This document shows positions 1 to 37,203 of a stretch of 37,203 nt of DNA, in pieces. The stretch is from Ignavibacteriales bacterium (GTDB lineage: Bacteria; Bacteroidota; Ignavibacteria; UBA10030; UBA6906): NCBI GenBank assembly GCA_037441705.1, contig JBBIRR010000038.1, positions 1-37,203 of the forward strand, in the 5' to 3' direction. Under the pieces are notes generated by a model. That model was given only the letters and a program-made list of their open reading frames with translations. It made no database searches and was not told the origin of the DNA. The position numbers were made by a program, and so were the translations under genes. The number at the start of each line of letters is the position of its first letter. Positions within the stretch are counted from its first letter, which is position 1.

Positions 1-981
1 AGCTACGTTCTTGCCGGATCGTTCTGCAGGTTTTTGATGGATACTTATGGCGTGCGGCCCGTCATGCTCGTGTATCGAACGAACGATTACGAAAAAGCCT
101 TCGGCAAGTCGCTGCACGCGCTCATCGACAAGTGGCATGCATTTCTCGGGACGATCCCCGTTGCCGACAGCGATCGTGACGCAGTGGATGTGTTGTTTCG
201 TCGCCCGCCGATTTTTCGGAAAGTGTGCGCGCGGGTGATTGCCGGACGAAACAAGGAGGCGGCCCGCGCGTTTGCTCAACGTGACTACCGTGCCGCGTCG
301 GCATTGTACCGACAATCCTTCGAGGAAGGGCGCGGCTACGAGGCGTTGAGCGGCTTCATGGCGAGCGCGTTACGCGCCGGGGATTTCGTGGCCGTCAGGG
401 CAATGTATGATTCCGTCATCAGCCGCAGCGAGAATCCCGTACAATACCTTCCTCTTTTTGTTCCTGCCGGACTTGCAGCGTGGGGTCTGGGTGATAGGCA
501 AACGGCAGCCGCGTTGTTTGCGCGCGTGCGCGCAGCCGATGTGAGCGAATCATTGACCGAGACTGCCGTCGTTTCCCTCACGGCGATGCAGGATTCGGCA
601 AACGCCGCCTTTCTGTTTCGCTATCTGACAACAACCACGGCGGACTCCGAGCGCATCGCTCTGCTGGACTCGTGCCTCAGCGATTCCGTGCATCATGTTC
701 TTCCGATCTATCTAAAAGGAAAGACGCTCGTGAGATTGAAGAGATGGAATGAAGGGGTTTCGCTCCTGCGTCGGCTGCACACCCTGCCTCCGCCGTTAGA
801 GGCGCATCGTCTCCGAACGATGGCTGCCGCGTCGTTTCGATTGCAGGAGTTCGAGGATGCCAGGGCGTACTTCTGGCGCTCATTGAACGTCGACGCCTCC
901 GAGGTTGCCCGATATCGCGTGGAAGAATGGATCGAGCGTTGCGACTGGAACAAACAATACTTCGCGCGCACCGAACGATGA
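1..981 (+). CDS. 5'-truncated protein with C-terminal TPR-like helical repeats (possibly the tail of a peptidase MA-like/TPR protein)
   Basis: Frame +1 is open from base 1 (SYVLAGSFCRFLMDTYG...), so the gene starts upstream of the window. Ala/Leu/Tyr-rich helical repeats (AFAQRDYRAASALYRQS, FRLQEFEDARAYFWRSL). The stop TGA overlaps the next ATG (ATGA at 978-981). Confidence 0.65.
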   Translation, partial: SYVLAGSFCRFLMDTYGVRPVMLVYRTNDYEKAFGKSLHALIDKWHAFLGTIPVADSDRDAVDVLFRRPPIFRKVCARVIAGRNKEAARAFAQRDYRAASALYRQSFEEGRGYEALSGFMASALRAGDFVAVRAMYDSVISRSENPVQYLPLFVPAGLAAWGLGDRQTAAALFARVRAADVSESLTETAVVSLTAMQDSANAAFLFRYLTTTTADSERIALLDSCLSDSVHHVLPIYLKGKTLVRLKRWNEGVSLLRRLHTLPPPLEAHRLRTMAAASFRLQEFEDARAYFWRSLNVDASEVARYRVEEWIERCDWNKQYFARTER

Positions 982-2345
982 CAGCCTTCAACACCCGCAG
1001 CAATGACACGGACCTCGACGAACGCGATGGCCGTTCGCGCTTTGCGCTCTTTGCCGCGGCAGTCGGCGTGTTGTTTGTCATCGTTGCGACGCCGTTAGAA
1101 ACCGCGCTCGTTCCGTTCGAGGCACTCCTGGGTATTGTGTATGCTTCCCCGGAGATCTCGCACGCGCTTGCGGGCATCTCCGGGAAATTTGCTGCTTCGT
1201 CGCGTGAGGACATCCTTCGCCTTCTCGTTTCGTCGGCAATCATTCCCATCAAGAAACTCGGTTTTCTGTTCTCGGTGGTGACGTTATTGACCTTCGCTTT
1301 GAGAAACGTCAGACGGGCCCCGTGGCTCTGGATCGGGTGGACCGGGAGGCTGCGCACAGCTCTCATGATGTCTCTGGTTCTTGCCTGCTGTGTTCTTCCG
1401 CTGCAGCTGCGCAGTCTCGGCGATTCGTACGCGCGAATGAGCCTCTCACCGTTTGAAGAACCGTCCGGCATTCTCTATCGTCGGCTGCTTATGCCGGCGT
1501 TCGGCAATCTCCTCGGTCTGAGCGGTTATCTCTTTTATCTTCTCTTCTCGCTCCTGCTGACAGTGCTTCTCATCTATCTCGTTCTGTCCTGGTTTGAGAA
1601 GAACGGCGTACGGCTATCGCGCGTCGTGATGATCTCGATGTTCACGTCAAGTTTCGTGCTCTACGGATTTGAACTGCCGGGATATCCGGACCACCTCGCC
1701 ATGGTTTTCTTCATGCTGATGATGCTCGTGCCGGACTCGCCCTATGGGCGATTGAGCTTCGCGGCGCTCTCGCTTGCGACACACGAGGCGAGCATTCTCA
1801 TGATCCTGCCTGCCGCATTGCTGATGTTTCCGAAGCGCGAACGCAACGGCGTTCTGCTGCTCACTGCTGCGTACTGTCTTGCCGCGATAGCCGGACAACG
1901 ATTTGATGTCGCCTCGCTTTTCTCTTCTCACCTGTATTTCGACGCAACCGGGATCAGCGCGTGGGAGTATCTGGCGGCGCAGCCCGTTCTTGCAGCACTC
2001 GGCGTGCTTGTTGCGTTCAAGCTGTTCTGGCTTGTCGGAATGCTCGCGGCCATCGGCGCTTGGCGGAACGCCGAGCGCCCGGTTGCGACGACGATTCTTG
2101 CCTTGATGCTTCTGCCGTTGATGCTCGTTCCGTTTGCCGTTGACACAAGCAGATTTGCAGGCTTCGGATTCTTCGGACTTCTCGTTGCGGTGCGGTATGC
2201 GATCGAGCATGAAGTGCTGAAGCCGAAGACGGTCATGGCGCTTTCGGTCGTGAACCTTCTCATCCCCTCTGTCTACATCGGTGTGAATAGTGGTGTGATG
2301 CTGTTTCCCGGTTTGTACCGCGTTGTGTATTGGTGGATGGCATAA
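978..2345 (+). CDS. Polytopic integral membrane protein, function unknown (possibly GT-C-like surface-glycan enzyme)
   Basis: Ten or more hydrophobic segments. ATGA coupling to the upstream gene. Lies directly upstream of a GT9 gene. Confidence 0.7.
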   Translation: MTAFNTRSNDTDLDERDGRSRFALFAAAVGVLFVIVATPLETALVPFEALLGIVYASPEISHALAGISGKFAASSREDILRLLVSSAIIPIKKLGFLFSVVTLLTFALRNVRRAPWLWIGWTGRLRTALMMSLVLACCVLPLQLRSLGDSYARMSLSPFEEPSGILYRRLLMPAFGNLLGLSGYLFYLLFSLLLTVLLIYLVLSWFEKNGVRLSRVVMISMFTSSFVLYGFELPGYPDHLAMVFFMLMMLVPDSPYGRLSFAALSLATHEASILMILPAALLMFPKRERNGVLLLTAAYCLAAIAGQRFDVASLFSSHLYFDATGISAWEYLAAQPVLAALGVLVAFKLFWLVGMLAAIGAWRNAERPVATTILALMLLPLMLVPFAVDTSRFAGFGFFGLLVAVRYAIEHEVLKPKTVMALSVVNLLIPSVYIGVNSGVMLFPGLYRVVYWWMA

Positions 2346-2362
2346 CGTCCTAAGGCCCCGCT

Positions 2363-3415
2363 ATGTTCTCGCGCATTCTCCTGACCCGCATGAAGTTTAT
2401 CGGCGATGTCGTGCTGACCACGCCGATTATCCGCTCGGTGCGCAACGCATTCCCCGACGCCTCCATCGCCTACATGGGCGATAGGCATGCCGTCTCGTTG
2501 CTCGAGCACAACCCGCATCTCGACGAGATCATCCCGTACGACTTCGCACGTCCAACCATCATCGAACAGCCGCGCGTGGCGTGGCAACTCCGGCGACGGA
2601 AGTTCGATCTCGCCATCGATCTGTTCAACAATCCTCGCAGCGCGCTGCTGACGTATGCAACGGGCGCGCGTGTACGCGTCGGCGCTGAACGCAGGGGTCG
2701 CGGCAGGCTCTACACGATCCAGGTGCGAGATGACGGCAAGCCGAAAACCGCCATAGAGTTTCACAACCAATTCCTGCGTGCGGTCGGTATCGAGCCGACC
2801 GCCTCGCGTCCGGAAATTTTCTTGCGGGAGGACGAACGACGCGAGGCGCGCATCTATTTGCAGTGGTTGGATTATGAGCACGCACCGCTCGACCTGCATC
2901 GCCCCATCGTCGGCATCCATCCCGGAGCGACATGGCCCGCCAAGCGTTGGCTGCCCGAACGCTTCGGTGCCCTTGCGGACATGCTCGCCGCCAAGACAAA
3001 CGCACAGATCATCATCACCGCAGGACCCGACGACGATGACGCTGTTGCCGCGATGCTCAAGCACTCCTTCGTCAACGCCAAGGTGCTGCGCAATCTCCCC
3101 CTCCGCCAGCTTGCCGCGGTGATCGCACACTGTTCGGCGTACGTCGCGAACGATAACGGCACGATGCACATTGCCGCAGCCGTCGGTGTACCGACGGTCG
3201 GCATCTTCGGTCCGGGCGAGGAAAACATCTGGTTCCCCTACTCATCGGCGGAGGGGCACACGGCCTTGCGACGCGATGTGCCGTGCCATCCCTGTCATCT
3301 CAATGTTTGTAACAGAGAGGGAGAAGAGTTTATGGCGTGTATGAAGTTGTTGGATGTGGATGAAGTGTTCGCTGCGGTCGAGCGCGCTCTCGCCCATCGC
3401 CGGACACCTGCGTGA
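2363..3415 (+). CDS. Glycosyltransferase family 9 (ADP-heptose:LPS heptosyltransferase-like)
   Basis: GT9 motifs ILL..IGDVVLTTP, GIHPGATWPAKRW and NDNGTMHIAAAVGVPTVGIFGP, plus a C-terminal CHPC. Confidence 0.92.
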   Translation: MFSRILLTRMKFIGDVVLTTPIIRSVRNAFPDASIAYMGDRHAVSLLEHNPHLDEIIPYDFARPTIIEQPRVAWQLRRRKFDLAIDLFNNPRSALLTYATGARVRVGAERRGRGRLYTIQVRDDGKPKTAIEFHNQFLRAVGIEPTASRPEIFLREDERREARIYLQWLDYEHAPLDLHRPIVGIHPGATWPAKRWLPERFGALADMLAAKTNAQIIITAGPDDDDAVAAMLKHSFVNAKVLRNLPLRQLAAVIAHCSAYVANDNGTMHIAAAVGVPTVGIFGPGEENIWFPYSSAEGHTALRRDVPCHPCHLNVCNREGEEFMACMKLLDVDEVFAAVERALAHRRTPA

Positions 3416-3462
3416 AGCGTAACGCCGTACATTGATTTTCTTTTCTCTTTTGGCGTACTTGA

Positions 3463-4800
<1,338 letters not shown>

Positions 4801-4881
4801 CGCCCCTCGGGCACTGCACACCCGGCATCGTCGAGCAATGAAAGCGAACTTTCAATTCCCGATGGCGATAAAATCCAAGAT

Positions 4882-4918
4882 AAACAAAGAAGCCGCTGGG
4901 AGCGACCCAAGCGGCTTC
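4882..4918 (-). terminator. Intrinsic terminator-like hairpin oriented for minus-strand transcription
   Basis: Stem GAAGCCGCT-GGG / CCC-A-AGCGGCTTC (4889-4918). On the minus strand it is followed by TTTGTTT; on the plus strand it is followed by A's, not T's. Confidence 0.65.
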
Positions 4919-5275
4919 AAAAATCAACCACCAGCTACAGCCCATTCGGGCTTTGACTGGTTCACCAATAGTATAAGAACCTAAAACAGTAAAAGCAAAT
5001 CTAAGCAAATCTAATGTGAGGATTTACCGCAGCAATCCAAGAGATAATGTCAGTTGTCTCCAACCAGGTTGGGCTTCTTCTCGCTAGCCAAGGCGCCGTA
5101 GAGGAAATGAGATTCGGTGATGAGAAAAGAATGTGTAATGCAGTTCTTTGTCCGAGAAGGAAAAGCTCGTTTGGCGGAGATGCTTAAGAGAACAAATGCT
5201 GAATCAAGTTTTGTAACAAGGAACTCACAAGCTCAAATTAGATACAGCAGCACATCAACAATATTCACGAAGCAT

Positions 5276-6697
5276 ATGCCCACACCCATTACCTTCGGCA
5301 CGGACGGCTGGCGCGGGAAGATTGCGGAGGACTATACATTCGATAACCTCCGCCGCTGCGCGCAAGGGTTTGCCGACTATTTGAAGTCCAAATATCCTTC
5401 AGACCAACTCAGGCGTGGCGTCGTCATCGGCGGCGATCGGCGATTCAACTCCGAGCATTTCGCTGCGGCCGCGGCGGAAGTGCTGGCCGCCAACGGCATT
5501 CCGGTGCATTTCTGCGGCGGAGGCGTGCCTACGCCGGTCATTTCGTTCAGCGTCAAAGCGCGCAACGCCATCGGAGCCATCAACATCACCGCAAGCCACA
5601 ATCCGCCGACCGATAACGGCTTCAAGGTGCGTGATGAGAACGGAGGGGCGATTGACCCCGAGGGACTCAAGAAGATCGAGCAACTCATCCCGCCCGACGC
5701 TGCCGGAGTCAAGCGCATCAAATTCGACGACGGCGTTTCATCCGGAATGATCCGGACATTCAGTGCCGATGAGCAGTACATCGAGCAGATCAAGAAGCTT
5801 GTTGATCTGGAGCCGATCAAGCAGGCGGGTTTCAAAGTGCTGGTCGATCCGATGTGGGGCAACGGCGCGGGATGGTTCACGCGTCTTCTCTCAGGCGGCA
5901 AGACGCAGATCATCGAGATTCACAGCGAGCGCAATCCCATCTTTCCGGAAATGCATCGGCCGGAGCCGATCCCACCCAATGTTGATGCCGGACTGAAGAA
6001 GGGCAAGGAGATAGGAGCCGACGTCGTCCTGATTACCGACGGCGATGCCGACCGCTGCGGTCTGGGGGATGAGAACGGCCAGTTCATCGATCAACTGCGC
6101 GTGTATGCTTTGCTTGCGTTGTATCTGTTAGAAGTGCGCGGCGAGCGGGGAGCCATCGTCAAGACGCTTTCGACCACCTCGATGCTCGAAGCGCTGGGCA
6201 AGCTCTACAACGTGCCGGTGTACGAGACGGGCGTCGGTTTCAAGTATGTTGCGCCGAAGATGCTGGAAACCAATGCGATGATCGGCGGCGAGGAGAGCGG
6301 CGGCTACGCGTTTCGCGGTCATGTGCCCGAGCGCGACGGGATTCTTGCCAATCTCTACTTTCTCGATTTTATGGTCAGAACGAAAATGAAACCATCGCAG
6401 CTCTTGCGCATGTTGTTCGAGAAGGTGGGCGAGCATCATTACGGTCGCATTGACAAAGTGGTGGAACCGCATGAGAAGGACGGGATGCTTGCGAAACTGA
6501 AATCCGACGCGCCGAAACAGCTTGCGGGAATAGACGTCGTGCAGACGATTACGACGGATGGGTACAAGTTTATGCTCAGAGACGGAAGCTGGGTGCTTAT
6601 TCGTTTCTCAGGAACCGAGCCGCTGATTCGGTTCTATGCCGAGGCGGCAAGCGCACAGCACGTCCAGGCTCTGCTGAACGCAGCGGTCAAGCACTAA
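5276..6697 (+). CDS. Phosphoglucomutase/phosphomannomutase family protein
   Basis: FGTDGWRG, catalytic TASHNP, metal-binding DGDADR, sugar-binding GEESGG, RFSGTEP. True start is likely ATG 5276; the ORF track extends into AT-rich intergenic DNA. Confidence 0.96.
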
Positions 6698-6706
6698 CGG
6701 GAAGGT

Positions 6707-8044
6707 ATGACGACCATGAGAGAAATGCCTGCAACAATGTACTACACCATCATGCCCGACGGCACGGTGAAGCAGGTGAACCCCTTCACGGGCACGGAGG
6801 TGTGGGCGGTCGCCGGCCGGCGCAGCAAGCCGATTCTCAACGAAACGGTTGCAGAGCCGCAGCGCCTGCAGAAGCGTGTACCGGAGGATTACTGCAGCTT
6901 CTGCGAAGCGCGCTACCTCGAGACGGCGCCGGAGAAGGCGCGTCTGGTTCGCCATCCCGACGGACGATGGGAGCAAATCATGAAGCCGCCGCCCGACACC
7001 TATTTTCACACCACGGCGGAATTCCGACGCGTCGGGAATTTGTTTGAGATTGTCACACTCGACTACTGGCGAAAGAATTATGCGTATAAGATGACGGCCG
7101 CGCAGCAGCGCTGGAAGGAAGAGTATCTTGCCAATCCGACGGGGCTGAAGCACCTGACGGACATCATCAATTACAAGCTGCAGCGCGAGGGAAAAACCGA
7201 GGAGCAGATGGAAAAGATGACGATGGCCGAGCGTCTTGCGCTTGCCGACGCGTTCTTCGGCGGCTGTCACGAGATGATCATCGCACGCAGGCACTATCGT
7301 GAAGATGCCCAGTATGATTCGGACCTGTTTTCCTCCGGAGAAATGACGTTGGAGGAGCACTTCCAGTACTTCCGCTTTACCATTGATGCGATGCGAGACA
7401 TCACGGCCTCCAATCGGTATGTCCGCTACATCAGCGTGTTTCAGAACTGGCTGCGGCCGGCGGGCGCATCGTTCGATCATCTGCACAAGCAGCTCGTTGC
7501 AATTGACGAATGGGGTTCGTCCATCGAGCAGCAGACCAAGATGATCCGTGATGACCCGAACGTGTACAACCAGTTCGGCGCAAACTTCGCCGCGCACCAC
7601 AACCTCGTGTTTGCGGAGAACGACTTCGCTCTTGCGTACGCCGGCATCGGTCACCGCTATCCCACCATCGAAATCTACTCGAAGTCACACGCGGGCCGGC
7701 CCTACGAACACTCCGATGAGGAGATTCGAGGCGTGAGCAATCTTGTGCATGCCATTCATGCCGCGATGGGAAGTCAGATCTCCTGCAACGAGGAGTGGTA
7801 CTACACGCCGATCGACGCCGTGTACAAGATGCCCTGGCATGTGCTCATCAAATGGCGTGTCACCGTTCCGGCAGGGTTCGAAGGCGGGACCGGCATCTTC
7901 ATCAATCCGATGACGCCGATCGAGGTGCGTGATCGGATGGTGCCGCGTCTGTACAAACTGCGCGACGAAGGAAAGATTGATCGGATCCGTATCGCCGAGG
8001 AATGCCGCGTCGACCCGAATCCCCTCAGGTACTACATGCGTTGA
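6707..8044 (+). CDS. DUF4921-family protein, GalT/HIT-like nucleotidylyltransferase fold
   Basis: N-terminal MPDGTVKQVNPFTGTEVW, CSFC, and FQNW...AGASFDHLHKQ, which resembles the GalT GASxxHxHxQ motif. C-terminal AGFEGGTGIFIN. Starts 9 nt after the mutase stop. Confidence 0.8.
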   Translation: MTTMREMPATMYYTIMPDGTVKQVNPFTGTEVWAVAGRRSKPILNETVAEPQRLQKRVPEDYCSFCEARYLETAPEKARLVRHPDGRWEQIMKPPPDTYFHTTAEFRRVGNLFEIVTLDYWRKNYAYKMTAAQQRWKEEYLANPTGLKHLTDIINYKLQREGKTEEQMEKMTMAERLALADAFFGGCHEMIIARRHYREDAQYDSDLFSSGEMTLEEHFQYFRFTIDAMRDITASNRYVRYISVFQNWLRPAGASFDHLHKQLVAIDEWGSSIEQQTKMIRDDPNVYNQFGANFAAHHNLVFAENDFALAYAGIGHRYPTIEIYSKSHAGRPYEHSDEEIRGVSNLVHAIHAAMGSQISCNEEWYYTPIDAVYKMPWHVLIKWRVTVPAGFEGGTGIFINPMTPIEVRDRMVPRLYKLRDEGKIDRIRIAEECRVDPNPLRYYMR

Positions 8045-8140
8045 GGCATGTCCAGGAACGCGGAACCGAGAGGGCGCTGCCGCTTTACTTCCTGCCGGCG
8101 GCCTTTCCTTCCTTTTTTCCATTGCTGATATTTGTGGTGA

Positions 8141-10138
8141 ATGATTTCTGCGATTAACATCTCCCTGCACTTCGGGGAAAGGGCCGTGCTCAAGGAGGTC
8201 TCCTTCCGCATTGGCGCGCGCGATCGCATCGGACTTGTCGGCTCCAACGGCGCCGGCAAAACGACGCTGCTGAAGGTGCTACTGGGTGAGATACAGCCGG
8301 ACGCCGGCGAGATTGCCAAAGCAAAGTACGTCACGGTGGGCTACCTGCCGCAAGAAGGACAGCACGTGGAAGGACGCACTCTTTACCACGAAGTCGAGAC
8401 GGCTTTCGGTGATGTGCTCGAAACGCAGCAGCGACTTGACGATGTTCATCGCCGAATGTCCGAACTGGCCGACCACGAGAGTGAGGAGTTCCGGGAGCTG
8501 CTCGACCTCTACGGCGAGTTGCAGCATAAGCTGGAGGACAGCGATGCCTTCCGCATGCAGATGAAAATCGAGAAAGTTCTTCTGGGTCTCGGCTTCACGG
8601 TGGGCGACCTGCAGCGACCGACCGCCGAGTTCAGCGGCGGCTGGCAGATGCGCATTGCATTGGCAAAGCTGCTTCTCCTTCAACCCTCACTCCTTCTGCT
8701 GGACGAGCCGACGAATCACCTCGACCTTGACTCGCTCCAGTGGCTTGAAGGCTATCTGCAGTCGTACGAGGGCGCCGTCATGATCGTCTCCCACGATCGC
8801 CGCTTTCTCGACAACATGACAACGAAGACCTACGAACTAAGCCTCGGCACGCTTACGGAGTACGCGGGGAACTTCAGTTTCTACATCAAACAGAAGGACG
8901 AGCGCAAGCAACAGACGCTTGCCGCGTACAAAAATCAGCAAGAGTACATCAAACAAACCGAGCGGTTCATCGAGCGCTTCCGCTACAAGGCCACGAAAGC
9001 ACGGCAGGTACAGAGCCGCATCAAGATGTTGGAGAAGATGGAACGCGTGGAACTTGAGGAAGAAGAAAGCGGCATTCATTTTACGTTCCCGCCGGCGCCC
9101 CCGAGCGGCAGAAGTGTGATGGAGCTGCGCGGGATTTCCAAACGGTATGGCCCGAAGAGCCTCTTCGACCATCTCGACTTCGACATTGATCGCGGCGATC
9201 GGATTGCGTTTGTCGGTGTAAACGGTGCGGGCAAATCCACGCTCTCGCGCATCATTGCAGGCGTCGAGCCGTTCGATGGCGGCGAGCGGAAAGTCGGGCA
9301 CAACGTCATCATCTCCTACTACGCCCAGCATCAGGCGGATGAGCTGAATCCCTCGCATGACGTGTTGACGACCGTGGATGAGGTCGCCGTGGGAGACATC
9401 CGGAAGCGCCTGCGCACGCTCCTCGGTTGCTTTCTCTTCAGCGGTGATGATGTGTTCAAGCGTGTCGGCGTGCTCTCCGGCGGCGAGAAGAGCAGGCTGG
9501 CGTTAGCCAAGATGCTGCTTCAACCCGCCAACCTGTTGGTGCTGGACGAACCCACGAACCATCTTGACATGCGTTCGAAGGCAGTGCTGCAGGAGGCGTT
9601 GAAAACCTTCGAGGGGAGTTACGTTGTTGTCTCGCACGACCGTGATTTTCTTGATCCGATCGTCAACAAGGTTGTCGAGTTCCGCCGAAACGATGCGTCC
9701 GACGGTACGGCAACGATTCGCGTCTACCCGGGCAATCTGAGCGATTATCTTTACGCGAAACAGAAAGAGCTCGCGGCGATCGAGGAGGCGGCGCCGGAGC
9801 AGCGCCGTGCGAGCGCGCACCGACTTTCGGAGAAACAGCGCAAACGCCTCGAAGCAGAAGAGCGGCAGCAGCGCTATCGGCTTCTCAGACCGATCCAGGA
9901 GAAGATCGAGCAAACCGAACGCGAAATCGAAACACACGAGAAGCGGAAAGCCGAACTTCAAGAGCTGATGAGTCGCCCCGATGTTTACAAAGACGGTGAG
10001 ACGATGAAGCAGGTGACGGCAGAGTACAAAACCATCGAGCGGGCGTTGGAAGATGCGTACTTCAGATGGGGCACGCTGACGAAGGAGCTGGAACAGGTAA
10101 CGAGAAAGGAAAACTTTCCGCGCGCGAAGCACGCATGA
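8141..10138 (+). CDS. ABC-F family ATPase (ribosome-associated, Uup/YheS-like) with C-terminal coiled coil
   Basis: Two NBDs (GSNGAGKT, FSGGWQMR, LLLDEPTNHLD; GVNGAGKS, LSGGEKSR, LDEPTNHLD). No TM segments. Confidence 0.95.
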   Translation: MISAINISLHFGERAVLKEVSFRIGARDRIGLVGSNGAGKTTLLKVLLGEIQPDAGEIAKAKYVTVGYLPQEGQHVEGRTLYHEVETAFGDVLETQQRLDDVHRRMSELADHESEEFRELLDLYGELQHKLEDSDAFRMQMKIEKVLLGLGFTVGDLQRPTAEFSGGWQMRIALAKLLLLQPSLLLLDEPTNHLDLDSLQWLEGYLQSYEGAVMIVSHDRRFLDNMTTKTYELSLGTLTEYAGNFSFYIKQKDERKQQTLAAYKNQQEYIKQTERFIERFRYKATKARQVQSRIKMLEKMERVELEEEESGIHFTFPPAPPSGRSVMELRGISKRYGPKSLFDHLDFDIDRGDRIAFVGVNGAGKSTLSRIIAGVEPFDGGERKVGHNVIISYYAQHQADELNPSHDVLTTVDEVAVGDIRKRLRTLLGCFLFSGDDVFKRVGVLSGGEKSRLALAKMLLQPANLLVLDEPTNHLDMRSKAVLQEALKTFEGSYVVVSHDRDFLDPIVNKVVEFRRNDASDGTATIRVYPGNLSDYLYAKQKELAAIEEAAPEQRRASAHRLSEKQRKRLEAEERQQRYRLLRPIQEKIEQTEREIETHEKRKAELQELMSRPDVYKDGETMKQVTAEYKTIERALEDAYFRWGTLTKELEQVTRKENFPRAKHA

Positions 10139-11547
10139 CCCGCGGTGACGAACTCACACTCACGCTCGAGTCCTTTGCCTTCGAAGGGAAGTCGGTTGCC
10201 CGCCACAACGGACAGGTTGTGTTTGTGCACGGCGGCGTACCGGGCGACGTGGCGAGAGTACGGCTCACCAGAGTGAAGAAGCGGTTTGTTGAGGCGGAGC
10301 TTGTCGAGCTTCTCACTCCTTCGCCGCTGCGTACCGAGCCGCGATGCAAACACTTCGGCATTTGCGGTGGCTGCAAGTGGCAGCATGTGGACTACCAGGC
10401 GCAGCTCGAGTTCAAGCGACAGCACGTTGTTGACGCGCTGGAGCGCATCGGCGGATTTACAGGCATAGCCGTTAACCCTACGCTCGGCTCGGAGAACATC
10501 TACCACTATCGCAACAAGATGGAGTTTTCCTTCGGCGAGGCATGGCTTCCCCGCCACGAACATGAATCCCGAATCCAGAATCGGCCATCGTCTCCCGTGG
10601 GTTTTGGTCTCGGTCTCCACCCTGCCGGTTTGTACCAGAAGGTTCTCGACCTCGAAGAGTGTCATCTCCCACCCGAAGAGGCGATGCGCATTGTCGACGC
10701 GGTTCGTACGTTTGCGCGTGAGCTGCAACTTTCGATTTATTCCACAAAAACACACGAAGGGTATCTGCGCAATCTCGTTCTCCGACACAGCACCTCGACC
10801 GGCGAGCTGATGGTGAATCTCGTGACCTCCGATGACCGGCCCGATGTTCTCTCGGCTCTCAGCTCGCGGTTGATCGCGGCAATCCCTTCGATCTCCACAA
10901 TCGTCAACAACATCACGCAGCGTAAGAACCTCGTTGCAAGAGGCGATTACGAGAAGGTGTATTATGGTTCGGGTTTCATAACCGAAACCATTGGCAAGCG
11001 CGCGTACCGAATCTCCGCAAACTCATTCTTTCAGACGAACACACGGCAGGCGGAGCGTCTGTACGATGTTGTGAAGGAGATGGCCGATCTTCGACCAACG
11101 GATGTGGTGTTTGATCTGTACTCGGGAACGGGCACGATTGCGCTGCATCTTGCCGACGAAGTGCAGGAGGTGGTGGGCGTGGAAAGCGTCCAGGCCGCGG
11201 TGGAGGACGCCGAGATGAATGCGCGGGCCAACGGCGTTGCCAACTGCACGTTTGTGTTGGGCGACTTGAAGGACCGCCTCACGAAAGATACGTCGTGGTT
11301 AGAGAACCATCCCGCACCGGCGATCGTGATTCTTGATCCGCCGCGGGCAGGGATGCACGAGAAGGTTGTGACGGAAGTCTTACGCCTTCGGCCGGAGCGC
11401 ATCGTGTATGTAAGCTGCAACCCGACGACGCAAGCGCGCGACCTGAAGCTGATGGCTGGGGCATACCGGATCGTCGCTGTGCAACCGGTGGATATGTTCC
11501 CGCACACATACCACGTGGAAACCGTTGTCAGTCTGCGCCGTGCGTGA
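10135..11547 (+). CDS. rlmD: 23S rRNA (uracil-1939-C5)-methyltransferase
   Basis: TRAM N-terminus, CKHFGICGGC Fe-S motif, SFFQTN, DLYSGTG, DPPRAG, YVSCNP, DMFPHTYHVE. ATGA overlap with the ABC-F stop. Confidence 0.93.
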   Translation: MTRGDELTLTLESFAFEGKSVARHNGQVVFVHGGVPGDVARVRLTRVKKRFVEAELVELLTPSPLRTEPRCKHFGICGGCKWQHVDYQAQLEFKRQHVVDALERIGGFTGIAVNPTLGSENIYHYRNKMEFSFGEAWLPRHEHESRIQNRPSSPVGFGLGLHPAGLYQKVLDLEECHLPPEEAMRIVDAVRTFARELQLSIYSTKTHEGYLRNLVLRHSTSTGELMVNLVTSDDRPDVLSALSSRLIAAIPSISTIVNNITQRKNLVARGDYEKVYYGSGFITETIGKRAYRISANSFFQTNTRQAERLYDVVKEMADLRPTDVVFDLYSGTGTIALHLADEVQEVVGVESVQAAVEDAEMNARANGVANCTFVLGDLKDRLTKDTSWLENHPAPAIVILDPPRAGMHEKVVTEVLRLRPERIVYVSCNPTTQARDLKLMAGAYRIVAVQPVDMFPHTYHVETVVSLRRA

Positions 11548-11708
11548 CCGGACGCGGTCCCAACGTTGGCGCAGGCTCAGCCTCAGCTTGCGATAAAGGC
11601 TCCCGCCCCGGTTGGAACAGATGTGCGTTTCTCCATTGATTTTCTGCGAAGCGAAGTCTATCTTGACGAAGCACCTTTGCCCCTTTCCATCTCCAAGACC
11701 ACAGGTTC

Positions 11709-14141
11709 ATGCGACAGTTGATCGGGGGAGTTTTGTTCCTATCCATTTTCGCGGCGCTGACGGCGCTCGGCGGAAATTCCCCCAAGACAATCCATGCCGC
11801 TCGTACGGAGGGTGCAATCATTCTCGATGGTCTGCTGCATGATTGGCGCTGGCAGGCCGCAACGCCTGTTGAAGACTTCACGCAGTTCTATCCCAACGAA
11901 GGCGATACGGCGACCGAGCGTACATCCGTGCGTGTCCTCTATGACGATCGCGCGCTCTACATCGGCGTCATCTGTTATGATAGCGACCCGCATGGAATTG
12001 TTTCTCAACTCACGCGTCGCGATAGAACCTCCGAAGCGGATCGCTTCACCGTGCAGATTGATTCCTACCACGATCACCAGACCGCATTTGTCTTTTCGGT
12101 GAATGTTGCGGGCGTGCAAAGCGACGGCTTTCTTTCTCAGGACGGCAACGTGTACGATCTCAGCTACGACGCAGTCTGGAGAGTGCAGACCGCACGGCAT
12201 CGCGAAGGGTGGTCGGCGGAGTTCGAGATTCCCTACAATGCCTTTCGCTTCTCGCCGCAGCCGACGAACCGCTACGAATGGGGAATCAACTTCCGACGGT
12301 ACATCAGCCGGAAGCGCGAGACCGACGAATGGGTGATGGTACCCAGCACCGAGCGGCTTCTGATCTCGAAATGGGGACACCTGACGGGCGTCGCAAACAT
12401 TTCGCCGCCGCTGAACTTGAGTCTGATTCCTTTTGTTTCCGGGACAACGTCGTTCGAGTCCGAAGCTCCCGGGCGTCCGTTCAAGTCCGATCAGTCCGGC
12501 AGTGCGGGTCTTGATCTGAAATACGGCCTGAGCCGCGACTTCACACTCGACGTAGCAATCAATCCCGACTTCGGCCAGGTCGAGGTGGATCAGGCAATTC
12601 TCAACCTGACGGTCTTCGAAACCTTCTATCCCGAGAAGCGCCCGTTCTTCATCGAGGGGGCACAGGTGTTCGAGTTCGGTTCGTCGGTGGACAACACGCC
12701 GCTGTCGCTGTTTTATTCTCGTCGGATCGGTCAGCGGCCGTTCGGCAGTTACTTCATCGCCGCGCCGCCGGGGGGCGAGGTGAAGTCCAATCCGCTGGTC
12801 ACGACGATTCTGGGCGCGGCAAAGGTGACCGGACACAGCGCGTCGGGTTTTTCGCTCGGCGTGCTCACCACCGCCACCGCGGAAGAGAACGCCGTGGTGC
12901 GAGACAGCGCAGGCAACGAACAGACGATTCGTACTGAACCGCGAGCAACCTACAACGTCGTGCGCGTCAAACAGGAACTTGGCTCCTCGTGGCTCGGCGG
13001 CATCGCCACACTTGCTGCGCGCGAGAACGTGCTGCCCGCATTCAGCGGCGGGCTGGATTGGAACCTGCGGTTCGATGAGGGGCGCTACACGGTGGACGGC
13101 TATCTCGCGGGAGCGCACTCGTCCAGCACACGCACCAATCCCGACGGCGCGGCCGGGCGATTGCTCTTCTCCAAGATCGCCGCCGATCATTGGTTCTACA
13201 CGATCTCGTACAACTTCGCGACGCCGCGTTTCAACAGCAACGACCTCGGTATTTTCAACCGGCCGCGCTATCACGGCGGCTATGTGCAGCTTCTGTATCG
13301 AGAGGTGAAGGCGGAAGTGCTGTTTCGCCGCTACGCCTTCTCGGTCATTCCGGAGGCGCGATGGAATTGGGACGGAGTGCGCACGCTCGCGCAGGTGGAT
13401 TTCTCGTTCACCGCGGACTGGCGGAACTTCTGGCGCTCGACGCTGAAGTATGTGGTGAATGACCGAGCGTACGACGACGGCGAGCGCGGCATCATCGGAT
13501 TATACTTGCGTCCCGTGAGCCACTGGCTTCAGGCCTCGATTCAGACCGACGAACGCCAGAATGTTTCGGTTTCCCTCACAACCGACTACCGCATGGATCT
13601 GAAACGGAAGACGAGCTTCAGCACGCTGCTCGGGGTGACCCTTCGTCCCGCGGCAAACGTGGAACTCACGCCGCTGTTCTACTTCGAGCGCACGCGCGAT
13701 GAAGAGACCGGCGTGCTGCGTGGCGGGCGCATCGTGTCGCAGGGCGGGCTGAGCTTATTCGCCGATCGTGATGTTGATGAGATTGATCTCGCGCTGCGGG
13801 GCATTGTTACCTTCACCCGTGCCCTTTCTCTCCAATTCTATACACAAATCCTGCTTGCCCGCGGTCGCTACGAGAGCTACCGCGTGCTTGTCGAAAGCGA
13901 GACGTTCGTCGGCGTGGCGCAGCCCCCGCAGTACGACTTCAACTACGCCATCTTCGACGCGAACGTTCTGCTGCGCTGGGAATTCCTCCCGGGCAGCACC
14001 ATCTATCTTGTGTGGACGCAAAGCCGGTTCGGAGATTCGGGACGCTACGCAACCGACTTCGGTCCGCGCTTGCGCGAAACTTTCAAGCTGCCGCACGACG
14101 ACGCCGTCCTGCTGAAGGTAAGCTACTGGATACCGCTCTGA
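11709..14141 (+). CDS. Exported CBM9-like + DUF5916 domain protein (putative outer-membrane beta-barrel)
   Basis: Signal peptide. N-terminal LDG...W, VRVLYDDRALYI, GWSAEFEIP; then NPDFGQVEVD, FYPEKRPFF, LFYSRRIG. Ends with LLKVSYW. Confidence 0.8.
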   Translation: MRQLIGGVLFLSIFAALTALGGNSPKTIHAARTEGAIILDGLLHDWRWQAATPVEDFTQFYPNEGDTATERTSVRVLYDDRALYIGVICYDSDPHGIVSQLTRRDRTSEADRFTVQIDSYHDHQTAFVFSVNVAGVQSDGFLSQDGNVYDLSYDAVWRVQTARHREGWSAEFEIPYNAFRFSPQPTNRYEWGINFRRYISRKRETDEWVMVPSTERLLISKWGHLTGVANISPPLNLSLIPFVSGTTSFESEAPGRPFKSDQSGSAGLDLKYGLSRDFTLDVAINPDFGQVEVDQAILNLTVFETFYPEKRPFFIEGAQVFEFGSSVDNTPLSLFYSRRIGQRPFGSYFIAAPPGGEVKSNPLVTTILGAAKVTGHSASGFSLGVLTTATAEENAVVRDSAGNEQTIRTEPRATYNVVRVKQELGSSWLGGIATLAARENVLPAFSGGLDWNLRFDEGRYTVDGYLAGAHSSSTRTNPDGAAGRLLFSKIAADHWFYTISYNFATPRFNSNDLGIFNRPRYHGGYVQLLYREVKAEVLFRRYAFSVIPEARWNWDGVRTLAQVDFSFTADWRNFWRSTLKYVVNDRAYDDGERGIIGLYLRPVSHWLQASIQTDERQNVSVSLTTDYRMDLKRKTSFSTLLGVTLRPAANVELTPLFYFERTRDEETGVLRGGRIVSQGGLSLFADRDVDEIDLALRGIVTFTRALSLQFYTQILLARGRYESYRVLVESETFVGVAQPPQYDFNYAIFDANVLLRWEFLPGSTIYLVWTQSRFGDSGRYATDFGPRLRETFKLPHDDAVLLKVSYWIPL

Positions 14142-15358
14142 TGCTCAAGAAAACTCTTTACGGTCTGGGCTCGTTCCTGCTTGCTGTGTGTGTGCTTGAG
14201 GTAGCATCACGTGCAGCGGCGACGTTCTTCGGTGATGACGAGGAATCCCCTCATCAAGAGTGGGAATGGTTCGCGGCTTCCCGTGAGCTTGGCTGGGAGA
14301 GGAAGCCGAACTTCAGCGGGTTAGTTACCGGAGTCGGCCGCGCGTTCGACGGCGAAGGTTTCTTGGCGGGCGATAGCGTGAAGCTTTCCGACACCCTTCA
14401 CAAGAAAATTCTGTTTGTGGGCGATTCCAACACGTTTGGCAACGACCAGCCGGCGACGCACATCTTCGTGTCGCTTGTTGATAGTCTGATGCCGGAAGCG
14501 GTAACAATCAACGCGGGCTTCATGGGGTACACGTCGTATCAGGGTTTGATCGTGCTGCGCCGGATGCTGGCAAGATTCCGTCCTGATGCGGTTGTCGTGT
14601 CGTTCAACTACAATGATCGCCGATATGTCCTCGACAGGAACGACAGGGACAGTCCCGAATACTTCCGGCGCGCGTTCGATGCGATGCAAGCGGCCGAACG
14701 TGAACGGATCTTGGCACGTTTCTACATCTACCGCGCGGTGCGCTTTGTGCTTCGCACAGTCGGCTTCGTGAAAGTTCCTCAGCCGCCCCTCTTTGCCCGC
14801 GCAGACACGCTGACTGCACGCGTTCCGCCGGAGGCGTTTCACTCGAACCTCTCGGCCATAGCACGTGAAGCGCGTCGGCACGGGATCCCTCTTCTCTTTC
14901 TTCTCTTGAAAGATAACCCCGTGCAGACCCAGCGGTTGAATAGCGGGCTGGACCTTCTTGCCCGCGGCAACAGGCCTGCGGCAAAGGAGCAACTCCTCAT
15001 CGCTTCGCGTGAACCAACCGTCTTCCGCATGTTGGCCGCGCTTCACCTTGCACAGATCCTCCGCGAAGAAGGAGACAGCCTCCGGGCAAACGACGTGCTG
15101 ACATTCCGCCATCCGCCGTACTCTCTGCAAGGTGGGTACGTTCTGCATCGGGACAGCGACTACAATGAGATTGTTCGAAAAGTGGCATCCCGGTTCGGGG
15201 CAGAAGTGGTAGACGCTGCCGCCGCGCTGGACGCTCGACCGTGGGTGTATTACGATTTCTGCCACTTTGATACGACGGGCCACCGGCTTGTCGCAGAAGC
15301 GCTCGTGCCCGCGCTCAGGAACGTTCTCGCTCGCGCAGAACAGGATCGAACACCGTAG
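14141..15358 (+). CDS. SGNH/GDSL hydrolase family protein with N-terminal membrane anchor
   Basis: Block I GDSNTFG, block II NAGFMGYTS, block III YND, block V DFCH. TGATG overlap with the upstream stop. Confidence 0.82.
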   Translation: MLKKTLYGLGSFLLAVCVLEVASRAAATFFGDDEESPHQEWEWFAASRELGWERKPNFSGLVTGVGRAFDGEGFLAGDSVKLSDTLHKKILFVGDSNTFGNDQPATHIFVSLVDSLMPEAVTINAGFMGYTSYQGLIVLRRMLARFRPDAVVVSFNYNDRRYVLDRNDRDSPEYFRRAFDAMQAAERERILARFYIYRAVRFVLRTVGFVKVPQPPLFARADTLTARVPPEAFHSNLSAIAREARRHGIPLLFLLLKDNPVQTQRLNSGLDLLARGNRPAAKEQLLIASREPTVFRMLAALHLAQILREEGDSLRANDVLTFRHPPYSLQGGYVLHRDSDYNEIVRKVASRFGAEVVDAAAALDARPWVYYDFCHFDTTGHRLVAEALVPALRNVLARAEQDRTP

Positions 15359-15422
15359 CACCCTGCAGCCGGTGTTTGATTCGTCCCGACGCTGTGATTC
15401 AATCCCTGCGCCCACCGCCCCG

Positions 15423-15451
15423 TTGAAAAAACGGGGTTGTTGTTGTAGATT
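15423..15451 (+). promoter_or_regulatory. Putative sigma70-type promoter
   Basis: TTGAAA (15423-28), 17 bp, TAGATT (15446-51). Overlaps a small CCCCGTT/AACGGGG hairpin that may end the upstream operon. Confidence 0.5.
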
Positions 15452-15457
15452 AGCAGT

Positions 15458-15603
15458 GAAGCGTGGATGGAGCGACGCTGAGAAAAGAGGCTATGGTACT
15501 GCTCGGTGCACATAGCTCGATGCCCGTTGGGGACGTGAAGAGTCCTCACGGACGAAAACAATCACATCCCAAGTACGGCCAGCGTGCTTGGGATTTTTTG
15601 TTT
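15458..15603 (+). ncRNA. Candidate structured leader RNA/attenuator or sRNA ending in an intrinsic terminator
   Basis: Three hairpins (15460-79, 15487-518, 15524-551), then ATCCCAAGTACG-gccag-CGTGCTTGGGAT-TTTTTGTTT (15566-603), ending 22 nt before the next ATG. No known riboswitch consensus recognised. Confidence 0.45.
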
Positions 15604-15625
15604 GAAGAAAGAGAGGAATGAGAAG

Positions 15626-16183
15626 ATGAAAGCATTTGCGGCGGTGGTCGTCTTTGCCGTCGCAGGAGCGAATCTTTTGACGAATGGTGATTTTGAACGA
15701 TTCGCCGGCGGCGAACCTGTGGGGTGGACGACGAATAACATTCCTTCAATGCTCGTTGTTGTGAGCCCGTCGTCGGTGAGCTCTTCGGGCAAGAGAGCCG
15801 TCCGATGTGACGTGAAAACCTTCTACGGAACCCCCATAGCAGGAACGCTCAGCCAACGTGGGATAAGCGTCGCACGCGGCACACTTCACCTGAAGGGAAT
15901 GTATCTCCTGAAGCCTACGGGTAATGATGTCGGCTTCATAAGCATTGATGTGAAGACGTTGGGCGGCAGCACCGTGGCTGCCTGCGAGCATTATCTGACG
16001 CAGGCGACGACGGAGTTTGCGCCCTTTGGCTTCACTGCGCAGATACCGAATGAAGCGCGTACAGTTGACCTGCTGCTGACGCTGATACCCGGCCGCGAGG
16101 GAGGGTCATTACATGAAGGGTCGTACATTCTCTTCGACGGGCTGGAGCTTACGATCGAGACGGGGCGAGAACAACCGCAGTAG
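15626..16183 (+). CDS. Exported protein with carbohydrate-binding-module-like beta-sandwich
   Basis: Signal peptide MKAFAAVVVFAVAGA, then NLLTNGDFE...GW and a terminal FDGLEL, typical of CBM4/9-like modules. GAGGA upstream. Confidence 0.65.
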   Translation: MKAFAAVVVFAVAGANLLTNGDFERFAGGEPVGWTTNNIPSMLVVVSPSSVSSSGKRAVRCDVKTFYGTPIAGTLSQRGISVARGTLHLKGMYLLKPTGNDVGFISIDVKTLGGSTVAACEHYLTQATTEFAPFGFTAQIPNEARTVDLLLTLIPGREGGSLHEGSYILFDGLELTIETGREQPQ

Positions 16184-16226
16184 GTGATGATTTCGAAGAA
16201 CAACTTCCAAGAAAGGAGAGCGTGAT

Positions 16227-16730
16227 ATGATTCTCAAACGACTCATGGAATTCCTGGATCAGAACGGAGTTCGCTACGTTGTGATTCACCATTCGCAGGC
16301 ATTTACCGCGCGCGAGGTTGCGGTTTCGGCACACATCCCCGGGAAGGAAGTGGCGAAGACGGTGATTGTGAAAGTGAACGGCAAACCAATGATGGCGGTC
16401 TTGCCCGCTTCGCAGATGATTGACCTCGGACAACTGCGCAACGCGCTCGGCGCCGAGTCGGTCATCTTGGCGACGGAGAACGAGTTCAACACGCTGTTTC
16501 CGGATTGCGAGATCGGGGCAATGCCGCCGTTCGGGAACCTGTTCAACATGGACGTGGTCGTCGCTGATTCCCTGACACACGACGAGCAGATTGCTTTCAA
16601 CGGCGGAACGCACCGAGAGCTTGTGCGGATGGCCTACAGCGACTTCGAGCGACTCGTGAAACCGAGAATCCTGAAGTTTACGGTTGAACGAAAGATCCGA
16701 GCCGATCTGTACGATCAGGGGATAAGTTAG
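16227..16730 (+). CDS. YbaK/EbsC/ProX-family aminoacyl-tRNA deacylase
   Basis: VAKTVIVK, FPDCEIGAMPPFG, FNGGTH. AAGGAG SD. Confidence 0.9.
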   Translation: MILKRLMEFLDQNGVRYVVIHHSQAFTAREVAVSAHIPGKEVAKTVIVKVNGKPMMAVLPASQMIDLGQLRNALGAESVILATENEFNTLFPDCEIGAMPPFGNLFNMDVVVADSLTHDEQIAFNGGTHRELVRMAYSDFERLVKPRILKFTVERKIRADLYDQGIS

Positions 16731-16737
16731 TTGCTGC

Positions 16738-16926
16738 TCACGATCCGCGCAGCACGCGTGCCGGAAGCAGGAACAGCGCGCGGATCAACTGGAATGCTGC
16801 GTCAACCGTAATGCCGACGAGTCGGAACGGCAGCATCAGCAGCCAGACGACGGGATAAAGCACAAGAGCAGCCAGTGCCAGCGGCCAGCAGATGACGAGC
16901 AGGATGAGCCAGAGAAGGTATTTCAT
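16738..16926 (-). CDS. Small hydrophobic membrane protein (about 62 aa)
   Basis: MKYLLWLILLVICWPLALAALVLYPVVWLLMLPFRLVG...LPARVL. Fills the gap between flanking + strand genes without overlap. Confidence 0.7.
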   Translation of the reverse strand: MKYLLWLILLVICWPLALAALVLYPVVWLLMLPFRLVGITVDAAFQLIRALFLLPARVLRGS

Positions 16927-17093
16927 GTGAGCATCTTCCACGTTTACGGCTGACTGTACGCAGGTGGCATTCCAAAGTTACGCCGAGCCGCGTCCGTGCA
17001 GCGAGCGCACGAGTACGGTTTTTCGAGGAATCTTCTTACATTGCTTCCGCTCGATGAATAATCCTTCTTGCTTGACCGACATAGGAATACGGC

Positions 17094-18398
17094 ATGGTTT
17101 CCACCGTCTGCATCTTTGAAGACCCCCGATACGCGAATCTCTTGCCTCTCACATACACTCGTCCTGTGTACGACGTTCGGTGCGGCGCACTGACGCTGCG
17201 GGAGAAAATTCAGAGAGCCTATCCCCGAACGGAGATCGTCCTTCTTTGCAGGCCCTACCTTGCCGATGTCGTCCGACAACAGAATCCGGGCATTCCGGTC
17301 AACGAGCTGCGTTCCTCCGGAACCTTGTTCGTCAACGGACGAGTTGTGGCCGATGAACGCTTTGCACACAGGATTCCCCTCAAAGGGGATGATGCGCTGT
17401 ATCTCTCAGGCAACACGGTGGTGGCGGTGCGCGTCGGGACCGGAAAGAAGGCTTCCGTAACGCACGATTTCTCGGAGGCGATCGATGCAGAACATTTCGG
17501 CGAGCTTCCGCGGATCGAAGTAGACGTTCCTCTGATCGAGTTTCCCTGGCAGCTTGTGAACCGCAACGGTGAGGAAATCACGCGGGATGTGCACAGAACG
17601 CTGAGCAAGGCCCGCCGCAAGCGCGGCGGCAAGATTCATGCGGGCGTTCATCTCATAAACAAAAACGATATCATCATTGCCAACGGCGCCGTTGTCAAGC
17701 CCGGCGTTGTCCTGGATGCAGAAAGCGGTCCGATCTGGATTGCCAACGGCGCCGTGATTATGCCGAACGCCGTGATTGAAGGTCCGGCCTTCATTGGCGC
17801 GGGAACCCTGATCAAAGTTGGGGCGAAGATCTATGGGAACACCAGCATCGGCGAGCGATGCAAGGTGGGTGGCGAGGTGGAGGCGAGCATTCTTCATGCA
17901 CTGTCGAACAAACAGCACGATGGCTTCCTCGGTCATTCGTACATCGGCATGTGGTGTAATCTCGGCGCCGATACGAACACGAGCGACTTGAAGAATAACT
18001 ACAGTACCGTGCGCGTGTTCATCAACGGGAAGGAGGTGGACAGCGGCTCGCAGTTTGTCGGGCTGACGATGGGAGACCACTCCAAGAGCGGCATCAACAC
18101 GATGTTCACCAGCGGAACCGTCGTCGGCGTTTCGGCAAATGTGTTCGGCGCCGGGTTTCCGCCGAAGTTCATTCCGTCGTTTGCCTGGGGTGGAGCCGAG
18201 GGGTTGGAGACGTACGATCTGGAGAAAAGTCTCGAAGTCGCCCGGCGCGTCATGGCGCGACGGAACGTCACGATGACCGAAGCGGATGAGCATCTGTTGC
18301 GCAAGGTGTTCGACCTGACGCGCAAAGACCGTGCACGCATGCGAAGCGAGCAGGAAACGATTCTTCTCCCCCCACCCTCCGTCGGAAAGAAAGGATGA
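17094..18398 (+). CDS. GlmU-related sugar nucleotidyltransferase/acetyltransferase (Bacteroidota-type)
   Basis: LLPLTYTRPV..RCG..TLREK N-terminus, hexapeptide left-handed beta-helix, KVGGEV, NKQHDGFLGHS, NLGADTNTSDLKNNY. Confidence 0.85.
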   Translation: MVSTVCIFEDPRYANLLPLTYTRPVYDVRCGALTLREKIQRAYPRTEIVLLCRPYLADVVRQQNPGIPVNELRSSGTLFVNGRVVADERFAHRIPLKGDDALYLSGNTVVAVRVGTGKKASVTHDFSEAIDAEHFGELPRIEVDVPLIEFPWQLVNRNGEEITRDVHRTLSKARRKRGGKIHAGVHLINKNDIIIANGAVVKPGVVLDAESGPIWIANGAVIMPNAVIEGPAFIGAGTLIKVGAKIYGNTSIGERCKVGGEVEASILHALSNKQHDGFLGHSYIGMWCNLGADTNTSDLKNNYSTVRVFINGKEVDSGSQFVGLTMGDHSKSGINTMFTSGTVVGVSANVFGAGFPPKFIPSFAWGGAEGLETYDLEKSLEVARRVMARRNVTMTEADEHLLRKVFDLTRKDRARMRSEQETILLPPPSVGKKG

Positions 18399-18401
18399 GT
18401 G

Positions 18402-19052
18402 ATGACCATTCTCGCCCTTTCCGACATTCACGGCGCGTACGAAAGAATGATGGACGTCGTGCATGCCAACCCTGACACCGACATCATCATCGTCGCCGGA
18501 GATCTCACGACACACGGCACAGCTCAAGAAGCAGAAGCAGCAATCGGGTTGCTGCAGAAAACGGCGAAGCCCGTCTTCGTTGTAGCGGGAAACATGGATC
18601 CCCCTGAGCTGGACGATGTGTTCACGCGGCTGGGTGTCTCCATTAACGGGCGAGGTTTGATCGTTGACGGAGTGGGATTCTTCGGCGTTTCAGGGGCTCC
18701 GGTTTCACCTCTCATGACGCCGAACGAGATTTCGGAAGACGAGATTGCGCGTCGGGCGGAAGCGGGATGGCAGAATGTTGCAGAGGCACGATGGAAGGTT
18801 TTTGTTCCGCACGCCCCGCCCCACAACACGCGTGTCGACATCGTTCGTTCGGGAAAGCATGTCGGCAGCACGGCGGTCCGGGCGTTCATCGAGCGGTTTC
18901 GCCCGGATGCCGTTCTCTGCGGCCACATTCACGAAGCGCGCGGCGTGGACTCAGTCGGTTCAACCCACGTAATCAACTGCGGGCCGGCGGGTCAGGGCAT
19001 GTACGGAATAGTTCGAATTGATGAACGAATCCACGTGGCTGCGCGACCATGA
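18402..19052 (+). CDS. Calcineurin-like metallophosphoesterase
   Basis: SDIHG, AGDLT, AGNMD, HAPP, CGHIHE motifs. Confidence 0.92.
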   Translation: MTILALSDIHGAYERMMDVVHANPDTDIIIVAGDLTTHGTAQEAEAAIGLLQKTAKPVFVVAGNMDPPELDDVFTRLGVSINGRGLIVDGVGFFGVSGAPVSPLMTPNEISEDEIARRAEAGWQNVAEARWKVFVPHAPPHNTRVDIVRSGKHVGSTAVRAFIERFRPDAVLCGHIHEARGVDSVGSTHVINCGPAGQGMYGIVRIDERIHVAARP

Positions 19053-19074
19053 GCCTGACCTGCATACAAAACAC

Positions 19075-19108
19075 AACGCCCTCCCACTCGTACGAAGGGG
19101 AGGGCGTT
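19075..19108. terminator. Hairpin between convergent genes (terminator, stronger on minus strand)
   Basis: AACGCCCTCCC / GGGAGGGCGTT 11-bp stem. The minus strand continues GTGTTTTGT. Confidence 0.7.
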
Positions 19109-19133
19109 AATGGACTGTCCCAGTCTTGTTGGA

Positions 19134-19322
19134 TCAGCTATCTGTCTTCAAGTAAAAAGGTAACTGCTGACGCATACGCTCGCGCTTAGCGCGGTATGCC
19201 ATCTCCTTTTTCTTGCAGCTTGGGCAACGATAGGCACCAACCTGGCCCCTAAACTCGTTCCCGCAGTCCCGACAAATAGTGGAACCACGTTTCTTCATTC
19301 TTGCATCGCCTTTGTAGTTCAT
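19134..19322 (-). CDS. Small basic zinc-ribbon protein (62 aa)
   Basis: CRDC-x11-CPSC, Lys/Arg-rich. GAGGAG SD upstream, AT-rich upstream region, terminator downstream. Confidence 0.6.
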   Translation of the reverse strand: MNYKGDARMKKRGSTICRDCGNEFRGQVGAYRCPSCKKKEMAYRAKRERMRQQLPFYLKTDS

Positions 19323-19456
19323 AAGCTTTTTCTCCTCGGTTAATATAACGATTTCCTAGAAAAGTTGGTTCAGAAATTTTTTCCTCTTCATCTAACCTCC
19401 CCAAAAACGGCTCGTTTTGGGCAATTTTCTGTATTAAATTTTTTTAGAAAATTGCC

Positions 19457-19885
19457 ATGAAGAGCCATAAGAGTAAAGGGGCGAACAAGTTACAACGTCG
19501 CTTGCTGGCGTATGCCAACAAGGCAAAGGCAAATGCCTATGCGCCATACTCCGGCTTTCGAGTCGGGGCGGCGCTGCTGACTGTTGATGGTTCAATCTTC
19601 ACAGGCTGTAACGTGGAAAACAGCTCCTATTCCTTAACGATTTGTACCGAGCGCAATGCGGTCTTCAAAGCGGTGTGCGAAGGTCACGCCCGATTCAAGG
19701 CAATTGCGATCTCGACGGACAGGAATGAATTCGTGCCGCCGTGCGGCGCGTGCCGACAGGTGCTGTCGGAATTCTGCCCCGATCTGAAGGTAATCCTGGC
19801 CAATGCGGCCGGCGAAACGCGAACAGTAGCTCTTGCCAGGCTGTTGCCAATGCCGGCCGACCTGAAACACTTGCGCAAGCGATGA
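19457..19885 (+). CDS. cdd: Cytidine deaminase (homotetrameric type)
   Basis: AYAPYSGFRVGAAL, GCNVEN, CTE, PCGACRQ zinc motifs. Confidence 0.95.
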   Translation: MKSHKSKGANKLQRRLLAYANKAKANAYAPYSGFRVGAALLTVDGSIFTGCNVENSSYSLTICTERNAVFKAVCEGHARFKAIAISTDRNEFVPPCGACRQVLSEFCPDLKVILANAAGETRTVALARLLPMPADLKHLRKR

Positions 19886-20238
19886 CATCCAGAGGACGAG
19901 CGCGTGTGAACACGATCTCGAAGATTAACGCACCGTACCTTCGGATCTGGAAAACAGTAGCCCGCATACCACCGGGGAAGGTTGCAACGTACGGGCAGGT
20001 TGCAAAGCTCTGCGGGCTTGCCGGTCAGGCGAGATTGGTGGGCTATGCCTTGCACAGTTTGCCGTCGGGTATGGATATTCCCTGGCAGCGCGTTGTGAAC
20101 GCACACGGCCGTATCTCGTTCCCCGCGGGATCGAACGCGTACTTCAGGCAGAAAGAACTGTTAGAAATCGAGGGGATTGTTTTTGAGAAAGACAGAATTG
20201 ATCTCAAGACCTACGGATGGAGACCCAAACGACAATGA
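19882..20238 (+). CDS. Alkyltransferase-like (ATL, YbaZ/Atl1-type) MGMT-family DNA-binding protein
   Basis: IPPGKVATYGQVA, ARLVG, and PWQRVVN (Trp in place of the catalytic Cys of PCHR). ATGA overlap with cdd. Confidence 0.88.
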   Translation: MTSRGRARVNTISKINAPYLRIWKTVARIPPGKVATYGQVAKLCGLAGQARLVGYALHSLPSGMDIPWQRVVNAHGRISFPAGSNAYFRQKELLEIEGIVFEKDRIDLKTYGWRPKRQ

Positions 20239-20807
20239 TGGCTAACGACGAACGCCCACGATGCCCCTGGTGCACAGGTGACGCGCTGTACATGGACTAC
20301 CACGACAACGAATGGGGGAGGCCCGTTCATGACGACAGGAAGTTGTTTGAGATGCTCATTCTTGAGGGCGCGCAGGCGGGACTGAGCTGGATTACCATAC
20401 TGCGGAAGCGAATGAACTATCGCAAGGCGTTCGATAACTTCGACCCGCGTATAGTTGCTCGTTACGATCGCAAGAAAATCCGCGCCTTGATGCAGGACGC
20501 AGGAATCGTGCGGAACAGATTGAAGGTTGAAGCGGCAATCGCGAACGCAAAAGCATTTCTTGGAGTGCAGAAGGAGTTCGGCAGTTTTGATCGTTACATC
20601 TGGCAGTTTGTGGGTGGGAATCAAAAACGCAACGCGTGGAGATCGTTGAAGGAGATTCCGGCGCGCACCGCCGAGTCCGACGCCATGAGCAAAGACCTGA
20701 AGAGCCGGGGGTTCACGTTCGTCGGCTCAACAATCTGCTATGCCTTCATGCAGGCAGTCGGGATGGTGAACGATCACATCGTTGATTGCTGGTGGTACGA
20801 TCGCTGA
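20235..20807 (+). CDS. tag: DNA-3-methyladenine glycosylase I
   Basis: RCPW, YHDNEWG, LEGAQAGLSW, IVRNRLK, GFTFVG, GMVNDH...C. ATGA overlap with ATL. Confidence 0.96.
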   Translation: MMANDERPRCPWCTGDALYMDYHDNEWGRPVHDDRKLFEMLILEGAQAGLSWITILRKRMNYRKAFDNFDPRIVARYDRKKIRALMQDAGIVRNRLKVEAAIANAKAFLGVQKEFGSFDRYIWQFVGGNQKRNAWRSLKEIPARTAESDAMSKDLKSRGFTFVGSTICYAFMQAVGMVNDHIVDCWWYDR

Positions 20808-20949
20808 ATCTCCGAGGCTTGGAGCGTCGGGTCTCTCGCGTTTGGAATCAGCCAACTAAACACGTATTTTGATTAACAAATCAACAACCGGTCGGAGAGC
20901 TAGCATCGCCCCCACCCGGCATTCTCCATTATCAAAAGGATCATTCCAG

Positions 20950-21639
20950 ATGAAATACATCACGATTCTGGCATTGAGTGTTGTTCTGCTGGCATGCGAA
21001 AGCAACACGCAAAACAAAGCCGATCTAAAAACCACGCAGGATAGCGTCAGCTACATTATCGGGACAAGCATCGGCAAGAATCTGAAGGCGCAGAAAGTAG
21101 AAGTGAGCGTGAGCCAGCTTGCACGAGGAATCCAGGATGTTATGGACAGCAGCACGCTGCTCATCACCGATGTCCAGGCGGAGACGATCATGAACGCGTT
21201 CCAGCAGCGCATGATCGCGCGACAGGAGGAAGAGGCGCATGCAGCGGGCGAAATGCACCGCAAGGAGGGCGAGGCCTTTCTGGCAGAGAACAAAACCAAG
21301 CCGGGCATCAACGTAACGGCGAGCGGGCTGCAATACAAAGTCATCAAGATGGGAACCGGGCCCAAGCCCAAAGCCGATCAGACGGTCACCGTTCACTACA
21401 GCGGCAGGACGATTGATGGCAAGGAGTTCGACAGTTCGTACAAACGCGGCGAGCCGACAACCTTCGGTGTCAGTCAGGTCATCAAGGGATGGACCGAAGC
21501 GCTGCAGTTGATGCCTGTTGGGTCGAAGTGGGAGCTGTACATCCCGGCCGACCTCGCATATGGAGATCGGGGTGCCGGTCAGGCCATTCCGCCGGGCGCG
21601 ACGCTGATTTTTGAAGTCGAACTTCTCGGTGTGAAGTAG
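20950..21639 (+). CDS. FKBP-type peptidyl-prolyl isomerase, Mip/FkpA-like lipoprotein
   Basis: Lipobox LLAC, FKBP_N (SYIIG...TASGLQY), VHYSG..DGKEFDSS, VIKGWTEALQLM, LAYG, TLIFEVELL. Confidence 0.95.
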   Translation: MKYITILALSVVLLACESNTQNKADLKTTQDSVSYIIGTSIGKNLKAQKVEVSVSQLARGIQDVMDSSTLLITDVQAETIMNAFQQRMIARQEEEAHAAGEMHRKEGEAFLAENKTKPGINVTASGLQYKVIKMGTGPKPKADQTVTVHYSGRTIDGKEFDSSYKRGEPTTFGVSQVIKGWTEALQLMPVGSKWELYIPADLAYGDRGAGQAIPPGATLIFEVELLGVK

Positions 21640-21660
21640 CAAAAACACGTGTGCCGTTGT

Positions 21661-21694
21661 GAAGCCGCAGCACGTGCAAGAGGGCTGCGGCTTC
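21661..21694 (+). terminator. GC-rich hairpin downstream of the FKBP gene (terminator or mRNA stabiliser)
   Basis: GAAGCCGCAGC / GCTGCGGCTTC 11-bp perfect stem. Only a weak U-tract. Confidence 0.45.
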
Positions 21695-21744
21695 GTGGTC
21701 TCGCAACATCTCGCAGATGCTTTCATCGTGAGGACCCGCGCGGA

Positions 21745-22971
21745 ATGAACACAATAGCTGAGCAATACGTCAAGCTCGTGCTTGCTGTCGGGCAGCACGA
21801 TCCCGATTACGTCGATGCGTATCATGGTCCGGAGCAGTGGCTGAATGAAGTAACGGCAAGCAAGCCGCCGCTGCAGGATATTCTTGAATCCACGCGCGGG
21901 ACATTGGAGGACTTGCGTTCGCTCGCCCCGAACGGCACGGACGAGCTGACGGCGCTACGCCGTTCGTACCTCGAGCGCCAGCTCGAATCGGTTGCTGCGC
22001 GCGTCGATATGCTCTGCGGAAAGCGCATGACCTTCGATGAGGAATCGCAAGCCCTCTACGATGCCGTGGCGCCGACTTATCCCGAAACTCATTTCCAGAG
22101 AATCCTGAACGAACTTGATGCACTGCTGCCCGGTGCCGGCACGATCCAGCAGCGGTATGCCGCGTTCAAGGATCGCTTTGTCATTCCGAAAGAACGGCTT
22201 GATGTTGTATTCAGAGCGGCGATTGAAGAATGCCGCAGACGAACGAAGCTGCACATTCCGCTTCCCGCTGACGAGCGCTTCGTTCTCGAGTATGTCACCA
22301 ACAAGTCGTGGAGCGGCTACAATTGGTATAAAGGAAAGAGCATCAGCCTGATTCAGATCAACACCGATCTTCCGATCTACATCGATCGGGCGGTGGACCT
22401 CGGCGCGCACGAAGGGTATCCGGGGCACCATGTGTACAACGCGCTGCTGGAGCAGAATCTCCTGAAGAAGAAGGGCTGGATGGAATTCAGCATTTACGCA
22501 CTGTTCAGCCCACAATCGCTCATTGCTGAAGGGACGGCGAACTTCGGCATCGAGGTGGTGTTCGCGCCTGAGGAGCGATTGGCGTTCGAGCGAGAGGTTC
22601 TCTTTCCGCTGGCCGGGCTTGACACCTCGGCTGTGGAGTTATACTACGAAATCCACACTCAGTTCTTGAAGCTTGCGTACGCCGGGAACGAAGCGGCGCG
22701 CGGCTATCTGGACGGCAGCATGACGAAGGACCAGGCCGTCGAGTGGTTAATGCAGTACGCCCTCTTCTCCCGCGAGCGCGCAGTGCAGCGTCTTACTTTT
22801 TTCGAAACCTACCGCAGCTATGTTATCAACTACAATCTGGGGCAGGATATGGTGAGGAGGTACGTCGAGGCGCGAGGCGGCACGCCGGACTCTCCCGAGC
22901 GCCGATGGAAAGAGTTTGCGCAACTCCTCTCCTCGCCGCGCGTACCATCCAGCCTTGCCGTCGAGGTGTGA
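21745..22971 (+). CDS. DUF885-like putative metalloprotein/peptidase
   Basis: HEGYPGHH motif, downstream AEG, SYVINYNLG. Likely start MNTIAEQYVKLVL. Confidence 0.7.
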   Translation: MNTIAEQYVKLVLAVGQHDPDYVDAYHGPEQWLNEVTASKPPLQDILESTRGTLEDLRSLAPNGTDELTALRRSYLERQLESVAARVDMLCGKRMTFDEESQALYDAVAPTYPETHFQRILNELDALLPGAGTIQQRYAAFKDRFVIPKERLDVVFRAAIEECRRRTKLHIPLPADERFVLEYVTNKSWSGYNWYKGKSISLIQINTDLPIYIDRAVDLGAHEGYPGHHVYNALLEQNLLKKKGWMEFSIYALFSPQSLIAEGTANFGIEVVFAPEERLAFEREVLFPLAGLDTSAVELYYEIHTQFLKLAYAGNEAARGYLDGSMTKDQAVEWLMQYALFSRERAVQRLTFFETYRSYVINYNLGQDMVRRYVEARGGTPDSPERRWKEFAQLLSSPRVPSSLAVEV

Positions 22972-22995
22972 AGGGAAAGAGTGTGGCTGCGCGTA

Positions 22996-23145
22996 CTAAT
23001 CTCCTGCCCCCGTATCGCACTCGCAAATCACCTTGCCGCATTCAGGGCAGGGTTCCAGTTTCTTGGCGGCGCACTCTTCACAGAATTCCTCCTCCGGCTC
23101 GATTTCCTTGCCGCATTCCGCACAATGGTTGACGACGTCAGGCAT
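22996..23145 (-). CDS. 49-aa acidic double zinc-ribbon-like protein (not in the supplied ORF track)
   Basis: Manual translation: MPDVVNHCAECGKEIEPEEEFCEECAAKKLEPCPECGKVICECDTGAGD*. Eight Cys as CxxC/CxxC/CxxC/CxC. Fits within the intergenic gap. Confidence 0.75.
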   Translation of the reverse strand: MPDVVNHCAECGKEIEPEEEFCEECAAKKLEPCPECGKVICECDTGAGD

Positions 23146-23213
23146 GATCACGTCCCATGTTGGGTAGCCGTTCGCTCCAATCTACGGCAGATTGTGCTGA
23201 AAGGCAACGGCTC

Positions 23214-23242
23214 TTGACACTACCGCATTTTCAGTTTACTAT
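23214..23242 (+). promoter_or_regulatory. sigma70-type promoter for amrS-GT2
   Basis: TTGACA (23214-19), 17 bp, TACTAT (23237-42). AAGGAGG SD follows. Confidence 0.7.
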
Positions 23243-23267
23243 TGAGAAGAGACCAAGGAGGAAGGTG

Positions 23268-24338
23268 ATGGCACTGCAAGAAACACCTGCCCCGCAAACG
23301 TTGCATGATCTGCTTGCCGGTCATGTGAAGGAAGGCGAGCTGTACGAGAAGATGCCCAACAATTGGGTTCGCTGTTTTGCGTGCGGGCACCGGTGCAAGA
23401 TTGCGCCCGATCGCGATGGGATTTGCAAAGTTCGTTTCAACAAAGGTGGGGTGCTGTATGTGCCGCACGGGTACGTTGCGGGTTTGCAGATCGACCCGAT
23501 CGAAAAGAAGCCCTTCTTCCACGCGCTGCCGGGCGCGCAGGCCCTCAGTTTCGGCATGCTGGGGTGCGACTATCATTGCGCGTACTGCCAGAACTGGATC
23601 ACCTCGCAGGCGATCCGGGATCCCATTGCCGGCACGCCGCCGAACTACGTCACTGCCGAGCGTATCGTCGGCATTGCACTCGAACACAACATTCCGGTTC
23701 TCACCAGCACATACAACGAGCCGCTCATCACCAGTGAATGGGCGGTGGAGATTTTCAAGCTGGCACGCACGTACAACATCTACTGTTCGTATGTCTCCAA
23801 CGGAAACGGCACGCCCGAGGTGCTGGACTACATCAAGCCGTATGTACAACTCTACAAAATCGATCTGAAAAGTTTCCGGCAAAAAAACTACCAGCAGCTC
23901 GGCGGCAAACTCGACACCGTTCTCGACACAATTCGACGCCTGAAGGAGATCGGCATCTGGGTGGAGATTGTCACGCTCGTCGTGCCCGGGTTCAACGACT
24001 CCGACGAGGAACTCACGGACATTGCCGATTTCCTCGTTTCCGTGTCGCCCGATATTCCCTGGCACGTTACGGCGTTTCATCAGGATTACAAGATGACCGA
24101 GCCGGACAACACGCCGGTGGAAACACTGATCCGCGCAGCCGAGATTGGCTACGCGCGCGGTTTGCACTTTGTGTACGCAGGCAACATCCCCGGCCGAGTG
24201 GGCAGATACGAAAACACGTATTGCCCGTCGTGCAACGAGCTGCTCATCGAACGCTACGGCTTCATGGTGCGGAAGAACAGGTTGGTTGACGGCTGCTGCC
24301 CGCGCTGCAAGCAACAGATCCCCGGTGTGTGGTCCTGA
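23268..24338 (+). CDS. amrS: AmmeMemoRadiSam system radical SAM enzyme
   Basis: N-terminal CFACGHRC...GIC, IDPIEKKPFFH, CDYHCAYCQNW (CxxxCxxC), TYNEP, C-terminal TYCPSC...CPRC. Confidence 0.9.
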   Translation: MALQETPAPQTLHDLLAGHVKEGELYEKMPNNWVRCFACGHRCKIAPDRDGICKVRFNKGGVLYVPHGYVAGLQIDPIEKKPFFHALPGAQALSFGMLGCDYHCAYCQNWITSQAIRDPIAGTPPNYVTAERIVGIALEHNIPVLTSTYNEPLITSEWAVEIFKLARTYNIYCSYVSNGNGTPEVLDYIKPYVQLYKIDLKSFRQKNYQQLGGKLDTVLDTIRRLKEIGIWVEIVTLVVPGFNDSDEELTDIADFLVSVSPDIPWHVTAFHQDYKMTEPDNTPVETLIRAAEIGYARGLHFVYAGNIPGRVGRYENTYCPSCNELLIERYGFMVRKNRLVDGCCPRCKQQIPGVWS

Positions 24339-25198
24339 TCCACGAACGAGCCGTGTCCGCCCCACCTCCACAACTTTCTCTCGTCATTGCGGTCTACAAC
24401 AAAGCGGACGTACTTCGGCTTGTGCTTGCGGCGTGTGAGCGTCAGTCCTTCCGCAACTTCGAGGTGATCATTGCCGACGACGGCTCAGGCCCTGAGATCG
24501 GCAGCGTGGTGACCGAGGCGCAGCGTCGGTACGGTTTTCCCATCATTCATCTCTGGCATGAAGATGCGGGCTGGCGCAAGAATGCGATGCTGAACAACGC
24601 CATCCGCGCCTCCACCACCGACTATCTTGTGTTCATCGATGGCGATTGCCTTCCCTCACGCCATTTCCTGCTCGATCACTGGAACGAACGCGAAGAAAAC
24701 AAAGTCCTGCTCGGCCGGCGTGTTGAAACGAGCGAACGATGGTCGAAGGCGTTGACGCTGGAAAAAATCCACAGCGGCGAGTTCGAGCGCTACGGTTGGA
24801 AGGAATGGATGGATGGATTGCGGGGGGATTCGCTTCGCGTCGAGGACGGCATCAGAATTCCCAGCGCGTGGCTGCGGACGCTGCTGCTGCGAAGCGTCAC
24901 CGGCATGTTGGGCAGCAACTTCTCTGTGGCGAAGAAGCATCTTGTTGCCATCAACGGATTCGATGAACTGTACGACGGCCCCGGCTGCGGCGAGGATTCG
25001 GATGTGCAGTATCGTCTGTCGCTCATCGGTGTTACAGGAAAATCGCTGCGCAACCTTGCCGTGCAGTATCACGTGTGGCATCCCCGCACACCCACATCAC
25101 AGGCATGCTGGGATCGCTTCGAACGCGTCAGGCAAACGCGTGAACCGCGATGCGCGGTCGGCCTCGAGAAGTTGGACTCCGTACCCGCACTGCAATAG
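24329..25198 (+). CDS. Glycosyltransferase family 2 (with galactosyltransferase-like C-terminal part)
   Basis: SLVIAVYN, IADDGS, FIDGDC, GSNFS, NGFDE, GEDSD, YHVWH. Exact start uncertain (GTG overlaps the amrS end). Confidence 0.9.
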   Translation: MVLIHERAVSAPPPQLSLVIAVYNKADVLRLVLAACERQSFRNFEVIIADDGSGPEIGSVVTEAQRRYGFPIIHLWHEDAGWRKNAMLNNAIRASTTDYLVFIDGDCLPSRHFLLDHWNEREENKVLLGRRVETSERWSKALTLEKIHSGEFERYGWKEWMDGLRGDSLRVEDGIRIPSAWLRTLLLRSVTGMLGSNFSVAKKHLVAINGFDELYDGPGCGEDSDVQYRLSLIGVTGKSLRNLAVQYHVWHPRTPTSQACWDRFERVRQTREPRCAVGLEKLDSVPALQ

Positions 25199-25210
25199 CA
25201 CAGACGAAGT

Positions 25211-25244
25211 GGCGGCGAGGCAACGGCTGTGTTACCTCGCCTCC
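25211..25244. terminator. Hairpin between convergent gene blocks
   Basis: GGCGAGG-C-AAC / GTT-A-CCTCGCC imperfect stem in the 54-bp gap between convergent stops. Confidence 0.5.
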
Positions 25245-25252
25245 GACAAAAC

Positions 25253-26038
25253 CTATTCTTCCTCCATCTCCTGCATGGCATCCTCCAGGTGACTCTTCAC
25301 CTTCTTGTAGCCGGAGGGGATTTCGAACTCGCTGGCGGGCGTTGCGCGACGTTCCAGCTTTGTCACCGTCGTAACAACACCGCCGACCTCACTCTGAATC
25401 GGGAAACCGTCGATCCTCAGGCTTGCCTCCGAGAGTTGCTTCGCGAAGCGTTGTGCCAGAGCGGCCATCCGTCGTGAGAATGCTTTCCAATCTTCGGCAA
25501 GTTCGGCAAAGCCCTTCACATCCTTGGTCACCCAGAGCGTGGAGAGGACCTGATCGCCTTGCCGCACGACATACTTCGTGCAGCCGAACCCTGCGATGGT
25601 CTTTTTTTCGCCGGTGTTGTCAACCTGAACCGGTGCATCGCTCTCCGCCGACATGCCGGGCATTTTGCCACCCATCATCTTCTCGACCATCTTCCGTTGT
25701 TCCTCTGGCATGTTGCGCATCTGTTCACGCATCCTGGCCATGGCCGCGTCCATCTTTCCGCCGGCCTTCTTTGCCATATCTTCCATCTGCGCGAAGGTCA
25801 TCTCCGAATACTCTTTCTTTGCGGGATTCATCGTCCATATCACCTCCCGATCGAGACGCACGATGATGATGGAGCCATCGCCGCCGTGGTGCACAATCTT
25901 CATTTTCTTAGGAATGGCGAACGTCTCCGAGGAAAACTCGCCTACGGTGCCCGTCGTTTTGCTCTGCCAGTACAACCCTTGAGCGAAGGCCGTGACGGCA
26001 AAACATCCGGCCAGAAATGCCAACGATAATCGTTTCAT
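25253..26038 (-). CDS. Exported DUF4412-like protein
   Basis: Signal peptide ending AFA-Q; TGEKKTIAGFGC.KY, LWVTKD, GFP, FEIPSGYKK. Confidence 0.78.
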   Translation of the reverse strand: MKRLSLAFLAGCFAVTAFAQGLYWQSKTTGTVGEFSSETFAIPKKMKIVHHGGDGSIIIVRLDREVIWTMNPAKKEYSEMTFAQMEDMAKKAGGKMDAAMARMREQMRNMPEEQRKMVEKMMGGKMPGMSAESDAPVQVDNTGEKKTIAGFGCTKYVVRQGDQVLSTLWVTKDVKGFAELAEDWKAFSRRMAALAQRFAKQLSEASLRIDGFPIQSEVGGVVTTVTKLERRATPASEFEIPSGYKKVKSHLEDAMQEMEEE

Positions 26039-26070
26039 AGAAGCTCCTGTGGTGTAAGTGGATCGGTGGA

Positions 26071-26952
26071 TTATGTGAACGGTTCGAGCGGTCGCGCAAT
26101 CATGATACCTGTGCGTGACGGCTCCTGCGCAAGGTAATCAACAAGCGATCGTTTGCTGATGCGAATCGTACCGTTCGAGAGCGGCGCGTGCAGAAAGCGA
26201 AGCAAGCCCATGAACCGGTACGCGAATCCGGTATGACTGACGTCCAGGCCTTCGAGCGATGTTGTGATGCCGACGATGTCTCCATCCTGAATCAAGTCCC
26301 GTAAGGGTTGAATCCGATCTTTGGGGAGATAGATATGCCTTCGCGCGTTCAGCTCCTTCTCCACTCGGACGATCGCGTTGTACACACGATCGTTCTTCAA
26401 CTGTCGGTATGCCGGGCGATGGCGGGACATGTAGTTGATAGTTTTCTCGAGCGGGACGCCGCCGAGCGTCGGAGCGACGTTTCGAACGACGCGCTTGGTT
26501 TCGTTGTCCTGAATCCAATCGGAAAAGTAGTGCAGCCGGCTCGCGTATCCGTTGATGACGCCGTTGCGGTAGCGAATGCGTCGCAGCTCGGCGGTGAATG
26601 CTGCGTAGGTTGTGGTTCCCCGTTTCACACATCGGGCGATAGCGAGGACGCTCTCCACGAACGTCACGCAGTCGAACTCTTTGAGATTGACGACAAGGCG
26701 TTCCTCTCCGGGGACTTCGAGGGTATGTGCCTTGTACGGAGCTTCAAGGAATGATACGCCGATTGCAGCTACGACATCGCCGATGGGTTTGGTATGCAGG
26801 CCTTCCGACGCTGCCCGAGCAAACGTCGCATCGAGAATCTCACGATGCGTGGCGTCGTCTTCGTCTGCGACAAGTTGGAGCCCCGGCATCATGCTCGCCC
26901 CTGCCGCAAGCATGGTGTATTTGAGAAACTTCCTACGAGATGCCCGCATCAT
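26071..26952 (-). CDS. DUF1460 / AmiA-like NlpC/P60-fold N-acetylmuramoyl-L-alanine amidase, Tat-exported
   Basis: Twin-arginine SRRKFLK; FDCVTFVE (catalytic Cys), IRYRNG...RLHYFSDW, GLDVSHTG (His). Confidence 0.85.
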   Translation of the reverse strand: MMRASRRKFLKYTMLAAGASMMPGLQLVADEDDATHREILDATFARAASEGLHTKPIGDVVAAIGVSFLEAPYKAHTLEVPGEERLVVNLKEFDCVTFVESVLAIARCVKRGTTTYAAFTAELRRIRYRNGVINGYASRLHYFSDWIQDNETKRVVRNVAPTLGGVPLEKTINYMSRHRPAYRQLKNDRVYNAIVRVEKELNARRHIYLPKDRIQPLRDLIQDGDIVGITTSLEGLDVSHTGFAYRFMGLLRFLHAPLSNGTIRISKRSLVDYLAQEPSRTGIMIARPLEPFT

Positions 26953-26961
26953 TCTCACCCT

Positions 26962-28389
26962 CTAAAACGGTGTATCGTCGTCGGCCGTCGGCGGCATGAC
27001 GGCTTCGACACTTTCGGGAGCGGGATTCTCGAAGCGTGCGTAGCGGTGAACGAACGTCAGCTTCACATCGCCGACCGGACCATTGCGATGCTTGCCCACG
27101 ATGATTTCCGAACGCCCGACCACCTCGGCATAGTCGGCCGAGTCGGGGTCGGCATACATCTCGGGGCGGTGCACGAAGCAGACAAGATCGGCATCCTGCT
27201 CGATGGCGCCGGATTCACGCAAGTCCGAGAGAATCGGCCGTTTGTCCGTGCGGCTCTCGACGGCGCGGCTCAGTTGCGAGAGGGCAATGACCGGGATGCT
27301 CAGCTCCTTCGCAAGGGATTTGAGCGAGCGCGAAATGGCGGAAATTTCCTTTTCGCGGTTCTCGGCGTTTTTCGGTCCCTGCATCAGCTGCAGGTAGTCG
27401 ATGACGATGAGGCCGATGTTGCGTTCGGCTTTGAGGCGGCGCGCTTTGGCGCGCAGCTCCAGAATGCCCAGGGCAGGCGTATCGTCAATGAAGATGTTGG
27501 CTTTCGCCAGACGTCCGGCCGCGAAGCCCACGCGCTTCCAGTCGTGCTCGGGCAGGCGGCCTGTGCGCACCAGATGCGCGTCGACTTTAGCCTCCGCGCA
27601 CAGCAGGCGCATCACCATCTGCTGTGTAGACATTTCCAGCGAGAAGATGCCGACCCCGGTGGGCTTTTCGCTGTGCAGTGCTGCGTTGCGTGCCAGCGAC
27701 AGCGCAAACGCCGTCTTGCCGGAACTGGGCCTGCCGGCAATGATAATCAGGTCAGAGTTCTGCAGGCCGCCGGTCAGCGAGTCGAGATCGCGGAAGCCGG
27801 TCGGCACGCCTGTGATGCCGCTGTGTTTTCCGTGCAATGCCTGCAGGGCCTCGAGCGTGTCGTGCACGGCTTTGTGCATCTGCGTGAACGTCTTCTTCAG
27901 CCGCTTCTCGGAGATGTGGAAAATCATCTGCTCGGCTTCATCGAGCAGTTCGAATGCGTCCTCCGAAGGATTGTAGCCGCGCGCAGCAATCATCGAAGCG
28001 GCACTGATCAGGCTGCGCTGAAGGTATTTTTCGAGAATGATTTTGGCGTGATACTCTGCATTGGCGGGCGAGGAGACCTTCATCGTCAGCTCGGCGAGAT
28101 AGGCTTCCCCGCCGACGAGCTCAAGCTCGCCGCGGCGGCGCAACTCCTCCGCAAGCGTGATGATGTCCACCGGCTCACTGCGGTCGAACATGGCGAGAAT
28201 CGCCTTGAAGATTTTGCGATGATACTCGGCGTGGAATGCATCCTCGTCCAGCACCTCGATCACGCGCGGGATTGCTTCCCGTTCCAACAACATCGCTCCG
28301 AGCACTTGCGCCTCGATCTCCACTGCCTGAGGCGGCACGCGACCCTCAGGCGGGGGAATCGCAACAACACTTCGAAGAGGCTCAGCCAT
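26962..28389 (-). CDS. dnaB: Replicative DNA helicase
   Basis: PPQAVEIEAQVLGAML, GVPTGF, AGRPSSGKT, FSLEM, IDYLQL, LSQLSR, DLRESGAIEQDAD, KHRNGP. No intein. Confidence 0.98.
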   Translation of the reverse strand: MAEPLRSVVAIPPPEGRVPPQAVEIEAQVLGAMLLEREAIPRVIEVLDEDAFHAEYHRKIFKAILAMFDRSEPVDIITLAEELRRRGELELVGGEAYLAELTMKVSSPANAEYHAKIILEKYLQRSLISAASMIAARGYNPSEDAFELLDEAEQMIFHISEKRLKKTFTQMHKAVHDTLEALQALHGKHSGITGVPTGFRDLDSLTGGLQNSDLIIIAGRPSSGKTAFALSLARNAALHSEKPTGVGIFSLEMSTQQMVMRLLCAEAKVDAHLVRTGRLPEHDWKRVGFAAGRLAKANIFIDDTPALGILELRAKARRLKAERNIGLIVIDYLQLMQGPKNAENREKEISAISRSLKSLAKELSIPVIALSQLSRAVESRTDKRPILSDLRESGAIEQDADLVCFVHRPEMYADPDSADYAEVVGRSEIIVGKHRNGPVGDVKLTFVHRYARFENPAPESVEAVMPPTADDDTPF

Positions 28390-28465
28390 ACGCTTCCTTC
28401 AGTTTATATCGTCGTCCGTCAACAGAATCCGTGATAACCTTTGACGGAAAGCTACGGAGAAAGGC

Positions 28466-28640
28466 TATCGATAACAAGAGGGAGAAAGCGAATGTGCGAA
28501 GGTTGTGGACAGTCCCTTCGGGTTCAACGCATACTTCAGAAGCACCCGCGGAACTTCATGAACGGACGAGAGAGGATTCGGAAGGGCAGCGCGCGTTATC
28601 CACACGCAGAGCAGTTCAGCGATCAACAGCCTGTGGAAAA
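28466..28640. promoter_or_regulatory. Cluster of DnaA boxes upstream of dnaB
   Basis: TTATCCACA (28596-604) and TGTGGAAAA (28632-40) match TTWTNCACA exactly. TGTGGACAG (28504-12) and TATCGATAA (28466-74) have 2 mismatches each. Confidence 0.6.
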
Positions 28641-28670
28641 CTTCCGACGGGCGCGTATGCCGGTCGGAGG
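28637..28670 (-). terminator. Putative intrinsic terminator after udg
   Basis: CTTCCGAC-G-GGC / GCC-G-GTCGGAGG stem (28641-70) right after the udg stop, followed by TTTT on the minus strand. Confidence 0.5.
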
Positions 28671-28673
28671 ACG

Positions 28674-29510
28674 TCAACGTTTGAGAAGATCGTCGTGAAG
28701 CTTTCTCACCGCTTGCACATCCTCCCAGGTTGGGCGCTTCCAGTTTGGATTTCTCAGCAGCGCCGCAGGATGATATGTGACCATCACCGGAATGCCCTCG
28801 TAACGCAACACGCGACCGCGCAAGCGGCTCATGGACTCGCGTGTGCCGAGGAGATTTTCCGCGGCAGTCAATCCCAAACAGAGAATTACGGCGGGCTTCA
28901 CCAGGTCGATTTGCTTTTTCAGATAGGGCTTGCACGTTTCGGATTCTTCCGGCGTGGGTTTGCGGTTGTTGGGCGGCCGGCATTTCAGGATGTTGCAGAT
29001 GTACACATCCGATCGTTTGAAGTTGATGGCCTCGAGAATCTTGGTGAGAAGCTGGCCCGCTCTTCCGACAAACGGCTCGCCCTGTGCATCTTCGTCGGCC
29101 CCCGGGGCTTCACCGATGAGCATCAGCGTTGCGTGAGGATTCCCCACACCAAAAACGAATTTCGTTCGGGTAAAACCGAGGGGGCATTTCGTGCACGTGC
29201 AGATCATGGCGTTGAGCTCGTCCAGTGTCTGTGCGTTTCCCCACGCCTCAGTGGTCAACGGCGCCGCCGGTGCCGGAAGGTCGAACAGCAGCGGCTCCTC
29301 AACGGCGAGAGGCTTGGGACTTCGTGGCGCCGCTGGCGGTAGGTCGTGAGTTTGCCTCGGTGGTTCGACGTTCACGGGCGAGCGTTCCGAACGTTCAGAG
29401 ATCAACGTCTCGCCGAAGAACTGGCGTTCACGCTCGAGGATGCTTTTGAGATGGTCGAGAAGGCGAACGGCGTTCTGTGAGAAATCCTGTTCCATCACAT
29501 CAACGTTCAT
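28674..29510 (-). CDS. Uracil-DNA glycosylase family 4 (Fe-S) with N-terminal extension
   Basis: CTKCPL, GEAPG, PFVGRAG, NILKCRPPNNR, TYHPAALLR. Confidence 0.93.
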   Translation of the reverse strand: MNVDVMEQDFSQNAVRLLDHLKSILERERQFFGETLISERSERSPVNVEPPRQTHDLPPAAPRSPKPLAVEEPLLFDLPAPAAPLTTEAWGNAQTLDELNAMICTCTKCPLGFTRTKFVFGVGNPHATLMLIGEAPGADEDAQGEPFVGRAGQLLTKILEAINFKRSDVYICNILKCRPPNNRKPTPEESETCKPYLKKQIDLVKPAVILCLGLTAAENLLGTRESMSRLRGRVLRYEGIPVMVTYHPAALLRNPNWKRPTWEDVQAVRKLHDDLLKR

Positions 29511-30732
29511 GAGGGCGTACGCGATTCAGGCGATCCAGAAGGTGAAGCGCCACGTCGAACTTCGGCATCAGCGGAAGGGTCTCCGCCGTCCCGTCGGCAC
29601 GGATGATGGTCACCCGGTTCGTCTCGGTACTGAAACCCGCGCCCGCCTCCGTCGGATTATTCAGCACGATCATGTCGAGATTTTTCGTCTTCAATTTTGT
29701 GCGGGCGTTGTCCACTCCGTTCTCCGTTTCCAGAGCAAAACCGACGAGCAGTTGATGTGTCTTCTTCTGGCCGAGCGATAGCAGAATGTCGGGGTTCTTT
29801 GTGAGGGTCAGGGTGAGCACATCGTCCGTCTGCCGCTCGCGCTTGATTTTTTGCTCGGCGGGATGTTCGACGGCGAAATCGGCAACGGCCGCCGCCATGA
29901 TGACGATATCGCTCGTCTCAAACTCCTGATGCACAGCCGCGTACATCTCACGCGCCGTACGCACGTCGATGCGGCGCACGTTGCGCGGCGTGCGAAGCTG
30001 CACGGGTCCCGCAATCAAGGTAACATCCGCTCCTCGAAGAGCAGCGGCGTTGGCGATGGCGAAACCCATCTTTCCCGAGGAGTAGTTGCCGATGAACCGC
30101 ACCGGATCGATCGGCTCGTACGTGGGTCCGGCAGTCACGAGAATACGTGTGCCACGCAAATCCTGATGGACTCGCTCGAGGATGTCGTCAACGGCCTTCA
30201 CCAGTGCGGCGATCTCCGGTAGGCGTCCGGCGCCGGAGAGACCGCTGGCGAGTTCTCCTTCCTCCGGGTCGATGATGAAACATCCGGACTCGCGGAGGAG
30301 AGCAATGTTCTCCTGCGTCGTTGTGTTGAAATACATGTCGACATCCATCGTGGGAGCGACTGCGAGCGGACAGCGAAGGGCCAGAACAAGTGTGGTCAGA
30401 AAGTCGTCGGCAAATCCGTGAGCGATCTTTGCAATGGTGTGGGCCGTAGCAGGCGCGATGAGCATCAGGTCGGCCCAGCGTGCCAGGTCGATGTGCTGCG
30501 TCCAGGAACGCGCGGTGATGTCCGTGCGGTCGGAGAACATGTCGGTGATGACCTCGCGCCGCGAAACGGTTGCAAGGGTCAGCGGCGTGACAAACTGGTG
30601 GGCCGCGCGGGTCATCACCACTTGCGTTTCTGCCCCTGCCTTGATGAGTTCGCGCACCAGGAGCGGGGCTTTGTATGCCGCGATGCCGCCGGTAACCCCG
30701 AGGATGATCTTCTTGCCGTCAAGCATGTGCAT
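29500..30732 (-). CDS. coaBC: Bifunctional phosphopantothenoylcysteine decarboxylase/synthetase
   Basis: GVTGGIAAYK, HIDLA, APATA, TAGPTYEPIDPVRFIGNYSSGKMG, AAVADF, VGFALET. Start may be 30726. Confidence 0.97.
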   Translation of the reverse strand: MHMLDGKKIILGVTGGIAAYKAPLLVRELIKAGAETQVVMTRAAHQFVTPLTLATVSRREVITDMFSDRTDITARSWTQHIDLARWADLMLIAPATAHTIAKIAHGFADDFLTTLVLALRCPLAVAPTMDVDMYFNTTTQENIALLRESGCFIIDPEEGELASGLSGAGRLPEIAALVKAVDDILERVHQDLRGTRILVTAGPTYEPIDPVRFIGNYSSGKMGFAIANAAALRGADVTLIAGPVQLRTPRNVRRIDVRTAREMYAAVHQEFETSDIVIMAAAVADFAVEHPAEQKIKRERQTDDVLTLTLTKNPDILLSLGQKKTHQLLVGFALETENGVDNARTKLKTKNLDMIVLNNPTEAGAGFSTETNRVTIIRADGTAETLPLMPKFDVALHLLDRLNRVRPHER

Positions 30733-30744
30733 GCCCGACGAGCG

Positions 30745-31089
30745 CTACTCCTCGTCGGTCTCCTTGTCCTCTTGCTTCTGTGCCTTCAGGACTTCCTCCG
30801 GCTCCTTGTAGCGCCATTCTAATTTTCCTGCCAGCAGTTCCTCGAGCGCAACGTCGGTCGGCTTCGGGCGCTTTTCGAACTCTATGCTCACGCGCAGTTG
30901 GTCGGGGTTTACGTCGTTCTCCTCGCTTTCGGACTCCGTCTTCTGCACGAACATGGAAATCCGCTGGTTGAATTCGATCTTGGTTTCCTCGTTGATCTGA
31001 CGCGCGCGTTTGGACATCGCCACGATTGCCTCGTAGGCATTCTTCGCTTTCGACGTCAGTTCTTCAATATCAACCGGCTTGATAGGCAT
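30745..31089 (-). CDS. rpoZ: RNA polymerase omega subunit (Bacteroidota-type)
   Basis: NAYEAIVAMSKRARQIN and KPTDVALEE motifs. Canonical position between gmk and coaBC. Confidence 0.88.
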   Translation of the reverse strand: MPIKPVDIEELTSKAKNAYEAIVAMSKRARQINEETKIEFNQRISMFVQKTESESEENDVNPDQLRVSIEFEKRPKPTDVALEELLAGKLEWRYKEPEEVLKAQKQEDKETDEE

Positions 31090-31100
31090 AGCCCTTCTCC

Positions 31101-31667
31101 TCATGATTGTAAATGATGTTCCACAATTCTCTGGACTTCGTCAACGGCAGTGCTCAGCACGTCGTTGATTACCTGATGGTCAAATTGTTGACCCAGTTCC
31201 AATTCCATCGGCACGCGGTGCAGGCGCTGGGCGATCGTCTCCGGGTCTTCGGTCTTGCGTCCGGCAAGACGCTGGGCGAGGACCTCGATGCTGGGCGGCC
31301 GCACAAAGATCAGGCACGCTTCCGGGTATTGCTTCTTGATGGCAAGACCGCCTTTGACATCGACATCGAACAGAACGTGCCGCCCGAGGCCGAGCAGCCG
31401 ATCGACTTCGGCTTTCAGCGTTCCGTACAATTTCCCGGGATAGACCTCCTCCCACTCGACGAACTCGCCGGCCTCGATGCGCCGACGAAATTCCTGCTCC
31501 GTCAAAAAGTAATAATCTTTTCCCTCAATCTCACCGTTGCGTTTCGGGCGGGTGGTTGCCGAAACGGAAAACCCCAGCGAAGGATTCCGCTTCATGATCT
31601 CACGGGCGATCGTCGTTTTGCCCGCGCCGCTCGGTGCGGAAATGACGATGAGTTTACCGCGTGGCAT
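31101..31667 (-). CDS. gmk: Guanylate kinase
   Basis: SAPSGAGKTT, SVSATTRPKR.GE..GKDYYF, YGT, DVDVKG, FVRPPS. Confidence 0.97.
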   Translation of the reverse strand: MPRGKLIVISAPSGAGKTTIAREIMKRNPSLGFSVSATTRPKRNGEIEGKDYYFLTEQEFRRRIEAGEFVEWEEVYPGKLYGTLKAEVDRLLGLGRHVLFDVDVKGGLAIKKQYPEACLIFVRPPSIEVLAQRLAGRKTEDPETIAQRLHRVPMELELGQQFDHQVINDVLSTAVDEVQRIVEHHLQS

Positions 31668-31682
31668 AAGGCGCCCGTCAAC

Positions 31683-32561
31683 TCACTCAATATTTTGCAA
31701 CTGCTCACGGATGCGTTCCAGCTCCTCCTTGATGGCGACCACAAGGTGAGCGATCTCGGCGGAGGTGCTCTTCGAGCCGATGGTGTTCGCTTCACGGTTC
31801 ATCTCTTGAATCAGAAAATTCAGCTTGCGGCCCGCCGCCTCGTCATCCTCCAGTGCTTCGAGGAAAAATTTGTTGTGGCTGCGGAAGCGGACACATTCTT
31901 CGGTCACGTCCAGGCGATCCGCCATCAGCGCGAGCTCCATCTCCAATCGCCCTTCATCAATCGTCTCCTGTTCCAAAAGCTGCTTGATGCGCTCGCGCAG
32001 CCGCATGCGCTCGGCCGGAATCTGTTCTGCCGAGAGCTTCTCGATCTGCGCGATCCGCTCTGCCAGCAAGCCGATGCGGTAGCGGAAATCCTTTTCCAGT
32101 TCCTTGCCCTCGTTCCGTTTCATCGTCAGGAGGTTCTCGATGGCCTCATCGAGCGCGCGCAGCAGCAACCCCCATTCCTGTTCGTCGGTATTCTCCAGCT
32201 CCACCGGCTCCAGCACCTCGGAGAACTGGAGAAGATGTTCCAACTTCACCGTCTGCTTCAGCTTCACGCTCTTGCGAAGCTCGTTCAAGAGCTTGTAGTA
32301 GCCTTTCGCAGCGGAGGCATTGATGCGTACCGGGATCGCGCCGTCGTTCGCATGTTCAACAAGAGCAAGCATATTGATCTTGCCCCGTGAAATCTTTTTT
32401 CGAATAATCTCCTTGATCTCGTTTTCGCGAGCCGAGAGCGACCGCGGGAGCCGGGTGGTCACTTCAAGGAACCGGCTGTTGACGCTCCGCAGTTCTACCG
32501 CTACGGTGATCTCCCGGGCACGCGCCTCCCCTCTGCCGTAGCCGGTCATGCTGGCTACCAT
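31683..32561 (-). CDS. yicC: YicC/YloC family endoribonuclease
   Basis: SMTGYG, ELRSVNSRFLE, RGK, DVTEE, GRKLNFLIQEMNREANTIGSK, REQLQNIE. Confidence 0.95.
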   Translation of the reverse strand: MVASMTGYGRGEARAREITVAVELRSVNSRFLEVTTRLPRSLSARENEIKEIIRKKISRGKINMLALVEHANDGAIPVRINASAAKGYYKLLNELRKSVKLKQTVKLEHLLQFSEVLEPVELENTDEQEWGLLLRALDEAIENLLTMKRNEGKELEKDFRYRIGLLAERIAQIEKLSAEQIPAERMRLRERIKQLLEQETIDEGRLEMELALMADRLDVTEECVRFRSHNKFFLEALEDDEAAGRKLNFLIQEMNREANTIGSKSTSAEIAHLVVAIKEELERIREQLQNIE

Positions 32562-32592
32562 TTCAACCTCGTATTTGGATGTTTCGGGACTA

Positions 32593-32600
32593 CAAAGGTA
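32593..32600 (-). promoter_or_regulatory. TAnnTTTG (-7) promoter box for the yicC operon
   Basis: Minus strand reads TTGCA...TACCTTTG about 30 nt upstream of the yicC ATG, matching the Bacteroidota -7 consensus. Confidence 0.5.
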
Positions 32601-32632
32601 AGCAAAAGCGGCTTTGCCTGCAACGCTCGGCG

Positions 32633-33244
32633 TCAGGCTTTGCGCGCCTCATACTTCCAGTTGCGTGACTTTCCTTCAGCCAGCCACGCGACCGTCGTCG
32701 CGATACGTTTTTCACGCGTCTCGGGCTTCTTTGCATCGGTGACCCATTCGATGTACTCCCGCTTGTGCGAGGGCGGGAAGCGTTCGAATGTGGCCAGAGC
32801 CTTGCTGTTTTTCTTCAGTGCAGCAGCAAGGTCGGCGGGTACGCGTACAGGTTTTTTTGCAGCAGGTTTCGAGCGTTTCACTTTTACGCCGGCCTCGTTC
32901 AATGCCGCCGCTTCTTTGATGTACGCGATCATCACCCTATCCGAGGGCAGGTCGTTCAGGCTGGTGATCTTGCCAAGGTGTCCCATCGCTTCATCCGAAG
33001 AGAGGATTTTGTGCCGGTCTTTCATCAGCGAAGCTTTCCAGAAGCCGAATGCACAGTGGTGCTTGAACGACGCCATGCTGCAGACGATTCCCTTGTAGTC
33101 GAAGTGGGGAAAACTCCACTTCATCGTCTCCTGCACATCGGGACAGGCTTTGTGGACGAGCGCGCGGAGGTGTTCGAGAATCGGGCGCGCAAATTCCGCA
33201 GCCTTTGCAATGTAGGCATCAACGCGAGGATCGTTCGTTCCCAT
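32633..33244 (-). CDS. YdeI/OmpD-associated family protein (DUF1801 + OmdA domains)
   Basis: DPRVDAYI, ETMKWSFPHF, FKHHC.FGFWK; C-terminal VPADL, PSHKREYIEWV..AKKPETREKRI. Confidence 0.85.
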   Translation of the reverse strand: MGTNDPRVDAYIAKAAEFARPILEHLRALVHKACPDVQETMKWSFPHFDYKGIVCSMASFKHHCAFGFWKASLMKDRHKILSSDEAMGHLGKITSLNDLPSDRVMIAYIKEAAALNEAGVKVKRSKPAAKKPVRVPADLAAALKKNSKALATFERFPPSHKREYIEWVTDAKKPETREKRIATTVAWLAEGKSRNWKYEARKA

Positions 33245-33310
33245 AAACAAACACGAAATGGTTGAACATGCAAAACGATATGCGTGATGTTCCGAGCCGA
33301 AGCGTGTGCG

Positions 33311-33883
33311 TTACTTCTTATTCTCTCGTGCTGCTGCCTCCTGCTGTGCTGCAGTCCACGGCGGCACGATGCCGTTCATGCGAGCGTAGGCGATGGACTG
33401 CCCGAGATGTTCGTGGTTATGGGCGAACGCAATCAGCAACATGCCGCGCACGGTGGTTTTCAGGCCGAAGAAGGTCGCGGGTTTTTCCAACTCCTTGTCG
33501 CTCATGTTGCTGATGGCTCCCTTCAGGAAATCGAACGACTTGTGCAGCTTGTCCGCGATCTCTTTCTTGTTTGTTGTGGATGCTTCGGCCTTCCCCATGT
33601 CGCTCAACTTGGGCAGCACGACGTCGTCGGGAAGTTTGATGCCCGCAAACGTTGCCAGCAGGTAATTTCCCCACGCGATATGCATGTACACTTCGCTGAT
33701 CGAGCGGACTCCCTCTGCGGGGCGCCACGTCATCTTTTCATCGGGGATGGCGTTTTCCAGATCCAGGATTTGTTTTTCCACGTAAGCGATCTGTGCGAGC
33801 AAGTCGCCTCGGAATCCGCTCGGCTCATCGGCATGCGACGACGCAGCAAGGAACAACAGCGAGCAACACAAGAGGCGTTTCAT
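33311..33883 (-). CDS. Exported DinB/YfiT-like four-helix protein
   Basis: Signal peptide; WRPAEGVRSISEV..HIA, HNHEHLGQ..AYARMNGIVPPW. AAGGAG SD before ATG 33883. Confidence 0.85.
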   Translation of the reverse strand: MKRLLCCSLLFLAASSHADEPSGFRGDLLAQIAYVEKQILDLENAIPDEKMTWRPAEGVRSISEVYMHIAWGNYLLATFAGIKLPDDVVLPKLSDMGKAEASTTNKKEIADKLHKSFDFLKGAISNMSDKELEKPATFFGLKTTVRGMLLIAFAHNHEHLGQSIAYARMNGIVPPWTAAQQEAAARENKK

Positions 33884-33967
33884 AACGCATCTCCTTCGGG
33901 GATTGGTGAATGAACGGTGAATGGCTGTCAAGTCTAAGCATTCTCAACACAAAACTCAACTGGACGC

Positions 33968-34864
33968 TCACATAGCCGAGGCAGCATCGGTGATCAAAGC
34001 TCGCAGCACGTTCATATTCTCTACATCCTCGTGCATGTCATCGCTTTTCGGGGTTTCGAGGATCTTGGGGATGTCGGCACAACGCGGATCGTTCATCAGC
34101 ATCCTGAACGCCGTCAGGCCGATCGTTCCTTTGCCGATATGTTCGTGGCGGTCGACGCGCGCGCCGCATTCGCGCCGGGAGTCGTTGACGTGCACGGCTA
34201 CAAGCCGCTCAAGCCCCAGAATCTCGTTAAACTCATGCAGCATGCTTTCCCATCCTTCCTCGGTGCTGATGTCGTACCCGGCAGCAAACAGATGGCACGT
34301 ATCGAGACAGACGGCCATACGGTTGCTCTCTTCGACGCGATCGATGATCCGACGCAGATGCTCGAACCGATATCCGACGGCGGTTCCTTGTCCGGCGGTG
34401 CACTCGAGCGTGGTCAGCACACGAACGTCCGGCGTTCGTTCGTGTACGAATGCAAGCGACTCGGCGATTCGTTTGATGCCCTCCTCCTCACCCGCGCCGA
34501 GGTGGGCGCCGGGATGCAAGATGAGCGCCGTGATGCCCAACGCGTCGCACCGCTGCAGCTCGTCGATGAGCGCATGGCGTGAGCGCTTCAGCGTAACCGG
34601 ATCGCGGGCGCACAGATTGATGAGATACGCGGCGTGGGCAACGACGGGGTTGATGGCCGTTCGCTCTTGTTCTGTCCTGAAGAGACGAACGTCTTCCGGC
34701 GTGAGCGGTGGGCCCGTCCATTGCGTATTGTTCTTCACGAACACCTGCATGGTCGTGCAGCCAACCTGCGCACCGCGTCGAAACGCCGTGTGCATGCCGT
34801 TCGCGATGGACATGTGGGCGCCAAGAAGGATCCTCCGTTGTGGCGATTGGTTGGCAGGCACCAT
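33968..34864 (-). CDS. nfo: Endonuclease IV (AP endonuclease)
   Basis: GAHMSIA, HAAYLINL, HPG, LECTAGQG, CLDTCHLFAAGYD, HVNDS, DRHEHIG.G, ILETP. Confidence 0.96.
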   Translation of the reverse strand: MVPANQSPQRRILLGAHMSIANGMHTAFRRGAQVGCTTMQVFVKNNTQWTGPPLTPEDVRLFRTEQERTAINPVVAHAAYLINLCARDPVTLKRSRHALIDELQRCDALGITALILHPGAHLGAGEEEGIKRIAESLAFVHERTPDVRVLTTLECTAGQGTAVGYRFEHLRRIIDRVEESNRMAVCLDTCHLFAAGYDISTEEGWESMLHEFNEILGLERLVAVHVNDSRRECGARVDRHEHIGKGTIGLTAFRMLMNDPRCADIPKILETPKSDDMHEDVENMNVLRALITDAASAM

Positions 34865-35128
34865 GGTTCAAAGATAAGCAAACGCGAAGAAACTGTTCGT
34901 GCCATTTCCGTCGGAACGTCCGGCATTCCCGCATGCGCGCTGCCATCTCCCGCAGAACATGCCGGGTTTTTCCTTCAACCATGGCTCAGTTTCGGCTGGC
35001 ATGTAACGTGAGACAGTATCGAGCAGCGAAGGGAGTGGATGCAACTTTCTCAAGTTTTTTGTAAGCTGGTTGCGCTCAGTACGCAACTCCATCAATTCAT
35101 CCCAATCACAATTCACAAGGAGATTGTT

Positions 35129-36016
35129 ATGAAACACGTGCTGCGTTTGTTCGGTGTCTGGACGCTCTGCCTGCTGTTGGTGCCGCGTCTCAGCGCTCAG
35201 TCGGATGCAGAGGCCGATTCCACCGGCTTGCCCGGCGACAACTTCAGTCTGGAGGGAGCGCTTGAGATGTTCAAGAAAGCCGGTTCGCCCGAAGAGTTCG
35301 AGAAACTCATCAACACAACCGACAACCACGTTAACAATCTCGACCTCAACGGCGATGGCGAGGTGGATTATGTTCGTGTTGTGGGGAAGATGGAGAAAGA
35401 CGCGCACGCGTTTGTGCTGCAGGTTCCCGTCTCCGAGACAGAGAGCCAGGACATTGCCGTCATCGAGCTGGAGAAGACAGGAGATGAATCGGCGGTGATC
35501 CAGATTATTGGTGATGAGGACATCTACGGCGAGCAGAAGATCGTCGAGCCGAAAGGTGAAGGCGAAGAAGATTCGGAGGATGATGGCGGCAACGGAGGCG
35601 GGCCCTCCGCGGGAAGCTGGACTGAAGCCTACGCGCCGATGCCCATTGTTGTTGTAAATGTGTGGGGATGGCCGTGCGTGCGCTATGTGTACGCGCCGAC
35701 CTACCGCGTGTGGGTCTCGCCGTGGCGATGGGCGGTGTATCCGGTGTGGTGGCGTCCGTGGCGACCTTTTGCCTGGCGTGTGTGGCATCCGTTCCGCGTG
35801 CGGCATCATGTGGGCTTTGCCGTCGTGCGCACGCATCGCGTTGTGCATGCGCACCGCATCTACGCGCCGCACAGGACAGTCTCTCTCACGGTGCACAAGC
35901 GCCACGGCGGCGCGGTGACGCATTACCGAACGACACGCACGGTCACCAAAACTAAAGGCGGGGCCGTGAAGGTCAAAACCACCCGCACGAAAACAACGGT
36001 CCGGAAGAAACGCTGA
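35129..36016 (+). CDS. Exported hypothetical protein with EF-hand-like DxNxDG motif and Trp/Arg/His-rich C-terminus
   Basis: AAGGAG SD, signal peptide, NNLDLNGDGEVDY, acidic N-half, W/P/R-rich segment then basic tail. Confidence 0.8.
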   Translation: MKHVLRLFGVWTLCLLLVPRLSAQSDAEADSTGLPGDNFSLEGALEMFKKAGSPEEFEKLINTTDNHVNNLDLNGDGEVDYVRVVGKMEKDAHAFVLQVPVSETESQDIAVIELEKTGDESAVIQIIGDEDIYGEQKIVEPKGEGEEDSEDDGGNGGGPSAGSWTEAYAPMPIVVVNVWGWPCVRYVYAPTYRVWVSPWRWAVYPVWWRPWRPFAWRVWHPFRVRHHVGFAVVRTHRVVHAHRIYAPHRTVSLTVHKRHGGAVTHYRTTRTVTKTKGGAVKVKTTRTKTTVRKKR

Positions 36017-36034
36017 GCGCGGCGCGATTTCAAC

Positions 36035-36062
36035 GTAGGGACGTTCCGACGAACGTCCCTAC
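36035..36062. repeat. GTAG-type REP-like palindrome
   Basis: GTAGGGACGTTC-cgac-GAACGTCCCTAC, a perfect 12-bp inverted repeat starting with GTAG, 18 nt after a stop codon. Confidence 0.65.
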
Positions 36063-36120
36063 AGGTTTTCTTGCTTCATTGCTTGAAGCCACGAGACACC
36101 GCCACACACTCCTTGCCTCC

Positions 36121-36202
36121 CGACCACGATTCACTCGATTCTCTTGATTACCACGATTACAAACCAATCATGGTAATCCTATAATCCCACAAATCACGGT
36201 CG
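36121..36202. repeat. Palindromic GATT/AATC repeat R1
   Basis: CGACCAC, GATT at 36128/37/46/55, loop, AATC at 36166/75/83/92, ACGGTCG. Confidence 0.9.
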
Positions 36203-36470
36203 AGACGGTTTGTATTTCTTGTTGTGCAGTCGATTGAATTCGAGGCTTCAGGCGCCGAAGTTTATCAAGAGGCCGACTTCAAGATTATATGCCTCGAGAT
36301 AATTCAACGCCTGCGCGAGATGCACATCCTCCAGTACCGTGAGCGCTTTGAGTTCAATCATGATCTTATCTTCTACAAGAAAATCAGCTCTTCGGGTGCC
36401 GACCTGTTGCTCCCGATAGAGAATCGGCATCTGTACTTTTCTGCACAAGTTCATACACTGCCCAATAGAC
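36194..36470 (-). pseudogene. Decayed GxxExxY-family gene (5' deletion plus in-frame stop)
   Basis: MPILY..QVGTRRADFLVEDKIMIELK...LLINFGA*SLEFNRLHNKKYKPSRP* aligns with the intact neighbour (FGARSLEFKRLHNKKYKPSEP*). TGA at 36248-50 replaces Arg, and the GxxExxY segment is missing. Confidence 0.88.
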
Positions 36471-36473
36471 TTC

Positions 36474-36554
36474 CGACCACGATTCACATGATTTGCTTGA
36501 TTACCACAATGACAGGTTAATCTCGATAATCCCTAAATCCCAAACATCGTGGTC
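36474..36554. repeat. Palindromic GATT/AATC repeat R2 (more degenerate)
   Basis: CGACCAC, GATT at 36481/90/99, AATC at 36519/28/36, CATCGTGGTC. Confidence 0.85.
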
Positions 36555-36637
36555 AGGCTTCGGTGAGACCGAGCGCATCGAAGACGACATCATCCAACGC
36601 CTTCCGGTCCGGCAGCGGATTGGGATGCTGGGATAAT
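36553..36637 (-). pseudogene. Short coding fragment between R3 and R2, resembling the C-terminal region of N6-adenine methyltransferase/type IIG-like RM proteins
   Basis: Minus frame reads LSQHPNPLPDRKALDDVVFDALGLTEA*. GC-rich relative to the flanks. Family resemblance is from memory, not a search. Confidence 0.5.
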
Positions 36638-36727
36638 GTCTGAACCACGATTCGCTCGATTCACTTGATTACCCAGATTACAAAAAATCAAGGTAATCCT
36701 AATAAACCCAAAAATCATGGTTCAGAC
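36638..36727. repeat. Palindromic GATT/AATC repeat R3 (best preserved)
   Basis: GTCTGAACCAC, GATT at 36649/58/67/76, loop, AATC at 36686/95, AAAC at 36704, AATC at 36713, ATGGTTCAGAC. Exact 9-nt spacing. Confidence 0.92.
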
Positions 36728-37101
36728 GGTTTATACTTCTTATTATGCAATCTCTTGAACTCCAAACTCCTTGCACCGAAGTTGATCAGCAAACCAATTT
36801 CCAGATTGTACGCTTCGAGATAGTTCATGGCTTGTGCAAGGTGGACGTCTTCGAGTTTGGTGAGAGCTTTAAGCTCGACACTGATTGTTTCTTCAACAAG
36901 AAAATCCACGCGTCGTGTTCCAACTTCGATGCCGTCATAATGGATCGGCATTTCAAATTCACGTGCAAACGTAAGCCCCTGCTTGCCCATTTCGATTTCC
37001 ATGCAGCGCTGATAAATCACTTCTTGGAATCCATTCCCCAGCGTCGAGTGCACCTTCATCGCACAGCCGATGATTTTTTGTGTAATATCTTCGTACTTCA
37101 T
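36715..37101 (-). CDS. GxxExxY protein (PD-(D/E)XK nuclease superfamily), 128 aa
   Basis: IIGCAMKVHSTLGNGFQEVIY (GxxExxY), RVDFLVE...VELK catalytic pattern, AQAMNYL, GLLINFG. Confidence 0.95.
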   Translation of the reverse strand: MKYEDITQKIIGCAMKVHSTLGNGFQEVIYQRCMEIEMGKQGLTFAREFEMPIHYDGIEVGTRRVDFLVEETISVELKALTKLEDVHLAQAMNYLEAYNLEIGLLINFGARSLEFKRLHNKKYKPSEP

Positions 37102-37173
37102 ACCACGATTCACTTGATTATTACGATAAAATAATCATGGTAATCCCATAATCCTAAAAATCACGGTTCAGAC
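37102..37173. repeat. Palindromic GATT/AATC repeat R4 (one 9-mer unit shorter)
   Basis: ACCAC, GATT at 37107/16, GATA at 37125, AATC at 37133/42/50/59, ACGGTTCAGAC. Confidence 0.9.
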
Positions 37174-37203
37174 ACTCTTCGCCTTCTTCAACCTATTCTG
37201 CAC
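37168..37203 (-). CDS. 3' end of a gene entering from beyond the window (possibly an N6-methyltransferase/RM protein)
   Basis: Minus frame VQNRLKKAKSV*, with its TGA inside the R4 arm. Only 11 codons are visible. Confidence 0.45.
   Translation of the reverse strand: MQNRLKKAKSV

What the first reader, a model, noticed from the sequence alone, without database searches (positions are those of the whole stretch)
36121..37173. Array of four 9-nt-periodic palindromic repeats bracketing GxxExxY nuclease genes: candidate undescribed cassette/mobile system
Seen: four related 72-90 bp elements (R1 36121-202, R2 36474-554, R3 36638-727, R4 37102-173) share the design (GTCTGA/CG)ACCAC-[GATT-N5]x3-4-loop-[AATC-N4-5]x4-GGT(TCAGAC/CG). 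The GATT/AATC boxes and terminal arms are conserved while the N5 fillers vary. Several mismatches become G.T wobbles only on the minus (coding) strand, which suggests selection on a single-stranded hairpin. Minus-strand order: upstream gene end, R4, intact GxxExxY, R3, about 83-bp foreign fragment, R2, decayed GxxExxY, R1. Established: GxxExxY proteins are small PD-(D/E)XK-fold proteins of unknown function, and no transposase or integrase is present here. Inference: repeat plus nuclease form a functional unit, either a REP/RAYT-like selfish element with the nuclease acting on its own hairpins or a cassette system in which hairpins serve as recombination sites. I know of no named system with this architecture.
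Basis: partly seen in the sequence, partly recalled or inferred. Interest (0 to 1): 0.85.

Follow-up and report, generated by a model that had tools for sequence, protein, structure and literature searches.

The report
Hairpin repeats partnered with GxxExxY nucleases
Four look-alike 80-90-base palindromes bracket two copies of a small nuclease gene, and the same pairing of box-built inverted repeats with this gene family recurs in many bacterial phyla, pointing to a little-known kind of selfish DNA element.

Summary
Four related palindromes (36117-36206, 36470-36559, 36638-36727, 37096-37173) bracket one intact and one decayed GxxExxY (PF13366) gene. They are the only copies in the 37 kb window.

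The palindrome belongs to a large family. A covariance model supports it in 91 of 114 loci fetched from public genomes (116 elements), mostly Bacteroidota but also Ignavibacteriota, Chlorobiaceae, Armatimonadota and Desulfuromonadales. The outer arms GTCTGA/TCAGAC were not part of my search pattern, yet they are conserved. About 90% of copies stand alone beside ordinary genes, usually at their 3' ends.

GxxExxY genes nevertheless carry such arms. All 5 window-type genes or remnants in those loci abut a hairpin. All 8 plasmid-database records with a GxxExxY gene have phased-box repeats at its flanks, with a different box per protein clade.

Related genomes differ by presence or absence of the element, bounded by the arms. 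One hairpin is an internal-deletion copy of a gene-bearing element.

Selection on an RNA hairpin is not supported across the family.

Best reading: a small foldback-type selfish element, closest in design to 23S rRNA intervening sequences. How it moves is inferred, not shown.

The parts
36117..36206 (.). R1. Complete GATT-box palindrome with variant outer arms (CGACC rather than GAACC). It lies directly 3' of the decayed GxxExxY copy.
   Evidence: model 76.2 bits. The variant arm is read as S-R-P-stop by the decayed gene. An intact homologue, P0035, is 92.6% identical and has the same KPSRP tail.
36207..36454 (-). Decayed GxxExxY gene. The first ~38 codons are missing and there is an in-frame TGA at 36248-36250; the reading frame is otherwise conserved to the end.
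   Evidence: TIGR04256 3.6e-21, profile positions 39-106. 63 of 86 residues (73%) identical to the intact neighbour.
36470..36559 (.). R2. The most diverged palindrome copy, abutting the truncated 5' end of the decayed gene.
   Evidence: model 52.4 bits.
36560..36637 (-). 78-nt remnant that reads as the C-terminal end of an unrelated gene (...DALGLTEA-stop). Its stop codon lies in R2's terminal TGA.
   Evidence: ORF 36553-36648(-); no Pfam or NCBIfam hit. A similar gene end (...LYGLTEDEIKIVEGKSEP-stop) runs into a hairpin in L094. The gene type is inferred from that resemblance and from recall.
36638..36727 (.). R3. Complete palindrome with full GTCTGA/TCAGAC outer arms. It contains the last four codons and the stop of the intact gene.
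   Evidence: model 81.3 bits.
36715..37101 (-). Intact GxxExxY / PD-(D/E)XK gene (128 aa) with E27, E37, D66 and E76-x-K78 in place.
   Evidence: Near-invariant family columns are G22, Y30, E37, Y55, D66, K78. Naming these residues the nuclease motif rests on recalled knowledge of the PD-(D/E)XK fold.
37096..37173 (.). R4. Shorter palindrome copy (two GATT boxes and one GATA in its left arm). Its inner end ...AATCGTGGT abuts the gene's ATG, and its outer end keeps TCAGAC.
   Evidence: model 43.4 bits, not in the training set. The same abutment to ATG is seen in L082 and L094.
37174..37203 (-). Probable 3' end of an upstream minus-strand gene, cut by the window end. Only one frame is open, and it stops at the TGA of R4's GTCTGA.
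   Evidence: Read. This is an inference, since the rest of the gene lies outside the window.
36035..36062 (+). Context: intrinsic-terminator-like hairpin of the convergent gene 35039-36016(+). It marks the array as lying in a 3'-3' intergenic region.
   Evidence: (I15).

Best explanation
The four repeats are copies of a widespread palindromic 'GATT-box' element of about 85 bp. Each copy has a 15-bp outer inverted repeat (GTCTGAACCACGATT and its complement), then 3-4 GATT boxes spaced 8-9 nt, a short loop, and mirrored AATC boxes.

This element is the non-coding partner of one clade of GxxExxY genes, which encode small PD-(D/E)XK-fold proteins. Gene and box-built arms together make a compact selfish insertion element, about 450 bp when the gene lies between a single pair of arms. 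Other GxxExxY clades have the same design with other boxes. Gene-less hairpins are non-autonomous copies that have multiplied in intergenic DNA, mostly just after stop codons.

The window holds a local pile-up of such units at a 3'-3' intergenic site: one live gene and one dead gene of a different lineage, with recombination scars.

Shown: family membership, the gene-arm association, clade-specific boxes, presence/absence differences bounded by the arms, and one deletion derivative.

Inferred: several copies of the nuclease bind the phased boxes and cut at the conserved termini, which all contain a CAC/CGC core. Spread then follows by break repair or recombination between copies (homing-like) rather than by a classical transposase.
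For: Family.
- One scan of 185,579 genomes gave 114 loci. The model supports 116 elements in 91 of them and none in the other 23, which fits the roughly 28 chance hits I estimated by hand.
- Flanking GTCTGA/TCAGAC was not in the pattern, yet it is conserved.

Coupling with the gene.
- All 4 copies in the window lie within 1.06 kb around the two genes.
- L105, L082 and L010 have proteins 76-84% identical to the window's and the same layout. The C-terminal S-E-P-stop is encoded by the hairpin in the window and in L105, and the ATG abuts the hairpin end in the window, L082 and L094.
- 29 of the 120 closest database homologues carry hairpin-encoded termini.
- Persicobacter (66% identical protein): the only GATT/AATC box arrays in 40 kb flank the gene.
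- An exhaustive, hairpin-blind sample: all 8 plasmid-database records with a GxxExxY gene have phased-box repeats at its flanks, with boxes CAGAGGA, CACAGAGA, CGCGAAG, CGGATTCG, ACAAAT and others.
- Controls: (p=0.0011 and p=2.9e-6).
- Similar proteins have similar boxes.

Mobility.
- B. finegoldii radA-[element]-FAD gene against P. distasonis radA-13 nt-FAD gene; Sphingomonas fabD-[element]-fabG against an empty relative.
- L101 has 681 nt where L108 has 126 nt.
- The syntenic relative L066 has one hairpin plus a ~55-nt gene remnant where the window has four hairpins and two genes.
- The window's two genes are 73% identical to each other, yet the dead one is 92.6% identical to P0035.

Deletion derivative.
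- The L101 hairpin-only copy aligns to both ends of the adjacent gene-bearing copy, with about 310 nt missing.
- Treponema has both forms in one locus.

No transposase or integrase was found among 31 window ORFs or among the 61 flanking ORFs with Pfam hits.
Against: - No activity of the protein on these repeats has been shown, and a lone hydrolytic nuclease cannot join DNA.
- About 90% of GATT hairpins have no GxxExxY gene beside them: 8 of 116 are directly adjacent, 12 if tandem arrays are counted. Copy numbers per genome could not be compared with gene presence.
- Layouts differ. The gene lies inside one pair of arms in L101, L116, L118, L119 and L121. It lies outside, between complete hairpins, in the window, L105, L082 and L120. 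L002 and L115 have a hairpin upstream and a right arm downstream. L117 has direct repeats. One mechanism does not obviously give all of these.
- Gene-hairpin junctions in the window clade differ by 0-27 nt between genomes.
- No target-site duplication could be recognised.
- Co-variation of arms and protein would also follow from simple co-inheritance.
- Many loci come from metagenome bins, so phylum assignments of single contigs may be wrong.
Confidence: 0.55

Rival explanations
1. IVS-like RNA reading. The arms work in the transcript. Paired arms, either around the gene or as local hairpins on both sides, are cut by RNase III. The inserted gene's RNA is thereby excised or insulated from the host operon, as in 23S rRNA intervening sequences. 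Gene-less hairpins act as REP-like 3'-end stabilisers. The nuclease has some other role and does not touch the arms. This reading can coexist with DNA-level mobility.
For: - The Coxiella IVS is a 428-nt 'selfish' element with terminal inverted repeats forming a 28-bp stem, a small ORF in the loop, 3-4 tandem GACAGAT heptamers before the ORF, and RNase III excision (PMC4990558, abstract and passages).
- ORF-less IVS of 83-112 nt exist (PMC2672173, passages).
- In all 6 annotated loci the GxxExxY gene points the same way as both neighbours, inside operons such as fabD-fabG.
- Hairpins lie at 3' ends of genes in 49 of 65 scored adjacencies.
- In the window the sense strand folds better.
Against: - Outer filler segments are about 31% Watson-Crick, so most copies give short helices broken by 5x5 internal loops.
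- The wobble-favoured strand is sense in 14 cases and antisense in 15.
- Orientation by box asymmetry is 17 same against 12 opposite.
- Phased sequence boxes conserved across phyla are not what RNase III needs (recalled).
- No rRNA lies in the window.
Confidence: 0.2
2. Two independent elements. The hairpins are a MITE/REP-like family moved by some unlinked enzyme or kept by the host. GxxExxY genes are separate selfish genes that land in or next to palindromes, or both simply accumulate in the same tolerated intergenic spots.
For: - Most hairpins are alone beside housekeeping genes.
- Other small genes also abut GATT hairpins: a GIY-YIG gene in L046, a four-helix-bundle gene in L105 and a PIN gene in L049.
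- Junctions vary.
- At one orthologous site two related genomes carry hairpins of different box families.
Against: - Box type follows protein clade.
- R1's odd arm variant travels with its gene lineage: the S-R-P tail is also in P0035.
- The L101 hairpin keeps about 20 nt and about 25 nt of the ORF's two ends, so it derives from a gene-bearing copy.
- All 8 hairpin-blind GxxExxY records have arms.
Confidence: 0.17
3. Integron-like cassette array. Each hairpin is a recombination site for an unlinked tyrosine recombinase, and each gene plus its 3' hairpin is a cassette.
For: - The window's order is hairpin-gene-hairpin-fragment-hairpin-gene-hairpin.
- The gene plus its 3' hairpin behaves as a unit (D1/D2).
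- L094 and L010 have tandem hairpins with 8-13-nt spacers, like empty cassettes.
Against: - No integrase among 31 window ORFs or among the 61 flanking ORFs with Pfam hits.
- The termini do not resemble the attC core as I recall it.
- In five loci the gene lies inside one palindrome, which cassette insertion does not give.
- Junction positions vary.
Confidence: 0.05

Closest known systems
23S rRNA intervening sequences (IVS) carrying an S23p / four-helix-bundle ORF (Coxiella, Leptospira)
   Same: - A compact element of about 430-450 nt bounded by inverted repeats.
- One small ORF between the repeats.
- Short tandem repeats next to the ORF (GACAGAT x3-4 in Coxiella).
- ORF-less hairpin versions of about 80-110 nt.
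- Patchy distribution, decay of the ORF, and unknown origin, called 'selfish' (PMC4990558 and PMC2672173, passages read).
- A four-helix-bundle gene sits next to a GATT hairpin in L105.
   Different: - Here the element is not in rRNA.
- The cargo is a PD-(D/E)XK protein.
- The arms are arrays of phased boxes with poorly paired fillers.
- Hundred-fold dispersal of gene-less copies beside ordinary genes.
- RNase III processing is untested.
REP/REPIN sequences with their RAYT transposase
   Same: A dispersed extragenic palindrome family lies mostly downstream of genes, and a partner gene is itself flanked by the repeats. Knowledge of RAYTs is recalled; for the REP paper PMC3733652 I saw only the search listing.
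   Different: - The partner is PF13366, not a Y1/HUH transposase.
- The repeats are about 85 bp with internal phased boxes, not 20-40 bp.
- There are no GTAG/CGTC heads.
- The partner gene is often multi-copy.
MITEs and their autonomous insertion sequences
   Same: - Terminal inverted repeats.
- Gene-less copies outnumber gene-bearing ones.
- One gene-less copy is an internal deletion of a gene-bearing copy.
- Presence/absence differences are bounded by the repeats.
   Different: - No DDE, serine, tyrosine or HUH transposase is present.
- No target-site duplication was recognised.
- In the window clade the gene lies outside the hairpins.
Foldback transposons of eukaryotes (recalled, not checked in any call)
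   Same: Long inverted arms are built from short tandem subrepeats. Most copies are just the two arms, and a few carry coding sequence.
   Different: Different domain of life, size and enzyme. The comparison is of form only.
Free-standing homing endonuclease genes, including PD-(D/E)XK-type ones (recalled)
   Same: A small nuclease gene is inserted precisely between conserved genes, is present in some relatives and absent in others, and is prone to decay.
   Different: - Homing endonuclease genes are not bounded by box-built inverted repeats.
- They do not leave dispersed hairpin copies.
- Cleavage of empty sites is untested here.

Membership tests
GxxExxY protein family (TIGR04256 / Pfam PF13366 PDDEXK_3) | Profile match above the curated cut-off. 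| tested here: met
   Intact ORF: 142.5 bits against a cut-off of 35, and 138.1 against 22. Remnant: 75.7 and 76.9 bits.
GxxExxY protein family (TIGR04256 / Pfam PF13366 PDDEXK_3) | Intact acidic/lysine catalytic motif of the PD-(D/E)XK fold. | tested here: met
   E37, D66 and K78 fall in near-invariant columns of 49 aligned relatives, and E76 precedes K78. The fold itself was not modelled, because structure prediction accepted no jobs.
REP/REPIN-RAYT | Partner gene is a Y1 (HUH) IS200/IS605-like transposase. | tested here: not met
   The partner is PF13366. No transposase among 31 window ORFs or the 61 flanking ORFs with Pfam hits.
REP/REPIN-RAYT | Short 20-40-bp palindrome with a GTAG or CGTC head (definition from the abstract of PMC3733652 as listed). 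| tested here: not met
   The consensus starts GTCTGAACCACGATT and the unit is about 85 bp.
REP/REPIN-RAYT | High-copy extragenic dispersal, mostly downstream of genes. | tested here: met
   116 elements in 91 loci. 49 of 65 scored adjacencies are at 3' ends of genes.
MITE / autonomous IS pair | Terminal inverted repeats shared by gene-bearing and gene-less copies. | tested here: met
   L101 and L116.
MITE / autonomous IS pair | Target-site duplication. | tested here: inconclusive
   The empty and filled pairs come from different species or genera, and no duplication is recognisable. Flanks are T-rich on the left and A-rich on the right, which may simply extend the palindrome.
MITE / autonomous IS pair | Autonomous copy encodes a recognised transposase. 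| tested here: not met
   The only ORF is the 125-aa PF13366 protein.
Integron cassette / attC | Integron integrase in the neighbourhood. | tested here: not met
   None in the window or among the 61 flanking ORFs with Pfam hits. The rest of the genome could not be seen.
Integron cassette / attC | attC core sites at the hairpin ends (core recalled, not taken from a call). | tested here: not met
   The ends read GTCTGAACC...GGTTCAGAC. Rfam gave no hit.
23S rRNA IVS element | Inserted in a 23S rRNA helix. | tested here: not met
   No rRNA match in the window. Flanks are protein-coding genes.
23S rRNA IVS element | Inverted-repeat-bounded element with a small ORF and ORF-less variants. | tested here: met
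   compared with the passages read.
23S rRNA IVS element | Excision from the transcript by RNase III. | not testable with these tools
   Needs RNA data.
Any Rfam RNA family | Covariance-model match at the gathering score. | tested here: not met
   0 matches in the window. The only sub-threshold hit is a plant miRNA model at 21.6 bits against a gathering score of 100.

The most novel reading that the evidence does not exclude
GxxExxY proteins, a family of about 16,000 clusters at 50% identity with no known function, are the mobilising nucleases of an unrecognised, cross-phylum class of bacterial foldback elements. Several protein copies bind 8-9-bp phased boxes in the arms and cut at conserved CAC-type termini. 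Gene-bearing copies then spread into gene-less palindromes by break repair. The long-puzzling 23S rRNA intervening sequences would be a sister branch of the same element design with a different cargo.
Probability: 0.3. Interest if true: 0.9.

Novelty: new variant of a known kind. Interest (0 to 1): 0.72.

Why it matters
GxxExxY/PDDEXK_3 is a very large family: 15,874 clusters at 50% identity with E<=0.001. The one survey in the searched library that lists it records its function as 'Unknown' (PMC3424549, table passage).

Tying the family to a recognisable DNA partner gives it a first testable role. It also gives annotators a way to recognise a common class of small insertions inside operons, and hundreds of hairpins that probably break metagenome assemblies.

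If the link to 23S rRNA intervening sequences holds, it would offer an origin for elements whose source is still called unclear (PMC4990558).

Practically, the phased boxes predict a sequence-specific, multimeric DNA- or RNA-binding mode for a 125-residue protein.

Tried and rejected
- Rfam: nothing at gathering scores, and one meaningless sub-threshold hit.
- tRNA/tmRNA: none in the window.
- RNA-hairpin selection: rejected for the family, although the window's own copies fold better on the sense strand. DNA folds of the same stretches gave no further discrimination.
- Consistent orientation relative to neighbouring genes: none, 17 against 12 by a crude box-asymmetry measure.
- Hairpin in plasmid records by blastn with R3: no match.
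- GxxExxY in the phage collection by tblastn: no match.
- Solved structures by sequence or by profile: nothing meaningful.
- Defence-system models: only Cas4b at E=0.0026. PHROGs: one weak hit of unknown function.
- Target-site duplication: not recognisable.
- A second tblastn with a distant family member found the same 8 plasmid records, so that sample could not be enlarged.
- A look at one four-helix-bundle gene (L126) showed palindromes of another kind downstream. With n=1 it is not used.
No fold model or fold search was therefore made.
- Literature: no paper holds the terminal 14-15-mers or the CAGAGGA-type arm strings. 'GxxExxY' occurs in 3 papers. I read one passage, where it is named only as a neighbouring domain; one was seen as a listing only and one was not listed. 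'PDDEXK_3', 'PF13366', 'TIGR04256' and 'IPR026350' occur in 2 papers, neither about repeats by passage or listing. No listed paper combines 'PDDEXK' with TIR or MITE terms.
Full report
**1. What is in the window**

The region 36117-37173 holds four related imperfect palindromes. They share a left end ACCACGATT, GATT boxes 9 nt apart, a short loop, mirrored AATC boxes and a right end ATCRYGGT.
- A three-box pattern occurs 9 times in the window, 8 of them here, against 0.17 expected.
- A stricter pattern hits exactly the four elements, with 0 expected.
- A covariance model built later from 44 family members finds these four positions and nothing else in 37 kb. It includes R4, which was not in the training set, at 43.4 bits.

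The genes lie on the minus strand.
- ORF 36715-37101 is an intact GxxExxY / PF13366 protein.
- ORF 36248-36487 matches only profile positions 39-106.
- The intact gene's ATG abuts the inner end of R4. Its last four codons and stop (S-E-P-stop) are the first bases of R3.
- The dead copy lacks about 38 codons and has an in-frame TGA. Beyond that TGA the frame still reads ...SLEFNRLHNKKYKPSRP-stop, running into R1.
- The piece between R3 and R2 reads as the tail of another gene whose stop is R2's terminal TGA.

The rest of the window is ordinary chromosome: phosphoglucomutase, an ABC-F protein, CoaBC, RpoZ, an endonuclease IV-like protein and others. It holds no transposase, integrase, tRNA or Rfam match. 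The array lies tail to tail with gene 35039-36016(+), which has its own terminator-like hairpin.

**2. The palindrome is a large cross-phylum family**

It returned 114 loci.
- The model supports 103 elements in 80 of loci L001-L100, and 13 elements in 11 of L101-L114. It supports none in the other 23 loci. My hand estimate was about 28 chance pattern hits, and those 23 loci serve as a negative control.
- The outer arms GTCTGA and TCAGAC were not in the pattern, yet they flank nearly all true copies.
- By record titles the carriers are mostly Bacteroidota (Chitinophagaceae, Mucilaginibacter, Saprospiraceae, Flavobacteriales, Bacteroidales). Others are Ignavibacteriota, Chlorobiaceae, Armatimonadota, Desulfuromonadales and Chloroflexia bins. 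Single contigs of metagenome bins can be misassigned.

**3. Where the hairpins sit**

Of 147 flanking ORFs scanned, 61 had Pfam hits. Nearly all are housekeeping: S9, PurS, ThiC, TruB, BacA, Hsp90, aminotransferases, glycosidases. None is a transposase or integrase.

Hairpins lie at the 3' end of a gene in 49 of 65 scored adjacencies and at a 5' end in 16. They often lie between convergent genes and within a few bases of the stop codon.

Only 8 of the 116 elements directly abut a GxxExxY gene or remnant, or 12 if the tandem arrays they belong to are counted.

**4. The gene is nevertheless tied to the repeat**

(a) Window-type genes. Proteins 76-84% identical occur in L105 (Bacteroidota bin), L082 (Chlorobiaceae bin) and L010 (Bacteroidetes bin).
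- L105 and L082 have hairpins on both sides. L010 has three tandem hairpins upstream.
- L105 shares the hairpin-encoded S-E-P-stop.
- L082 and the decayed copy in L094 share the ...ATGGT|ATG abutment.
- L029 and L066 keep a 3' gene remnant attached to a hairpin.
- So all 5 window-type genes or remnants detected in these loci by the profile (L105, L082, L010, L094, L029) abut a hairpin. L066 adds a remnant found only by alignment.

(b) Protein-level proxy. 29 of the 120 closest database homologues (74-100% identical, the window's own protein among them) begin or end with residues that are translations of the hairpin: SEP 11, GSD 4 and NPxI 7 at the C-terminus, VQT 3 and GSD 4 at the N-terminus. 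This is a lower bound.

(c) A sample chosen blind to hairpins. tblastn of the plasmid collection finds 8 records, and a second query finds the same 8. All 8 have phased-box repeats at the gene's flanks.
- Persicobacter (66% identical protein) has GATT/AATC boxes, the only such arrays in 40 kb.
- B. finegoldii has CACCACAGAGGACGCAGAGGACACGGAGGA before the gene and its near-complement after it.
- Bernardetia has CACAGAGA boxes.
- Gemmatirosa has complete hairpins of CGCAGAGGA boxes on both sides, ending ...GGTTCAGAC like the window's.
- Treponema has TCACACGGATTCG... arms.
- Sphingomonas has TTCACGCGAAGGCGCGAGGACGCGAAG and its complement.
- P. nigrescens has ACAAAT-type boxes.
- A Fusobacteria plasmid has 52-nt direct repeats.
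- L101, L002 and L021 add three more box types.

(d) Controls.
- The best inverted-repeat score between upstream and downstream flanks is higher for 15 GxxExxY genes than for 35 control genes (Mann-Whitney p=0.0011). The two highest controls are neighbours of GxxExxY elements.
- Boxes recurring at least 3 times at 8-10 nt on both flanks: 10 of 15 against 1 of 35, Fisher p=2.9e-6.

(e) Box type follows protein clade.
- The GATT group is 62-84% identical within itself.
- The two CA(C)AGAG-box proteins are 56% identical to each other.
- The two CACGC..AAG-box proteins are 54% identical to each other.
- All of these are 30-47% identical to the GATT-group proteins. The L101 and L120 rows of that table were read out of frame and are not used.

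(f) R1's odd arm variant is encoded as S-R-P in the dead gene's tail. The intact homologue P0035, 92.6% identical, ends in the same KPSRP. The gene and the start of its 3' hairpin therefore travel together.

**5. Evidence for insertion, loss and derivation**

- B. finegoldii has the ~465-bp element in the 13-nt radA-FAD gene spacer that P. distasonis keeps empty. Phocaeicola has an unrelated gene there.
- S. parapaucimobilis has the element between fabD and fabG, where S. paeninsulae has none. In both cases the extra DNA ends at the inverted repeats.
- L101 and L108 are Chitinophagaceae bins whose flanks are 95% and 79% identical. L101 has 681 nt at a site where L108 has 126 nt. L101 holds a gene-less hairpin plus a gene-bearing element, while L108 holds a gene-less hairpin of another box family.
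- In L101 the gene-less copy aligns with the first 79 nt and the last ~80 nt of the gene-bearing copy, including the ends of the ORF region, with about 310 nt missing. This is the classical signature of a deletion derivative.
- Treponema has a gene-bearing and a gene-less copy in one locus.
- L066, whose record title names an uncultured Chitinophagales bin, is syntenic with window 31725-36016 at 77-83% nucleotide identity. After the orthologue of gene 35039-36016 it has one hairpin and a ~55-nt remnant of a GxxExxY 3' end, then an unrelated permease gene.
- The window's two genes are 73% identical to each other, but the dead one is 92.6% identical to a protein from elsewhere. They are separate arrivals, not a tandem duplication.

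**6. What the arms are**

On 44 aligned copies the outer 15 bp pair in 88.5% of cells, the second box in 95% and the inner stem in 72%. The two outer filler segments are only about 31% Watson-Crick and about half mismatched. What is conserved is a set of sequence boxes in phase, not a continuous stem.

The strand on which transitions become wobble pairs is the sense strand of the adjacent gene in 14 cases and the antisense strand in 15.

Phased boxes in both arms are what one expects of a multimeric sequence-specific binder. This is an inference. The termini of the different box families share a C-A/G-C core a few bases from the end.

**7. How it most likely works**

Shown: gene and arms are inherited and gained or lost together, and gene-less copies derive from gene-bearing ones and outnumber them.

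Inferred: the GxxExxY protein recognises the boxes and cuts at or near the termini, or at extruded cruciforms. The protein has an intact E/D/ExK set. Because a hydrolytic nuclease cannot join DNA, spread would depend on host repair. A cut gene-less palindrome, or a cut between tandem palindromes, would be repaired from a gene-bearing copy that shares the arms. Tandem palindromes occur in L010, L019, L025, L080 and L094.

Unexplained: how gene-less hairpins reach new sites, and why the layouts differ. The gene lies inside one pair of arms in five loci, between complete hairpins in four, and downstream of a hairpin with a lone right arm after it in two.

The RNA-level rival (stems cut by RNase III) is kept at 0.2. 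It is compatible with DNA mobility. It is suggested by the co-directional placement of the gene inside operons in all 6 annotated loci.

**8. Comparison with what is known**

The nearest described thing is the ORF-bearing 23S rRNA intervening sequence. The Coxiella IVS has 428 nt, terminal inverted repeats, an S23p ORF, 3-4 tandem GACAGAT heptamers and RNase III excision. It is called 'selfish' and its origin is unclear (PMC4990558, abstract and passages). ORF-less IVS of 83-112 nt exist (PMC2672173, passages). The present elements share that form but lie outside rRNA, carry a nuclease and are dispersed.

They work like a REP/RAYT or MITE/IS pair, but they fail the defining enzyme tests of both. 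They also fail the integron tests (see the membership table).

No Rfam family, and no paper in the searched library, matches the sequences or links this protein family to repeats. About 1.7 million PubMed Central articles, most papers of subscription journals, and all supplements were not searched.

**9. Verdict**

This is a new variant of a known kind: an inverted-repeat-bounded selfish element with gene-less derivatives, closest in design to an IVS. Its cargo family is very large and of unknown function. The mechanism remains inference. Structure modelling, whole-genome counts and the sequence beyond the window's end could not be obtained.

Noticed in passing
L046 5198-5583; L105 773-1455; L049 4283-4869: Other small genes also abut GATT hairpins. 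A 95-aa GIY-YIG gene has its stop inside the hairpin's GTCTGA, directly after what looks like a tRNA 3' end. A four-helix-bundle (23S_rRNA_IVP) gene lies 33 nt before a hairpin. A PIN gene lies 74 nt before one. This hints that several families of small 'hitch-hiker' genes share these palindromes.
   Followed up: partly
window 36560-36637; L094 4700-4760: Gene tails of the type ...(Y/F)xLxGLTE... run into a hairpin, with the stop codon supplied by the hairpin's TGA. The one in L094 is intact and the one in the window is a 78-nt remnant. From recall this tail resembles the C-termini of restriction-modification methyltransferases. No family search confirmed it.
   Followed up: partly
window 35039-36016 (+): A 325-aa ORF with no Pfam or NCBIfam match. 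Its C-terminal third is a strikingly W/R/P/V/H-rich low-complexity stretch (WRPWRPFAWRVWHPFRVRHH...) built on 12-17-nt direct repeats. It is conserved at 77% nucleotide identity in the syntenic locus L066.
   Followed up: no
proteins P0139, P0148, P0159, P0170, P0173 and others: Some family representatives are 250-293 aa with two matched stretches, that is, tandem double GxxExxY domains. One 568-aa protein (P0160) also has two stretches.
   Followed up: no
table: By my reading, 56 of the 120 closest homologues are known only from contigs of 2 kb or less. This fits a repeat that breaks assemblies, but it may only reflect the make-up of metagenome data. No control was made.
   Followed up: no
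L010 6441-6758; L094 4406-4690; L019 5574-5760; L025 303-489; L080 321-507: GATT hairpins often come as tandem doublets or triplets with short spacers of 8-13 nt. The spacers repeat within a locus: ATTGAGAT twice in L094, and AATGGGGG... after two of the three hairpins in L010.
   Followed up: partly
L126 1328-1444: A Prevotella nigrescens four-helix-bundle gene is followed by two short palindromes built on CTAGGAA-type boxes. This is a single case, seen while asking whether IVS-type genes outside rRNA also carry box-built repeats.
   Followed up: partly
window 19134-19322 (-): The one low-GC dip elsewhere in the window (0.46 at 19001-19500) holds only a 62-aa ORF with two CxxC pairs, between a metallophosphoesterase gene and a methylguanine-methyltransferase-like gene. 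It has no hairpin element.
   Followed up: partly

What the first reader, a model, noticed from the sequence alone, without database searches (positions are those of the whole stretch)
36194..37173. Every repeat supplies the stop codon of the incoming frame, and R4 abuts the next start codon
Seen on the minus strand: R4 ends the upstream gene (...AGT GTC TGA, 37168-70). R3 encodes the last residues and stop of GxxExxY (CCG TCT GAA CCA TGA, 36715-17). R2 ends the fragment frame (GAA GCC TGA, 36553-55). R1 ends the pseudogene at the homologous position (CCG TCT CGA CCG TGA, 36194-96). The GxxExxY ATG (37101) follows the R4 exit arm AATCGTGGT with no spacer, so the gene has no promoter or UTR of its own. 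Inference: this resembles promoterless integron cassettes. Insertion would target or regenerate stop codons, sparing the host gene and allowing co-transcription, and the hairpin would control translation of the nuclease.
Basis: partly seen in the sequence, partly recalled or inferred. Interest (0 to 1): 0.7.

Follow-up and report, generated by a model that had tools for sequence, protein, structure and literature searches.

The report
Hairpin-bounded GxxExxY nuclease selfish element
The four repeats are the ends and gene-less hairpin copies of a small selfish DNA element that carries one nuclease gene, recurs in the same form in many bacterial phyla, and sits so tightly between host genes that their stop and start codons touch its ends.

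Summary
The sequence facts hold.

"Supplies the stop" is only partly right:
- R4's TGA is the native stop of a type IIG methylase gene that continues on contig C66.
- R2's TGA cuts a duplicated methylase remnant prematurely.
- R3 and R1 overlap the GxxExxY gene's own last codons.

The repeats belong to a conserved family. They have termini GTCTGAAC/GTTCAGAC and arms of four GATT/AATC blocks at 9-nt spacing. This family flanks close homologues of this GxxExxY (TIGR04256) gene in 51 of 81 loci from many phyla.

The usual layout puts the gene inside the inverted repeat. Gene-less hairpins accompany it.

Across host contexts:
- The upstream host ORF ends within the first 13 nt of the terminus in 8 of 16 contexts.
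- The next host gene starts within 3 nt of the other terminus in 8 of 18 contexts.

It is not a demonstrable integron cassette. I read it as a compact, horizontally moving, terminal-inverted-repeat (TIR)-bounded selfish element. How it is mobilised is unknown. Four-helix-bundle "IVS protein" genes in the same order share the architecture.

The parts
37168..37203 (-). last 11 codons and native TGA stop (37168-37170) of an Eco57I/MmeI-like type IIG restriction-modification methylase gene. The gene body lies at the end of contig C66.
   Evidence: C66 ends ...GLTEAERKEVYWAV and C38 continues VQNRLKKAKSV*. Pfam Eco57I, MmeI_Mtase and M_Eco57I_C on the C66 ORF. Same gene end in G042.
37102..37173 (-). 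R4: gene-less hairpin copy with a truncated 3' arm (lacks one 9-nt block and the terminal TCAGAC). It directly abuts the ATG.
   Evidence: Weak fold, -17.3 kcal/mol, z -1.3.
36715..37101 (-). intact GxxExxY gene (128 aa), a PD-(D/E)XK nuclease with D66, E76 and K78 conserved
   Evidence: TIGR04256 E 7.5e-42. Invariant columns. AlphaFold pLDDT 93.8, nearest folds Cas4, lambda exonuclease and Hjc.
36638..36727 (-). R3: complete hairpin with termini GTCTGAACC / GGTTCAGAC. Its first 13 nt encode the last residues and stop of GxxExxY.
   Evidence: RNA fold -46.7 kcal/mol, z -10.3.
36556..36633 (-). duplicate (copy B, part 1) of the methylase 3' coding region (..PNPLPDRKALDDVVFDALGLTEA)
   Evidence: alignment to the C66 end. 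86% aa identity.
36474..36558 (-). R2: solo hairpin lying inside the duplicated methylase fragment. Its TGA (36553-36555) is a premature stop.
36436..36473 (-). copy B, part 2: the methylase fragment continues (..RKEVYWAVYELVQK) and is then fused to the truncated GxxExxY copy
36194..36435 (-). GxxExxY pseudogene. It lacks about the first 38 codons and has an internal TGA at 36248-36250. Its homologous stop at 36194-36196 lies in R1.
   Evidence: TIGR04256 profile positions 39-106, E 3.6e-21
36118..36206 (-). R1: complete hairpin, variant termini GTCTCGACC / GGTCGGGA
   Evidence: RNA fold -40.4 kcal/mol, z -6.6.
36101..36119 (-). copy C: remnant of the methylase's last codons (..ARSV, with TGA changed to TGG). 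The whole array is therefore bracketed by copies of the host gene end.
   Evidence: read and compared with G042's native end. A metagenome contig joins 36102 to 37168.
36035..36062 (+). terminator-like GC hairpin with a T-run behind the convergent 325-aa gene (35039-36016). It marks the end of the array's neighbourhood.

Best explanation
The repeats are the inverted-repeat ends, and gene-less hairpin derivatives, of a compact selfish DNA element whose only gene is the GxxExxY PD-(D/E)XK nuclease.

Forms of the element:
- The full form is about 0.5 kb: GTCTGAAC, three or four GATT blocks at 9-nt spacing, about 10-20 nt, the GxxExxY ORF, AATC blocks, GTTCAGAC.
- Loss of the gene leaves an 80-110 nt hairpin, comparable to a MITE (miniature inverted-repeat transposable element).
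- Such hairpins accumulate beside the gene, sometimes in tandem arrays.

The window holds the rarer layout, with complete hairpins on both sides of the gene, stacked twice behind a type IIG methylase gene. The second unit is decayed: a truncated gene, plus a solo hairpin inside a duplicated piece of the methylase's 3' end.

Behaviour across genomes. The unit moves horizontally between phyla and settles in the few bases between same-strand genes, often in restriction-modification or CRISPR loci. Its 5' terminus carries TGA in two frames, and GAT-TAA/TAG-type stops in the third. Any host frame that reaches it is therefore closed at once. Its 3' terminus commonly lies 0-3 nt from the next start codon.

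Shown here: the architecture, the cross-phylum linkage of gene and ends, the presence/absence and structural polymorphism, and the positional statistics.

Inferred: that the nuclease acts on the element's own ends (as a cognate end- or cruciform-specific nuclease) to move or copy it, and that the tight fit is what lets insertions survive in operons.
For: 1. Linkage of gene and repeat family.
- The window's repeat family occurs only at this locus in the genome.
- It reappears next to close homologues (66-84% identical) of this gene in 51 of 81 loci. These come from Bacteroidota, Ignavibacteria, Balneolaceae, Chloroflexi, Caldithrix, Kryptoniota, Chlorobi, a spirochaete and a gammaproteobacterium.
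- Paralogous GxxExxY genes in the same genome (C24, C26) have hairpins of the same build but a different motif.

2. Inverted repeats around the gene. 57 of 78 loci have upstream/downstream inverted complementarity above the 95th percentile of 287 shifted controls.

3. Layouts in 75 assessable loci, of 81.
- Gene inside the repeat on both sides: 28.
- Gene inside the repeat on one side only: 22.
- Terminus next to the gene on at least one side: 17 (both sides: 2).
- No terminus found: 8.

4. Conserved termini and GATT/AATC blocks in 23 aligned hairpins.

5. Gene-less copies.
- Tandem arrays (L069, L098, L056).
- Three solo hairpins 2 Mb from the only GxxExxY gene of one complete genome.
- R2 inside a gene remnant.
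- In C26, gene-less copies keep a remnant of the gene's 3' end.

6. Presence/absence and structural polymorphism.
- Related genomes lack the insert between the same flanking genes.
- G003 keeps only a gene remnant plus one hairpin at the syntenic site, and G007 has none.
- Metagenome contigs join 36102 to 37168 (array absent), or carry 1651 other letters in place of the 534-nt R4-gene-R3 segment.

7. Positions relative to host genes.
- Of 26 loci with a >=60-codon host ORF open at the 5' terminus, the stop is at terminus position 4 in 10, position 11 in 4 and position -1 in 2.
- By host context this is 8 of 16.
- The downstream host start lies within 3 nt in 14 of 29 loci, or 8 of 18 contexts.

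8. The catalytic D...ExK residues are invariant or nearly so. The predicted fold is a minimal PD-(D/E)XK core nearest to Cas4, lambda exonuclease and Hjc.
Against: - No activity of the protein is known, and no transposase-type domain is present beyond the nuclease core.
- Copy numbers are low. There are 4 hairpins in this genome, all local, and hairpins cluster at the gene in 3 complete genomes (only 150 of 1059-3134 candidates were scored per genome). Much of the repeat gain could therefore be local duplication.
- No short target-site duplication was seen. 30 of 34 loci show no flank duplication, while a few have long ones of 12, 21, 69 and about 150 nt. This fits no known transposition chemistry.
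- Filled-versus-empty comparisons did not give clean boundaries, because the intergenic DNA is not alignable.
- Unrelated four-helix-bundle genes sit in the same kind of repeat-built inverted repeats (21 of 27 loci). This argues that the ORF may be cargo and the ends are moved by something else.
- The layout seen in the window (gene outside the hairpins) is not derivable in any simple way from the common layout.
- Many of the 81 loci are orthologous, so independent events number only about 16-18.
Confidence: 0.6

Rival explanations
1. Cargo model. The hairpin-forming inverted repeats built of short tandem motifs are the mobile or self-propagating entity, moved by a host or unlinked enzyme or by replication template switching at palindromes. 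Small ORFs such as GxxExxY and four-helix-bundle proteins are passengers, possibly addiction- or defence-type genes.
For: - The same architecture surrounds an unrelated gene family: four-helix-bundle (4HB) genes, 21 of 27 loci above control, and the genome's own copies.
- Gene-less periodic hairpins of other motifs occur in this genome away from any such gene.
- Long, variable flank duplications look more like replication or recombination accidents than like transposition.
- 6 of 13 upstream host genes are restriction-modification or Cas4 genes.
Against: Each GxxExxY subfamily keeps its own end motif across phyla (versus 15, 25). This is expected if protein and ends are matched, although it also follows from simple co-transfer. 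No candidate trans-acting enzyme was identified.
Confidence: 0.2
2. RNA-level element, like a 23S rRNA intervening sequence. The arms pair in the transcript and are cut by RNase III, releasing or silencing the ORF and separating the host cistrons. The hairpins beside the gene act as processing, stability or translation-control sites.
For: - The window's hairpins fold strongly as sense RNA (-46.7, -40.4 and -29 kcal/mol).
- Their mismatches are G.U 18 versus A.C 1.
- The ORF-in-stem architecture, and even tandem heptamer repeats ahead of the ORF, are described for the Coxiella IVS, which RNase III excises (PMC4990558; abstract and passages read).
Against: - Outside the window there is no sense-strand bias. 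Hairpins give 44:33. Arms across the gene give 71:65, 55:57 and 26:40.
- Covariation in 23 hairpins is not above shuffles (37 of 500). The spacers between GATT/AATC blocks are often unpaired, so sequence blocks rather than pairing are conserved.
- The C24 and C26 hairpins fold better on the antisense strand.
- An RNA role would not explain the spread between genomes.
Confidence: 0.12
3. Integron-type cassettes. The hairpins are attC-like sites and the array is a cluster of attC sites without a nearby integrase (a CALIN).
For: - The genome encodes an integron integrase (TIGR02249, 486.6 bits against a cut-off of 265) on contig C73.
- The hairpin termini contain the AAC...GTT triplets at the positions that are most conserved in attC (attC description in PMC4889954, passages read).
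- An ORF followed by a hairpin, apparently promoterless, in direct array.
Against: - IntI is unlinked, and no such hairpin lies on its contig.
- attC sites are poorly conserved in sequence apart from their boxes. These hairpins keep four GATT/AATC blocks across phyla and follow one gene family, on both of its sides.
- In 28+22 of 75 loci the gene is inside the inverted repeat.
- Other GxxExxY and 4HB subfamilies have ends without AAC/GTT.
- Each copy's outer stem is self-complementary (R1 versus R3), unlike chimeric attC ends.
Confidence: 0.05
4. No element at all. This would be a local tandem duplication of a gene plus its terminator-like hairpin, with the stops there by chance.
For: The repeats are confined to one locus in this genome. 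Random sequence of this composition closes all frames in 65% of trials.
Against: - The same hairpin family flanks the orthologous gene in many phyla.
- The two GxxExxY copies are only 72% identical, while the duplicated methylase pieces are about 93% identical.
- The hairpins lack a T-run, and the scan calls no terminator on the array's strand.
Confidence: 0.03

Closest known systems
23S rRNA intervening sequences (IVS) carrying an S23p / four-helix-bundle ORF (Leptospira, Coxiella)
   Same: A small ORF sits in the loop of a long stem made by flanking inverted repeats. Short tandem repeats lie ahead of the ORF, the distribution is sporadic, and transfer is horizontal (PMC4990558). The 4HB family itself shows the same repeat-built inverted repeats in this order.
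   Different: The elements here sit between protein-coding genes, not in an rRNA helix. The ORF is a PD-(D/E)XK nuclease. No RNase III processing is shown, and there is no sense-strand pairing bias. Gene-less hairpin copies exist.
REPIN / RAYT systems (REP doublets and their REP-associated tyrosine transposase)
   Same: A single-copy gene is flanked by its own family-specific palindromic repeats. Gene-less hairpin doublets accompany it, and repeat families are matched to gene subfamilies. (Basis: search listing and abstracts only; the rest is recalled.)
   Different: The protein is a PD-(D/E)XK nuclease, not an HUH/Y1 transposase. There are a few local copies instead of hundreds dispersed. The transfer pattern is horizontal and cross-phylum.
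Insertion sequences with their MITE derivatives
   Same: Terminal inverted repeats with subterminal repeated motifs, one ORF, internal-deletion derivatives and presence/absence polymorphism.
   Different: There is no known transposase fold and no short target duplication. Occasional long duplications of host gene ends occur. Ends lie at gene boundaries with stop codons in all frames.
Integron gene cassettes and attC sites
   Same: Compact, apparently promoterless ORF followed by an imperfect palindrome that overlaps the stop codon, arranged in direct arrays. AAC/GTT triplets sit at the base of the stem.
   Different: See the membership test: the integrase is unlinked, the repeats are gene-specific rather than host- or cassette-specific, and the gene usually lies inside the repeat.
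Free-standing homing endonuclease genes of the PD-(D/E)XK type
   Same: A small selfish nuclease gene inserted between or into host genes, often in defence loci (recalled knowledge for the class).
   Different: Homing genes have no terminal inverted repeats or hairpin derivatives and recur at one homologous site. These elements sit beside at least 16 different host genes.

Membership tests
GxxExxY protein family (TIGR04256 / PF13366 PDDEXK_3) | profile match above the curated cut-off | tested here: met
   142.4 bits against a cut-off of 35, E 7.5e-42, profile positions 1-115 of 116
GxxExxY protein family (TIGR04256 / PF13366 PDDEXK_3) | GxxExxY motif and PD-(D/E)XK catalytic D...ExK residues | tested here: met
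   G24, E27, Y30, D66 and K78 invariant and E76 at >=90% in 41 sequences. Predicted fold nearest Cas4, lambda exonuclease and Hjc.
Integron cassette array / CALIN | integron integrase next to the array (complete integron), or at least two attC sites recognised by the attC model (CALIN) | tested here: inconclusive
   IntI is present in the genome but on another 8.3-kb contig with no such repeats. The attC covariance model is not available here.
Integron cassette array / CALIN | attC structure: R and L boxes with the AAC/GTT triplet, unpaired central spacer, extrahelical bases, variable terminal structure, and otherwise poorly conserved sequence (PMC4889954) | tested here: not met
   The AAC/GTT triplets are present. 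However, the bases next to them are paired rather than an unpaired spacer, and four GATT/AATC blocks are conserved across phyla.
Integron cassette array / CALIN | one attC per cassette, 3' of the ORF, with diverse cassette genes | tested here: not met
   The same gene family is flanked on both sides. The gene lies inside the inverted repeat in 28 (both sides) plus 22 (one side) of 75 loci.
IS element / MITE | terminal inverted repeats | tested here: met
   GTCTGAAC...GTTCAGAC, with <=1 mismatch, 35-135 nt from the gene in most of the 81 loci
IS element / MITE | short target-site duplication of fixed length | tested here: not met
   None seen at the termini. 30 of 34 loci show no flank duplication; the others have 12, 21 and 69 nt, and the window about 150 nt.
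IS element / MITE | recognised transposase, and multiple dispersed copies | tested here: not met
   The only ORF is a nuclease core. PADLOC gives only a weak Cas4b match (E 0.0026) and PHROGs an unknown family (E 1e-3). Hairpins are few and mostly local.
23S rRNA intervening sequence | ORF enclosed by inverted repeats that form a stem | tested here: met
   for GxxExxY; for the 4HB family
23S rRNA intervening sequence | located in helix 25 or 45 of 23S rRNA and excised by RNase III | tested here: not met
   The window locus lies between protein-coding genes. RNase III cleavage is not testable with these tools.
REPIN / RAYT | HUH/Y1 transposase flanked by its REP sequences, with abundant dispersed REPINs | tested here: not met
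   The protein is PD-(D/E)XK. There are 4 local copies in this genome.

The most novel reading that the evidence does not exclude
GxxExxY proteins are the dedicated nucleases of a previously undescribed class of minimal mobile elements, about 0.5 kb with one PD-(D/E)XK gene. Their ends are built from 9-nt-spaced recognition blocks and have evolved to be harmless in operons: stop codons in every frame at one end, and the other end placed flush with the next start codon. Insertion sometimes regenerates the interrupted host gene end by a long target duplication. The four-helix-bundle 'IVS protein' elements, including the classical 23S rRNA intervening sequences, would be a sister branch of the same kind of element.
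Probability: 0.25. Interest if true: 0.85.

Novelty: new variant of a known kind. Interest (0 to 1): 0.6.

Why it matters
GxxExxY (TIGR04256/PF13366) is a very widespread family of small proteins with no assigned function. Full-text searches for its names found only a Pfam table entry marked "Unknown" and incidental mentions.

Three consequences follow if these genes are the cargo or engine of a compact end-bounded element:
- The gene's patchy multi-copy distribution (30 of 41 related genomes), near-identity across phyla and many C-terminal remnants would be explained.
- Annotators would gain a rule for a common class of intergenic hairpins.
- There would be a testable link to the long-unexplained ORF-bearing intervening sequences of 23S rRNA.

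The end design and its placement (stops in all frames, and in about half of host contexts a terminus flush with the next start) would be a clear example of a selfish element shaped to avoid polar damage in operons. The elements also mark restriction-modification and CRISPR loci. They break assemblies there: the window's contig ends inside the array.

Tried and rejected
- Rfam scan of 35900-37203: only a chance-level miRNA match (E 0.35, 21.6 bits against a gathering score of 100).
- PDB sequence search: nothing below E 0.66.
- Expression: no RNA holder listed among public runs, so read-through or processing could not be examined.
- Covariation test of a full hairpin on 23 sequences: not above shuffles (37 of 500; paired cells 79.5% against 78.2%). 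The slid controls were much lower, at 23-50%. I therefore dropped the claim of a conserved continuous helix.
- Sense-strand G.U excess as a sign of an RNA role: present only in the window's own copies.
- Clean empty sites: L012 and L019 against this genome, and G003 against G007. The intergenic DNA differs too much to fix boundaries or a target motif.
- General duplication of host flanks: not found in 30 of 34 loci.
- My gapless genome-wide hairpin finder (17 hits at score >=20) missed the window's own bulged hairpins, so it is not a census.
- Simple tandem duplication of the methylase-end/gene/hairpin unit: rejected because the gene copies are 72% identical and the methylase copies about 93% identical.
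- An SD-like AAGG in the 3' terminus: seen in only some copies, so not claimed.
- Literature: searches for GxxExxY, PDDEXK_3/PF13366/TIGR04256, the IVS-protein names, and MITE plus stop/start codon found no description of these elements. Subscription-only papers and family-database notes were not visible.
Full report
**Observation**

On the minus strand the window ends with this array:
- R4 (37102-37173)
- an intact 128-aa GxxExxY gene (36715-37101; TIGR04256, E 7.5e-42)
- R3 (36638-36727)
- a short open frame
- R2 (36474-36558)
- an N-terminally truncated GxxExxY copy with an internal TGA (36194-36435)
- R1 (36118-36206)

R4's last bases are followed directly by the ATG. Each repeat closes all three frames, with TGA at repeat positions 4 and/or 11. 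Random sequence of the same composition closes all frames in 65% of trials and a given frame within 16 nt in 32%. A stop inside the repeat is therefore almost automatic. The informative fact is that real frames run into the repeats.

**What the incoming frames are**

The window is a whole contig.

R4 and the methylase:
- The frame entering R4 is the end of a 1226+-aa Eco57I/MmeI-like type IIG methylase gene. Its body lies at the end of contig C66: C66 stops at ...GLTEAERKEVYWAV and the window continues VQNRLKKAKSV*.
- In genome G042, from another family of the same order, the same gene ends ...KAKSV-TGA in front of a homologous hairpin.
- G042 also has a displaced second copy of the gene's last ~50 codons. 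It ends ...ARSV-TGA with no hairpin behind it.
- So the TGA at R4 is the host gene's own stop.

R2 and the fragment frame:
- The "fragment frame" before R2 is a ~93%-identical duplicate of that methylase 3' end.
- R2 lies inside it, and the reading frame resumes after R2 (..RKEVYWAVYELVQK) before being fused to GxxExxY codon ~39.
- R2's TGA is therefore a premature stop in a remnant.

After R1 comes a third remnant of the methylase end (36101-36119..ARSV with TGA changed to TGG). The whole 1065-nt array is thus bracketed by copies of the host gene's last codons. The two GxxExxY copies are only 72% identical, against about 93% for the methylase pieces. This is not a simple tandem duplication.

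**The repeats are a conserved family tied to this gene**

In this genome:
- A profile of the four repeats finds nothing else in the genome.
- The genome's other GxxExxY genes (C26, C24) are flanked by hairpins of the same build but different motifs of CACGAAG type.
- In C26 the gene sits in the loop of the middle of three copies. The two gene-less copies keep a remnant of the gene's 3' end.

Across genomes:
- Close homologues of the window's protein (66-84% identical; 196 found, the best 80 kept) occur in Bacteroidota, Ignavibacteria, Balneolaceae, Chloroflexi, Caldithrix, Kryptoniota, Chlorobi, Leptospiraceae, Patescibacteria, a spirochaete and a gammaproteobacterium.
- In 51 of 81 such loci (the 80 plus L007), the window's own repeat family lies against the gene.
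- 57 of 78 testable loci have upstream/downstream inverted complementarity above the 95th percentile of 287 shifted controls. This includes 22 of the 29 loci with no family hit.

An alignment of 23 hairpins shows invariant termini (GTCTGAACC / GGTTCAGAC, or the compensated GTCTTAACC / GGTTAAGAC). It also shows four GATT blocks in the 5' arm and four AATC blocks in the 3' arm at 9-nt spacing.

**Architecture**

The usual form is terminus, GATT blocks, 10-20 nt, ATG...stop, AATC blocks, terminus, about 0.5 kb in all.

Of 81 loci, 6 lie too near a locus end. The other 75 divide as follows:

| Layout | Loci |
|---|---|
| Gene inside the inverted repeat on both sides | 28 |
| Gene inside the inverted repeat on one side only | 22 |
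| A terminus directly beside the gene on at least one side | 17 |
| of which both sides, as in the window | 2 |
| No terminus found | 8 |

Complete gene-less hairpins occur:
- singly,
- in tandem arrays (six upstream of the gene in L069),
- occasionally far from the gene: three copies 2 Mb away in a complete genome with a single GxxExxY gene. Only 150 of 1059-3134 candidates per genome were scored there, so those counts are minima.

**Relation to host genes**

Upstream:
- 55 loci have a chainable 5' terminus. In 26 of them a host ORF of at least 60 codons is still open at the terminus.
- Its stop starts at terminus position 4 (GTC TGA) in 10, at position 11 in 4, and at -1 (TAG sharing the first G) in 2. 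It lies deeper in the arm in the other 10.
- Frames are 11:6:9, so there is no frame preference.
- Grouped by host gene, 8 of 16 contexts have the stop within the first 13 nt.

Downstream:
- 29 of 48 loci have a host ORF of at least 60 codons starting within 60 nt of the 3' terminus. In 14 of these it starts within 1-3 nt.
- By context this is 8 of 18.

Where an empty site could be compared (L012 and L019 against this genome), the host stop and start are native and the element fills the whole intergenic space.

Upstream hosts include Cas4, an Eco57I-type methylase, three HsdS genes and an N6/N4 methylase among 13 examined.

Flank duplications exist but are not general. They measure 69 nt of an hsdS 3' end (L094), 21 nt (L072) and 12 nt (L111), against none detected in 30 of 34 loci.

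**DNA or RNA?**

For an RNA role:
- The window's hairpins fold well as sense RNA.
- Their non-Watson-Crick pairs are G.U 18 to A.C 1.

Against an RNA role:
- Elsewhere the ratio is 44:33 in hairpins.
- In the arms that bracket the genes it is 71:65, 55:57 and 26:40.
- Covariation does not exceed shuffles (37 of 500).
- The spacers between blocks are often unpaired.

What is conserved is an array of sequence blocks in inverted orientation plus the termini. This points to recognition on DNA. An RNA role in this lineage is not excluded.

**Polymorphism**

- At the syntenic site, G003 has only a GxxExxY C-terminal remnant plus one hairpin. G007 has none.
- One metagenome contig (X3) joins 36102 to 37168, so the array is absent. 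Its sequence beyond 37197 is unlike the methylase.
- One contig (X1) has 1651 other letters in place of the 534-nt R4-gene-R3 segment.
- One contig (X2) has the second GxxExxY copy with an N-terminal part.
- These are contigs, possibly of related strains.

**The protein**

- G24, E27, Y30, D66 and K78 are invariant, and E76 nearly so, in 41 homologues.
- The AlphaFold model (pLDDT 93.8) is a minimal PD-(D/E)XK core.
- Its nearest solved folds are Cas4 SSO0001, lambda exonuclease, a restriction-endonuclease-like protein and Hjc resolvases. TM normalised to the query is 0.4-0.57 and E is 2e-4 to 5e-2.
- PADLOC gives only a weak Cas4b match and PHROGs an unknown family.

**A wider class**

- Four-helix-bundle genes (TIGR02436, the "23S rRNA IVS protein" family) are present in 35 of 41 related genomes, with up to 13 copies.
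- 21 of 27 testable loci have flanking inverted repeats above control. These repeats are again built from short tandem motifs.
- The Coxiella IVS is described as a selfish element with an S23p ORF in a stem, tandem heptamers ahead of the ORF, and RNase III excision (PMC4990558; abstract and passages read).

**Integron question**

- The genome has an IntI (486.6 bits), but on an unlinked 8.3-kb contig with no such repeats.
- The hairpins do carry AAC/GTT at the stem base, the most conserved attC feature (PMC4889954, passages read).
- They otherwise fail the attC description, follow one gene family across phyla, and usually enclose the gene.
- I could not run the attC model.

**Verdict**

Its cause is that the repeats are the ends and hairpin derivatives of a compact, horizontally moving element carrying the GxxExxY nuclease. 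The element lodges at gene boundaries, and its ends are full of stop codons. Mobilisation by its own nuclease is my preferred but unproven mechanism (confidence 0.6). A cargo model is the main rival. I found no description of these elements in the searchable literature.

Noticed in passing
contig C73:53-994 of the same genome (not in the window): A bona fide integron integrase gene (TIGR02249, 486.6 bits against a cut-off of 265) on an 8.3-kb, GC-rich contig. No obvious cassette array was seen in the 3 kb read beside it.
   Followed up: partly
window 37168-37203 and contig C66 (L120:2435-6112): The window's contig end joins the end of contig C66 inside a type IIG Eco57I/MmeI-like methylase gene. 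The assembly broke because about 100 nt of the gene's 3' end is duplicated in the array. Upstream on C66 lie a YhcG-type PD-(D/E)XK gene and an ORF6N-domain gene.
   Followed up: yes
loci L042, L043, L045 (Bacteroidales): The same GxxExxY element is wedged between a Cas4 gene, whose stop lies in the element's terminus, and the next gene of 338 codons, which starts 1-3 nt after the other terminus. Such insertions may confuse CRISPR-locus annotation. A paper on reverse transcriptases notes a GxxExxY call where cas4 was expected (PMC8934634, passage read).
   Followed up: partly
contig C1:200250-200567(+) and 208600-208923(-); loci L141-L170: Four-helix-bundle (TIGR02436) genes are flanked by inverted repeats made of short tandem motifs (GGAGT/ACTCC, GTTTCAAG/CTTGAAAC and others). 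There are up to 13 copies per genome in this order.
   Followed up: partly
contig C32:18986-19092 and 19156-19224; C70:2980-3254; C1:206330-206517: Long gene-less hairpins with periodic arms (CGCAAAG, CACAAAG, CCAAAT-type motifs) sit in intergenic DNA away from any GxxExxY or 4HB gene.
   Followed up: no
contig C26:46208-47080: Three copies of a ~150-nt hairpin repeat. The middle one has a GxxExxY gene in its loop. The two short copies keep a remnant of the gene's last codons, a direct picture of gene loss leaving a hairpin.
   Followed up: partly
window 36633-37168, run X1: In the best-holding metagenome, a 1722-nt contig (depth 17.4, against 24.9 for the window's version) carries 1651 other letters between the methylase end and the duplicated fragment. 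This is an alternative filling of the same slot, and its sequence was not seen.
   Followed up: no
locus L094:1309-1377 and 1968-2036: A 69-nt, 97%-identical direct duplication of the 3' end of a type I specificity (HsdS) gene brackets a hairpin-plus-GxxExxY unit. This parallels the duplicated methylase end in the window.
   Followed up: partly
window 36035-36062 (+): A 12-bp GC-rich stem followed by a T-run lies behind the convergent 325-aa gene of unknown family (35039-36016). It is the only terminator-like site next to the array.
   Followed up: no
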